Assembly: GCA_964035545.1 (NCBI GenBank)
Contig: OZ037771.1
Span: forward strand, 6,481,190 to 6,545,189
Reading direction: 5' to 3'
Length of the DNA: 64,000 nucleotides
Source: Bugula neritina
Lineage: Eukaryota > Animalia > Bryozoa
Shown here: positions 1 through 64,000 of the stretch, one piece after another
How the letters are laid out: each line of letters opens with the position of its first letter
How positions within the stretch are numbered: the first letter of the stretch is position 1
Made by a program: the position numbers and the translations under genes
Notes under the pieces: generated by a model
Database searches by the model: none
What the model was told of the DNA's origin: nothing
The model's input: only the letters and a program-made list of their open reading frames with translations

Positions 1-1343
1 GTCCCCGGTCCAGAAGATCCCGTACTTGTCGGCTAACCTCCTTCTCTTTCTCCGGCCCCAGCCTGCGCGTGGGCTGCCGGACAGGGACTGTCCCTGCAGT
101 CAGCGGTATTTCGTGTCTGACAATTCCAGTCAGTCCCACGTCATGCTCTCCGCTGCTGAACACATCACCGTAGTCGCGTAGTAACTTGGCCATAGCTTGG
201 CGTTCTCTGTTACTCGCGCAGCCGCCACTGGCTGTTTCGTATAACTCCCGGAGATGTGTTGGGACTGCCCCTCGTCCCTGAATAGGGTGTCGAGGGGGTG
301 CCTCCGTCGCGTCACCCAGCGACGGGCCCACGTCCTCTTCCTGGACGGAGTGGAACCGGCCCAGCATTGACCCAGCTGGGAGCTCAATGGGCTCGGTAAA
401 GGGTTGACGCACTGCACTAATACCTCCCCTCGCTCAGTTAGTCGGTTTAAACTACTGGCGAGTTGGATCTTTTCGTGCGCGCTTTCAACGACCCCGAGCC
501 TGGCTATCCGGTTGCTGTTCACTCGGCAGTGGATAGTAGCTCTGGAGCGTCCGGGTACGGTGCAGTTTCGAACTACCTGAACACCGCCCACCAGAGGACG
601 CCCAAACTTATCCACACAGGCGAGTTCTCGCCCGCCCATCAGCACCACCGACTTACTGAAATCTATTCGGCACTGGTGTTGCTTCAAGAAGGGCATTCCG
701 AGGATAGCATCTTCCTCCAGTTGACCTATGATAAAGGTCTCCTGTACAGCCTGATCTCGGACACGCCCAGGGAGCTCGATAATACCATAAAAGGGGATAC
801 ATGACCCGTCTGCCAGGGTGCCATGTTCTCCAGTATACGGTCGTACTCTATCCCTGTCCCGGCGGGGCAGTGCCTCAAAGACTCTACGACTGAGAAGGTT
901 GGTAGTACAACCGGAGTCGAGCAGGAAAGTGACGGCGTTGCCGGCCACCTTTCCGGGTAGGAAATAGCTCTCTCCATGTGGTTGTACTTTCACCCCCCCG
1001 CATGTGCTGTCCTGGTTTGACAGGACGGCGGGGGTTTCACCCGTGGTTTACGGGGCTTCCGGCGGCGAGGTGGGTGCCGGCGGGGTTTGGGCCTCTCCAC
1101 TGGGCCTTCTGGCTCCATTTCAGTGGCGGGCTCCTCTTCCCGAGGTAACCGGTGAAACCGGTTAGCGAGTGGCAGGGAGAAGGTACTGGGCCGTTGTGCG
1201 GGCCTACTAGTCCTGCGTGGTACCTGCCACTCGGGTGGAATGTTCCGCCGCGTCCGTACGGACAGACGACGGCGCGTTCCACCATACTCCTTTAGTTGCG
1301 GCCCGCGGGGAGGGAGTGTGTCCGCGGGCCGTGACAGTTTAAC
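1..1343 (-). pseudogene. pol: pol 5' part (protease, RT N-terminus) with two apparent 1-bp frameshifts
   Basis: The -1 frame from the slip site stops just after the G7 run at 993-999 while the protease continues in another frame; a second shift at 401-403 (CCC vs CCCC in copy 2). Confidence 0.8.
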
Positions 1344-2158
1344 GCCCCCTGGTATTGGGGTCGTCCTTTCTGTCCCTGGTCCTGATCAGCGCTACTCCAG
1401 CCCTGCCCCACAGGTGTTGGGGGCATCCGCAAGGCCTGACCGGGGCCAGCACCGGCCAGAATGGTTACCAATTGTCCCAGCATCTCTACCATACGGTCCA
1501 TTTCGGCTTCCAGCGGGAGGGCTTCGGAGCCTGTCGTAGCCCTGGCAGCGCTGACTCCAACTACTGGTGGGTTCCTTTGTGCTCGATGCATTTGGGTAGC
1601 CAACAGGTAAGCTTCTCCAGCCTTCAGGGCATCCTCTATTCTGGTTATCCCTTTAGCTCGTAGGTGATGGTCTAGGCCCAGGTCGTTTAGGGACTGGACA
1701 AAGGCGTCATAGGTGTAACGCTCTTGGTGTTGTGCTGGCAGATCGCTATATGCAATCCGCGCCAGCTTCTTCACCGTCGCGGCATGTTCTTGCAGCGAGG
1801 TCCGCGGGGTGCGGCACAATCTCTCCAGCTTGGTCCTAGCGTCTATGACGGAGGTGCCAAAACGGGCCCGCAGCGCAGCCAGTATCCCGTCTACGTCCGT
1901 TCCCACTCCGTACGGCTTGGCTTGCTCCGTCACCGCTCTCCGCAATTGAATAAGGGCCACTCTATGCGGCCATTGAGCAACTTCCATTACCTCTCTAAAT
2001 TCTTGTATAAATTGTTCGACATCTTCCGACCCAGTAAAGGTGGGAGCTTTCAAGCAATGTCTATAAGCTTCTTCTCCTTCACGATTCACAGGATTAACAG
2101 CATTTCTACGCTCACCTTCTACTGGGGGTGGTTGCATTCTAGCATTTTCAGTCTCCAT
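1292..2158 (-). CDS. gag: Gag (288 aa) of Gypsy copy 1; no CCHC knuckle visible
   Basis: LKAPTFTGSEDVEQFIQEF...LRARFG, homologous to 15042-15995. Confidence 0.88.
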   Translation of the reverse strand: METENARMQPPPVEGERRNAVNPVNREGEEAYRHCLKAPTFTGSEDVEQFIQEFREVMEVAQWPHRVALIQLRRAVTEQAKPYGVGTDVDGILAALRARFGTSVIDARTKLERLCRTPRTSLQEHAATVKKLARIAYSDLPAQHQERYTYDAFVQSLNDLGLDHHLRAKGITRIEDALKAGEAYLLATQMHRAQRNPPVVGVSAARATTGSEALPLEAEMDRMVEMLGQLVTILAGAGPGQALRMPPTPVGQGWSSADQDQGQKGRPQYQGALNCHGPRTHSLPAGRN

Positions 2159-2172
2159 CTTTGATATACACT

Positions 2173-2190
2173 ATCCCACTGCTGCCACCA
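2173..2190 (-). promoter_or_regulatory. Primer binding site, tRNA-Leu type
   Basis: TGGTGGCAGCAGTGGGAT, one difference from the complement of the metazoan tRNA-Leu(AAG/TAG) 3' end. Confidence 0.8.
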
Positions 2191-2191
2191 C

Positions 2192-2495
2192 TGTTATGTT
2201 TTTCAGTTTTGGGGTTGATGTGCCACCAAGAGAGTCTATTTATCACTAGAGAAACTTCACCAGTTAAGTCGAGTAGATATCGTTATATTTAATACAAGAA
2301 TACATAATAAAATCCAATGTACAACAGTAATGATACGCACGTCTATTTAATTTACAGCACTATCCTCAACTGAGCTAGTAGCGCGAAGCGGCTACTATTA
2401 CTTATCAAACAGCCTAGCTAATTGGCTAATACATTGTTCCGGGTCAATACGCAACCTTGCGTATTGTGTTGCTGGTAGCTCCACGAGCCACCACA
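2192..2495 (-). repeat. 5' LTR of Gypsy copy 1 (304 bp)
   Basis: TG...CA termini; alignable with, but diverged from, LTR 14706-15010; followed by PBS after 1 nt. Confidence 0.9.
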
Positions 2496-2751
2496 ATACT
2501 CATAGTCATAGTGATGCAGTCGATCATACTCAGTCTGAGTCTCATGAGACTGAGTCATCAGTCATGGCGGTGACCAATGGCAATACTGTGTCTGATAGTG
2601 ATACTCATAGTCATACTGATGGTGATACTGCTAGTTGCAGTGAATATCTTACTCTAAGTTTATAATACGACTGATCGTATTCCTATTAGTGTTACTTATT
2701 ACTATTAGTTATTACTTATAGTTATTTATTATTAGAATTTCTTAGAAAACG

Positions 2752-3063
2752 ATCTCTCACTGGGATTTTAACCTGAGACCTTTAGCTTGCAAGCAGGCGC
2801 ACTTGCCATTACACTACAGTAACACTGGGTAAACTCAACACTAGCTACATCCCATCCAATCCTCAAGAACTCCACTGGCCTCTCTAATACTCTTTCAGTC
2901 TTCAGGCTCCCTTGGCCTCTCAACTTCCTCAGAGTACTACTACACTTCACTAAAGGCAGAAATAGCTTCTAAGAAAACTTTATCCCACTGGGATTCGAAC
3001 CCGAAATCTCTGGCTTGTAAGCAGGCACACTAGTCATTACCCCACAAGACACTGGATAAACTC
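2752..3063 (-). repeat. Two adjacent tRNA-derived SINE-like copies (~2752-2838, ~2975-3063)
   Basis: A-box/B-box-like GTGTAGTGG and GGGTTCGAATCCCAGTGG; homologous to 52430-52520. Confidence 0.65.
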
Positions 3064-5808
3064 ATGATATAATTGTACTACTATTTTTAATCATAATATT
3101 TTTTATTTGACTTTTGATATATGAGCACTGAATCGATTTCATAAAATTAAAACTAAAAGTTTTCAAGCTCAAAATCAAGTTAGTGAATTATAATTTGTTA
3201 CTCATTTTGAATGAGTGAATAGTATTCTATAAGTATAATAATCTGTATAAGTTAGGAATAACTGTAGTCTGTACAAGTGAGACTTACTCTTGCTAGATGG
3301 TAAAACCGTAAGTTTTTGTTCAAGTTGAGCGATCAAATCTATTAATATTTAGTTAGGTATTTAGGAACTGTAACAATTTAATTTCATAATTCTTTTTTAT
3401 AAATTTATTGCAATTGATTTTCATTAATTAGACTGACAACGCAACTCTGCACCTAACTTAATAATGAGTTATTTTAATCTCATTTTTATAGTGAAATGAA
3501 GTTTTTACTTGATCTTAGGACTTAGACTAAGACTTATGCATAGGGTTATATATATCTCAGTCAATGGGGTAGGCTCCAAAATTCTCTCGATTTTGAATGA
3601 TATTTTTCAACTTTGAACCAGTACTATAATTTTTCTAGTCATCCCAGGCCTAAGCACCACTTCTCTAGATCTTAAGCATTTTAACTCTCTCCAATGAGCA
3701 TTATGTATTTGTGGTTCTAGCTAACTCACTAACTGAACTAGCAAACTATCAAAATTATTGGTATCAAAATTTGGTCATAATACATCAACCCTAACTATTA
3801 ATGTCAATGTAGTCTTTAATATAAAGGTGTAAAGAAGAAACAAATCTTTTCTTCAATCGGGCAACTTTATGCAGCATATTCCTGGTATCTGCTTTCAATA
3901 TCACATTAAGTTTACCCACATAATTGCCGATATTATTGAAAATTCTTCTAACTTGTGACTTTTTTCACCACTTTCCTTAATGATCTGGAAAGGTACTAAT
4001 TTATTCCTTGAGCACGGTTTTCCTTAGCCTGAATTGTTTACTTTTTGGTGGCATTTTAGAGAGTTATTTACTTTCTAAACCTGCCACTAATGAGTTATCA
4101 GTTTCCAACTATGTAATATTAAAGCTTTGAGTAAGCCCAGTACATAAACATTGCATATTATCTACTGATGCGAATAAACCTCGTGTCAGTTTGTCACTAA
4201 TTTTTTGAAGTACTGCAGCTTCTAATCCAAATGATGAATCTGCTTGTATCATTATTTCTCTGTTAAGAAAATATGGCAGGAAACGATCATAAGTGCGGCC
4301 TAACTTTAGCAATCTTCAATATTTCGAATTGCTTCATCATTTTCTATGCAGCGAAAATATTTTCATCAAAAAAATTAAGTCCTTTTACAAAATAATCTTC
4401 AGTATCTCTTATCATTAAAGGTTAATTAATACAACTTTTCTCTAAATTATAGTATTAAATGTCATAATTAGTTTATGCATGGTGCAATTCTTCTTGAAAT
4501 TAAAGCGTTTGATAGTAATCTAACTTGGGTTTGCTTTGATTCTTTACATAATGTTATTAATATAGCTATCAATCAATTTGATTTAAACACTTGATTATAT
4601 TCTATACGTATTTTGTTCTATTCTCCTAGTTATATAATGGCACACTCCAACTAGTAATGCTGAAGCTAATGTCACCTAAAACACCTTATTTAAACTGACA
4701 ATTTCTCCTCAAGTTATCGGATGAACTATTGAATTAAAAAGAATTAAAAATTTCTATGGACGCTAGATATGACAAAAGTCTTGTTTGCATTTTTGTCATG
4801 AGCTGTCCTACATACTAGCTTACATTTGGTAGGAAGCTGGGATGGTATTGAGATTCAGTTGTAATTTGTTACATTAATTGTATTACACAATTTCACTTTT
4901 ACTTTGAGCAAGTAGTGCCAAATAACAACAATAATTGTGTGATAAATTTTCTCATTGATATAATTCATTTAATGATAATATTAGGTATTAACTGGAAGTA
5001 GTTGTAGTACAAACATTTGTGCCATAACGCTGTAATCCAATACTTTTTCCAAGCTAATTTTATTTTTACTGTTATAATTAATGCATGTCGACCAGGGTTA
5101 CGTACATAAGAGAGACATATTTTCATTTGAAGTAAAGTTATCTTTTTAGGATAATGAAATATAACGCCACAACAAGTTGTCATCACTTGTTTATTAGCAT
5201 GTTGATAACACCTAGCCCCTGTGGATTGTGTTATGTCTGAACCTAGCAGTGTATTTCAACTGATGTTAATATGTGAATGCAAATTTCTCCCCTACTGCAC
5301 CAAAATGTAATATATGTTCCTTTCATGAACTGGGACATGTAATGTCTTGAAAATCTATTAATAGTAAGTTTATTAGGTTGAAAGTAGTCTAACATCTTTA
5401 ACTTCCTGTTTCGTTGTAAGCTGTACCTGTCATACAAATACTAATCAGTGAGCTTAGGTAGCTGATAACCATGTATACATGAAATCCCCTAGCCGAAAGG
5501 GGAATACTTGTAAAATTCAAAAGATTGTTGATATTAATTCGTAACCATTTAAAGTAAATAAAAGTCTTGGAATATAGCAGTCTTCTAAAGGCTTTTAGTC
5601 CACACCTTTGTTTTTCATTCTCCCTATTCATTTACATAATTAACTGGAGTGTGTTAACGCTGACTCTCAATAGTCACAACTCATTAGATCAATTCTGTGA
5701 CATACCTGTGATAGCAGATATGAGTTTTATTTTATGTCTGTATGATTTAGCTGTTTTCGAATTAGCCTACTTTATACAGCACTTACATTACCAGTGATGG
5801 TGTCTGGT

Positions 5809-6150
5809 AGAATGGCACAGGTAAAAATGGCACAGGTAAAATGGCACAGGTAAAAATGGCACAGGTAAAATGGCGCAGGTAAAATCGCACAGGTGAAACT
5901 AGCACAAATAGTAATGACACAGGTGATAATGGCACAAATGGCAAAGTAGGTGAAAATGGCACATTTCCAATATTAGGGTTGGTTTGAGGGGTTTGGGTTT
6001 GGGAATGGGCGTTGGAGGTTTGGGAAAATTCAGCATCAGTGGGCCACTTTTACCTACTTTCTATTTGTGCCATTATTAGACCTACCTGTGCCATTTTTAG
6101 ACCTACCTGTGCCATTATTACCTGTGCCATTTTTACAGTGCCAATTTTAC
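5809..6150. repeat. Foldback-type element: tandem ATGGCACAGGTAAAA subrepeats facing their inverted copies
   Basis: (AATGGCACAGGTAA)n at 5810-5965 and (TACCTGTGCCATT)n at 6045-6150. Confidence 0.7.
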
Positions 6151-6389
6151 CTAAAATTACCTGTGGTAGCCTTTTATTTGCTTCAACTTGATTTATTATA
6201 GTGGAGGTGTTACTCTATTGTGTTGGTTGTTCTCAATTATTCAATAGTTGTATTGACAACAACAATTATTTATACAAAGTGAATTTGTTCTATTCAATTC
6301 ATTGTGAATGTTCTTTAGTCAGCTAGTCATTCCTTGCTACCTCTAATACATACATACATAATATTCTTATAGTATCTCCACCTCTACAG

Positions 6390-7567
6390 CTTCATCATCC
6401 CTCATCATCTACTCAGCCTTCGTAACAGGTATTCCTTGATTGGGATTACATTTTATCTTTAGTTGGGAATTTGCTTGTGGTCTCCACATTAACTTATTTA
6501 GCAGTTGACAAATAGATGCTTCAAAAATTGCTTCAAAAGCATTTTATGATATTTGGTAATACTGGTTAAAAATATATAATTTATTGTGTGTTCATAATTT
6601 TAATTTATAATAAATATAGTTTAAAAAAGGTTAATATGTACTAATAGGTTACTGATTAAGGCATATTTCTAATTCTGCTAACGTTTAGCAATGCCTCTTT
6701 TTATATTCGGAGTAAATAAATACATATAATTACACTTTTCAACTAATTTTATGTATTTCATTTACTATGGTCTAAGGGTTTTTTAAGCAATGATATTGAG
6801 TACAATGCTCTGAGGTGTAAAGCAAATTATCATAATCAATATTGTATTTTGTCATCCGGTAACACTTGAGTTGTTGTTTCAGACTGAATATCAAGCTACT
6901 AAGCCGTGAACAGGCAATACCGACCTTACTAGGAATTGGAACCCTGCAAAGCCTGCTCTAGCATGAGCTGGCTTGCCTGTGTCATATGCCTTCTTTTCTG
7001 TATGTTGATTGTTCCTTCTTCTTATCTCTTAGTTTATTTCATTTCGTAAACAAAATTTACTGCAGCTCTACACTTTACGTTTTCACCTTTGAGGTTTATA
7101 AGATATTTTGTTTTACGGAGTAAATTGTAAACTTTTTTAAATATGTTTTTAACTTTTTCTAATTTTGTAATGAAAATCTTTTTCTTTGTTAATATTATGA
7201 CTATCATCTTATCTAATATAGTTACTACTACTACTACTACTACTGCTACTACTACTAGTACTACTACTACTACTACTACTACTACTGCTACTACTACTAG
7301 TACTACTACTACTACTAGTAGTACTACTACTACTGCTACTACTACTACTACTGCTACTAATACTGCTACTACTACTGCTACTACTACTACTAATACTACT
7401 ACTACTACTACTGCTACTACTACTGCTACTGCTACTAGTACTACTACTACTACTGCTACTACTACTAGTACTACTACTACTAGTAGTACTACTACTACTG
7501 CTACTACTACTGCTACTACTACTGCTACTAATACTGCTACTACTACTGCTACTACTACTACTACTAT

Positions 7568-7603
<36 letters not shown>

Positions 7604-7891
7604 TGCTATTACCACTACTACTGCTACTACTACTACTACTGCTACTACTACTACTACTGCTACTAGTACTGCTACTACTACTGCTACTACTACTAGTACT
7701 ACTACTACTACTACTACTACTACTGCTACTACTACTGCTACTACTACTAGTACTACTACTACTACTGCTACTACTACTAGTACTACTACTACTACTAGTA
7801 GTAGTACTACTACTACTGCTACTACTACTAGTACTACTACTACTACTGCTACTAATACTGCTACTACTACTGCTACTACTACTACTACTAT

Positions 7892-7922
<31 letters not shown>

Positions 7923-8062
7923 GCTACTACTACTGCTGCTACTACTACTACTACTGCTACTACTACTAGTACTACTACTACTACTACTACTACTACTAAT
8001 ACTGCTACTACTACTGCTACTACTACTACTATTACTGCTACTACTACTGCTACTACTACTAG

Positions 8063-8097
<35 letters not shown>

Positions 8098-8260
8098 GTA
8101 CTACTACTAGTACTACTACTAGTACTACTACTGCTGCTACTACTACTGCTACTACTTCTGCTACTAATACTGCTACTACTACTGCTACTACTACTACTAC
8201 TACTGCTATTACCACTACTACTGCTACTACTACTACTGTTACTACTACTACTACTACTGT

Positions 8261-8293
<33 letters not shown>

Positions 8294-11200
8294 AATGCTC
8301 GTACTACTAATACTACTATTACTATTACTAATACTGATACTACTACTGATACTATTACTGATACTGCTACTAATACAAATGTTAATTCTAGCACATTAAT
8401 GCAACTGTCTTCCAGTAAATATTTGTTAAAATTATATAGCTTGTAAACTCATTCTAATAACTGGATGCTGTTTTACTCAGGTTTTACTCCGTCTGTCAAA
8501 ACAGAGACTGCTCCTCACGTCAACATATCTGTTAAGGGGGCCACAGGCTACGAGGAGTTGCTGAGGGGAGATGAGGGGTTATATGAATATGATGCTGTTA
8601 GAGACGAGACTGTCACACTATTTCTCCAATTCTACGATCCTCAAAAGGTATAACGGAAGTGGTAGAGTTGAGTTTTGTAACACCTTGCTGCCTATGCTAA
8701 TGTAGATACTTATGCTGTAGTAGTTGTTATAGGGAGCAGCCGTGGTCTAGGGTTTAGAGTGCTGACAAGGTCAGTGGTTTGATACCCAGTGAAGGCCATT
8801 GGTAATGTTAGGAAGAGCGTACAGTCATAATTGCTTTTTACCACACTTAAATAAGTCCTGCTTAAACACCTGTCCATCAGGGGTTCTCACAGGGATAGTG
8901 AGCATATGCCCACAGTAGTGTTAGAGTTATACGTAGTCATTAGTTACATGGTAGTTAAGTTTATCTATTAATTATTCTGTAGAGACTGTTTGACATCAGT
9001 GTACAGGGAGGTGAAGGTTACGACATAGATGATCGGAATGACATTCAGTGTTCACGAACTGAAGTCACCTGTAATCTCACCTATTCCACTCGGGTGGACT
9101 TGAGAACGGCCCCGCCTCACCAAGCTATCGCTCTGGATAGATCAGGCAGCTTCATCGTACAAACATTTTTCTACATTTACGTCAAGAACGGTATATTGTG
9201 TGCTTCTACCAGTTGCTGCTAGCAATTGCTCGGTCTGTAGTTTATCACTAGTGGTCTAAATGAGTCTTCAGAATTGTCTTTCCTCTTTCAAGAGACCATA
9301 ACGATGCTTGGAATATTATTGTCAATACATAATCAATTTTAACATAAAATATTTTAGCCCCAAACAGTTGGCTTCTAGTTCACTTTATTTTTCATTAAAC
9401 TGAAAAGCCTGAACAGTTTTCAATATGGAAATTGATTTCAAGTGCTTCCTCTGTTTACATTCTAGAAATGATGTAAAGTTTTAGACTGTGTGCAATTGAA
9501 TGGTATTGTAACCTACTTTTTCTTAGAGTTTATAAATTAAACCCCACATGACTAATTAGTATAATCTACTCTGAAGATCTTCAGCTGAAGTTGCATTCAC
9601 CTCTAGACTCTAGAGTCTAGAGTGTTGTGGCTAGCCTAGCCTTTGGCTATTAGTCAACTAATATACATACATGAAACCTTAGTGTACTTGTGTGATGTCC
9701 AAACATACATGTGTATACTGTATAGTATGTTTAGTCATTGTACTTTGACTATGAGTACTATGTATGTATTAGTCATTCTACTTAGACTATAAGTACAATG
9801 TATGTTTAGTCATTGTACTTTGACTATGAGTACTATGTATGTTTAGTCATTGTACTTTGACTATGAGTACTATGTATGTTTAGTCATTCTACTTTGACTA
9901 TAAGTACTATGTATATATTAGTCATTCTACTTTGACTATAAGTAGTTAAGTACTATGTATGTATTAGTCATTGTACTTTGACTATAAGTACTATGTATAT
10001 TAACTACTACCAGTGTTACAGTTACATCACATCTAACTGTAGTTCAGAAGCTCAGCTGGGACAACTCCTATAAAGCAGAGCGTTGGAGCAATGGCAGTCT
10101 ATTAATAGTGGCCGAGACGGAGGGTTACCCCAGACCTACTGAGTATACTCTGTTGGATAACTCAGGCAAAGTGCTGTTCACTAGAAAGGATTTCAAGAGT
10201 GAGTCTTGTTGCATTGAAAGTAGTAAATCTCTGTACCCAGTGTAGCTTTGTTCTCTTTTGTGTTTAATTTCCAAGTCTTCAATGCAAATCATTCTTATGC
10301 AGTATTTATATGCATTCCACCAGTTAATATAGTAATGTGACTCACAGCTGTACCTTTGTGCTTCAGTTTGTCTACTTGTTGATGTAAATTACTGCTTGTT
10401 GAATATTTAACTTAATAATTTTTATCTGTTATCAAATGTTTAGTCGTTTTCCAGTTAATGCATAATATTATACAAGCTAGGAAGAAGTCCTCCTGTATTA
10501 TATGAAAACCACTATAAGAATAATATATATGGTGATAATATATAATAGTAATACTATATTATAGTAATAATATATAATAGTAATAATATATAATAGTAAT
10601 AATATATAATAGTAATAATATATAATAGTAATAATATGTAACAGTAATAATATATAGTAGTAATAATATATAATAGTAATAATATATAATAGTAATAATA
10701 TATAATAGTAATAATATATTATAGTAATAATATATAATAGTAATAATATGTAACAGTAATAATATATAATAGTAATAATATATAATAGTAATAATATATA
10801 ATAGTAATAATATATTATAGTAATAATATATAACAGTAATAATATGTAACAGTAATAATATATAATAGTAATAAATATAATGTATGCTCTAACGTCTAAA
10901 TAATAAAACATATTAATGATTATAATATGAAATAATACATGTCTTAGTATCCGAGGAGATAACTCTCAATACACATTGGAATACGAGTTTGGTGGCCAGG
11001 AACAGGTACAATGATACTATAACCAAGACCATTTCTATTTCACCTGCTGTTTCCAAGACAGCCAAAATCACTGGAGAAGGTGGGTGGATCAACTCTCTAT
11101 GTTGGTCAGTGGGTGGGGGGGGGAACTCCCTTCCTGCTAGAAGGCCCTGTTTTCAAGTGATGGACCAGTGTTACGTTTTGCTACATTTCCAATTAGTATA

Positions 11201-12800
11201 ATGAGTGTTTAGTAGTAAATACTGTCAATGTGAATTGCTATGTAGTTGAGTATTGGTAAATTTACACGAAGCACAATTGCTACAAATCGTTACGAAGTTA
11301 CACATATAGATTATAGCTGAAATGAAGCATTAGGTGTTGAACAATTAAACTGTGATTATATTTTTACCTTCCCATTTAGAGTTGTCTTCTACTGATTGCA
11401 AACATTCATCTCTGTATAAGTTTCAGATGGTAAACAACTCAACTCCATTTACATAGTAATAGCCGTAGCTGGTGCTGTTGTATTGGCAATTATCTTTCTC
11501 GGCATTGTGGTTTGCCTTGTTAAACTGAAGCGTAAGAAAACTGGCCCTTTGAGTTCTGGTACTCAAGGAACTTCTGGCAGAGGTACTTATTACATTATAT
11601 ATACTGTATTATACTACATACAGTGTATTATACTATATACAGTGTATTATACTACATACAGTGTATTATACTATATACAGTGTAATATACTATATACAGT
11701 GTATTATACTACATACAGTGTATTATACTATATACAGTGTATTATATTACATACAGTGTATTATACTATATACAGTGTATTATACTACATACAGTGTATT
11801 ATACTATATACAGTGTAATATACTATATACAGTGTATTATACTACATACAGTGTATTATACTATATACAGTGTATTATACTATATACAGTGTATTATACT
11901 ACATACAGTGTATTATACTATATACAGTGTAATATACTATATACAGTGTATTATACTACATACAGTGTATTATACTATATACAGTGTATTATACTATATA
12001 CAGTGTATTATATTACATACAGTGTATTATACTATATACTGTGTGTTATACTATATACAGTGTATTATACTATATACAGTGTATTATACTATATACACTG
12101 TATCATACTATATACAGTATATTATACTACATACAGTGCAACACATATATAAAGTGTACTCTCTATTACTCATATACTGTGATTCCATTATATCCCCTCA
12201 ATAGTTTTGTGTTTGAATGAGGATACACGGGTTATTTGTTCATGTGATACAGATATAGAAGAAGTGAAGGAAGATTCACAGTCTCTCTTACAGAGTAGTG
12301 ATGATCAGACAACTCCTAATGCATCTCACACACCTCCAGTTGCCACGCCCACAACTGCCACGCCTCCAGTTACCACGCCTCCAGTTGCCACACCCACAAC
12401 TGATATCATAAGTCCTGAAAGTCCAATCATAATTGAAATCAACACTAATGAGTCGAAGCAACATTACATGCCTACCATTTCCTCTCAGCCTCCTTCTGAC
12501 TCTATAGATAACTTGTTCCAACCACCGCTGCCCGCAGAAGATGAAACTGGTGAAGATTCGATCCAGCAAAATGACGACCTTGAACGGGATCATATTCCAA
12601 GCAGCGGCCATGCCATGGCGGAGGCTAAGTCAATGTCATCAATGAGTGACGGGCCAGTAGCTGCTGTGTCTATCAGTTCTCAGAGTGATTTCGAATGGAG
12701 CGGTGGGCAGGGCTCCCCACCAGCTTCTAGCAGATATTTAGAATCTCTCTCTAATAACATCGCACCTCCGGAAGATGACTACAAACACTATAGAGTGTAA
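6390..12800 (+). CDS. Paralog A: single-pass type-I membrane protein with Ig-like ectodomain and long acidic Pro/Thr tail. Exons 6390-6428 (tentative), 8481-8647, 8983-9190, 10043-10198, 10948-11079, 11427-11582 (TM), 12253-12800; start codon not located
   Basis: All junctions GT-AG and frame-compatible; motifs YEYDAVRDE, CSRTEVTCNLTY, AETEGYPRP, LVARNRY; TM IYIVIAVAGAVVLAIIFLGIVVCLV followed by KLKRKK. Confidence 0.82.
7222..8290. repeat. Imperfect (ACT)n triplet array, ~1.07 kb, probably intronic in paralog A
   Basis: Continuous ACT with GCT/AGT/AAT/ATT variants. Confidence 0.95.
8732..8912 (+). repeat. tRNA-derived SINE, family 2
   Basis: GGGAGCAGCCGTGGTCTAG head and CTCACAGGGATAG tail shared with 25383-25587, 45291-45468 and 52839-53393. 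Confidence 0.7.
9730..10000. repeat. Intronic minisatellite (~36-bp unit TTAGTCATTGTACTTTGACTATGAGTACTATGTATG)
   Basis: About 7 tandem copies visible. Confidence 0.9.
10535..10875. repeat. Intronic AT-rich minisatellite (TAATAATATATAATAG-like unit)
   Basis: Tandem copies visible. Confidence 0.9.
11590..12140. repeat. Intronic minisatellite (19-bp unit TACAGTGTATTATACTATA)
   Basis: Tandem copies start right after the TM-exon donor; explains the YYIQCIILYTV ORFs. Confidence 0.92.
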
Positions 12801-13533
12801 CTAAAGACTATATGAAGTAACTGAAGGTTATATACGTGTAGCTGAACTATAAAATACAAGTATTGATGTCAAATTTGCATGTCATTTTACAATCTGCTAA
12901 GTATGTTCAGTACTAATTTGACTCTTGTTATTTATTTTCATATACTTTGCTAGCTTCAACATCTTATGGTGAGGTGTTTACATATACGTCATCTCTGATC
13001 ATAAGCTTTTTTTCATTGTGAATATTTATTATTTTTATTTATAAATTATATAAATAGACAGATATTTATTTTTCTTCAACTTTTGTAATTATTCGTCAAT
13101 ACTAGACTTATTGGTAGAGCAAGTGTTGTCTCCATAACATTATCTCTTCAAAAGACTTATCTTGGCGTTGCCTTCCATGATTATAACAATCCAATTTTAG
13201 TGGACGGGATGTAGCAGATCAGCTAGTATTTTTAGAGGACAGTTTAAAGTCTTAACTGCCTGTTGAACTTTATTAGTGCGTTTATTTTACTGGTTTTGTA
13301 TAAATTGTGCTAATTTAAAAACTTGTTTTTACAGACTAATGACTTGATTCTAAATAAAACTGTGAAAGTACTGCTTTTAAAGGGTTTTTTACTGGACCAC
13401 AACTAATGAGTAGTACCTGTTGCAGTTTATTTTGCAGCATCTACAAACTTGGAGAAAATGTAAATTTTAGCCAATTGTTGCATTTCCTTTCAGCCACTTG
13501 ACCCGTATGGCCTTTACTAATACAGAGGAGTTA

Positions 13534-13873
13534 GCCTAGGGCCACACTGTGCGTATTTTCGCATACGAAAATTGAAATCACAAGTAGCAAAGGTGTCCAC
13601 TGTAGCGTCAGTAATGCGTGATAAAGCTTTCATTTTTAAATCGCACTCGCTTTCAATAAAACGCAATTTACTGGAATGTAGCATTAAAATTAAGAAATTG
13701 GGCTCGCTGAATAACTATCAGCCAATTAGGTGACCACAACAGAGACGATTCGCACTTGCGTTGAAAATGCTGACCGACAAGTGCGAATGTTTTCTCAACG
13801 CGCACAGTGGACACCTTTGGTACTTGTGATTTCAATTTTCGCATGCGAAAATACGCACAGTGTGGCCCTAGGC
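13534..13873. mobile_element. MITE, PIF/Harbinger (Tourist)-like
   Basis: ~80-bp TIRs GCCTAGGGCCACACTGTGCGTATTTTCGCA...; TTA on both flanks (13531-33, 13874-76). Confidence 0.85.
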
Positions 13874-14705
13874 TTATACTTTTGATTAAGTGAGAATAAT
13901 AAAGCATGACTTGTAATTTCTATGAACAATACTTGAAAGCAAGCAAGAGAAAAATATACAAATGCAATATACTATATCCAAGAGGCAGTATTTTTAGGAG
14001 TTTAGATTAGCCATGGCAATTATCCACAGACTAACTTATTGGATACAAATGAGAAACCGTTAATAAAACCTTGCAAAAGATATGTAATATTATTGGTGTA
14101 AAACATTTAGAATATATGAAAATTGAGTAGGCTATATATCTTAAATATATATCTTAAATCTTGGTTAAAAAGAATATAATTTTCAGTGGCAGCTTTAGTG
14201 ATGATGAGATGTAGTTTTGAAGTTTCCTACTGCAACATACAAACACTGCAAACTTTTTCCAAACTTTCGTTTCATGGTTGCTATTGTAGTGGCTGTGGGA
14301 AGCATACTCCCAACCTCCCCTGCAGCGGCAGACGTGATGTCATATTATATTGTAAATTGTAAAAGTTCCACGAGAGAGATAACTCCGTTAGCGATGCCGC
14401 AATCTCATGCGCCACCGCATCACTCCTTACAGTTGCACCGCCGGAACCCACACCGGCCAATCAGAGCCAACCCTTCAGATATAAACAGCGCCTTCAGGCG
14501 CCCAGCCTCAGTCGGAGAACAACTGTCATGTAGACTAGGATAATATTGTGTAGCTGTTTTATATGTGTATTCTTTTCTAATTGTTGATAACTCTACTTGT
14601 ATTTAATTAGACTTAAAATATAGATCTTTCATAAGTACTAACTGCTTCGGTTTCTCTCTCAAACCTCGTAGTAGGTCATGCAGCAGTAATCCGTGTATGC
14701 AATAA

Positions 14706-15010
14706 TGTGGTGGTTCGTGGAACTACCAGCAGCACAACATGTAGGGTCGCGCAATTGACCCGGAACAATGGACAACCAATTAGCGTAGTTGATAGTTAGC
14801 AGCAATTGTAGTTTCCCGCTGCTAACTCAGTCGAAGCTAGAGTGTGAAATAGATTAGATGTGTAACTTGTTTGAATATAATGTATCGTTTTTATAATGTA
14901 TAATTGTGTGTAAAATATACTCGTTCACTCGACTTATCCTGGTGCAGTTCTATAGCAAATAAATAGACTCTCTGGATAGCACATCAACCCTAAATCTGAA
15001 AAACATAACA
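14706..15010 (+). repeat. 5' LTR of Gypsy copy 2
   Basis: TGTGGTGG...CATAACA direct repeat of 21905-22209. Confidence 0.97.
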
Positions 15011-15011
15011 G

Positions 15012-15029
15012 TGGTGGCAGCGGTGGGAT
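15012..15029 (+). promoter_or_regulatory. Primer binding site, tRNA-Leu
   Basis: TGGTGGCAGCGGTGGGAT, complement of the tRNA-Leu(AAG/TAG) 3' end ATCCCACCGCTGCCACCA. Confidence 0.88.
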
Positions 15030-15041
15030 AGTGCATCCAAG

Positions 15042-15995
15042 ATGGAGACTGAAAATGCTGGAACTCAACCACCGGCAATCGAAGGTGAGCGTAGAGACAA
15101 TGCTGTAGAGACAATGCCTGTTAACCATGTAGTAGAAGAGCGAAGGGTTCCGCGAGAACTAGCTGAGGACCGCTACAGGTTAAAGGCGCCCACCTTCACG
15201 GGTGAAGAGGAGGTGGAACAATTTATCCAAGAGTTTAGCGACGTAATGGACGTCGCTCAGTGGCCCCCTAGGGTGGCCTTGCTGAAGCTTAGAATGGCAT
15301 TGATGGACAAAGCCAAGCCCTATGGGCTGGGCGTAGACATTGATAATATCTTTGCTTCTCTGCGGGCCCGCTTTGGCCTCTCTGCTACAGATGCCAGGGC
15401 CCGATTGCAGAGGTTGCGGCGTGATCCCCGCACCCCGCTGCGGGAGCATGCCGCCGCGGTCATGAAGCTGGCACAGATCACGTACAGCGACTTGCCCCCA
15501 GTCAACCGCGAGAGGTACACCCTCGACGCTTTCATAGCATCTGTCGACGATCTGGGTCTCCACCACCAGTTTCTAGCTAGGGGAGTCACCACCGTTGAAG
15601 ATGCTCTGACTGAGGGGGAAGCTTACCTCCTAGCTAATCAAATGCATAAAAGTCGCGGAAGCTCCCGCCAAGTGGAGATAGACCGCGCAGACACGGCCGC
15701 GGGACAAGGGGAGGAAACCCCCGCCGCGGCTGCCGTGTCCCAGTTGGCGACGGCATCAAAAGTCACTCAACTGACGGACATGCTAGCCAAGCTGATAGCA
15801 ACACTGACACCACAAAACCCAGTGAGTACCGCCCCTGAGCCCATGCGGCCATCGGCGCCGCCACAGGGGGAAACAGTCAGTTTTTGCTGGGAGTGCGGAA
15901 ATCAAGGACATTTCCGCCGATATTGTCCCTTCCTAAATCAGGGGTTAAACTACCGCGGCCCGCAGATGTTTCCACCTTCCGCGGGCCGACGATGA
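15042..15995 (+). CDS. gag: Gag (317 aa) with CCHC knuckle
   Basis: CWECGNQGHFRRYC; ATG 12 nt after the PBS. Confidence 0.93.
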   Translation: METENAGTQPPAIEGERRDNAVETMPVNHVVEERRVPRELAEDRYRLKAPTFTGEEEVEQFIQEFSDVMDVAQWPPRVALLKLRMALMDKAKPYGLGVDIDNIFASLRARFGLSATDARARLQRLRRDPRTPLREHAAAVMKLAQITYSDLPPVNRERYTLDAFIASVDDLGLHHQFLARGVTTVEDALTEGEAYLLANQMHKSRGSSRQVEIDRADTAAGQGEETPAAAAVSQLATASKVTQLTDMLAKLIATLTPQNPVSTAPEPMRPSAPPQGETVSFCWECGNQGHFRRYCPFLNQGLNYRGPQMFPPSAGRR

Positions 15996-18900
15996 AACCT
16001 CCAGGGAAGAAGAAACGCAGGTCACCCAGACGGGTACCGCGTACTGGCAACCAACAGTGGCAACAGCCACGACGGACCAGCAAGGGGCTTCGCCCCGCAG
16101 CTGCCTTTTCTATGCCCCTTCACAACAGATTCACAGGGCTACAAGTCCAAGAATCTGGATGGGAGCCCACAAAGGTAGCTGAGAATCTAGCCTCGGCACC
16201 CCCGAGGCCTACCTACCACCGCCCTCAGAGACCTCCTTCGCGACCCAAAGCGAGGGAGGTACTCCCTGCAAGAGTAAGGCCTGAAGGGAGAGTTCAGGTG
16301 CAGTCCCATGGGAACAGCTATTTCTTGCCCGGTAAACTGGAAGGCAAAGCTGTTACTTTCCTCATTGATTCGGGCTGTACCACAAACCTCTTAAGCCGCC
16401 AACTCTTCGACACCCTCAGTACTAGGGTCAGGGGCGAGATGGAAGCATACGAAGGGGAATACGGCACCCTCGCCGACGGGTCGTGCCTTCCCTTCTATGG
16501 TATAATTGAGCTGACGGGACGAGTCCGTGATCAAACGATCCAAGAGACGTTCATCGTCAGTCAGCTCAAGGAGGATGCTATCCTCGGGATGCCGTTCCTT
16601 AAACGGCACGGATGTCACATAGATTTTAGCAGATCTGCAATGATGATGTCCGGGCGGGAACTCGCCTGCGTCGACAAGTTCGGCCGCCCTTTAGTGGGAG
16701 GTGTACAAGTGGTACGCAACCGTATCATACCAGGCCGCTCCCGGGCTACCATTCACTGCAGGGTGAATAGTAGCCGGATCTCTGGACTCGGGGTGGTTGA
16801 AGGCGCGCACGAAAAGATCCAACTTGCCAGCAGTCTGAATCAGCTGACTGAGCAAGGGGAGATCTTAGTGCAGTGTGTCAACCCCTTTACCGAGCCTATC
16901 AAGCTCCCGGCTGGGTCGATGCTGGGCCGTTTTCACTCTGTTCAGGAGGGAGACGTAGGCCCGTCGCTGGGTGATGCGACGGAGGCACCCCCTCAGTGCC
17001 CTATTCAGGGACGGGGGGCAGTCCCAACACATCTCCGGGAGTTATACGAAACAGCCAGTGGCGGCTGCGCGAGTAACAGAGAACGCCAAGCTATGGCTAA
17101 GTTACTACGCGACTACGGTGATGTGTTCAGCAGCGGAGAGCATGACGTGGGACTGACTGGAATTGTCAGACACGAAATACCGCTGACTGCAGGGACAGTC
17201 CCTCTCCGGCAGCCCACACGCAGGCTGGGGCCGGAGAAAGAGAAGGAGGTTAGCCGACAAGTACGGGATCTTCTGGACCGGGGACTGATAGAGCCCGCCC
17301 ATAGTGCGTGGAGCTCGCCAGTCGTACTGGTCCGGAAGAAAGACGGCAGTTGGCGGTTCTGTGTGGACTACCGCAAACTCAATAGCGTAACCATACAGGA
17401 CACCTACCCTCTACCTCGTATTGACGAGTCATTGGACGCCCTAGCCGGCAGCAAGTACTTCAGTACGTTAGACTTGCTAAGCGGCTATTGGCAGGTTCCT
17501 CTGAGTCCCGACGCCCAAGAGAAAGCGGCGTTTATCACACGGGACGGTTTGTGGAAGTGGAAGGTGCTGCCCTTCGGGTTAACCTCCACCCCAGCCACCT
17601 TCCAGAGGCTGATGGAACAAGTCCTTAGCGGACTCCATTGGAAGACACTGCTGGTCTACCTCGATGATGTCATCGTAATCTCTCCAGACTTCGAGACACA
17701 TGTCAGTCGTCTGCAGGAGGTTTTCGAGAGACTCCGAGGTGCCGGTCTTAAGCTCAAACCTTCCAAGTGCGCTCTATTGCAGCCGGAGGTCAAGTATCTG
17801 GGGCACGTTGTCGGTCGAAACGGCGTGGCAACGGATCCCGAAAAGGTACGGGCAGTAGAAGACTGGGTCACCCCCCAAGACTTGACCGGACTCCGGGCTT
17901 TCTTGGGGCTGGTAGGGTATTACAGGCAATACGTACCAGACTATGCGGGCATAGCCCAGCCGTTAAACCGGCTCACCGCAAAGGGAGTGACATGGCAGTG
18001 GACTCCAGTCGAGCAAGAAGCGTTCGACCGCCTCAAGGGCTGCCTACTAACGGCGCCCATCTTGGCCTACCCAGACCCCACTCTGGAGTACATCCTAGAC
18101 ACGGACGCCAGTGACCAAAATGTTGGCGCTGTGCTGTCACAAGTGCAGGAAGGCCGAGAGGTAGTAGTAGCCTACTACAGCAAGTCTCTCTCACCCGCTG
18201 AACGAAATTACTGCACTACCCGCAAGGAGCTGCTGGCAGTAATCAAGTCAGTGAAGCACTTCAGACCATACCTATATGGCAGGAAGTTCCGGCTGCGTAC
18301 GGATCATGCCTCGCTGATCTGGTTGTGCAGGAGAGCAGAGCCCTCTAGTCAGGTCGCCCGGTGGCTCGAAATCCTAGCTGAATTCTCATACCGGATCGAA
18401 CATCGACCGGGCAAGAGACACAGCAATGCGGATGGGTTGAGTCGCCGACCTGACGGAGGTTGCAAACAGTGTCTCAACATCGAGAGGAGGGATGGAGGTC
18501 CCCCGCGATGCGAGTTGGAGACGCTGGCTCATCACGGAGCACCGTTTGACTGGGACCAGGATCAACTCAGGCAAAGAGTTGATGAGTCGGAGGATGTACA
18601 AAACCTCCGCGCCAACCCTGTACTGGCCGGTAATGTTCGAGAGCTGAAGAAGCTCCAAGAAGAGCTGCCTGGAGTCGTGGCAGACATATACCGGGCCAAA
18701 AGGGAAGGGCGACGACCCAGCGAGGAACGCATACGACAGGGATGCGCCGAGTTCCGGCTATACTGTCAGCGTTGGGACTCGCTGCGGATCGGGCAGGATG
18801 GGTTACTAACCATCTCTCTAGCTGCCAGCGGCAGACACCCGGAAAGGAAGAGGGTAATCTGCCCCACAGCCATCCGCCGTGAGTTGATTTGGGATACTCA

Positions 18901-20512
18901 CAAGCAGGCCCACGCAGGGGTCAAGCGAGTGATGTCCAAATTACGACTTCGGTGGTATTGGCCACAAATGGAGCGTGATGTCCGGCTCAGAGTCAAACAG
19001 TGTGAGATCTGCCAGGCCAGTAAGCATAGCCGCCCCCCTGGTGAAGCAGGACGGCGGAGGCTATACGCTGGTAGGCCCTGGCAAGTAGTCGCTGTAGACC
19101 TGGTCGGACCCATGCCCCTGACCCCCAGAGGCAATAATTGGATCCTAGTACTAACCGACCACTTTACTAGGTGGGCGGATGCTCTGGCTATCCCAGATGC
19201 ATCAGCCCCAACAGTGGCCAGGGCACTAGACCAACATGTATTCTGTTATTTTGGGCTCCCCGAACAGATACACTCTGATCAAGGCGCTCAATTCCAGTCT
19301 CAACTGATGAGCGACCTTTGCCGCCTCTGGGGAGTAAATCAGAGCAGGACCACCCCCTACCACCCTCAAGGTAACGGGGTGGTGGAGCGCAACAACCGGA
19401 TGCTAGGTGATGCACTCCGGAGTCTCCTCCTTGGACGAGGTCAAGAGGAATGGGATACGGTGTTGCCGCAAGTCATGCGTGCATACCGTAGCACCCCACA
19501 CACCAGTACTGGTGAGACCCCAAACCTCTTGATGCTCGGGAGAGAGACTCGTGTCCCTGACCATCTCACCTATCACGTTCCAGAGCAAGATAACTCAGTC
19601 CACGAGTATGCCAGTGAACTAGTGGAACGGATGAAGGCCGCACACGATATACTGCGCCAACAGCAGTGGAAGGTGCGGCACGAAGATTCCGATGAACCAC
19701 CTCTCTATCAAACGGGAGATAAGGTGTGGATGGTCAATTACCGTAGGCGCCGCGGACAGGCTGATAAGCTGAAGCCTAAGTTCGTAGGCCCCTACGTGGT
19801 CGTCGAGGCTATGCCCAATCATACGTACAAGATTGAGCGCTCAGGACAGGTGTCTATCCAGAATGAGTCTCGCTTGAAACCGTATTGGGCTAGCCCCGGC
19901 GGAGTGGGAGAAGCCCCCCCGTTGTTAGAGCCCAGGAGGCAAACAACAACGCGCGGGCGACGGCGGCATGGACCTGAATACGAAGTGGTCATACCGCGGG
20001 AAGAAAACTTGGTGAGAGAGGAGCGGCAGCTTTTGTCAACAGAAGCGTGTCCGCCACCACCAAGTCTAATTCCATCACTTCCAGAAACCGAGCCGGTTCC
20101 GGAAGTGCAAACCCCCACGGAGGGAGGGGCTCCATCCGGAGAACAAGAAGAGGTGACTGCTAACGGTGAAGTAGAGACGCCATTAGAGGCCCCTACTAAC
20201 GAACCGGCAAGCGTGTCACCCCCCCTAGAAAGGGGACAGCGTACGAGGCAACCCCCCGCATACTTGAAGGACTTCGTATGTGACTGCGTTAAAAGCGGCA
20301 CACATGAAAGTCTAGGGGAAAACCGTACGAGAAAAGAATCGAGCAAATGTGGGAGTTGTCAACACCACGGAAATATCAACTTTTGTATCGGCGGAAATAG
20401 AAACAAAATTTATCCGCCGGGTGCACAAAGTCTTAATCACGCACCCCAACCACGTTGCTCGATCTTTTCATACGCCGATGCAGTCAGGAGTAGACGTGTT
20501 TCTAAGCAGTAG
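15884..20512 (+). CDS. pol: Pol polyprotein (PR-RT-RNaseH-IN), likely entered by frameshift near 15950
   Basis: LIDSGC; YLDD; DTDASD...ADGLSR; HKQAH...CEIC; VDLVGP/HSDQG/VVER; GPY. Confidence 0.96.
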   Translation: MLGVRKSRTFPPILSLPKSGVKLPRPADVSTFRGPTMKPPGKKKRRSPRRVPRTGNQQWQQPRRTSKGLRPAAAFSMPLHNRFTGLQVQESGWEPTKVAENLASAPPRPTYHRPQRPPSRPKAREVLPARVRPEGRVQVQSHGNSYFLPGKLEGKAVTFLIDSGCTTNLLSRQLFDTLSTRVRGEMEAYEGEYGTLADGSCLPFYGIIELTGRVRDQTIQETFIVSQLKEDAILGMPFLKRHGCHIDFSRSAMMMSGRELACVDKFGRPLVGGVQVVRNRIIPGRSRATIHCRVNSSRISGLGVVEGAHEKIQLASSLNQLTEQGEILVQCVNPFTEPIKLPAGSMLGRFHSVQEGDVGPSLGDATEAPPQCPIQGRGAVPTHLRELYETASGGCASNRERQAMAKLLRDYGDVFSSGEHDVGLTGIVRHEIPLTAGTVPLRQPTRRLGPEKEKEVSRQVRDLLDRGLIEPAHSAWSSPVVLVRKKDGSWRFCVDYRKLNSVTIQDTYPLPRIDESLDALAGSKYFSTLDLLSGYWQVPLSPDAQEKAAFITRDGLWKWKVLPFGLTSTPATFQRLMEQVLSGLHWKTLLVYLDDVIVISPDFETHVSRLQEVFERLRGAGLKLKPSKCALLQPEVKYLGHVVGRNGVATDPEKVRAVEDWVTPQDLTGLRAFLGLVGYYRQYVPDYAGIAQPLNRLTAKGVTWQWTPVEQEAFDRLKGCLLTAPILAYPDPTLEYILDTDASDQNVGAVLSQVQEGREVVVAYYSKSLSPAERNYCTTRKELLAVIKSVKHFRPYLYGRKFRLRTDHASLIWLCRRAEPSSQVARWLEILAEFSYRIEHRPGKRHSNADGLSRRPDGGCKQCLNIERRDGGPPRCELETLAHHGAPFDWDQDQLRQRVDESEDVQNLRANPVLAGNVRELKKLQEELPGVVADIYRAKREGRRPSEERIRQGCAEFRLYCQRWDSLRIGQDGLLTISLAASGRHPERKRVICPTAIRRELIWDTHKQAHAGVKRVMSKLRLRWYWPQMERDVRLRVKQCEICQASKHSRPPGEAGRRRLYAGRPWQVVAVDLVGPMPLTPRGNNWILVLTDHFTRWADALAIPDASAPTVARALDQHVFCYFGLPEQIHSDQGAQFQSQLMSDLCRLWGVNQSRTTPYHPQGNGVVERNNRMLGDALRSLLLGRGQEEWDTVLPQVMRAYRSTPHTSTGETPNLLMLGRETRVPDHLTYHVPEQDNSVHEYASELVERMKAAHDILRQQQWKVRHEDSDEPPLYQTGDKVWMVNYRRRRGQADKLKPKFVGPYVVVEAMPNHTYKIERSGQVSIQNESRLKPYWASPGGVGEAPPLLEPRRQTTTRGRRRHGPEYEVVIPREENLVREERQLLSTEACPPPPSLIPSLPETEPVPEVQTPTEGGAPSGEQEEVTANGEVETPLEAPTNEPASVSPPLERGQRTRQPPAYLKDFVCDCVKSGTHESLGENRTRKESSKCGSCQHHGNINFCIGGNRNKIYPPGAQSLNHAPQPRCSIFSYADAVRSRRVSKQ
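15944..15998 (+). promoter_or_regulatory. -1 programmed ribosomal frameshift signal (G_UUA_AAC plus GC-rich stem-loop)
   Basis: Heptamer in gag frame, 5-nt spacer, stem 15956-65/15979-88; pol is in the -1 frame; conserved in copy 1 (1299-1343). Confidence 0.8.
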
Positions 20513-20536
20513 TTCAAACCATTTCACACATTCAGT

Positions 20537-21614
20537 ATGTCTTACGACAACAGATCGTGGGGTGAGTTAACTATATCTTAATACGAAACTAGATTGCATC
20601 GCTCAGCTCTGACTCACTGAGTCAATCGAGCTGGAGATAGGTTAGTGAAATACCGTAGTAAGAACTCAGTTTGACTTAGAGATTTTTATAATCTCATTGC
20701 AATACGTGTTCTATCTGACTATTCACTACCATTAATCTCTACGAGGTAACTGAATTAGGAGTTGCCAAGCTGTTCAAGCTGACAACACAGCAGTGTACTG
20801 TATTAACACTGTTGAAACTTTTTCAGATTACACTCGACCCGCTACAACCAGGGTACGGGATAGAACACTTCCCGCTCCGTATCCGGAGGAGTATGCTAGT
20901 GGTGACCGGCCTGAGCCACTACGCCGCCGTTGGCGGTGGGTGTCTCCACAAACAGAGGAAGAAATAGAAACGGCCTGGGGGTCCAGAGGACGGACGAGAT
21001 GCCAGATCTGTGGTGAAGATTGCGCCTCTCACCGCTCCCTTAAACTACACGTCAATGCTCATCTCCTACTAACATTCTGCCCCTGCGGGTACAATGATGT
21101 GTATCCCTACCCCGTCACCAGACACCGAGCGGCGGGCTGTTTCCCTGGAGAAAACTACGTGGTCGACGCTAAGCTATACCCGGAGTTCCTCACACTTATA
21201 CGACCTCTGGTGAAGAAGGCCATGCTATTAGCCGTTCTGTCCTCGGGGTTCCAACGTGTGTTAGACAACGCCCGCCAACAATCCCCGTTGGTGTCTGACC
21301 GCCCTCAAATTACATACACCCCCGAAGAAACTACATATCCAGAAGAAGGAGAGATCTCCCCTACCCCGACGAAGAGACGAACCAGGTCCCCCAGTCCACC
21401 CTTGCGCCGCAGACGGACATCGTCCCCAGACCCAGTACGCCTAGCCACAGTAGAAGAACGCCTCCTACGATTACAAGAAGAGTTCACCCAGCTGGCACCA
21501 GATCTACTTAACACTACAACAGGACTCTTCCAGCTAAAAGGATCCGTATGCCGTATGAAACGGAAACTGCGTACATGCCAAGCCAAGCACCGGCGTGCCC
21601 AACAAGGACTCTAG
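20537..21614 (+). CDS. Spliced ORF3 of Gypsy copy 2: C2H2 + C2HC zinc fingers, Arg/Ser/Pro-rich basic tract, C-terminal coiled coil (exons 20537-20561 or 15042-15084 joined to 20827-21614)
   Basis: 262 open codons after acceptor TTTTTCAG|AT at 20826; both candidate donors are phase 1 and restore GAT(D) in frame; CQIC-x12-H-x3-H and CPC-x12-H-x4-C. Confidence 0.75.
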
Positions 21615-21904
21615 TTAGACTACCCGGGGTACTCCAACTCCGCCTCTTGGGAGAAGCCAAGATGTCATGTAAATGTTTGACTGCTTAACAGGTTATCCCC
21701 TGTCTAACACCACAGCTAGCTAGTATTCCTCGTCTATCTACAGCTGGCCAATTGTATGCAACGGATCGTTATAATGATTCCGTCTATTATTATGTCTCTT
21801 CCTGTATATTATGTATTGTTTTGTCCACTGATGTATGCGGTTACCAATGAATGTTTTTTATATATATATATATCAGAAAGATGGCTTTCTGCTGGTGGGG
21901 GCGG

Positions 21905-22209
21905 TGTGGTGGTTCGTGGAACTACCAGCAGCACAACATGTAGGGTCGCGCAATTGACCCGGAACAATGGATAACCAATTAGCGTAGTTGATAGTTAGCA
22001 GCAATTGTAGTTTCCCGCTGCTAACTCAGTCGAAGCTAGAGTGTGAAATAGATTAGATGTGTAACTTGTTTGAATATAATGTATCGTTTTTATAATGTAT
22101 AATTGTGTGTAAAATATACTCGTTCACTCGACTTATCCTGGTGCAGTTCTATAGCAAATAAATAGACTCTCTGGATAGCACATCAACCCTAAATCTGAAA
22201 AACATAACA
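21905..22209 (+). repeat. 3' LTR of Gypsy copy 2
   Basis: Direct repeat; preceded by the G-rich PPT-like GGTGGGGGCGG. Confidence 0.97.
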
Positions 22210-23161
22210 ATAATACACTACTCTCGTAGTGCACAAAACTACAACACTATTGAGCACAAATTTCAATATCAATATGAGCAAAAGAAAATACATATAGCAA
22301 CTTTAGTTTGATGGAAAACACTCTGCAGTGATTTTATGAGAACTTGTAGTACAGCAACAGTAAGGAAATCTTTCAACAAAGAATGGAACTTTCCAACAGC
22401 ATGTGAATCAGGCTTTTCAAAATTTTTATTCTTAATTCTGTTGTTTTGCTCTTCATTTTTGTAGATGCAAAATTTTTGTACCTTTTGTATTGCTTGCTAG
22501 AACACTTTATCTGTTAAAACTTAGGCTGTATAGTATAGAGTGCGCATACGAGAGAGAATAATGGCTAGATACTTTATTATAAGCATATGAGATGCAATAA
22601 TAAGCCAATTTTTGACCATTTGGCACTCCATAGTATAGAAAATAAGAGGTAATGATGAGGACCAAGTGGGTAGAATTTTATTCATGTTATTAGTACTCAT
22701 AGATCAAAGCCAACATAATTTATGGTAAAGAGGAAAATTGCAAAGAGCTGGAAGTCACCGGTTTGTATGATGACATATATTTTGTAGTAAAATCAAATGA
22801 AATAAATTCATTTACATTATTACTGACTATAAAGCCACTCTGCTCATGTGCTAGATTATATCTGAGTAGGTTAGTGCCGAGGTTTGTTTGACCTAATAAA
22901 GAAATTGGTCTGTAACAATGGCCTAAAACATTAGATTTATGTTAAAACAAACAAGACAAGGCATGGATACTAACAACGATTTTGAAGCCACTATTGATTC
23001 CATTCAACCTGGTAAATGATTAACGGAATAATGCATGCACAGTGCTCTATTTTATGTAGGAACCTGCATCTATATATAGCATTAGTACATAACAAGTCAC
23101 CTTGCTGCCTTAGAATAGCCAACTCTAGCAGCCAGCTGAGCGTGCAGCTAGAAGTGAAGAC

Positions 23162-26100
23162 ATGTGGTGTCTTACGCTGGTGCTGAGTGCATGTAAGTTT
23201 ACGTATTTAGTACAAGTAGAGTTAGTACTGTCAGGTGACATTGAAACTCTTGAGGAACAGCCGCGCCTTTGTGTGTTACAAGTTAATCTCTATAGTCTTA
23301 AAAATGGCCTTAGAATAATATTTTGTTGTTAATTTATTTGTGATTAAAATTTAGTATAAACTCTTTATTTAACCCTTTCATTTTTACATCCAAAAAGACA
23401 TCTAAAAAGCTCAAAAATGACCCCAGCTGCTGAATTTTCTTACTGAGTTAAACTTAGCAATTCGACTAAGATTTTTAAAAGAGGCAAAATTGCTTTGCAT
23501 ACAATAGAAGTTTCCAAGTCTTACAGATATTTGATTTATTTGATGCAAATTCTAGCTTCTCACCATGAAAGCAATATTATAGATGGGTGTTGATTTATAT
23601 GTCACTTAATATATGCTTCTGCTACAATGCATGTAATTTGTGCTAAGTATTCTATGTAGAGTGAATGTGTTATATTCTATGTAGAGTGAATGTGTTATAT
23701 TCTATGTATTCTATGTATAGTAAATGTGTTATATTCTAAGTATTCTATGTAGAGTGAGTGTGTTATATTCTAAGTATTCTATGTAGAGTAATTGTGTTAT
23801 ATTCTATGTAGAGTGAATGTGTTATATTCTATGTATTCTATGTAGAGTGAATGTGTTATATTCTATGTATTCTATGTATAGTAAATGTGTTATATTCTAA
23901 GTATTCTATGTAGAGTGAGTGTGTTATATTCTAAGTATTCTATGTAGAGTAATTGTGTTATATTCTATGTAGAGTGAATGTGTTATATTCTATGTATTCT
24001 ATGTAGAGTAAATGTGATATATTCTAAGTCTTCTATGTAGAGTGAATGTGATATATTCTAAGTATTCTATGTAGAGTAATTGTGTTATATTCTAAGTATT
24101 CTATGTAGAGTGAGTGTGTTATATTCTAAGTATTCTATGTAGTATAGTAAATGTGTTATATTCTATGTATTCTATGTAGAGTGAGTGTGTTATATTCTAA
24201 GTATTCTATGTAGTATAGTAAATGTGTTATATTCTATGTATTCTATGTAGAGTGAATGTGTTGTATTCTAAGTATTCTATGTAGAGTGAACGTGATATAT
24301 TCTAAGTATTCTATGTAGAGTAATTGTGTTATATTCTAAGTATTCTATGTAGAATGAACGTGTTTTATTAGATATGATCAGCAATGCTGAGTTCTACACG
24401 GTAGACATCTTGGTGTTCGACAAAGACGCAAATAACAAGATAATGTCATACGAGAACGGAGATCATGTCTATGATGCCTTCCAAGACGATAATTTAACAG
24501 CTCTTTTCAGCTTTCAAAAAGAAGAGGTAAACAAAGTATTACATCGCAAGTATTTGTAGAGTACCTTTGAGCACCTTGTATGTACAGTTAGGCCATGCAT
24601 CTACCAGTGCATCATTCAAGAGCTTCAGGTTTATTCGTTTTATTACCCCCATTATAGAAAGGCAATTATAGATATTCTTCACTTTTCACCATTATTGTCT
24701 ATATTTTAAATATTGCATTATTTTATATATTATATCATAGCGTATATTATAATAATTATGGTGTAGTATTATAGTGATGTTATGTTGTATTTACAATGTA
24801 AAAGACATATACTAGTTAGCTTTGCCAATCATAAGTGTTCTAATGAAACCAAACATACCGGGCTCCAGAAAAAATTCAAAAGTTGTTTTATTTTGTGACT
24901 TTTTATATATTTTAGGTACAAAAGTGTTAAGTAATCTTGTTGATTTACGCTGTATAAGCAAACAGCTAGTTTAAATTTATATATAATTGAACTTCTCCTG
25001 GCAACTTAGACAATAATATCTTGGAAAGCATTGATAAAAGTTCTGTTTCTCCAGAGTGATTTCCATCTCATGTACCAGCCATTACTGTTTGATGAGAATC
25101 ACATATTCATAAAGTCCGGCCCATATTGTGACAGTACGGAGACGTCTTGCAACGTCACACACAACTTTATAGCTGAGGAAAATGTCACTTCATTATACCA
25201 AGCCAAAATGATCAACCGTGCCGGGTTCACGCTCAAAACTGTAGACTTGTTAGTGGAAGTTCAAAGTGGTGAGTGTAGCAGCTGTTTAGATATTTTCTAG
25301 AATAAACAAACTTTTTAACAAAGGTGTTCTCACTCAAGAATAGATTTTTTTGCGCAGCAAATGATTATACTTTGTTTTATCACTCAGGTTTATAGTCACC
25401 ATCCCTGTGAGAAAACCCCTGGTAGAAGGTTTTTTTAAATCAGGCTAAGGACTTATGAAGATGGGACACAGGAGCAATTGTGACTGAATGCTCTTTCTAA
25501 TATTACCAATGGTCTTTCTAGGGGTTCAAACCCATGACTTCGTGTTTACCAAGCAAACGCCTTAACCCCTAGACCACAGCTGCTCTCTATGCTTTGCTTT
25601 ATGTTATTGTCCTATTGTCTCTTCATGTTAGAGATATTTTCTAAAAAGATGCTGAAATTAACAAGAGTGCCCACAAATGTTATAACAATCAACATTGCAA
25701 CCATCTCAGCTTGCTGGTTATTATTAATTGGTGTATAAACTATTTATAACTATTCATTTTTAGACTTGGAACCATTGCAATGGGACTACTTTTCCTATAA
25801 CTACTCAGTTACGAATAACACCATAAGTGTCATGGTTGAGGCCACAGGCTATCCAAGACCCACACTCTATCAGCTACTGAACTCATCTGGCCAAGTTCTG
25901 CACTCCACCCGCACCCTCACTGCTGGTCTGTAAATGAAACAGTCTGATCTTTTTCAGTATTAAAATAACTCTAGTCTTAAAACTGAGATCTATAAATGCA
26001 TCATAGAAATGTGTAAAAGTTTATATATATATATATAAATGAGAATGTTTTGGTAATAAAAATCTGAAACTTGGATAGTATTGGAAATTGGTAATTTTGC

Positions 26101-27279
26101 GTAAGGTAAATAAATTACAGTAATATAATGCATGATAATACTTGAAATTTCGAAACTTAAAAAACTATAAGCAGTCAATTTTTCAATTTTAGCTTCTTTT
26201 GAAGTAGCCCTTAAAAGCCCAACAGATCTTTCACTCTTGGTCTACAATAGACTGGAGGAGTTTATTAGAAAACAAATCACAATACTAGAAACTAGCAGCG
26301 CTGTCAGCATATCATCGGCATCAGGTTTACCCACCAATATGTCAACATCTGAAACTAGTGAGAGAGCCTCTCTTACCTCTGTGACATCACACTCTCCTGC
26401 AATACGTAAGTAAAGACGGTTGAACAGACAGTTTCACACTTTTGAAAAAGTTGCTATGCTTCAAGTTATTACGGAGCTGAACTCGGCTAATCAGGTTGTA
26501 CAGCTACGATTCCATTTCAACTATTTTTAGGATTACCTTACATTGAGGCAAATTTAGTGACTTTTTAAGGCCATTAGTAAAGCTTATGTTGTTCAACATG
26601 ACTACATTTCTACATGTATTTTACTGTGGAGAAATAGAAAAGATTGTTTTAACTAGCACAAGAAGTTTTTAATTTCAACCCATATGCCTCAAACCAAATG
26701 GAATAAAAATTAAAAAACTTATGCTATAGAGATTTCACCATCGCTGCACTTGAATGTTCTACTTGCAGTGCAACCTCATCACACAATTCTCTCTTATAGA
26801 AAAGATTTCTTCTTTATAACTTGTATTGTATAAGATTTTTTTAATTTCAAAGTTGTTTTCAAGTACATGTAATGTAATGAAAGGTATTGTTAAACATTTG
26901 TGTTTTGTCACATTTGCTAGAAACAGTTTGCATGAGCAAAATTAGAAAAATATTTTCTATTAAAAGTATTGCACATGATGCCATCAGTGTGGTTGCAGAT
27001 GCAATAGCCCTTGAATATACTACTTTATATATTTGAGCTGCAATTCATTTACTGATTTCCTGGCTGATAATAAAACCTGTGTGAAGTATTATAGACTAAT
27101 AAATTAATTATTGTAACTTTTTAGCTGACTGGGTTATCCCTACCACAGTGTCTGTTGGGTCAGCAATAGTCCTGATAGTAGCCATCATTGGAATTATGTG
27201 GTTGATCAAATACAAGCATAAAACTGACAGAAACAGGCCTTATCCGCTGACGAATATCGACTCAGATGAATCTGTATGA
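23162..27279 (+). CDS. Paralog B: type-I membrane protein with Ser/Thr stalk and short tail. Exons 23162-23192, 24372-24526, 25055-25268, 25764-25925, 26193-26405, 27125-27279
   Basis: Signal peptide MWCLTLVLSAYMISNA; HVYDAFQDD, CDSTETSCNVTH, VEATGYPRP, LLVYNRL; TM WVIPTTVSVGSAIVLIVAIIGIMWLI; ends DSDESV*. Donor at 25926 (GTCTGT) is weak. Confidence 0.85.
23645..24360. repeat. Intronic minisatellite (TATTCTATGTAGAGTGAATGTGTTA-based unit)
   Basis: Tandem copies ending just before the acceptor at 24371. Confidence 0.92.
25383..25587 (-). repeat. tRNA-derived SINE, family 2
   Basis: Reverse-complement homology to 8732-8912. Confidence 0.7.
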
Positions 27280-28543
27280 CATCACGTCATCATTCAAGTT
27301 CAAGAAACTAACTGCTGCAAGATGTTTCCTATGATCAAAATTATTTTTCATTCAAATACTGTTATGAGAATTTTATAAATTGTCGGCATTGTTTAATTTT
27401 GCTCAATTGTGCAAACCTTTGCTAATAAATTAATTGCCATTTTCTACATTTTAGAATACATGGATTTTTGTGAGACATAAAAACATTTATATAAGTTACC
27501 TTTATGGTTAAAAATTAACTCTGAATATGTAAAGCAAAGTGAAAATATTTGGTGAGTTTATTTTTAAAGGTAGAAACATAAAATTTCCACCTGCTTATAA
27601 ATATATAAATGATATATAGAGCCTGTAAATAGCATATTATTTATTTATATTTTTATGATTATACTACCATGTAGATGCATGTGACCTACTTGTGTTTCTA
27701 AAGAAGTTCAAAATGTAACATTTATAATGTGTGAACTGATATTTGCATGCTGCCATTTTGACTATTAGATAGTTATAGTAGTAAATTATAAGAACACTTT
27801 TATTAATCCACAGCAACTTTTTTATTTTCTGATCACAAGTATTTTTGCCAGATATTCTGTTGAGATCATTTATGTTTTCTTTCAAATGTTTTCCTAATAA
27901 TAGTCTTTAAATAAAATATGACAGTCAAATAAATATCCATATTCAAGTTAATTGATAAAGTTAAAAACTTGGTACGCTATATCCCTCCCTATTGTTGGTT
28001 CTCATTTATTATTTAATCTACGGAAATTAACTGCAATGCAATAAAACGAAAATCATCATGTTTAATCATGTTTAGTCATATTGCCAGCTATATTAGTTGC
28101 CTAATTTTACCTCAAGGCAACTGGTGTCTGATGTACGCCAATAACAATATAATTATTAAAGCTTTTATTGGCTCATAAAGTACACATCAATATCGAAAAA
28201 GTATTATTGAGATTGGCTTGCCTTAACCTTACTGTGTAGCTATTGTCTCCCGGTTGTCAACAGACAAGATGCTTTACACTATTGTAAAAAAAGGAAATGA
28301 GAAGTGGCAGTAGAAAAGTTGTGCTGAACACTTAATGCTTTGTCAAAAATAAAACACGATCTGCTTAAACCACAGTTTTACAACCTTTTTTGTTTAGCGG
28401 CCATTGAGCTAGATTAGTGTGTAAATAAAAAGTTTAAACCAATCAATAGTCCAACTATGAAAGAAGGGATGCACTGAACGAAGGGGTGGCTGGTGTTATA
28501 CTACTGCATGGCACTATAGACTAGCATGAAACTAGCGTAGAGT

Positions 28544-31500
28544 ATGAGAATATGTCAAGGGGTGGTACTCTGCTGGTGTAAGTACTGGAAATGTTTTATA
28601 CACAAACTATTTATATGACTGTAAATTATTACTCTAAGATTTCCAGTGAAGAATTGCATATAAAGTTATATTCAATGTTGTTAGGCTTAATCATTAGCAA
28701 GTTTCAACTCCTTTATGGTTTTGTGTTGAGATATGCACATCTGCTGTACTATAAATTTCTAACTTCTATTATAGACTACGTAGCTTATACGTAGTGTGCT
28801 TTTTAAAAAGAACCTTGCTAGTTAGTATGAGTTCATATGGCACATATAGTACTAGCAAGTTATGTGCAATTGAAACGTTCTATAAGCAGCGCCTAGTTGG
28901 GGGTGACTGACTGCAGTAATTTAAGATTCTTAAGTTTTGAGTTGGGGATGTAAGAACTTATATCTCCAGCCCCATATTCGAGAATCCCAAGCTATTGCAC
29001 TCAGTCACCCCCAACTCTGAGCTGCTTATAGAATGATTTTGTGCAATCAGTCGGCCCAATACTAGTAAGCAGTGGTCAAAATCTAGAGGAAATAGGATAT
29101 TATGTGGTGGGGGGAGGGTAATACATACCCCCTAACTTTGACCACTGCTAGTAGCCAAAGAAGACTGTACGTGCTGGTTTAAAGTTCCTATAGCACTTTC
29201 TTTTAATTAGAGTAATCTTTCCCTGGAGAATAATTGTCTCTCCTAAATAACCAGGTAAGTGGATGGCACAGTTTTCAGACCTAGAATGCTATAAGAAAGC
29301 TGGAATGTTGCACAGTTAAGCTAAGATGCATCAAAGTACTGGCAAGCATACCTTTCAAATGTCTAGACATACAATATTTTCAAACCTGCATAATAAGCTT
29401 CTGTAGTCATGGTTTGTCTTTTAGTAATTACATGTATTTTACCAACTATAATAACACATAAGCTATGACTTCAGCACCAAACTAGAGATATCTGTGCTTG
29501 GGGCAGCTTCCTATAGGCTCTTTAATGGTAAGCCTAAAACTTAAACCACCAAATAGAAATCTGGAGAAGTTGCAGGTAAAAAATAAACAAACAGTTGATG
29601 CTTATCAGAAGGTGGCAGTGGCTTGTGAGTTGGTCAAGCTAAATACGAATATGTAATATGCTATATGTAATGAGCTTGGCTGTGATTTGGGCAATAAATC
29701 CTCACTGCCGGCCTTTATTATATAATTATTCTAACATTACACTGATTGGCATCATTTGACACTGATAGACATCATTTGACACCATTTGACACTGATTGGC
29801 ATTGATACATATGTATAGATCAGGGGTGTCCAACCTTTTCAGACCGAGGGCCAGTCTGCAAGTTTTAGCTTGGGCCGAGGGCCACAAAATCTTTTCTGTT
29901 TTTAAAATCAATTTTCAAGATTCATTAAACATCTGCAAGCTATATGTATTATAATTATAAGCAATGGCTAGGCTTTGCATGTTTATTAAAATTATAATAT
30001 ATTTAAATAGATATATATTACTTACGTGTGTGTATGTGCATATATATGCATTTAATTAAAATAGGTAAACAAGAAACCTTTCATTTTTATTACTTAAATA
30101 ATCAATAATTATATATGCATTTATGTTTGTGCATAAAAAATTATACATATATACATACAAAGTATATATTCATGATTGCACATGCAAATTTAAACAAGAT
30201 GCGCCAGTGCTAAAAGTCTGTACTAATACCGGTATAGTTGTATTTTACAACCATCAGTGAGACAGTTGTGAGTACACAGTGAGTACTGTTTGCCTTGAAC
30301 AATTCTGTTAATATCTAGTTTCGTATCAGAACATGCAACCCTTAGTTGCTGGACTATGTGCTGATTAGTGAGTGAAGTGTAGTATCTATTTTGTGTATTT
30401 CATTTGACTGAAAATTGAAAGTTCAAACCTTCAAGCCGTCTCAGTGCAGTGCAGTCTCAGTGCAGTGCAGCGTCTAACAAGCAGTTAAAGGTTAAAGGTC
30501 AAGATGATTACAACTCCCAAATCATTTCAGTACATACTCGCACAAAATTCATTATAAAACAAAATTGTTTAGGCATCTAACCTTAAAACAGTATGTAAAT
30601 GAAAACGAACATATACGCAATAATACTTTAGTACTGCATAAGTGAAGTGTGTCGGGGATTCTTCAATTACTTATCTTTCACAATACAATCAATAAAAATG
30701 AGATCTTAGCTATACTTTCAAAAAAGTCTTGTCTCTATATGGCCAGTCCTGTTTAAATTACTTTAAAATATCTGTCTGCACAGGATAGCTAAGGGCAACT
30801 TTTTAGCTGCAACTGCCTTGCTGAGGTTTGCATTGTAACTGTGTAAAAATTCAGTACCAGTAAAAACAATCTCATTTGATTGTAGGCTACTAGAATTAAA
30901 ATAAAAAAACTATGTTGTGAATCTTATTTTTCCCAGTGCAACTTTTTTGGAATTTTTTCATTCTTTTGCAAAGTTATAGAAAAAAACTGCACATGTTTGG
31001 CTAACTTTGCCTCAAAAGTTGATTTTTTTTAGTACCAATAAAATATCTTAGCAGGAAAACATGATATCTGAATAAAAAAGCAATGACTTTTAGATTTAAT
31101 ATAAATTGTGGATTTTTACACTGGAAATGGTATATTTCTTTTTCACTAGTAAGCACTGTGCATAACTTCACACTTCAGTGAACGCGTAGAGATGAGCATA
31201 TTATAATGTTATAGGCGTCTACATTGCTATAAGTCACAGGCTTGCTAGCTAACAGACTATAATGACTAGCTTGCTGTTATTGGTTGTAGTTTGATCTCAG
31301 GCTAAACAATGACAAGTAGGCAACACGCATGCCACCCACAGAACAATATTGTAGAAGAACTTAAACTACATTTTAATAGAAATTCATAGTGGGATGCTCT
31401 CAACTATCCTATGTGCTGCTGTTTCAGGCTAGTTAGCAAATTTGATCAACAAAAATTTGTAACTGGCTATACCTTGGGGGGCCACACAAATATAGCTGGA

Positions 31501-34500
31501 GGGCCGGATCCGGCCCGCGGGCCGCCTGTTGGACAGCCCTGGTATAGATACTCTTGCAATTACATAACCTGACTAGCAGCTTAGTTCTGTCATATATTGG
31601 TTTACCATTATAAACTCATATTCTTATTAGTGGTGTGTCATTCATTCTTATGTAAACTGTAACCTATTATTACTACATGACCAGTTGTCATTGTATTTAC
31701 TCATCCCTGTTTAACTTGTTAGTCAGTTGCCTGCTAGTGCTCTATTAATATAGACATATGCTACACAAGCTACTTCAAATTCATATTGTCACAGCAAACA
31801 CAAAAAATAACAGACATCATTTGACACCGCTTGAAATTATCAAGATTATATTTGCTCTCTACAAATTTCAACTAGTTCACTAGCTCCAGCTATTATCAAG
31901 TGCCAGAGGGTTCTTAGTTAGCACTGACTGTGCTGCAAAAAGCTTTTCTTTAAAGGTTCTTCTTATAGCGAAGATAGCTATTCAAACTCACACTAATTTC
32001 ACTACATATATTATGTTATGTAACATATAATACATGATATGTAGTATAAAATAATATACAATATGTTATATTACATATTATGCAACATAATAATATGTAG
32101 TGTAGCATTATATGTAATATACTATACGACATATTATATTACAAATAGTACATAATATATTACGAAATGTATTACAATATGTAATAAAAGATATAATATG
32201 GCATTAGAATATCAATAACCAAAACAAATTAGATACAATATGAGTAAATATATAATAACGTTACATATAATGTTTTTAGAGCAAATGCATGAACCTGCAT
32301 CCATCTTACACTATTACATAATATTTTGAGAAACGTAGGTCAACTATTTGTTTGGTCTGATGAACCTGTCACCCGATGGCTCTAAACCTGTATTCATTTT
32401 AAAATTCCACAGGCTTGGTTGCTGTCACTGCAACACTTGCTGAGAAGTCTGCCTACATCAGAGCACTCAACGGAGAAGGAATGTACGAGGTATTGCTCCA
32501 GTATGGTGGAATATACACATATGATGCGCTTTACGACGAGTTGGTGTGCTTTCACTTCAGCCTACAACAGCCAACTGCAGTAAGTATATAAAATGTGTGA
32601 CACTTTATCTGTCTGTCTGCATGTCTGTTGTTCCTCCTGGGACATTAGGAGAGGGCATTGATAGAATACGGAAAGGGGTAATGGTAGAACAAGGAAAGGG
32701 GTAACGGTAGAATATTGTGAAGGAGGTATTTCTCATTGGTAGGTTACTGTAAAGAGGCATTATAGTAGGGTAATAGAAAGGGCATTGGTAGGCCACTGGA
32801 ATAAGATATTACAGGGAACATTTTTTACTTTTAATTGAAATGCAGCTGCATGTATATGGCTGAACAAATATACATTGCATATAATAGGTTATGAGGTAGT
32901 AGTACTAATTAATGTAACTGTATGCTCACAGTACTAATAAAAACTAAAATGCTATTAACATTTAAGTCAACACTATAAAACTGCATTGTGAGCACTACAA
33001 CTAACATACTGCAGTAGATACATTCATTTGAATTGGTAAATATACATTAGAAAGCTTGTAAAATGATTTAGTTTTTTTGTTTACATAATATACAGTTAAT
33101 AGTATTTGTTTCTACAATAGGTTATATATGAAATATAATCATCAAAAATCTAGATAGTTGTCACAAAACTGTTGGTAGCAGTGTGACGAGTTCGAAAAGT
33201 CTGGTAGTCAGAAGTGTATAGACAAGTAGCATACAGCTTGCTAATCCAGTTGTGAGTAAATAGAGTTGTGGATATATAAAGTAGACTTTATTTCTCTAGT
33301 AAGATATGCACAGATGAATTTGTAAAAATGAACTCCGAGAATGAACTGAACTGTAAACACAACTGCCTCAGTATTTATAGTAAACAAAAAGCTCTAGAAT
33401 ATTCTCAAGCATTCCAGTACAGAAGATTCTAGTAGAAAACATTCCCCACATGCCAATACTATTTATAGAAAAACAAAACAAAACATTGGAATTTCCATGG
33501 TTATTGCGCAACACCTTGTTTACATTGCTGGGCAGTAGTTAACATGACTAATGAAAACAATAACAATGAACAATGACCCATCTCTTTGATCAGTCTAGAA
33601 TATTTATGAACATTCGTGTATAATCATTAGGAAAAACCCGGTAAGTCTATAGGTATATGTCCACTCAGAATTTGTGACAACCCCCCATTCTAAGAGAAAT
33701 TATTTTGATAATTTCTCCTTACTACTTAAAATTCTGAGTCAATTCGGCTTAGATAATCGGCTCCAACATTGTCCTTTCCTTTGATTGACTCCACCTTGAT
33801 TCTGAAGTTCTGTAAATACATAGCCCATCTCATCACTCTGCTGTTCTCAAATTTGGCCTGATTGATGTACACCAGCGGTTGGTGATCAGTCTGCAGCACG
33901 AACTCCACACCATATAAATACTGTAGATATTTCTTGACCGCCCATACCACAGCTAAGCATTCCTTCTCTATGGCTGAGTAGTTTCTCTCTCGGTCTAGTA
34001 ATTTCCTACTTGCGTAACTCACAGGGAACAGCTTTCCATCCTGAGGCTGCATCAGCACTGCCCCTAACCCAACATCTGATGCATCCGTCCTTAGCACAAA
34101 CGGTTTGTGTACATCTGGCAATTTTAAAATTGGTGCACTTGTCAGCATTGTTTTTAAGGTGGTGTACGCCTTCTCTTGTGGTTCCTGCCATTTGACTTTC
34201 TTTGGTTCTCCCTTCTTTGTTAAATCTGTTAGTGGACTCGCTATAGTTGAATAATGAGGTATATATTCTCTGTAGTAACTAGTAAGTCCAATGAACGATC
34301 TCACTTGCGTCTTATTGGTTGGCCTTGGCGCAGCCCTAATTTTCTCAATGTTGTCATCCATTGGTTTGATTTCACCCCTGTAAAGTTTATGTCCGATGAA
34401 CTCCATGTTTGTTCCTCCTACTCTACATTTACTTGGTCTAACGGTAAGTCCAGCTGTGGCAAGTCGGCTGAAAACTTCTGTTAGCATTTTAACGTGTTCT

Positions 34501-37500
34501 TCCCAACTTTCCGTGTGCACTAGAATGTCATCAATGTAGTTGTCCACTCCTTTCAGATTTACAAAAAGTTTTCTCAACCCTCTCACCAGTGTCGCTCCAG
34601 AGTTAACCATCCCAAATGGCATCTTGATGAATTCATAATGTCCATCGGGTGTCACAAATGCAGTTTTAGGAATATCTTCTTTCTTCACTGGTATTTGCCA
34701 GTATCCCTTGGATAAATCAAGTTTGGTAAAGTATTTATCTTTACTGAGCTTTCTGAAAACGTCATCTGTTTTCACCATTGGTTCAGGATCGAATACTGAG
34801 ACTCGGTTTAGTTTGCGATAGTCTATACAAATCCTGTTGCTTCCATCCGGCTTCTTTACTATCACCGTTGGTGAGGCGTAGGGAGAGGTAGATGGCCGAA
34901 TAACACCCATCTTCAACATGTCCTCGATGTCCGCCTTGAGAGTTTCTCTTACCCTGTAGGGCAATCCATATGGTTTGGATTTCACTGGCTCATCAGTCGT
35001 GAGCTCGATAGAATGTTCTATTCCCGTTGCATTTCCTGGCAAGTCACTGAAGATACCTTCAAACTTTCTCAGTAACTCCTCCAACTGTCTTCTTTGCTGA
35101 TTCTCCAGCTCTTCACCCAGAATGACATCTTTGCTTGTTTCTGTCTGCTGTTTCTTACTGTACAGGTCCAACAAATCATCTTGGCCTTCTTCTCTTTCCT
35201 CATCATGATCAATAATTCCAGTACCAGCAGCATCTAAAGTCATCACAGCTCCAACAGTCATAGGGTCGGTAGGCGTCTCCCGCTCAAAATATTTCTTCAG
35301 CATGTTGGCATGGTATGTTCTCCTCTTGTCTCTAATGTTGATAATGTAGTCATTCAGTCTGACTTTCTCCTCAATATTGAATGGTCCTTGCCAATGCATC
35401 AGCAATTTATTTCCATCCGTAGGTAGAAGAATGAGCACTTTGTCACCAGATTTGAAGTCTCTCTGCTTAGCTTTCTTGTCAAAATAGTGTTTGTATCTTT
35501 TTTGACTGTCTTTTAGCGAAGCTAGTGCCATTTCCATCATGTCATCTAAACGCTCTCTCAATTCAAAAACATGTTGATAGCAGGTCTTGACTTCATCGGC
35601 AGTGTCTTCTTTTGTCCAAAGTTGTCGCAGGATGTACATTGGTCCACGCACAGTTCTTCCATAGAGTAACTCGAATGGGGCGAAGCCTGTTGATTCCTGT
35701 GGGACTTCTCTATATGCAAATAGAGCCGCATTGATAAACCGATGCCACTGTCTTGGCTCTTTAGCACACAACTTTTTTAACATACTCTTGAGGGTTCCGT
35801 TGAACTTTTCCACAAGTCTATTGGCCATTGCATGGTATGGTGAGGTAGGAAGTTGCCGCATGTCAAGTAATCTGGTAAACTCTTTCATGTAGTCTGAGAT
35901 GAATTGAGTTCCTTGATCGCTTATCACCTCCTCTGGTATCCCAACACGACTGTATATGTCAAGCAGCGCTTCAGCTACAGTAGCTGAGTCAATGTTCTTC
36001 AATGGTGTAGCTTCAGGATATCTTGTAGCATAGTCAACTAAAGTTAGGATGTAGCGGTGTCCTTTCTCACTTGGAGGGTTAATTGGTCCGACTAGGTCTA
36101 TTGCACATCTCTTGAATGGGGTGTCAATTAGTGGAGTTTCCTGTACTGGAACTTTCATGACTGAGCCTTTTTTCACCGTCTTCTGGCAAATGTCACATGA
36201 TTGACAGAAACGTACGACATCTCCGTTTAGTCCTGGCCAGAAGAAGTTGAAAAGCACTCTATCAGTGGTTTTCTTTACTCCTAGGTGTCCGCTCATTATG
36301 CAGTCATGAGCTTTCTGTAGAACTTCCTTCCTCAGTGAACTGGGTACCATGAGTTGTTTAACAGGTTTTACACTGACAGACTTCGAGTCGGTGTACTCAC
36401 GGTACAGAATCTTATTCCTCACCACAAACCTAGTGGTGCATCCCTTTTTCTCCTTCACTTCTTTTGCATCGAAGAAACGCTCCAATGTGGGGTCATCCCT
36501 CTGCAGTCTGGCTACTTCATCTTTCCCTATACTTAATGGGTTAGCATTTGAATCAATCATCAGTGGTTTGTCTCCTGACTTCTCCTTGACAGCTTGAGCT
36601 CTTGTGGTTACGGCGCAGTCCTTCCAGTTTTCCAGCGGCTGGTCAGCTGATCTCGCTCCGTCCACATTCCCAATAAGCAGGTCACAAATCGTCTTGTCCA
36701 TTACTGCAGCTTTGACGACACCATTGTAAAATGGTGAGCGTACTGAGATAAGTGCCCACTGAGCATCCCTAACACTTGCATCAGCCATCTTCAAATAAAC
36801 TGATTCTCCAGTTAAATGTTGAGGTTGCACGTACTTTGCATTGACTACAATGCAACCACAGCCGGTGTCGCGCATTACAGTAGCTCGTTGGCCATTAACT
36901 TCCGCATCAAATATCGCTGTGCCCCCATCTTTGAATTTAGGTCCATTCTTGCAGACAGCAGCGTTGACAAACTTTTTACCATTAACTGTGATTTCCATAG
37001 GTTCTTCCACTTCAGATGAGATTCCTGGATCTTTGACCACAGTCTTATTCTGAGTAGTCGCTATTGCAGCAGCAGCATGCACTGACCTTCCACCATACTT
37101 TCTGCAGTCAGAAGTATTGTGATTGTTCATCTTGCAATGTGAACAGTACTTCTTCCCTCGCCGTGGGCAGTTGCGAGCCATGTGTGACTTATCTTTGCAG
37201 ATGAAGCATGCACCATCGCTTTTACTTCCTTGTTCAGCATTCATGCTACTGGCAGGTGTGTTTTCCATCCTTTTTGTATTAGTTTTCTTTGTCTTTGCTA
37301 GTTTCCTTCCACGAGCGTGCAAGAACAGTGACGCTGCATCACACATATCCTCACTGCTGTTGTAGGAACTTTGCTTTAAATGCACAGCTAGGTCGTCTGG
37401 GCATGATGATATAAATTGTTCAGTTGCCACTAGTTTGGCTATGTCCATGCCCCCTGAAAGTTCTACCCACTTGTGCACATAAGTTTCTATCCTAGTGAAT

Positions 37501-40500
37501 AGTTGGGCAGGAGTTTCATCCTCGTAAGCTTCTGCCTCTCTGAGCTTTTTTCTGTAGCCCTCTTGAGTCAAGTTAAAGCGCTCCAATAAGGCTTCTTTGA
37601 CTTTTTTATAATCTCTACGATCGGTAGGTGACAACCGGATGTAAGCTTCTGTTGCTGTACCCCTTAGGTACTGACTGAGATGGTAGGGCCAATCTCCCTT
37701 GTCCCAATTACATCCTTCGGCAACCCACTCGAACCGCTCTAAATAGCTATCCATTTCGTCCACCTTCTCATCAAAGAATGGTATTTTTGGTTTTGGTTTG
37801 TTAGCTATTTCTAACCTGGTGCTCTCATGTTTTGAGTGCTCCAAACTTGTGTTAGCTTTCAGCTTTTCCATATCCAATTCATGTTGTTGTCTTCTCTCTT
37901 CTGCCTCCTGGTCAGCTTTTATCTTGAGTGCCATTGCCTCCTGATCAGCTTTTATCTTCATCTCCATTATGGCTTTCTCATTTTCTTGCTTGATCCTTTC
38001 CGCCTCACGCTCTAATCTACGCTCCTCTCGGTCCTTTTCTTTTTCCTCTCGGTCCTTTTCTTTTTCCTCTCGTGCCTTTTCTTTTTCCTCTTGTGCAGCA
38101 ACAATGGGTAGGTTCTTTTCAATAAAAGCTACGAGCTTGTCCTCCACCAATCCAAGATCTTTACCCATCTGTGTCACTCTCTCCAACAACGCCATAATGT
38201 CTCAACAACTGTTAATTAATCCTGTGTATACTCACGTTGTAACTAATAACTTCCCTGTGTGCGACTGAGACTTCCCGGAGCAGCCCCCAATTGTCACAAA
38301 ACTGTTGGTAGCAGTGTGACGAGTTCGAAAAGTCTGGTAGTCAGAAGTGTATAGACAAGTAGCATACAGCTTGCTAATCCAGTTGTGAGTAAATAGAGTT
38401 GTGGATATATAAAGTAGACTTTATTTCTCTAGTAAGATATGCACAGATGAATTTGTAAAAATGAACTCCGAGAATGAACTGAACTGTAAACACAACTGCC
38501 TCAGTATTTATAGTAAACAAAAAGCTCTAGAATATTCTCAAGCATTCCAGTACAGAAGATTCTAGTAGAAAACATTCCCCACATGCCAATACTATTTATA
38601 GAAAAACAAAACAAAACATTGGAATTTCCATGGTTATTGCGCAACACCTTGTTTACATTGCTGGGCAGTAGTTAACATGACTAATGAAAACAATAACAAT
38701 GAACAATGACCCATCTCTTTGATCAGTCTAGAATATTTATGAACATTCGTGTATAATCATTAGGAAAAACCCGGTAAGTCTATAGGTATATGTCCACTCA
38801 GAATTTGTGACAATAGTACATTTGGATATTTCCCTATAAAAAAGAAATATTTGTCTTTCTAGGTTAGACCATAGGTGGTCCTTTGATACATTAGAAGGCA
38901 ACTATAAATACAATACAATACACTTATAAAAATTACATTGAAAATTAACACTAAATTATTAGTTGCTTAGCTAGAAAAAGAACATATTATAATATATATC
39001 GCTAGTAGAATGTGTCATGACAACTTGTTTATAATAATATTACATCACTAAATTATGCTTACAGTAATGTACATTAACAGCAGCTAATGATATTATATAG
39101 AAAGTGGTGAAGACTAAAAAGCCACTACAATATATTAGTACATGATTAGTGATGTGCTGGTGATATTCTGTAGAATGTAATCTATAAGCCGGCATTGATG
39201 AAAGGAGAAGATCAGCCCATCCCTATCGTGCCACCTGTGTATTGCTCTAGTCAACCACACTTCTGCAACTTTACCTACAATGTTACTGTGGATAGAAATA
39301 CGCTGCCAACCCACTATGTGCTTGCATTACACAAGTCTGGCAGGGCTATTTATAGAACAAAATTTATAATAAACTTAGAAGAAGGTGAGTGATATTAAGG
39401 TGTGTACGAATTCATTTGCAAGAGAATTTTGCTTCTCATATCATCATGGCAGTCATAATTAAGTTAAGTTGACTAACCATACAAGGGTAGACAAATCTAA
39501 ATGTTGAAATGTTTAATTTAAGTCATTTTTCAGCCTTATCTGTTTCATAGATTTATTTTCCTGCATAAGATTAATGTAGTTAATGAACTCTCAGCTAAAT
39601 GTGAGAAACTTTTATGACAGAAAATAGCTGACAAATTGTAGAACCCAGACCTTTACGCTGGCAAGAAGCTCCTTACATGGAGGAGAGAGATAACTCCATA
39701 CACCTGGAAGCTCAGGCCACAGGCTATCCGAGGCCAGACGAATATATCATCACAAATTCTACAGATCATATTATCTACAGGAAGAGAACGGAGCGAGGTA
39801 AAAGCAGCAGTATTAGACTTTAAATCGAGAGCTCAATAAATCGATGCAATGAAATATATGAAAACGAATGTTTAAAGCTGGCCTCTACACTAAAATTAGC
39901 ATAGATTACGGTAGACATTTGGTCAAATGAGCAAAGTTAAGGTTTATAGTTTGTTTAATTTAGTGTCACACCAATGCATTATTTAAAAAGGGGCAAAAAA
40001 TTTGCAATCTTAAAAACATGCAGTCTTAGTTTCAGAAAGAGTATTTTGGAATGATACATCAGAACTATTTTTGACGGCTAAAAACCGAATTGGTGAAATC
40101 ACGGAGCCAATAGCTTCCCGTGAAATCTCAACAGCATTGCAGGTGTCTGCCGCTTCTCAGAACCAAAAACGTAAGACAGGTGAGTGATAACTTATCAGCC
40201 AAGTATTAGCTCAGAGAAATTTACCTGTGTGCAGGTAAATTCGAAAATTTACCTGCACACAGGAGGTAGTTGCAATAATGGAGAAATTGAGAAAAGCCTG
40301 TGTTCTAGATTAGAAGCGTAGCAAAAGAAGTTATAGTCTCAAGAGAATTTCAACCAACACCCAAACCAAAATTTACTTAAAAATTAAAAAACTTAAGCTA
40401 TCTCAATTTCTCCACTACTGCTCCTAAAGTTTGTATAACAACACATATTGACATGGCTAACACATGTAGCAGGACCAGTATTGTATGGCATGGTGTGATT

Positions 40501-42024
40501 AATATTTGCTTGGTGCCTAGATCAATTAATTGCATTCAGTGACACAGCTATGGAATAAGTTGACTCAAGCGATATTTATCAATGTAGTTTAATAATTTTT
40601 GCAGTTGACAGAAAAATCATTGTGGGCGCGGCAATTGCAACTTCGATAGGGATTGGCTTAGCCATTGCGGTTTTGGTCTACTCTATCAGAGCGAGATCAG
40701 TTTGTAGAGGTAAGCCAATTGCATGGTAATAATGATGTCATTGTGTTTGTATTGTTGAAAAACTTTATAAGGTATCCCAAGATGAGAATTCAGTGTGTAG
40801 AAGTGTTGAGGTATATGCAGAATCCTAAAATTGATTAATAGACTTAGCTCTAGTGAAAATTTGTAGCATGAGAACTCATCTGTCTCCGAAATATAACAGT
40901 AACATTGCACTATACTAAAAATTCAAAGTAAAATTATTGACAGACTAAAACAGATCTGTATTTCTTCACCTAACAGTAATTTGTAAATTATGTTCAATTC
41001 TTCCTTTTTGATAGAAAAAACAACTTCTTGTATTGCAAACTATAGCTGTCTTTATAGCTGAAAAAATGCAAACCAGCACTAATTCTAAACTTTAATGAGC
41101 AAGAGAGAAAGATGTGTATACATACTTATTAGATATGGACTGCTTGAGTTCCCATTACAGATTATGCATTATTATGAAACATTACTTGTAGAGGTAAATG
41201 TAGATGACCAAAATAGACTCGGTACAGCAGAACCTGATCCAAGTCATCTGAATAAGTTTTCTAACTGCATAGATGATGTTGCAAACCGAGAAAACAACTT
41301 CTCAAGAAATAGCACAGATGATGGAGATTCAGATCTGTGTATTGACGGACGCTCCTTTGTACCACACAAAAATGTAAACCAACCTACGAAATCATCACCA
41401 AAAACAGAAACATCCCAGCTAAATCCCGAAAGCAATAAAATTGTTACCATACACAATCACTTTTACCTGAGTTCCAATGGGGATAAACAAGTTAAGGATG
41501 AGAGGCTAAATAGCTTCATTCCTCATTATGCACCAGATATTCCAAGCTCCTTAGAATCTTATGCTAGCAATGATGACAGTGACTCAGACCTAACTATTGA
41601 CGGTATGCTTCACAGCACCCTACTGTCAGAAAAAGAGCAATTGTTTGATGAATATCCAAGAGTAACCCAAACGCCGACCTCATGTAAATATAAACAGCAG
41701 AGTAATTTAGAAACACCAAAATATATACATCAGCAACATCTAGATGCATTGACACTCTCACACAATATCATCAAAGATAGCACAAGCCTTCTACAAGCAG
41801 CCAAGTTTCCGGTCAGTATAGACAACTCCAAATCAAAGAAGGAAATTCGGTTAGAAAGAGGAAACAAATGTGGAAGTCAGCCAGTAATGGCCACAGAAGA
41901 AAAGTTAGACTATGATGAAGTCTCTAGCAGATGTTCGCAAGACGGGGTCGGGTTTGAGGAAGCAATGGAGTATCTAAAACCTTGCTCGGATTTCAGTGAA
42001 ACTGAGAGTAGCTGTAGTGTTTGA
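28544..42024 (+). CDS. Paralog C: type-I membrane protein with ~280-aa tail. Exons 28544-28577, 32413-32579, 39174-39384, 39642-39797, 40030-40179, 40605-40709 (TM), 41192-42024
   Basis: Signal peptide MRICQGVVLCWCLVAVTA; YTYDALYDE, CSSQPHFCNFTY, AQATGYPRP, LTAKNRIG; TM IIVGAAIATSIGIGLAIAVLVYSI; same intron phases as A and B. Confidence 0.83.
28878..29033. repeat. Small palindromic MITE-like element
   Basis: TTCTATAAGCAGC..AGTTGGGGGTGACTGA facing TCAGTCACCCCCAACT..GCTGCTTATAGAA. Confidence 0.6.
29821..31541 (-). mobile_element. Non-autonomous hAT (Charlie-like) transposon in intron 1 of paralog C
   Basis: TIRs CAGGGGTGTCCAAC / GTTGGACAGCCCTG, 8-bp TSD GTATAGAT; decayed transposase C-terminus (FSQMKY...LRVACS...KQ) on - near 30255-30415. 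Confidence 0.88.
33726..38195 (-). CDS. Single Gag-PR-IN-RT-RNaseH polyprotein (1489 aa)
   Basis: SCAN-like capsid (YRKKLR...EQFISSCP), two CCHC knuckles, MRDTGC, HDCIMSGH...CDIC, IDLVGP/ISDQG/LVEK, GPF, then YIDD and TDASD...ADYLSR. Confidence 0.96.
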   Translation of the reverse strand: MALLERVTQMGKDLGLVEDKLVAFIEKNLPIVAAQEEKEKAREEKEKDREEKEKDREERRLEREAERIKQENEKAIMEMKIKADQEAMALKIKADQEAEERRQQHELDMEKLKANTSLEHSKHESTRLEIANKPKPKIPFFDEKVDEMDSYLERFEWVAEGCNWDKGDWPYHLSQYLRGTATEAYIRLSPTDRRDYKKVKEALLERFNLTQEGYRKKLREAEAYEDETPAQLFTRIETYVHKWVELSGGMDIAKLVATEQFISSCPDDLAVHLKQSSYNSSEDMCDAASLFLHARGRKLAKTKKTNTKRMENTPASSMNAEQGSKSDGACFICKDKSHMARNCPRRGKKYCSHCKMNNHNTSDCRKYGGRSVHAAAAIATTQNKTVVKDPGISSEVEEPMEITVNGKKFVNAAVCKNGPKFKDGGTAIFDAEVNGQRATVMRDTGCGCIVVNAKYVQPQHLTGESVYLKMADASVRDAQWALISVRSPFYNGVVKAAVMDKTICDLLIGNVDGARSADQPLENWKDCAVTTRAQAVKEKSGDKPLMIDSNANPLSIGKDEVARLQRDDPTLERFFDAKEVKEKKGCTTRFVVRNKILYREYTDSKSVSVKPVKQLMVPSSLRKEVLQKAHDCIMSGHLGVKKTTDRVLFNFFWPGLNGDVVRFCQSCDICQKTVKKGSVMKVPVQETPLIDTPFKRCAIDLVGPINPPSEKGHRYILTLVDYATRYPEATPLKNIDSATVAEALLDIYSRVGIPEEVISDQGTQFISDYMKEFTRLLDMRQLPTSPYHAMANRLVEKFNGTLKSMLKKLCAKEPRQWHRFINAALFAYREVPQESTGFAPFELLYGRTVRGPMYILRQLWTKEDTADEVKTCYQHVFELRERLDDMMEMALASLKDSQKRYKHYFDKKAKQRDFKSGDKVLILLPTDGNKLLMHWQGPFNIEEKVRLNDYIINIRDKRRTYHANMLKKYFERETPTDPMTVGAVMTLDAAGTGIIDHDEEREEGQDDLLDLYSKKQQTETSKDVILGEELENQQRRQLEELLRKFEGIFSDLPGNATGIEHSIELTTDEPVKSKPYGLPYRVRETLKADIEDMLKMGVIRPSTSPYASPTVIVKKPDGSNRICIDYRKLNRVSVFDPEPMVKTDDVFRKLSKDKYFTKLDLSKGYWQIPVKKEDIPKTAFVTPDGHYEFIKMPFGMVNSGATLVRGLRKLFVNLKGVDNYIDDILVHTESWEEHVKMLTEVFSRLATAGLTVRPSKCRVGGTNMEFIGHKLYRGEIKPMDDNIEKIRAAPRPTNKTQVRSFIGLTSYYREYIPHYSTIASPLTDLTKKGEPKKVKWQEPQEKAYTTLKTMLTSAPILKLPDVHKPFVLRTDASDVGLGAVLMQPQDGKLFPVSYASRKLLDRERNYSAIEKECLAVVWAVKKYLQYLYGVEFVLQTDHQPLVYINQAKFENSRVMRWAMYLQNFRIKVESIKGKDNVGADYLSRIDSEF
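38272..38289 (-). promoter_or_regulatory. PBS resembling tRNA-Pro
   Basis: TGGGGGCTGCTCCGGGAA vs canonical Pro PBS TGGGGGCTCGTCCGGGAT. Confidence 0.65.
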
Positions 42025-42543
42025 AACTAACTGCTAACATTGAACTGCTGCTGTGTAGTCTAATACTCTGACACACTACAGATAAAGCTATGCCGTAACT
42101 GTGTAACCGTATGTTTATTTTATGTTGCTATGTCCAGTTAATGTGTAGCTGCACTACGACTCCTTGAGCAACAAGTGATGGGTAGGCTGTATTGTATGAT
42201 TGAAGTTATTTTTTTAATTAAAATATAATGAAAATTAATAGCAAATTAATTGAAAATAAATTTCTAAAAAATAAAATAAGTGTAATCTTTTACAGCAAAA
42301 CTATCTAAAATAAAGAAAAGTTAACAAAATAAATGATTTGAAAATGCTGAGCAAAAGCAAACCAAGAAAACATAACAGAAGAAATGTAGACTAGTTGGGA
42401 ATACTTGTTTCGAATTATCACCAGAAAATAAAGAATAACATCAAATACAGGACAGAAGCACTAAATAATATAATAGCAATAGACTGACAGACAATTTGCC
42501 ACGGCATTTAACTGATATTTTTGGCAAATTAGGGCTGACGGAG

Positions 42544-47400
<4,857 letters not shown>

Positions 47401-48249
47401 GATGCTCGAATGACTAAAAATATATAAACATTATCCAAAATTATGTAGGTACAGGTTGGGTAAAATAATTTTTAAAGACAACAGATATACTCTTAGATAA
47501 TTCCAATATAAATTGTAAGCACTAATGCTGCTAGCTACTTAAGCAATAGCTTGGTTTTTGCTGAAAGTAAATTAAGAAATATTTGAATCTTGAAAATCCA
47601 ATTCAATAACGATAATAAAGTGCTTAGAGTGTAGACTGTAGAGTGTTCCTAACATGTGCTACTAAGCTAATAAGTTATTATCTTAAGTCAATAAGATAAT
47701 GCCGAACTCAGACTTCACAATAAAAATTAAAAAGCCTCCAGTTTGGCTAATGGAATTACTACCAAAATAAAACACCCATAATTGCTTAATAGAAATAAAA
47801 AATTGTTCAATAATGTGAATATATAATTAGAAAATTTAACAATAACATCATAAAACCCAATAACATACTAGGTCTAGGGGTTAAAGCATTTGCCTAGTAT
47901 TGGTCCACTGTGTTGACCATTCTACTAGGTCATATTTTGTTTCAATAAAAATGAAATACATCAACCATGGCTTCCGTCTTGATTGGGAAATCCCAGATGG
48001 TTTATTATCTAGTTTCCCCGACAAGAATAGGTTGACGGTTTGACATTGATCTATCTATTTTTCTCTTGCGCCTTTTGTAGCATTTTTGCTCTTTGTATTA
48101 CCTTCTTTATAGTTTGTTTTCCCTCCTGCTTCTTGTGTTTTTTTCAGTTTCAGGTTTCTTCTTTTATTATATAGGTGAAGATTTATAGTTTCTTCTTTAG
48201 GCAGTGATAGCCCAAAATTTTATGACAGCTTCAGTCACAATTGTAGAGA

Positions 48250-49115
48250 TGATATCAGTAAATTGGTCTAGTATTTCTCCAGCGTCTAGCTTCTGTGAAG
48301 CAAATTTGCCTCCAATCTTTGCTTTAAAAGTTTAATGTACACATGGATCGTTCAGTTTTTTGTTTAGAGACTCTTTGAAAGCTCATTTAAGAAGTCAGCA
48401 TCACCAATCCCATGTCTGCCTCTGGAAAGCTTTTAGTTATGACGAAGTTGATACAGGACTACAGCTTTCTCCAGCACGGTGCAATCAATTTGATGTAATG
48501 TCTCAAGGAGGCTATACCAGGTCATCTTGTTGCTTTATTTAAACTGATATGTTTGCTAGTTTGAGGTTGGTGCATCTGTTAAATTATAGAAGCTTGAGCC
48601 CTTAGTCATTGGTTGTAACATTACCGTACTTCTTACAAGTGCTAAGCTAATCTTCAGCTCGATCAGTGCCTACTTCAGCATTGCAGTCGCCTTGAACAAT
48701 CAAAATTTCATTTTCCGGTGTTTCATTAATGCCATCCTGTAGCTAGTGATAGAGTTTTTCAACAACACTGTCATTCCACTTCAATGTTGAAGCGTATGCT
48801 TGAACTATTGCAATGCTTAATGGTGCTCCTCTGAGCAGTAAGATGGCAAGTTGGTTAGACACTGGGCAGAGATGCATTACCGTATTCAAGATCTCTTTGC
48901 GAACAATGAAGCTAACATAATTTTGATGTGTGTTATTCCTTCTACAGTAGTACATTCGATGGCTTTCAGATTTGGTTGTGTCCCCAGGCATTTTCCACCT
49001 GCACTCACAAAGGCCTATGATGTACCAGAAGTGTTTTGAAATAGCATGGGTTAATTCTTCAACCTTTTCTGCAGCATTTAGAATGTTAATGTTCTGTGTC
49101 CCCAGTATCAGGTTT
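48250..49115 (-). pseudogene. Decayed LINE (RTE-like) AP-endonuclease fragment
   Basis: IIGLCECRW...VSFIV...IVQAYAST...LIVQGDCNAEVG with in-frame stops. Confidence 0.75.
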
Positions 49116-51145
49116 TCTCTTTTGCTGATTCATTTTTTTATTTTGTCTCTCTGTAGCCTACTTATAACCTCTGCTTTGGTGTGCAGCAGTATGCATGGTC
49201 TTTGATGATCCAAGCAGTGATTAACCCGGTATGGTGTAAATATTTGCAGACCCCATGAGTATGAATGCATAGAGATAAAAGAATACAGAAAAAATGAGCA
49301 TGCAGAATAGATAGATAAAGAATGCATTCAAGTGTAGTTAAGAAGAGATTGTGAATACATAAATTAACAATGTGTAAGTGAGTGTAACTGTTAGAGTGTA
49401 ACTGTTAGAGTGTAACAGTGAGTGATCAACCTAAAAGTCAACACAATACTTAATCAAAATAATTCATACTGAACCTGATAATAAGATTCATATTTATGTT
49501 AAGTTTAAAGTAACTTCGTACCGTAAGAATAAATTTCCATTTGAATTGCTACTAGGATTAGACCAAATGTGAGTGTGTGCATACATTTTTAAAAAAAATC
49601 AGTACAAGTAATAGTATAGCTATTAGTATATCTATAGGTATAATTAATTAGAGTAAGTATAAGTATAACATTAAGTTTAACTATATGTTATAATAATATT
49701 ATGTATCTTAATCTTTTGTTGTATGACCGATAGGCGATAACTAATAAGCGATAAGCATCTAAAAAACTGAAAGAATAAATGCTAACCGTCAGTGTTATGT
49801 TGTTAACCAAATAGATATATTTGTCTTTTTAAATTTGTGAACTAAGTTTTCACTAGTTCACGATTGTAGACAATAAAATATTAAATCCAATATCGCCTGA
49901 TCTACTTACACTGCAAGTTATAACACATTTTGTTACGCCCACTTGGCTACTGAGAAAATGGAAACGCTAAAATAAAGAGTTGTCCTTTCACAACAGTCGT
50001 ATGTTAGGTTGACGTCTGTTTTGGCGACATTTTTGTAACAATCACAGTCGTCTATAATTATTTTAACCTCATCGGTAATTCGAATACAATTTTAAGACTA
50101 TTTTTGCGCTATTTTCGTAGCTCCAGTTTTGATCAGTTTCGCTTTAATCGGCACTGTAATTTCTATTGGCCAAGTGTTAGTATTACAGTATTACTCGTTT
50201 AGTCTCATCACTGTAAGTATAAGTATAACATAAACTAATACCAAGACTAATACAATAGTAATACTATAACTCTTATTATTAGTATTACTTTAATTTCAAG
50301 TTTGAAAATCAAACAGAAACTGGTGTGGACAGTCACCAAGTGAATTTGAAGCTCATACTGATACTCATACTGCCAGTTTCAGTTTGAGTTTCAGTTTGAG
50401 TGCTGGACTTGGTGCTAGTCAGTATGAGTGATACTGATAGTAATCCTCATACTCATAGTCATAATGATAGTCATACTGATAATCATACTGAGCTTGGCTG
50501 TGAATGGACACCCAGTCTCACAATGACAGTGACTGACATACTCATACTGATAGTGATAGTGATATTCTTACTCCAAGTCATAATGATAATCATAATGATA
50601 ATCATAATGTGATAAAGATAATGGTAGTCATAGTGATACTTATTGTGATAATGATGATCATCATAGTGATAAAATTAGTGATTATCAATATGATAATAAT
50701 ACTGATAGTAATACTGAGAATAATAAAGTTAAACTTGGAAGTTGAAGTTAAACTTAAAGTAAAAGTGGTAATTATAATGATAATTAATATAATAATTATT
50801 ATAATAATATTAATTATTTAATTTTATAAATTGGCCAATCGAAATAATCAAATTTGCAGCTTAATACTCATTTCCTTTTAGAACCCGGTGATTGTGCTTT
50901 GACTTCATTTACTATTTAATTTACAATCATTGTGTTTGATGGCTTTAAACTTATATTACCATTTGTTCTTTTATCTCATTATCTATGTTACTATTAGTGT
51001 TTTTGTAGGTGTTCCTGTAATAAATCTAAGTGGTTGAGAGGATGAACATGCTTTGATAAATACTCCGTCATCCAAAAAAGCAACCACCAATCATTCATCT
51101 TCGCGGTTATCATATGTATCTGATGTGATGGATAACAGCTATGAG

Positions 51146-54100
51146 ATGTTCAGCAATGGCCACTCAATAAGTTCTATCTTCACTGGAGTTTTTTGTAGGT
51201 TATTTGAGTTTTATGTAAAAAGATTGGTAGCACTTTTCAGCTGTTATTATTGGCTGTATTCTCTCACTAAACACAGCTGTTACTTTCTCATCCTAGTCAC
51301 TGCCAAAAATACCAACTATACGGTAACCATTTTACCCTAGTATGTGGCGAATATTACCCTAGTAACTGGCGAATGTCTAACATGTTTTAGAGTAATTTGG
51401 TGCTGAAGAAATTTTTAAAAATCCCAATTGATTTTATTTGTTACTAACCTAGAGTTTTACAAATCGAAATTGCAGAGTGAGTTATTCTAAGAATGAAAGC
51501 TGTAAGCTTTATTTCAAATAAACATTAAAATTTATTGCCCTTTTCACTCCTGTTTATGATCACTAAGTTTCTCTACCATTTGCTCCTGGACTGTTTATTT
51601 GTGGAGTTTTCATTTGAATTTGTACAAATTTAAATGAAAAATCGTGATAATTTACTTTTGTATTTTTTATTAAAAGTTTGACTAATATACGCTGTAAGTT
51701 GCAAGTTTAAAATAAGCAATGGTTTACAGCTTCCAGAATTCACTCCGTATTTTAGATAAAGCTCCACTTTGCCGAGCAATTATTTTCGGCTCAATTGGAA
51801 GTTATTTGATGATTGCCTTCCCCTTACAGAAGTATAAACAGCTGTTCGAATGCAACAGCCAAGACATATTTTTAAACCATCAGGTAACTTATGACAAGAA
51901 AATTTTAACAATAGTAAAATTTAAAGCACTCACAGCATTTTCTCAGTATCAGAAATATCTTATTTATATACATGTTAGCAAATGTTATGAATATGGATAC
52001 GAGATCTAATGTAATGTAGATTTACTTATTAATTTTCTAGAATTCTCTCTGAGTAGCAGAATTTATTAATTTATGATTTTTAAATTTCATTAATCAGTGA
52101 TATACATGCACTATACACGACATATTTCAGTGGTATTGACCCAGTAGAATTGGAACTTGCTGTAGATGTATAATCATGTTATCAGAATTATGCTACTTCA
52201 CTCTCTCATCTTTGCTTCTAGATATGGCGTCTGCCAGTGTCCAGACTCACCTTCACTGAAGTCAAATATCTCTTTCTCTGCGTCATTCTTATGCTTCAGT
52301 TTAAAAAGTTTGAGAAGCGTTATGGGACGAGGAAGTTTGCCGTGAGTTTATAATTTTTTCATGGCAATTTTGTGACTACTGCTATTGTTTGCGATCAATT
52401 ATAATCTTTGAGGTTTGGAGTGAAGTGTTGAGATTACCCAGTGTCCCTTGTGGTGTAGTGGTAGCATGCTTGCTTGCAAGTAGGAGGTCTTGGGTTCGAA
52501 TCCCAGTGGGGCAAAAGTTTTGTATGGAGACTGCAAAATACTCAAGTAAAGTGTGAGAACACAGTAGACAGTGTTATTAGGCTTGTTTGGTGAGGTAGGC
52601 ACTGCCCTATTCAACTTGACTGTAAAGTATATATTCATTCTAAATCTCTCCCACAACAGCACACCAAAGAATGTTACAGTGCTGTTGAGACTTGGCGGAG
52701 CTATCCTATCAGTAGCTGAAGTGTTTAGACTGCATAATCCTTTGTAGTTTTATGAACTGTTGTTGCCTTTTGTGGTGAAATATTGAAAGCCAGTCAAAAA
52801 TTAGATCATATATGTTATGGTAGAGAGTAGTGAATTAAGGGAGCAGCCATGGTCTAGTGGTTAGAGTGCTTACTAAGTGCTGACCTATGTCATGGGTTCG
52901 AGTTTCAACAGGTCCATGTTAGGAACAATATCTGATGGTGATTGCTCCTGTGTCACACAAACGCAGTTCTTAAGGTCTGGCCTCACGCTCGTGAGAATCA
53001 CACGAAATCGTGTGACGATTTCCGTGAGTTATCTTCTCGTTCTGACCAGCCACGCACTCGTCGGACAAAACACATAATAAATAATCTGTGAATGAGTCTT
53101 GCACTCGATGCAAACAACAGAAAATTGCCAAATAGAGAAACATGGTAGAAATGAAATAATTACTGTTGCTAAAATTCTATTGACCAATCTAATGGTGCTT
53201 ATTGTCGATTCTGATTTTTCGGCCATTGTCATCGTTGTGTACACCCAACAAAGAAAATTTTGTTTGAATTCTCTCAAATTTTCTCGCATGATTGTTTTTT
53301 GTGTCAAATAGACGATTTTGTGTGATTCTCACGAGTGTGTGGCCAGGCCTTAAGTCCACCTAAAGAGCCTTCCATCAGAGGTTCTTGCAGGGAAAAAGAG
53401 TTTAAACAAGCATGTAGTTTTAATAAAAAGGGAAATAAGCCAACTGTCTTTCTAGCCTACCTATTGTGTTGAAAAAGGACCTTGCATGATGACACATGGC
53501 ATGATATCATAGTAATGTCACATGGCACATCATTATGATATTATAATAGCTAATGAAGCTAATAATGACAGTTAATAAAATACTTAAACTCTCATTCTTT
53601 ACATACAGGGTCACGTGCTCGGTGTATTTGTACTCACCCAAGTGTTGGAGTTCCTGATGCTATACTCGGCACATAAACTTGAGTATTCACTGAACAGTCT
53701 ACCTTCTGGACCGTAAGTTCTCCACCATCTGTAACCATGAAGTTGTTTGTTTCGTGTAGCTTCATTGTTCCTGCATATACTAGTTTGAAAATAACCTAAC
53801 TTTAGTTTTCAGTTGTGTTTATTTGCTGCGATGTGTGAGGTATCGGGTTGAATGTGTTTATGTAGCATGGTGATGACAGTTTTGAAGTTATTGAAATTAA
53901 CAAACATTTATTCAGGTTGCCTTTTGACTGTTTGAGGTAATTTCTAAATCTTTCTCATTTATACTGTCATATTTTCTGTGTTTCAAATTATAGATTTAGT
54001 TGAATATGCCCACCATTAGCACAAAGCTCGCAATATTTGACTGGCAAACCATGTTATTGCCATTGTTTCATTCAGATTTTTCTACTCCTATCAGGATTTG

Positions 54101-57100
54101 TTTTCAAAATTTTGTGCATTTACACTTTCAAAAATATAAAACTTTATTCTTTTTGAGTTGAAGAAAATTATTACTTTTAATACTTAAATGCAACATCTCT
54201 TATTACGTGTATGTCATAAACAACTGTGTTAATACAATAGTATGTGTGCGATAAGTTACATGCTATAAAATATTTTGTAGAATTGCAGTTATCTTCTCTT
54301 TTTTAATTCCCTTCTATTTGGACCTTCCAAGAATCACACGGGCGTCTTTTATTGGAATTCCTATTACAGGGAAATCATTGAGCTATATCACAGCATTACA
54401 GGTGTGTAAATGCAGTATATTACATGTGTAGAAATAACTTGCATGTGCTTACATGCGTAAAGTATTTGGTGTGCATTGACATGGAATAGGCTTTTGAATT
54501 TGCTCCATATAAGGGTCTATAACAAAACATCTTATACAATTCTGTGAAACACTCCTGTTGATAAGAGTTTTTAGATGAGCTGAGAGCTATGCTTCTCTCT
54601 CTACTTTGGTAATATGGTTTGAGGTTTTGATGTGCCACAGACGCACTTATAGCTAGATGATATTCCTGACATCACCAAGGGCCCTACTGGGGTTCAAACC
54701 CTAAACGTAACACACCTGTGTTATACTAGGGCCACCCATCAGATCATTGCTGTTTCTTGCATCATGCACTTGGTGGAGTTAAACACCGGCTTTCCATGGG
54801 TTGATCTCAGATCAATCTCCGCGATATCGATCCATGGAAAGACATCAAAGATCGATCTCAGTCGATCTGAGCTGGTTGGCATGAGATTGATCTGAGTTCG
54901 ATCTCATGCCAATAAGACCATGGAAAGACGCCAGATCGATCTGAGAAGAAGAAAAAGACTGCTCGCTAAAATGTTGTCCGCTAATGAAAATGATTACTTA
55001 TTGTTAATTATTAAGCAAAGTACTTAATAATTACGATAGCCATCTTTTCAGATGCCAAAACTTTGACTTTCAGTACAATGATTAAAAAACTCGATTATAT
55101 AAAATTATAGACGGTAGAAAGTACTAAAAATGGGAGCATTTAAATTGAATTTAAATGACTAGTAAAACCTACTTTCATTAGTTATTTGCAGCGTAATTTA
55201 AAGCCTAACAATCCTGTAAGTTTATGAATAATCTGCAAAACAGCTATTAATTTTATATAAGCTATCAAGCTAAAAAATTAAAGTCAATTATCTTAAATTG
55301 GCCAAATTACTTTACGATAAAAGCTTTTCTGCATATAGTTTATAGCTGGCGTTAAATTTTAGATTACGACAATCTTGTTTTTTATCAGCAGTAGCTTTAA
55401 TCACTTAAATAGGTGAACAAATTATACTATTGAAGTACCCTTCACTTAAGAGGAGGCAACTCCGCGAGATCCATTTGACACTCTCATGGAAAAACCATCG
55501 ATCTGAGCACATTTCTCAGATAGATCTATCTGCTGTTAAAAACAAGATTGTCATAGTCTAAAATTTAACAATCAATCCATGGAAAGCCGGTGAATGTTCA
55601 AGTCATGTAGACTTGAGTACTTGCTGATGACTCAAGTACTTGAAATTTCTTGACTTACTTGACCCATAAACTCTATTTAATAACTTCTATCAATATTTTG
55701 CAATGTTTGTTTTGTTGTCACTAGAAAGTCGTGTACTTTATCGAAAGGTAGTTAAGCCAAGAAACTGGATTTGAATTTATAGGTGGACAAATTTGTCTGG
55801 CATAAAAGCTATAAAACTGATTTATTCTGTTTCAGGTGTCCAGTTCATCTATTCCAGCCTTGCTGTGCTCCTGTGTAGGTCTGGTAAGTTACTATTTGTA
55901 TATATTCTCATTTTACATTTGGGGATTGTGTGCACTTGAACTAAACACTACTCTGTGTCACTTTACCTACACTGGAATAAGCACTATTATGGGTGTGTCA
56001 TTTTGCATATAGTGAAGTCAACACTCTCCAAGGGCACTTAAACTTTTTCTTTTTTCTAGCAGCAATGTTTCCCCATCAATGAGCTTTCTAAATTTCTTAT
56101 AGCACATAATACCAACACTTCCTTCTTGATTATAGCGCATAATACCAACACTTCCTTCTTGATTATAGCACATAGTACCAACACTTCCTTCTTGATTATA
56201 GCGCATAATACCAACACTTCCTTCTTGATTATAGCACATTTAAAATTGTATCTGCTTATAATAGTAATCAATTTTAAGAACAGTGCGTTAGCCCAGTAAT
56301 TTCTTCTATTATGATATGCAAGTACAGCTGGTCCTCTTAGCTCTCAAGTTGTTATAACTAAAGTTGTCTACTTTCTTCATAGTTAAGACAACTCTAAATA
56401 TTTTTTCGTTGCTTTGCACGTCATGACTAATACATTGTCCAGAATGAGTCATGTCTGTGATTAAACAATCACGTTTTGTTGAAGGATTGCAGTCACTTCA
56501 GCAAGTTTTTAATGTTGCAGGTAGCCGGGGTGCTACATCGTAAGAATGTATTTAGAATAAGATCGTCGGCACGGGTTCCCACATTCGTGTCCTGCATACT
56601 ACACCGCTTTCTCGGCCCTCTACTAGATGTCTCAGCCCCTGCTCTACCCAAGCATTACGGTGCTACTCTGGAGCTTCAGAGAATAGAACAGGAAGAGAGA
56701 TTAGAACAAGCCATGCTATTGGCTAATATACAACAAAATAGGTCACAGTTGCTTAGCAACAGGATACGGGACCAGGTAAACTGTTTCCTTTCATTTCATC
56801 ATTTCTTAGTACTAGTCACTTACTCTGGGTTAGTACTACTCACTATGCGTTAGTACTACTCACTATGCGTTGTTAGTACTAGTCACTATGCATTAGTACT
56901 AGTCACTCTGCGTTAGTACTACTCACTTCTCGTTAGTACTAGTCACTTTGCGTTAGTACTAGTCACTCTGCCTTAGTACTAGTCACTCGGTGTTAGTACT
57001 AATCACTCCTCGTTAGTACTAGTCACTTTGCCGTAGTAACTAGTCATTGGACATCTATTGACTATTTTACAGCTATTAAAATTTTCAGTATACTTAATGT

Positions 57101-58443
57101 GTTTTAAATTGTATAGTGAACAATACCTATATATTTGACCAAGTATCATTGCTATTTGGAGACTCAAGCTACTCAGTGTCAGGGAAATTCTGTTGACAGA
57201 TGATGGTTCTGTCAACTGGTTGACTGGCTGCCAATTTTCTCATGTCATCGCCTGGTAATAATTTCTACAAATGAGATTTAGCCTCTCTCTGGGCCAAAAG
57301 TAAATCTTCACTTTACTATCAGCTAACTCTGCCTCTCTTTGTAACTGCCCTCTGCACCTGCACCTCTGAGTCAGGGTTTGAAGAAGAGGTCATGTGATTC
57401 GAATGACCTAATGGGGTTTTTGGGCCAAGTTACTCATTCAGTGTTTCCGGAAAAGTTGAACAATAGCTGCAAGAATTGGTACTTTCCTGGTATTCTGCTT
57501 CTGTGACTTGATGCTATGCCAACGGATATAGTTCTGGTCAACAAACACCTTCAAATGATGCATTGCTACTACTATACTATTATATTTGTTGTGGTTTATG
57601 AATAAGTCATTCTACTTTTGGCACAATAAGTTCTTGGCTTGTTGAGTTCTTTTGTCTGGGAATGTTGTTATTGGCTATTTGTGAGGGAGCTGCCAAGATA
57701 CCTCATTAGAAACCCCACAGGTTGTTGTCAGGTGCTCTGTATGGAGTACAAGCCTAGTACAAGCCTGGTGGTCAGGCTAGAAGCATGTCCAAATTATCAG
57801 GTGCAGGTGGGAGGTCCAAGTTGTTGACCTGCAGTTTTACCTTGAGTAGCTTAAGAATGTTCACCTTGTGTGGGTCAAAAAGTTAAAGGGCAAAGTGAGG
57901 GCAATGAACTTTTAACCTTCACTTTGGGGACACCATAATGGGAAAACTGGATGAGTTTGTCACCAAACTATTTACTGTAAACATATATAGTACTTTGAGC
58001 CACTCCCCTTCGATAAGTAGCATAATGGCGGACAGTGCTTCTTTGACGCCACTCTGGTACATATATCACCCTGGTGTAGGTCAACACTTCAATATATTCA
58101 TTCCTTTCGTCACCACATTCACACGGACATGATTATATATAATACTATTCAGTGTGATGGTTGTGTAGTACAGTCAGTGGTTATGAATATTCATAGTTTT
58201 TTATTTTTGAATTTATTTGTTTAAATTAGAAAGAATACAATTATGTTGCAGAGAAGTCAGTGGTCTGGGGCCCCTCCTAATCTAGCCCAAGATCCACCCG
58301 ATGACCTAATTCAGACCTTAGTTGGCTGCGGATTCACCCGTGAAAGGGCTTCAGAGGCACTAAGGCTCAATAACAGTAATCTTAATCTAGCACTTGACTA
58401 TTTAATTCAAGTACAAGCCAGTGCACCTCCTGGTACACCATAG
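51146..58443 (+). CDS. UBAC2: UBA domain-containing protein 2 (rhomboid-like pseudoprotease). Exons 51146(or 51128)-51194, 51756-51883, 52222-52341, 53609-53712, 54281-54401, 55836-55883, 56521-56775, 58252-58443
   Basis: YKAPL, HQIWRL, FEKRYGTRKFA, LPSGP, PFYLDLPR, GATLELQR and the UBA GFTRERASEALRLNNSNLNLA match the UBAC2 pattern in order. Confidence 0.93.
52430..52520 (+). repeat. tRNA-like SINE / pseudo-tRNA, family 1
   Basis: TGGTGTAGTGG and GGGTTCGAATCCC boxes; 6-nt anticodon loop, imperfect acceptor stem; homologs at 2752-3063. Confidence 0.65.
52839..53393 (+). repeat. SINE family 2 copy split by a MITE
   Basis: SINE head 52839-52973 and tail 53354-53393 are contiguous in the other copies. 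Confidence 0.65.
52974..53349. mobile_element. MITE with TTAA flanks and GG...CC ends (Kolobok-like)
   Basis: ~37-bp TIR GGTCTGGCCTCACGCTCGTGAGAATCACACGAAATCG and its inverse; TTAA on both sides. Confidence 0.75.
54784..55592. mobile_element. Non-autonomous TIR element, superfamily unassigned
   Basis: TIR CACCGGCTTTCCATGG(G/A)TTGAT at both ends; GATCT-rich subterminal repeats; TSD unclear. Confidence 0.75.
56097..56239. repeat. 39-bp tandem repeat (~3.5 copies)
   Basis: TTATAGCACATAATACCAACACTTCCTTCTTGA-type unit; intronic. Confidence 0.8.
56805..57045. repeat. Intronic minisatellite (20-bp unit GTTAGTACTAGTCACTCTGC)
   Basis: About 11 tandem copies. Confidence 0.88.
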
Positions 58444-59689
58444 TTGTGTATATTCTATATATTTAAATGATATACATTGCATGCGGTGTATGTATATTTT
58501 ATATCATGTCTAATAATTTATTCTTATATGTATAATACATACTACATTCGATATATATAACAAGCCCTACCTAACTGCAACTTAGCTTAGAGTAGAAGAT
58601 ATGCCCACTAACAGATGAATGGGGAATACAACTCCGACACCCAATATGCTGTTAAAATATGAGTGACTTTCAGATGAGCTGCTATAATGTAGTTGATTTC
58701 TCTAGCATACTAGAAATGCACTTGTACTCAGCTATTCAAGTTTTAATACTTCTAATATCATTAAATAACTATAATTACTGTCACATGTTTCTTAACAGTT
58801 AGCCGTTCAGAGTTACCTGCCCCCCTTTATTTCATTTGCTTAGGTTTTCCGTAAGCAAGTTTGGAGTTGTCTTAACACAAACGTATTCACATTCTTGCGC
58901 CGAGACATCAAGGCGCACATCTAATAACCTGGCACAATCTGCATGCCAGCATCTTTCTCTTCTTACCATAAGATTGTTGATAATCATACAAGTAATAAAA
59001 TTGTGTTTATTTGTATTATCTAAAACACGTTTGTCTTGACCTAGTTCTAGATGTAGACGGAAGTTGCAAAAAGATGCAGTTATATTGTTCATTTCATATG
59101 CAGGAGTTGTGTGTCTCTTGGTTTGGTGCGAGTTAAACATGCAGATAGAATATATCATATATTAATAAGCATTGTCTATAATAGCTAAACCTGCATATAT
59201 CTCAGCAATTAATGTTGTTTCTAATTAGTATTTTATAGACTAAACCCTGTAACAAAACCACTAATACTCCTGTACAAGTCTGTTTATTAATTAACATGAC
59301 TGGGTATTTGCTGTATGCTGTACAAAGTTCATTTTCAGTACCCTAGTAATAAACATGTAAAGTAAAGTGAGTTGTCCGATCCTGAAAATTATTTATTAGA
59401 ATAAAGAGTTAGGATCCCATTAGATCTAATAAAACAGCAGTTAGATTTTAATGAGCAGAAACTGTAAAAATATTCGCAATAATTACTGTACCATGTAAAA
59501 ATGAGAAGTACACCCAAGTTCTAAAACTACTTTGTTTTCTGTGAAACCCTCAGGGAATGTCAAAAATAAAATAATTTTAACTGGCACTGGTATGAAACTA
59601 TTACTGTGCAACGAAAAGGCACAGGTGAATATGAAAATAGTAGGCTGAGCAAATAAGTTGAGATGAGACAACTCTAATATTATGATGAG

Positions 59690-61924
59690 TCACTGTATCT
59701 CAATACCACAGAATAAGACATGGGATCTGGTAGGTAGAACGTAATGATATTGACTGGGCACGACTTTACACGATACCTCCACGTCCCTCGAATACTTCAA
59801 TGCAATAGAGATATCGCTAGGACTAACGTCGCCGTCTGCAAGGTCGCGTTGCTGGTCCTCAAATGCCTCGTAGAGTTTTCTGCCAATACGGCTGGTGGAC
59901 TGTTCTAAACCCTCTTCGTGTATCTCATCTAATTTTCTTTCTATTCTACGTTGAAGAGTTAATCTATTGATTTGTTGGGGACTCGTGGTTTGATTATAAA
60001 TTGCATTTGATTGTCTCGCACCTCGCCCTAAAGGTGACTCATTTGTCATACACTCTAGTCTGGCAGCGTGAAACGCTAATTCACTGTCGCACGGCACTGG
60101 GGGACAGTAACTGATGTCGTCAGGGTGTCTTGAATGTCTCCACGTGCTGTCTTCTGTTATATTCCGGCATATTTCATAGTCTATAGCGTTTAATGACTGA
60201 CTAGATAGTCTGGTTTCATTCCACTGTAACCTGAAAAACAGAAATACGTGTAAAAATTCTTCATTGCCATTTTTTATAAATTTCACTGTGAGGTTTCTTT
60301 TTCATACAGGTTAAGTTTAGACATGAATTTTCTGGTAGAGTTTTCCAGTGACTCACTGAGGACAAAGTATGCAAACCGCAAACCTCATTAATGTTGTTTA
60401 CAATACCATTGGTGAAAAATTTCTCACCGTGGTCTCTGATTATCAAAAACATTATGATATATAAATCTACAATATATATGCCATGAATAACTAATGAAGG
60501 ATTATGTGTACTGCTCACTTATATTTGACAGATATATTTGGGTTCCCACAAAGCCGAAACCTACCATCTGTCTTCAAAATATTTTAAAAATTTACAAAAA
60601 CGCTCTCACATTTTTAATCAAGTCCATAAAATATAGAAAAATTGTGGCGCTCAGACAGAAAGAGCCGGATTATTTATGACGACTACAAAGTTGGCAGAGT
60701 TTTATGCAGTTCTACTCTCTTGCAGTTAGAAACTCTTTAGGCATGTTTTCTTATCTAGGACTCAGATTGTATGTTTAAGAATTATCCCCCCTTCGCAGGT
60801 TCAAGCCCTTGGTTGGGTAATTTAGTGAGCTTGAACATCACTCAATTGGCACACTTGAATACCAGAAACATAAATTACAAATATGTATGCTTTGTTAAAT
60901 GAGTAGTAGAAAGAAGGGAGGTGTGGAGGAAAATCAAAGGGACATTGATTTATGAGAGAAATAATGGAATGGGGGGGGGGGGTTCAACTACTTGAGCTTT
61001 TAGTGTTGCACCAAGATGTGACAACACAACACTAAAGTTTCCTGTAATTTCATTCAGAGAATACTCTGTTGTAACTTTATAAAATCATGTTCTTCCGTAC
61101 AAACAAAAGCAGAGCAGTTAATGTAAGCAAACAAAAATGTTGTGTAATTTTCTTTATGCCTAGAATTTAAGCAATAAGTTGATAGTTTTTAAACCATAAA
61201 TAAATGTTAACAAAAGACCTTCGAAAACTGTTGAGCTTTCTAATAACTTTGGCATTTTATGGAAAAACCAGAATAAAATCAAATCTCGCAAAGCATTGCA
61301 TCTCCTTGATAGAGATTCAACATATCTAGAATTATTCATCAAAGCAGTAAAATGGCTGCATTTGATTATAATTAGCAAATATACTGCAAGATCTAGTTTA
61401 AATAATGTTTTATAAATGAAAATTACATAATTATAAATTGTTAGGGATTACCATAAGTATATTATACCAACTGTTACATTTAGTCAGTTGTCTTTTTAAT
61501 AGTACAACAACTCCTTATGTATTTATAGCTCAATAAACCATGAGCACAAAAACCTAAAAGTAAAAATACTGTAACTTCAAAGTTTTAAAAAATTAAATCA
61601 ACTTAATTATAGCTCAACTTCTCTTTGTTGGCTAAAATGACATTTTTAAAGGTTTTAGTTCTCTTCTAACATCATATTCGATAATTTCACTTTAAAATTA
61701 ACTTTTCGATTTTAATGATTTTCAGATTCTAAAAATCAGTATGAATTTTACTCTAAATCAAGTATTTTAACTTGGAAGCAATACTGAAGAGAAAACTCAA
61801 CTACCTTCTACTGCCAGACTGTATTTGTTGACAAAGTTGTTCCTCACCGTCTGCACATTGACATTGACATTGGAACTCCGAGGATAATGTTGGCACGCTG
61901 TTATAAGGCCAAGGACAAACACAT
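59690..61924 (-). CDS. 3' exons (61924-61805, 60230-59690) of a Cys-rich protein with a CxCxC motif; resembles the C-terminal region of invertebrate PDGF/VEGF-related factors; 5' end unresolved
   Basis: Phase-2 splice joins CVCPWPY...CQCQCADGEEQLCQQIQSGSRR to LQW...EICRN...YCPPVPCDS...RLEC; no cystine-knot exon found in the window. Confidence 0.55.
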
Positions 61925-64000
61925 CTACAAAAATCCATATAAATTAACTAATGATTTAAAAATCATGGCAAGAAACTAGTAAACAAATGATGAATAGTAT
62001 AAAGGATAAACTGAATGATAGTGAGATAGTCAGAGAGTCGTCCCTAATGCTAATCAAGCTCCATAAACTGATGCTCATCATGGAAGGGGTTGCTGCTATG
62101 CATACAGCCTATACTATATTATGTAAATCTAATGCTAACAAAAACTATCAAAAACATTTCGTCATTGAATATTTAATATAATGAATGTTGAATAATATTT
62201 CAAACACTGACTGTCAATATGAATTACATCATTTGTATTGGTAATACTAGTACGCATAAATAAACATGGTTAAATGTAATATTTGTAATGTTACACTGTC
62301 AATAGAAATGAGTGTTTCGGGATGTGCTTGATGGGAACCAAAGCAAATCATGGCATTGTAATAAAAATACTTCCTGTGCGCATCACATTGGTGTAAAAAT
62401 ACTGCAATATTGAATTCAGAAAAATTGTCTAGTAAGTAAAGCATAGTAAAGCCACAAATTTTTATTGCTGTGCATCTATAGACTGGTGAGGATATGCTGA
62501 AGATGTTATTTCTGCTCTTAATACTGCCTCCCACCTTCCCTCTGGTGGCGTAATTTTAGTGTGAAATGTACTTTTACAAATACTGCTTAGAGTTCCAAAC
62601 AGTTCAAGACATTTTCTAGTAAATTAGAAGGCCTAGACATGTGGGCAAGTTCAACGTTCTGCCTACTACGTCATGGAGTTCTTATCATCACATATTTATT
62701 TTAATCATCACATAATGCAGTTGTGACATTTGAGTAGTGGAGAAATTGAGATAGCCTTAGTTCTTTAATTTTCTTATTAAATTTTGGTTTATGGTGTAAA
62801 TCATAAATAACTTCTTTTGTCATGCTTCTAGCCTTCTACTCTAGAACACAGGCTTTTCTCAACTGTTGAGGTTGATTGAAAAACAAATGGAGGTAAAGAT
62901 GAATTAATGGAGAGATTGGGAAAACATGTGTGAAAAATGTGGCAAAAGAAGCTATTTTCTCACCTCCTAAGCCCCGACAATTCATAAAGAAAGCCAAAGA
63001 ACTTTGACTATTATAAGTTCTCAATTAATGCACCTAAATGATGCAGCTATTGTGTGATACCTGACACCAGAAAATGTACACAAACAAGATTCTTACGACA
63101 GTGGCCATGTCTAATCATATAATACAATTTAATCTACCTGTACAAACTGTTTTGGAATTTAGTTTAAGGGGAAGTGAGTTTCAACACAACATGAGTTTCC
63201 AAACAAAATGATGAAATTTTAAGCATAATAGAATGTGTATTTATTTATAAGAAGTCTTATTCTGTTTATAAACACCTTGATTCATTCTAATGAATACAGC
63301 TTTACACATGCTACAATGTTTCCTCAATACAAGAACAATTGTGTTGAAGGATATTACAGCAGTCTCTCTCTCAGAGCATCCCTGATTAGTGTGAGCCAAG
63401 TGCATCAGATTAAAAATCAACACGTTGGAAGTGCTAAGCTTTGTAGAAATGAATTGTGTCTAGGTATGCATATATATATTATAATACACTGAGGACAGTG
63501 TGGAACGTTTGCTGGATGATTGCACACCATTTCGCCGCCATATTCCCTTAATCAATGCCAAACATGAAGTGGTTCGTTTTAGAAACTTATTGCAACAACC
63601 GAAAAGCATATGATTATAATAGCTTGTTCATTCACTAACACTTCAAGTTGCTGATTACAATAAACGTTACTGTAAAAGTAATCGTCACAAATTCCCTTAA
63701 CACACAATACCATCTATATCAACTCATGTGCCAAAAATTATTTCATGAGAAACTAGCCGGCCAATAAAAAAAACTTGAAAATAGATTTCAGTGAAATGTG
63801 GAATGCACATTAGCCAATAATAATGAAGCAACATCCTTGCAAAACTATGTGGAAAATGGAGCAAGAATGGCAGCGATGTCACGATGGTCATTTACTGGAC
63901 ACAAAATGTCAGTGATTTAATTTATATGATACCTTTCTATCATCAACAAAACATGATTAATGTATTAAAAATATTAGGATACAGCTTGGCTAAACTAAAT

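What the first reader, a model, noticed from the sequence alone, without database searches (positions are those of the whole stretch)
20513..21614. Gypsy element with a spliced, non-Env third gene encoding a tandem zinc-finger / RS-rich / coiled-coil protein
Seen: between the pol stop and the 3' LTR of an intact young element is a 262-codon open frame lacking its own ATG but preceded by a polypyrimidine acceptor (TTTTTCAG|20827). It encodes a canonical C-x2-C-x12-H-x3-H finger, a second C-x-C-x12-H-x4-C finger, a basic Ser/Pro tract (KRRTRSPSPPLRRRRTSSP) and a C-terminal heptad-like stretch, with no signal peptide or C-terminal TM. Known: env genes of errantiviruses and retroviruses occupy this position and are expressed by splicing, but they are membrane glycoproteins. 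Inference: an element-encoded nuclear accessory factor (transactivator, RNA export/splicing regulator or anti-silencing protein), making this a 'complex' Gypsy lineage. I do not recognise the protein family.
Basis: partly seen in the sequence, partly recalled or inferred. Interest (0 to 1): 0.9.

Follow-up and report, generated by a model that had tools for sequence, protein, structure and literature searches.

The report
Spliced zinc-finger gene in Gypsy retrotransposons
A young virus-like jumping gene carries, where retroviruses keep their envelope gene, a conserved gene for a zinc-finger and zipper protein with no named family; it is very likely made by splicing and likely helps the element's full-length RNA leave the nucleus, much as HIV Rev does.

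Summary
An intact Gypsy element (305-nt LTRs, one mismatch) has a 261-residue frame after pol. It encodes two zinc-finger motifs and a leucine-zipper-like end, with no membrane segment. It is a real gene: 72 relatives at 45-98% identity, and 11 of 14 common variants among copies are synonymous. A donor 14 codons into gag joins the acceptor in frame. One relative (P0028) starts with 14 residues identical to a Gag N-terminus and then runs into ORF3, at exactly the junction I predicted. No RNA contig covers the junction. The RS tract is not a family trait (3 of 63). The zinc domain is lineage-wide. It follows integrase in frame in 28 of 115 related Pol proteins (0 of 1110 shuffles) and occurs in 11 of 14 informative loci. 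Some distant elements hold other zinc-finger genes in this slot. No dedicated Pfam family or fold match was found. The closest known system is CERV of C. elegans Cer1. Function is untested: Rev/CERV-like RNA export (0.4), LTR transactivator (0.3), or integrase-linked targeting (0.15).

The parts
14706..15010 (+). 5' LTR (TG...CA), 305 nt
   Evidence: 99.7% identical to the 3' LTR; ATAA duplicated on both flanks
14794..14827 (.). 10-bp perfect inverted repeat in U3 (also present in the 3' LTR); candidate dimer-binding site or hairpin
   Evidence: 2 of 500 shuffles reach 10 bp; a 7-bp counterpart with a paired change sits at the same place in the sister LTR
15012..15029 (+). Primer-binding site, tRNA-Leu-like (assignment recalled)
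   Evidence: the same PBS type occurs in related loci
15042..15995 (+). gag, 317 aa, one CCHC knuckle
15042..15084 (+). Predicted coding part of exon 1: 14 Gag codons plus 1 nt, ending at the donor 15084|15085
   Evidence: Best of 433 GT sites (recalled matrix); same donor and phase in the sister element; Gly-Glu at this place in 30 of 35 Gag N-termini; natural junction in P0028
15085..20826 (+). Predicted intron (gag-pol); its RNA folds more stably than shuffles along most of its length
   Evidence: Mean z -2.3 (37 windows) against -0.1 (8 windows) after the acceptor; synonymous-shuffle control -3.1 against -0.3
15839..20512 (+). pol frame (-1 to gag): protease, RT, RNase H, integrase
20536..20561 (+). 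Possible alternative mini-exon: ATG at 20537 and donor 20561|20562, also in phase with ORF3 (untested)
20827..21614 (+). ORF3 exon, from the acceptor 20826|20827 to the stop
20937..21188 (+). Conserved double-zinc domain: W-x-S/T-x-x-T helix, C2H2 finger, C-x-C...H finger, closing [VI]-D strand
   Evidence: the first seven ligands are kept in 80-84 of 84 non-redundant sequences; model
21372..21428 (+). Basic Ser/Pro tract (likely nuclear-localisation and kinase sites); subfamily-specific
21441..21611 (+). Leucine-zipper-like C-terminal helix
   Evidence: zipper-like ends in 45% of 60 family members against 2% of shuffles
21905..22209 (+). 3' LTR, preceded by a G-rich polypurine-like tract
1..2495 (-). 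Sister element (LTR, gag, 5' part of pol; Gag 47% identical) with the same donor in the same phase; its 3' end lies outside the window

Best explanation
ORF3 is a selected accessory gene of a Gypsy lineage, very likely expressed by splicing 14 gag codons onto the post-pol frame, and its product is likely a nuclear, zipper-oligomerised RNA-binding regulator that would let unspliced genomic RNA escape splicing and be exported, in the manner of CERV or Rev. Shown: the gene, its conservation, its linkage to pol, and the Gag-ORF3 junction in one relative. Inferred: early transcripts splice by default at the strong gag donor and make ORF3. Inferred: ORF3 enters the nucleus through its basic tract and oligomerises through the zipper. 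Inferred: it binds the structured gag-pol intron with its basic zinc domain and shifts output to full-length RNA for Gag/Pol synthesis and packaging. The broader claim, a spliced nuclear regulator of the element whatever its target, I put at about 0.8.
For: The donor and acceptor are in phase. The donor is kept in the sister element and as Gly-Glu in 30 of 35 otherwise variable Gag N-termini. P0028 begins with 14 of 14 residues identical to Gag P0360, then continues as ORF3; I had written this junction down beforehand. In relatives, an acceptor sits within 25 nt before an in-frame ATG in 6 of 11 zinc-finger loci, against 0.63 expected. Purifying selection: 11 of 14 variants are synonymous, P about 5e-4 or less. 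The layout matches CERV: env-position ORF, spliced, N-terminus shared with Gag, zipper, cysteine finger, basic NLS (PMC10309623 sections 4, 9, 15). RNA structure runs through the predicted intron and stops at the acceptor. The finger-1 helix stays basic across very divergent families, with a mostly hydrophobic residue at +6. The inter-finger linker is short and hydrophobic, and finger 2 of this subfamily carries Tyr-Pro-Tyr-Pro. That fits sequence-independent binding better than base reading (own knowledge of C2H2 fingers).
Against: No RNA contig covers either splice site; the junction rests on one database protein whose contig could be DNA or RNA. Finger 1 matches DNA-binding transcription-factor fingers by profile. 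An acidic LxxLL-type motif typical of activation domains occurs in 12 of 27 Pol-fused relatives, against 1.3 expected, though in 0 of 72 close relatives. The intron-versus-exon folding contrast is weak or absent in 10 more distant loci, and its windows overlap. Only generic NES-like patterns occur. Homology to CERV was not tested. L019 and L025 reach the next gag with no zinc-finger ORF, so the gene is dispensable in parts of the lineage.
Confidence: 0.4

Rival explanations
1. ORF3 is a dimeric DNA-binding transactivator of the element's own LTR (works like foamy-virus Tas; comparison recalled), made from the same spliced RNA.
For: Finger 1 is a classical C2H2 finger by profile. The zipper suggests a dimer. 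An acidic LxxLL-type motif occurs in 12 of 27 fused tails against 1 of 27 upstream controls. A 10-bp inverted repeat lies in U3 (2 of 500 shuffles), with a 7-bp counterpart in the sister LTR. Asp at +2 of finger 2 occurs in 56 of 84.
Against: The acidic motif is absent from all 72 close relatives. The linker is non-canonical and finger 2 is proline-rich here. No informative word is shared between the LTR and the region upstream of ORF3: the 9-10-mers found are T-rich but for one 9-mer. The spacer of the inverted repeat differs between the two LTRs (14 against 8 nt).
Confidence: 0.3
2. The domain is primarily an integrase-linked or particle-borne chromatin-tethering module, in the slot where chromoviruses have a chromodomain. 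The separate spliced form supplies it in trans.
For: It is in frame with Pol in 28 of 115 Pol proteins with the first profile and 36 of 120 with a broader profile partly trained on them. Chromodomains occupy this position (PMC2774666, PMC12440569 passages).
Against: Here a stop and a 314-nt gap with 6-8 stops per frame separate it from Pol. In 27 of 36 fused proteins the usual Pol end motif lies upstream of it, and fused loci L004 and L028 keep an internal acceptor plus ATG. Fused and unfused states are intermixed on the integrase tree. So fusion may be a missing stop rather than the working form.
Confidence: 0.15
3. ORF3 is an anti-silencing factor that blocks host chromatin or small-RNA repression of the element.
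For: The element keeps CpG (o/e 0.8-0.9) in a CpG-depleted host (0.37). The linkers evolve fast around a fixed domain.
Against: No enzyme or known silencing-factor domain was found. The CpG pattern is expected of any young insertion. The variants show purifying, not positive, selection.
Confidence: 0.1
4. The frame is a decayed env, a captured host exon or a chance ORF.
For: It has no start codon of its own before the fingers. A few relatives carry two copies of the domain and might be host genes (P0209, P0254, P0288).
Against: No membrane segment. Near-invariant ligands across 84 divergent sequences, 11 of 14 synonymous variants, repeated position after integrase, and a natural Gag-ORF3 junction.
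Confidence: 0.02

Closest known systems
CERV of the C. elegans Gypsy/Ty3 element Cer1 (PMC10309623; abstract and sections 4, 9, 15 read)
   Same: [quoted passage not shown] It has a zipper, a cysteine-rich finger, a basic NLS candidate and proline-directed phosphorylation sites.
   Different: CERV is 517 aa from five exons, with a C4-type loop and a G-protein-like domain, and has no obvious homology outside nematodes. ORF3 is 276 aa from two predicted exons with a C2H2-type double finger, is spread over a large lineage, and is often in frame with Pol. Sequence homology was not tested.
Retroviral regulators from spliced RNA: HIV Rev (as described in PMC10309623 section 15); Tat, Tax, Rex, foamy Tas, HBZ (recalled)
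   Same: Small regulator from the spliced message; basic tract plus oligomerisation region.
   Different: No match to a viral protein by fold (BFVD). To my recollection none of these has a classical C2H2 finger pair.
Non-Env ORF3s of bdelloid LTR retrotransposons: GDSL, DEDDy, coiled-coil, TM types (PMC5408684, passages)
   Same: Same slot; the paper says ORF3s are typically expressed from spliced messages.
   Different: Enzymes or membrane proteins; the word 'zinc' does not occur in that paper.
Chromovirus integrase chromodomain (PMC2774666, PMC12440569, passages)
   Same: A folded domain appended after integrase, as in the Pol-fused relatives.
   Different: A different domain; here it is also, or only, a separate spliced gene with a zipper.
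Errantivirus / retrovirus Env
   Same: Position after pol; splicing from a donor near the gag start (recalled).
   Different: No membrane anchor or glycoprotein character.

Membership tests
Ty3/Gypsy (Metaviridae) LTR retrotransposon | LTRs, PBS, gag, and pol in the order PR-RT-RH-IN | tested here: met
Env (errantivirus/retrovirus ORF3) | Hydrophobic signal and C-terminal membrane anchor | tested here: not met
   maximum hydropathy 1.51; 2 of 72 relatives exceed 2; no Env family in Pfam
CERV-like regulator | Env-position ORF joined to the Gag N-terminus by splicing | tested here: met
   In-phase sites, conserved donor, natural junction in relative P0028; not seen in RNA of this element
CERV-like regulator | Zipper plus metal finger plus basic NLS | tested here: met
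   By sequence and model only; the finger type differs from CERV's
CERV-like regulator | Sequence or fold homology to CERV (H, M, G domains) | not tested
   No CERV sequence was fetched; no library of cellular predicted structures was on hand
CERV-like regulator | Nuclear protein required for export of unspliced RNA | not testable with these tools
   Needs cell experiments
Classical C2H2 zinc-finger protein | C-x2-C-x12-H-x3-H finger | tested here: met
   Finger 1 ligands kept in 81-83 of 84; profile hits to solved C2H2 fingers; ORF3 itself has no zf-C2H2 hit in Pfam
Classical C2H2 zinc-finger protein | Tandem fingers with the canonical TGEKP-type linker (motif recalled) | tested here: not met
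   Five-residue hydrophobic linker; C-x-C second finger with a variable fourth ligand
SR / RS-domain splicing factor | Conserved RS tract and an RRM | tested here: not met
   RS-like tract in 3 of 63; no RRM
Chromovirus-type integrase extension | Domain in frame after integrase | tested here: not met
   Not met in this element; met in 28 of 115 related Pol proteins
Any solved or viral fold | Structural match over the zinc domain | tested here: inconclusive
   No Foldseek hit at E<=0.001; the wide search was filled by coiled coils; the domain-only model was too poor to search

The most novel reading that the evidence does not exclude
A deep radiation of Gypsy elements is 'complex' in the retroviral sense. 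They keep a dedicated spliced slot after pol for nuclear zinc-finger regulators. The slot is filled by this undescribed double-zinc/zipper family and, in distant branches, by other C2H2/C2HC proteins. The same module is also read as an integrase extension in about a quarter to a third of related elements. Rev/Tat-type self-regulation would then be a widespread Metaviridae trait rather than a Cer1 and retrovirus peculiarity.
Probability: 0.35. Interest if true: 0.85.

Novelty: new variant of a known kind. Interest (0 to 1): 0.72.

Why it matters
LTR retrotransposons that splice must still export unspliced RNA, and the only element-encoded solution I found described for Gypsy is CERV in one nematode element. 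This finding supplies a second protein family with no named relatives. It has a defined splice junction, is under purifying selection and recurs across many elements, so the question of how Gypsy elements control their own RNA becomes testable with simple reporters. It also suggests that long integrase tails in many annotated Pol proteins hide a separate gene, and that post-pol ORFs labelled env-like may be nuclear regulators.

Tried and rejected
No host genome is held, so family copies and the sister element's 3' end could not be read. Scans with ORF3 found no confirmed locus in metagenome or viral contigs, nor did the integrase region in viral contigs (one search gave only 6 remote hits). 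RNA run X1 has sparse contigs that miss both splice sites; this is no evidence either way. The joints listed for X2 do not include the predicted one. The homodimer prediction gave no answer (score 0.07). The single-sequence model of the zinc domain failed (pLDDT 41.6) and was not searched. Foldseek on PDB and BFVD gave nothing significant, and the wide search gave only coiled coils at Z<=6.2. Pfam gave no dedicated family in 42 plus 54 members; only generic zinc-finger hits appeared, one above its cut-off. ESM Atlas gave unnamed clusters and generic C2H2 leads. Rfam gave nothing. The 314-nt gap folds with z -3.45 but is not special against the rest of the intron, so I dropped it as a discrete response element. 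A splice fusing the end of integrase to ORF3 was considered; the candidate donors at 20012 and 20276 are out of phase by arithmetic. A shared LTR/internal-promoter motif was not found. A recalled likeness of the acidic motif to UAP56-binding motifs could not be checked (paper not held). Names and accessions of the homologues could not be looked up.

Full report
The element. Window 14706-22209 is an intact Gypsy element. It has 305-nt LTRs with one mismatch and a 4-nt target duplication, a tRNA-Leu-type PBS (assignment recalled), gag at 15042-15995, and a pol frame 15839-20512 with protease, RT, RNase H and integrase. A sister element runs from 2495 off the window start on the minus strand, with Gag 47% identical. 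No host genome is held and the host was not identified.

The observation. ORF3 and all the motifs quoted are present. There is no membrane segment, no in-frame ATG before the fingers, and 6-8 stops in each frame of the 314-nt gap after pol. The C-terminal 57 residues form a heptad pattern and one long helix in the model (mean pLDDT 63.7, finger 1 region 67-87).

It is a selected gene. A protein search gave 72 relatives among 1413 candidates, at 45-98% identity. A profile search of 1.84 billion representatives gave 119. In 84 non-redundant domain sequences the first seven zinc ligands are kept in 80-84 and a tryptophan in 70; the eighth ligand varies. Among contigs of run X2, 11 of the 14 ORF3 variants at 20% or more are synonymous, against 26-32% expected. 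The 4 variants seen in RNA run X1 split 2 and 2. This is a rough count on assembled contigs, not a codon-model dN/dS. The RS tract is not a family trait (3 of 63).

It travels with pol. A profile of 42 close relatives hit the post-integrase tail of 28 of 115 related Pol proteins and 0 of 1110 shuffled tails. A broader profile, partly trained on those hits, found 36 of 120. Of 80 metagenome loci fetched with an integrase alignment, 14 had integrase identity of 48% or more and at least 1.2 kb downstream. Eleven of these carry the domain on the pol strand: 10 downstream of integrase, and L007 upstream of its LTR in a tandem or collapsed contig. L019, L025 and L067 lack it. Several of the 11 are copies of one family. 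Of 25 distant loci (36% or less), none hits the profile significantly, but 6 have other tandem-finger ORFs in the same slot. Five contig lengths are shared between the ORF3 and Gag hit lists, which hints at linkage in the close family. On an integrase tree (131 of 137 rows, FastTree, weak deep support) fused and unfused forms are intermixed; for short-tailed Pol proteins without DNA the state is unknown.

How it is expressed. The best of 433 GT sites in the element lies 43 nt after the gag ATG (approximate recalled matrix). It is in phase with the acceptor at 20826|20827. The sister element has the same donor in the same phase. Gly-Glu, which the donor encodes, is kept in 30 of 35 intact Gag N-termini among 120 Gag hits. 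I noted this prediction. Later I saw that the ORF3 relative P0028 begins with 14 residues identical to the N-terminus of Gag P0360 and then continues with the first ORF3 residues. That is the predicted junction in a family 53% identical to ours. It is one protein on a 5.3-kb contig of unknown type: an RNA contig or a reverse-transcribed spliced copy is the simplest reading, and a chance deletion at those exact bases is less likely. RNA run X1 covers neither site. In distant relatives the pattern differs: an acceptor lies just before an in-frame ATG in 6 of 11 zinc-finger loci, against 0.63 expected (threshold chosen after seeing the data; L001, L008, L010 and L026 do not show it and L040 just misses). 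A second in-phase route through ATG 20537 and the donor at 20561|20562 exists in our element and is untested.

What the protein is. Finger 1 resembles classical C2H2 fingers by profile. The short hydrophobic linker, the C-x-C second finger, the upstream tryptophan helix and the closing strand suggest one compact two-zinc domain (inference). Pfam has no dedicated family. Fold searches found nothing significant but barely tested this domain. Zipper-like ends occur in 45% of 60 members, against 2% of shuffles and 3% of 62 short-tailed Pol ends. In 27 of 36 fused proteins the usual Pol end motif precedes the module, so it is appended after integrase's natural end. An acidic LxxLL-type motif lies between that motif and the fingers in 12 of 27 (1.3 expected), but in 0 of 72 close relatives.

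Mechanism. I favour a CERV/Rev-like role (0.4). The layout matches CERV, which is required for export of unspliced Cer1 RNA (PMC10309623; abstract and sections 4, 9, 15). A strong conserved donor inside gag creates the retention problem. RNA structure spans the predicted intron and ends at the acceptor (mean z -2.3 over 37 overlapping windows against -0.1 over 8), although 10 distant loci show little or none of this contrast. The finger surface looks built for backbone rather than base contacts (inference). A transactivator role (0.3) is supported by the C2H2 finger, the acidic motif of relatives and a U3 inverted repeat. Integrase-linked targeting (0.15) is supported by the frequent Pol fusion. 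None of these functions was tested.

What is known. Ten full-text searches combined gypsy/Ty3/Metaviridae with additional, extra or third ORF, zinc finger, C2H2, accessory, transactivator, spliced, MolGy and Barthez. They returned CERV, bdelloid non-Env ORF3s (PMC5408684, passages), the MDG1 sORFs including a nuclear sORF1 (PMC11952523, passages) and chromodomain reviews (PMC2774666, PMC12440569, passages). In the listings and passages I saw, none described this family. The mollusc and annelid LTR surveys contain neither 'zinc' nor 'ORF' in their main text (PMC6238403, PMC8556966; term search and passages only). I did not read any supplements, and Repbase, Dfam, GyDB and subscription journals were out of reach; the ORF may be annotated there. 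The clade could not be named.

Verdict. The finding is real, conserved and very likely spliced. It is a new variant of a known kind (a complex LTR retrotransposon with a spliced regulator), built on an apparently undescribed and widespread zinc-finger/zipper family. Interest 0.72.

Noticed in passing
L026:5823-6668, L027:5912-6793, L028 Pol tail (acceptor 5518), L030:6257-7036, L040:6092-6631, L043:2075-2740: Distant Gypsy elements (integrase 33-36% identical) carry other tandem C2H2/C2HC finger ORFs after pol, five of six with an acceptor-like site just before an ATG. L027, L028 and L030 form one family and end in TQT-like motifs (LC8-binding type, recalled).
   Followed up: partly
window 33158-38590, minus strand: A second young LTR element with near-identical LTRs, a weak SCAN-like match in Gag and integrase before RT (Gmr1-type order, name recalled); it has no ORF3-type domain and no RNA-folding bias.
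   Followed up: partly
window 15085-20826: Ordered RNA structure throughout gag-pol, strongest near 19356-19555 (z -6.4), ending at the acceptor; also seen in the sister element's gag-pol.
   Followed up: partly
window 20610-20624: Two AP-1-type heptamers (motif recalled) in inverted orientation one base apart; they are the only two in the element and lie in the pol-ORF3 gap.
   Followed up: no
window 20788-20814: A 9-bp hairpin just upstream of the acceptor, enclosing a possible branch point.
   Followed up: no
proteins P0209, P0254, P0288: Carry two copies of the double-zinc domain; they may be domesticated host genes or duplicated ORF3s.
   Followed up: no
L019, L025: Close relatives arranged so that pol runs to the next gag with no zinc-finger ORF: apparent loss of ORF3.
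   Followed up: partly
window about 20470-20495 and several Pol tails: A short S/T-Y-A-x-x-V motif recurs near the end of Pol in this element and in relatives (P0080, P0109, P0117, L010); meaning unknown.
   Followed up: no
P0309, P0419: Gag hits fused directly to RNase H or integrase domains, suggesting internally deleted elements in the close family.
   Followed up: no
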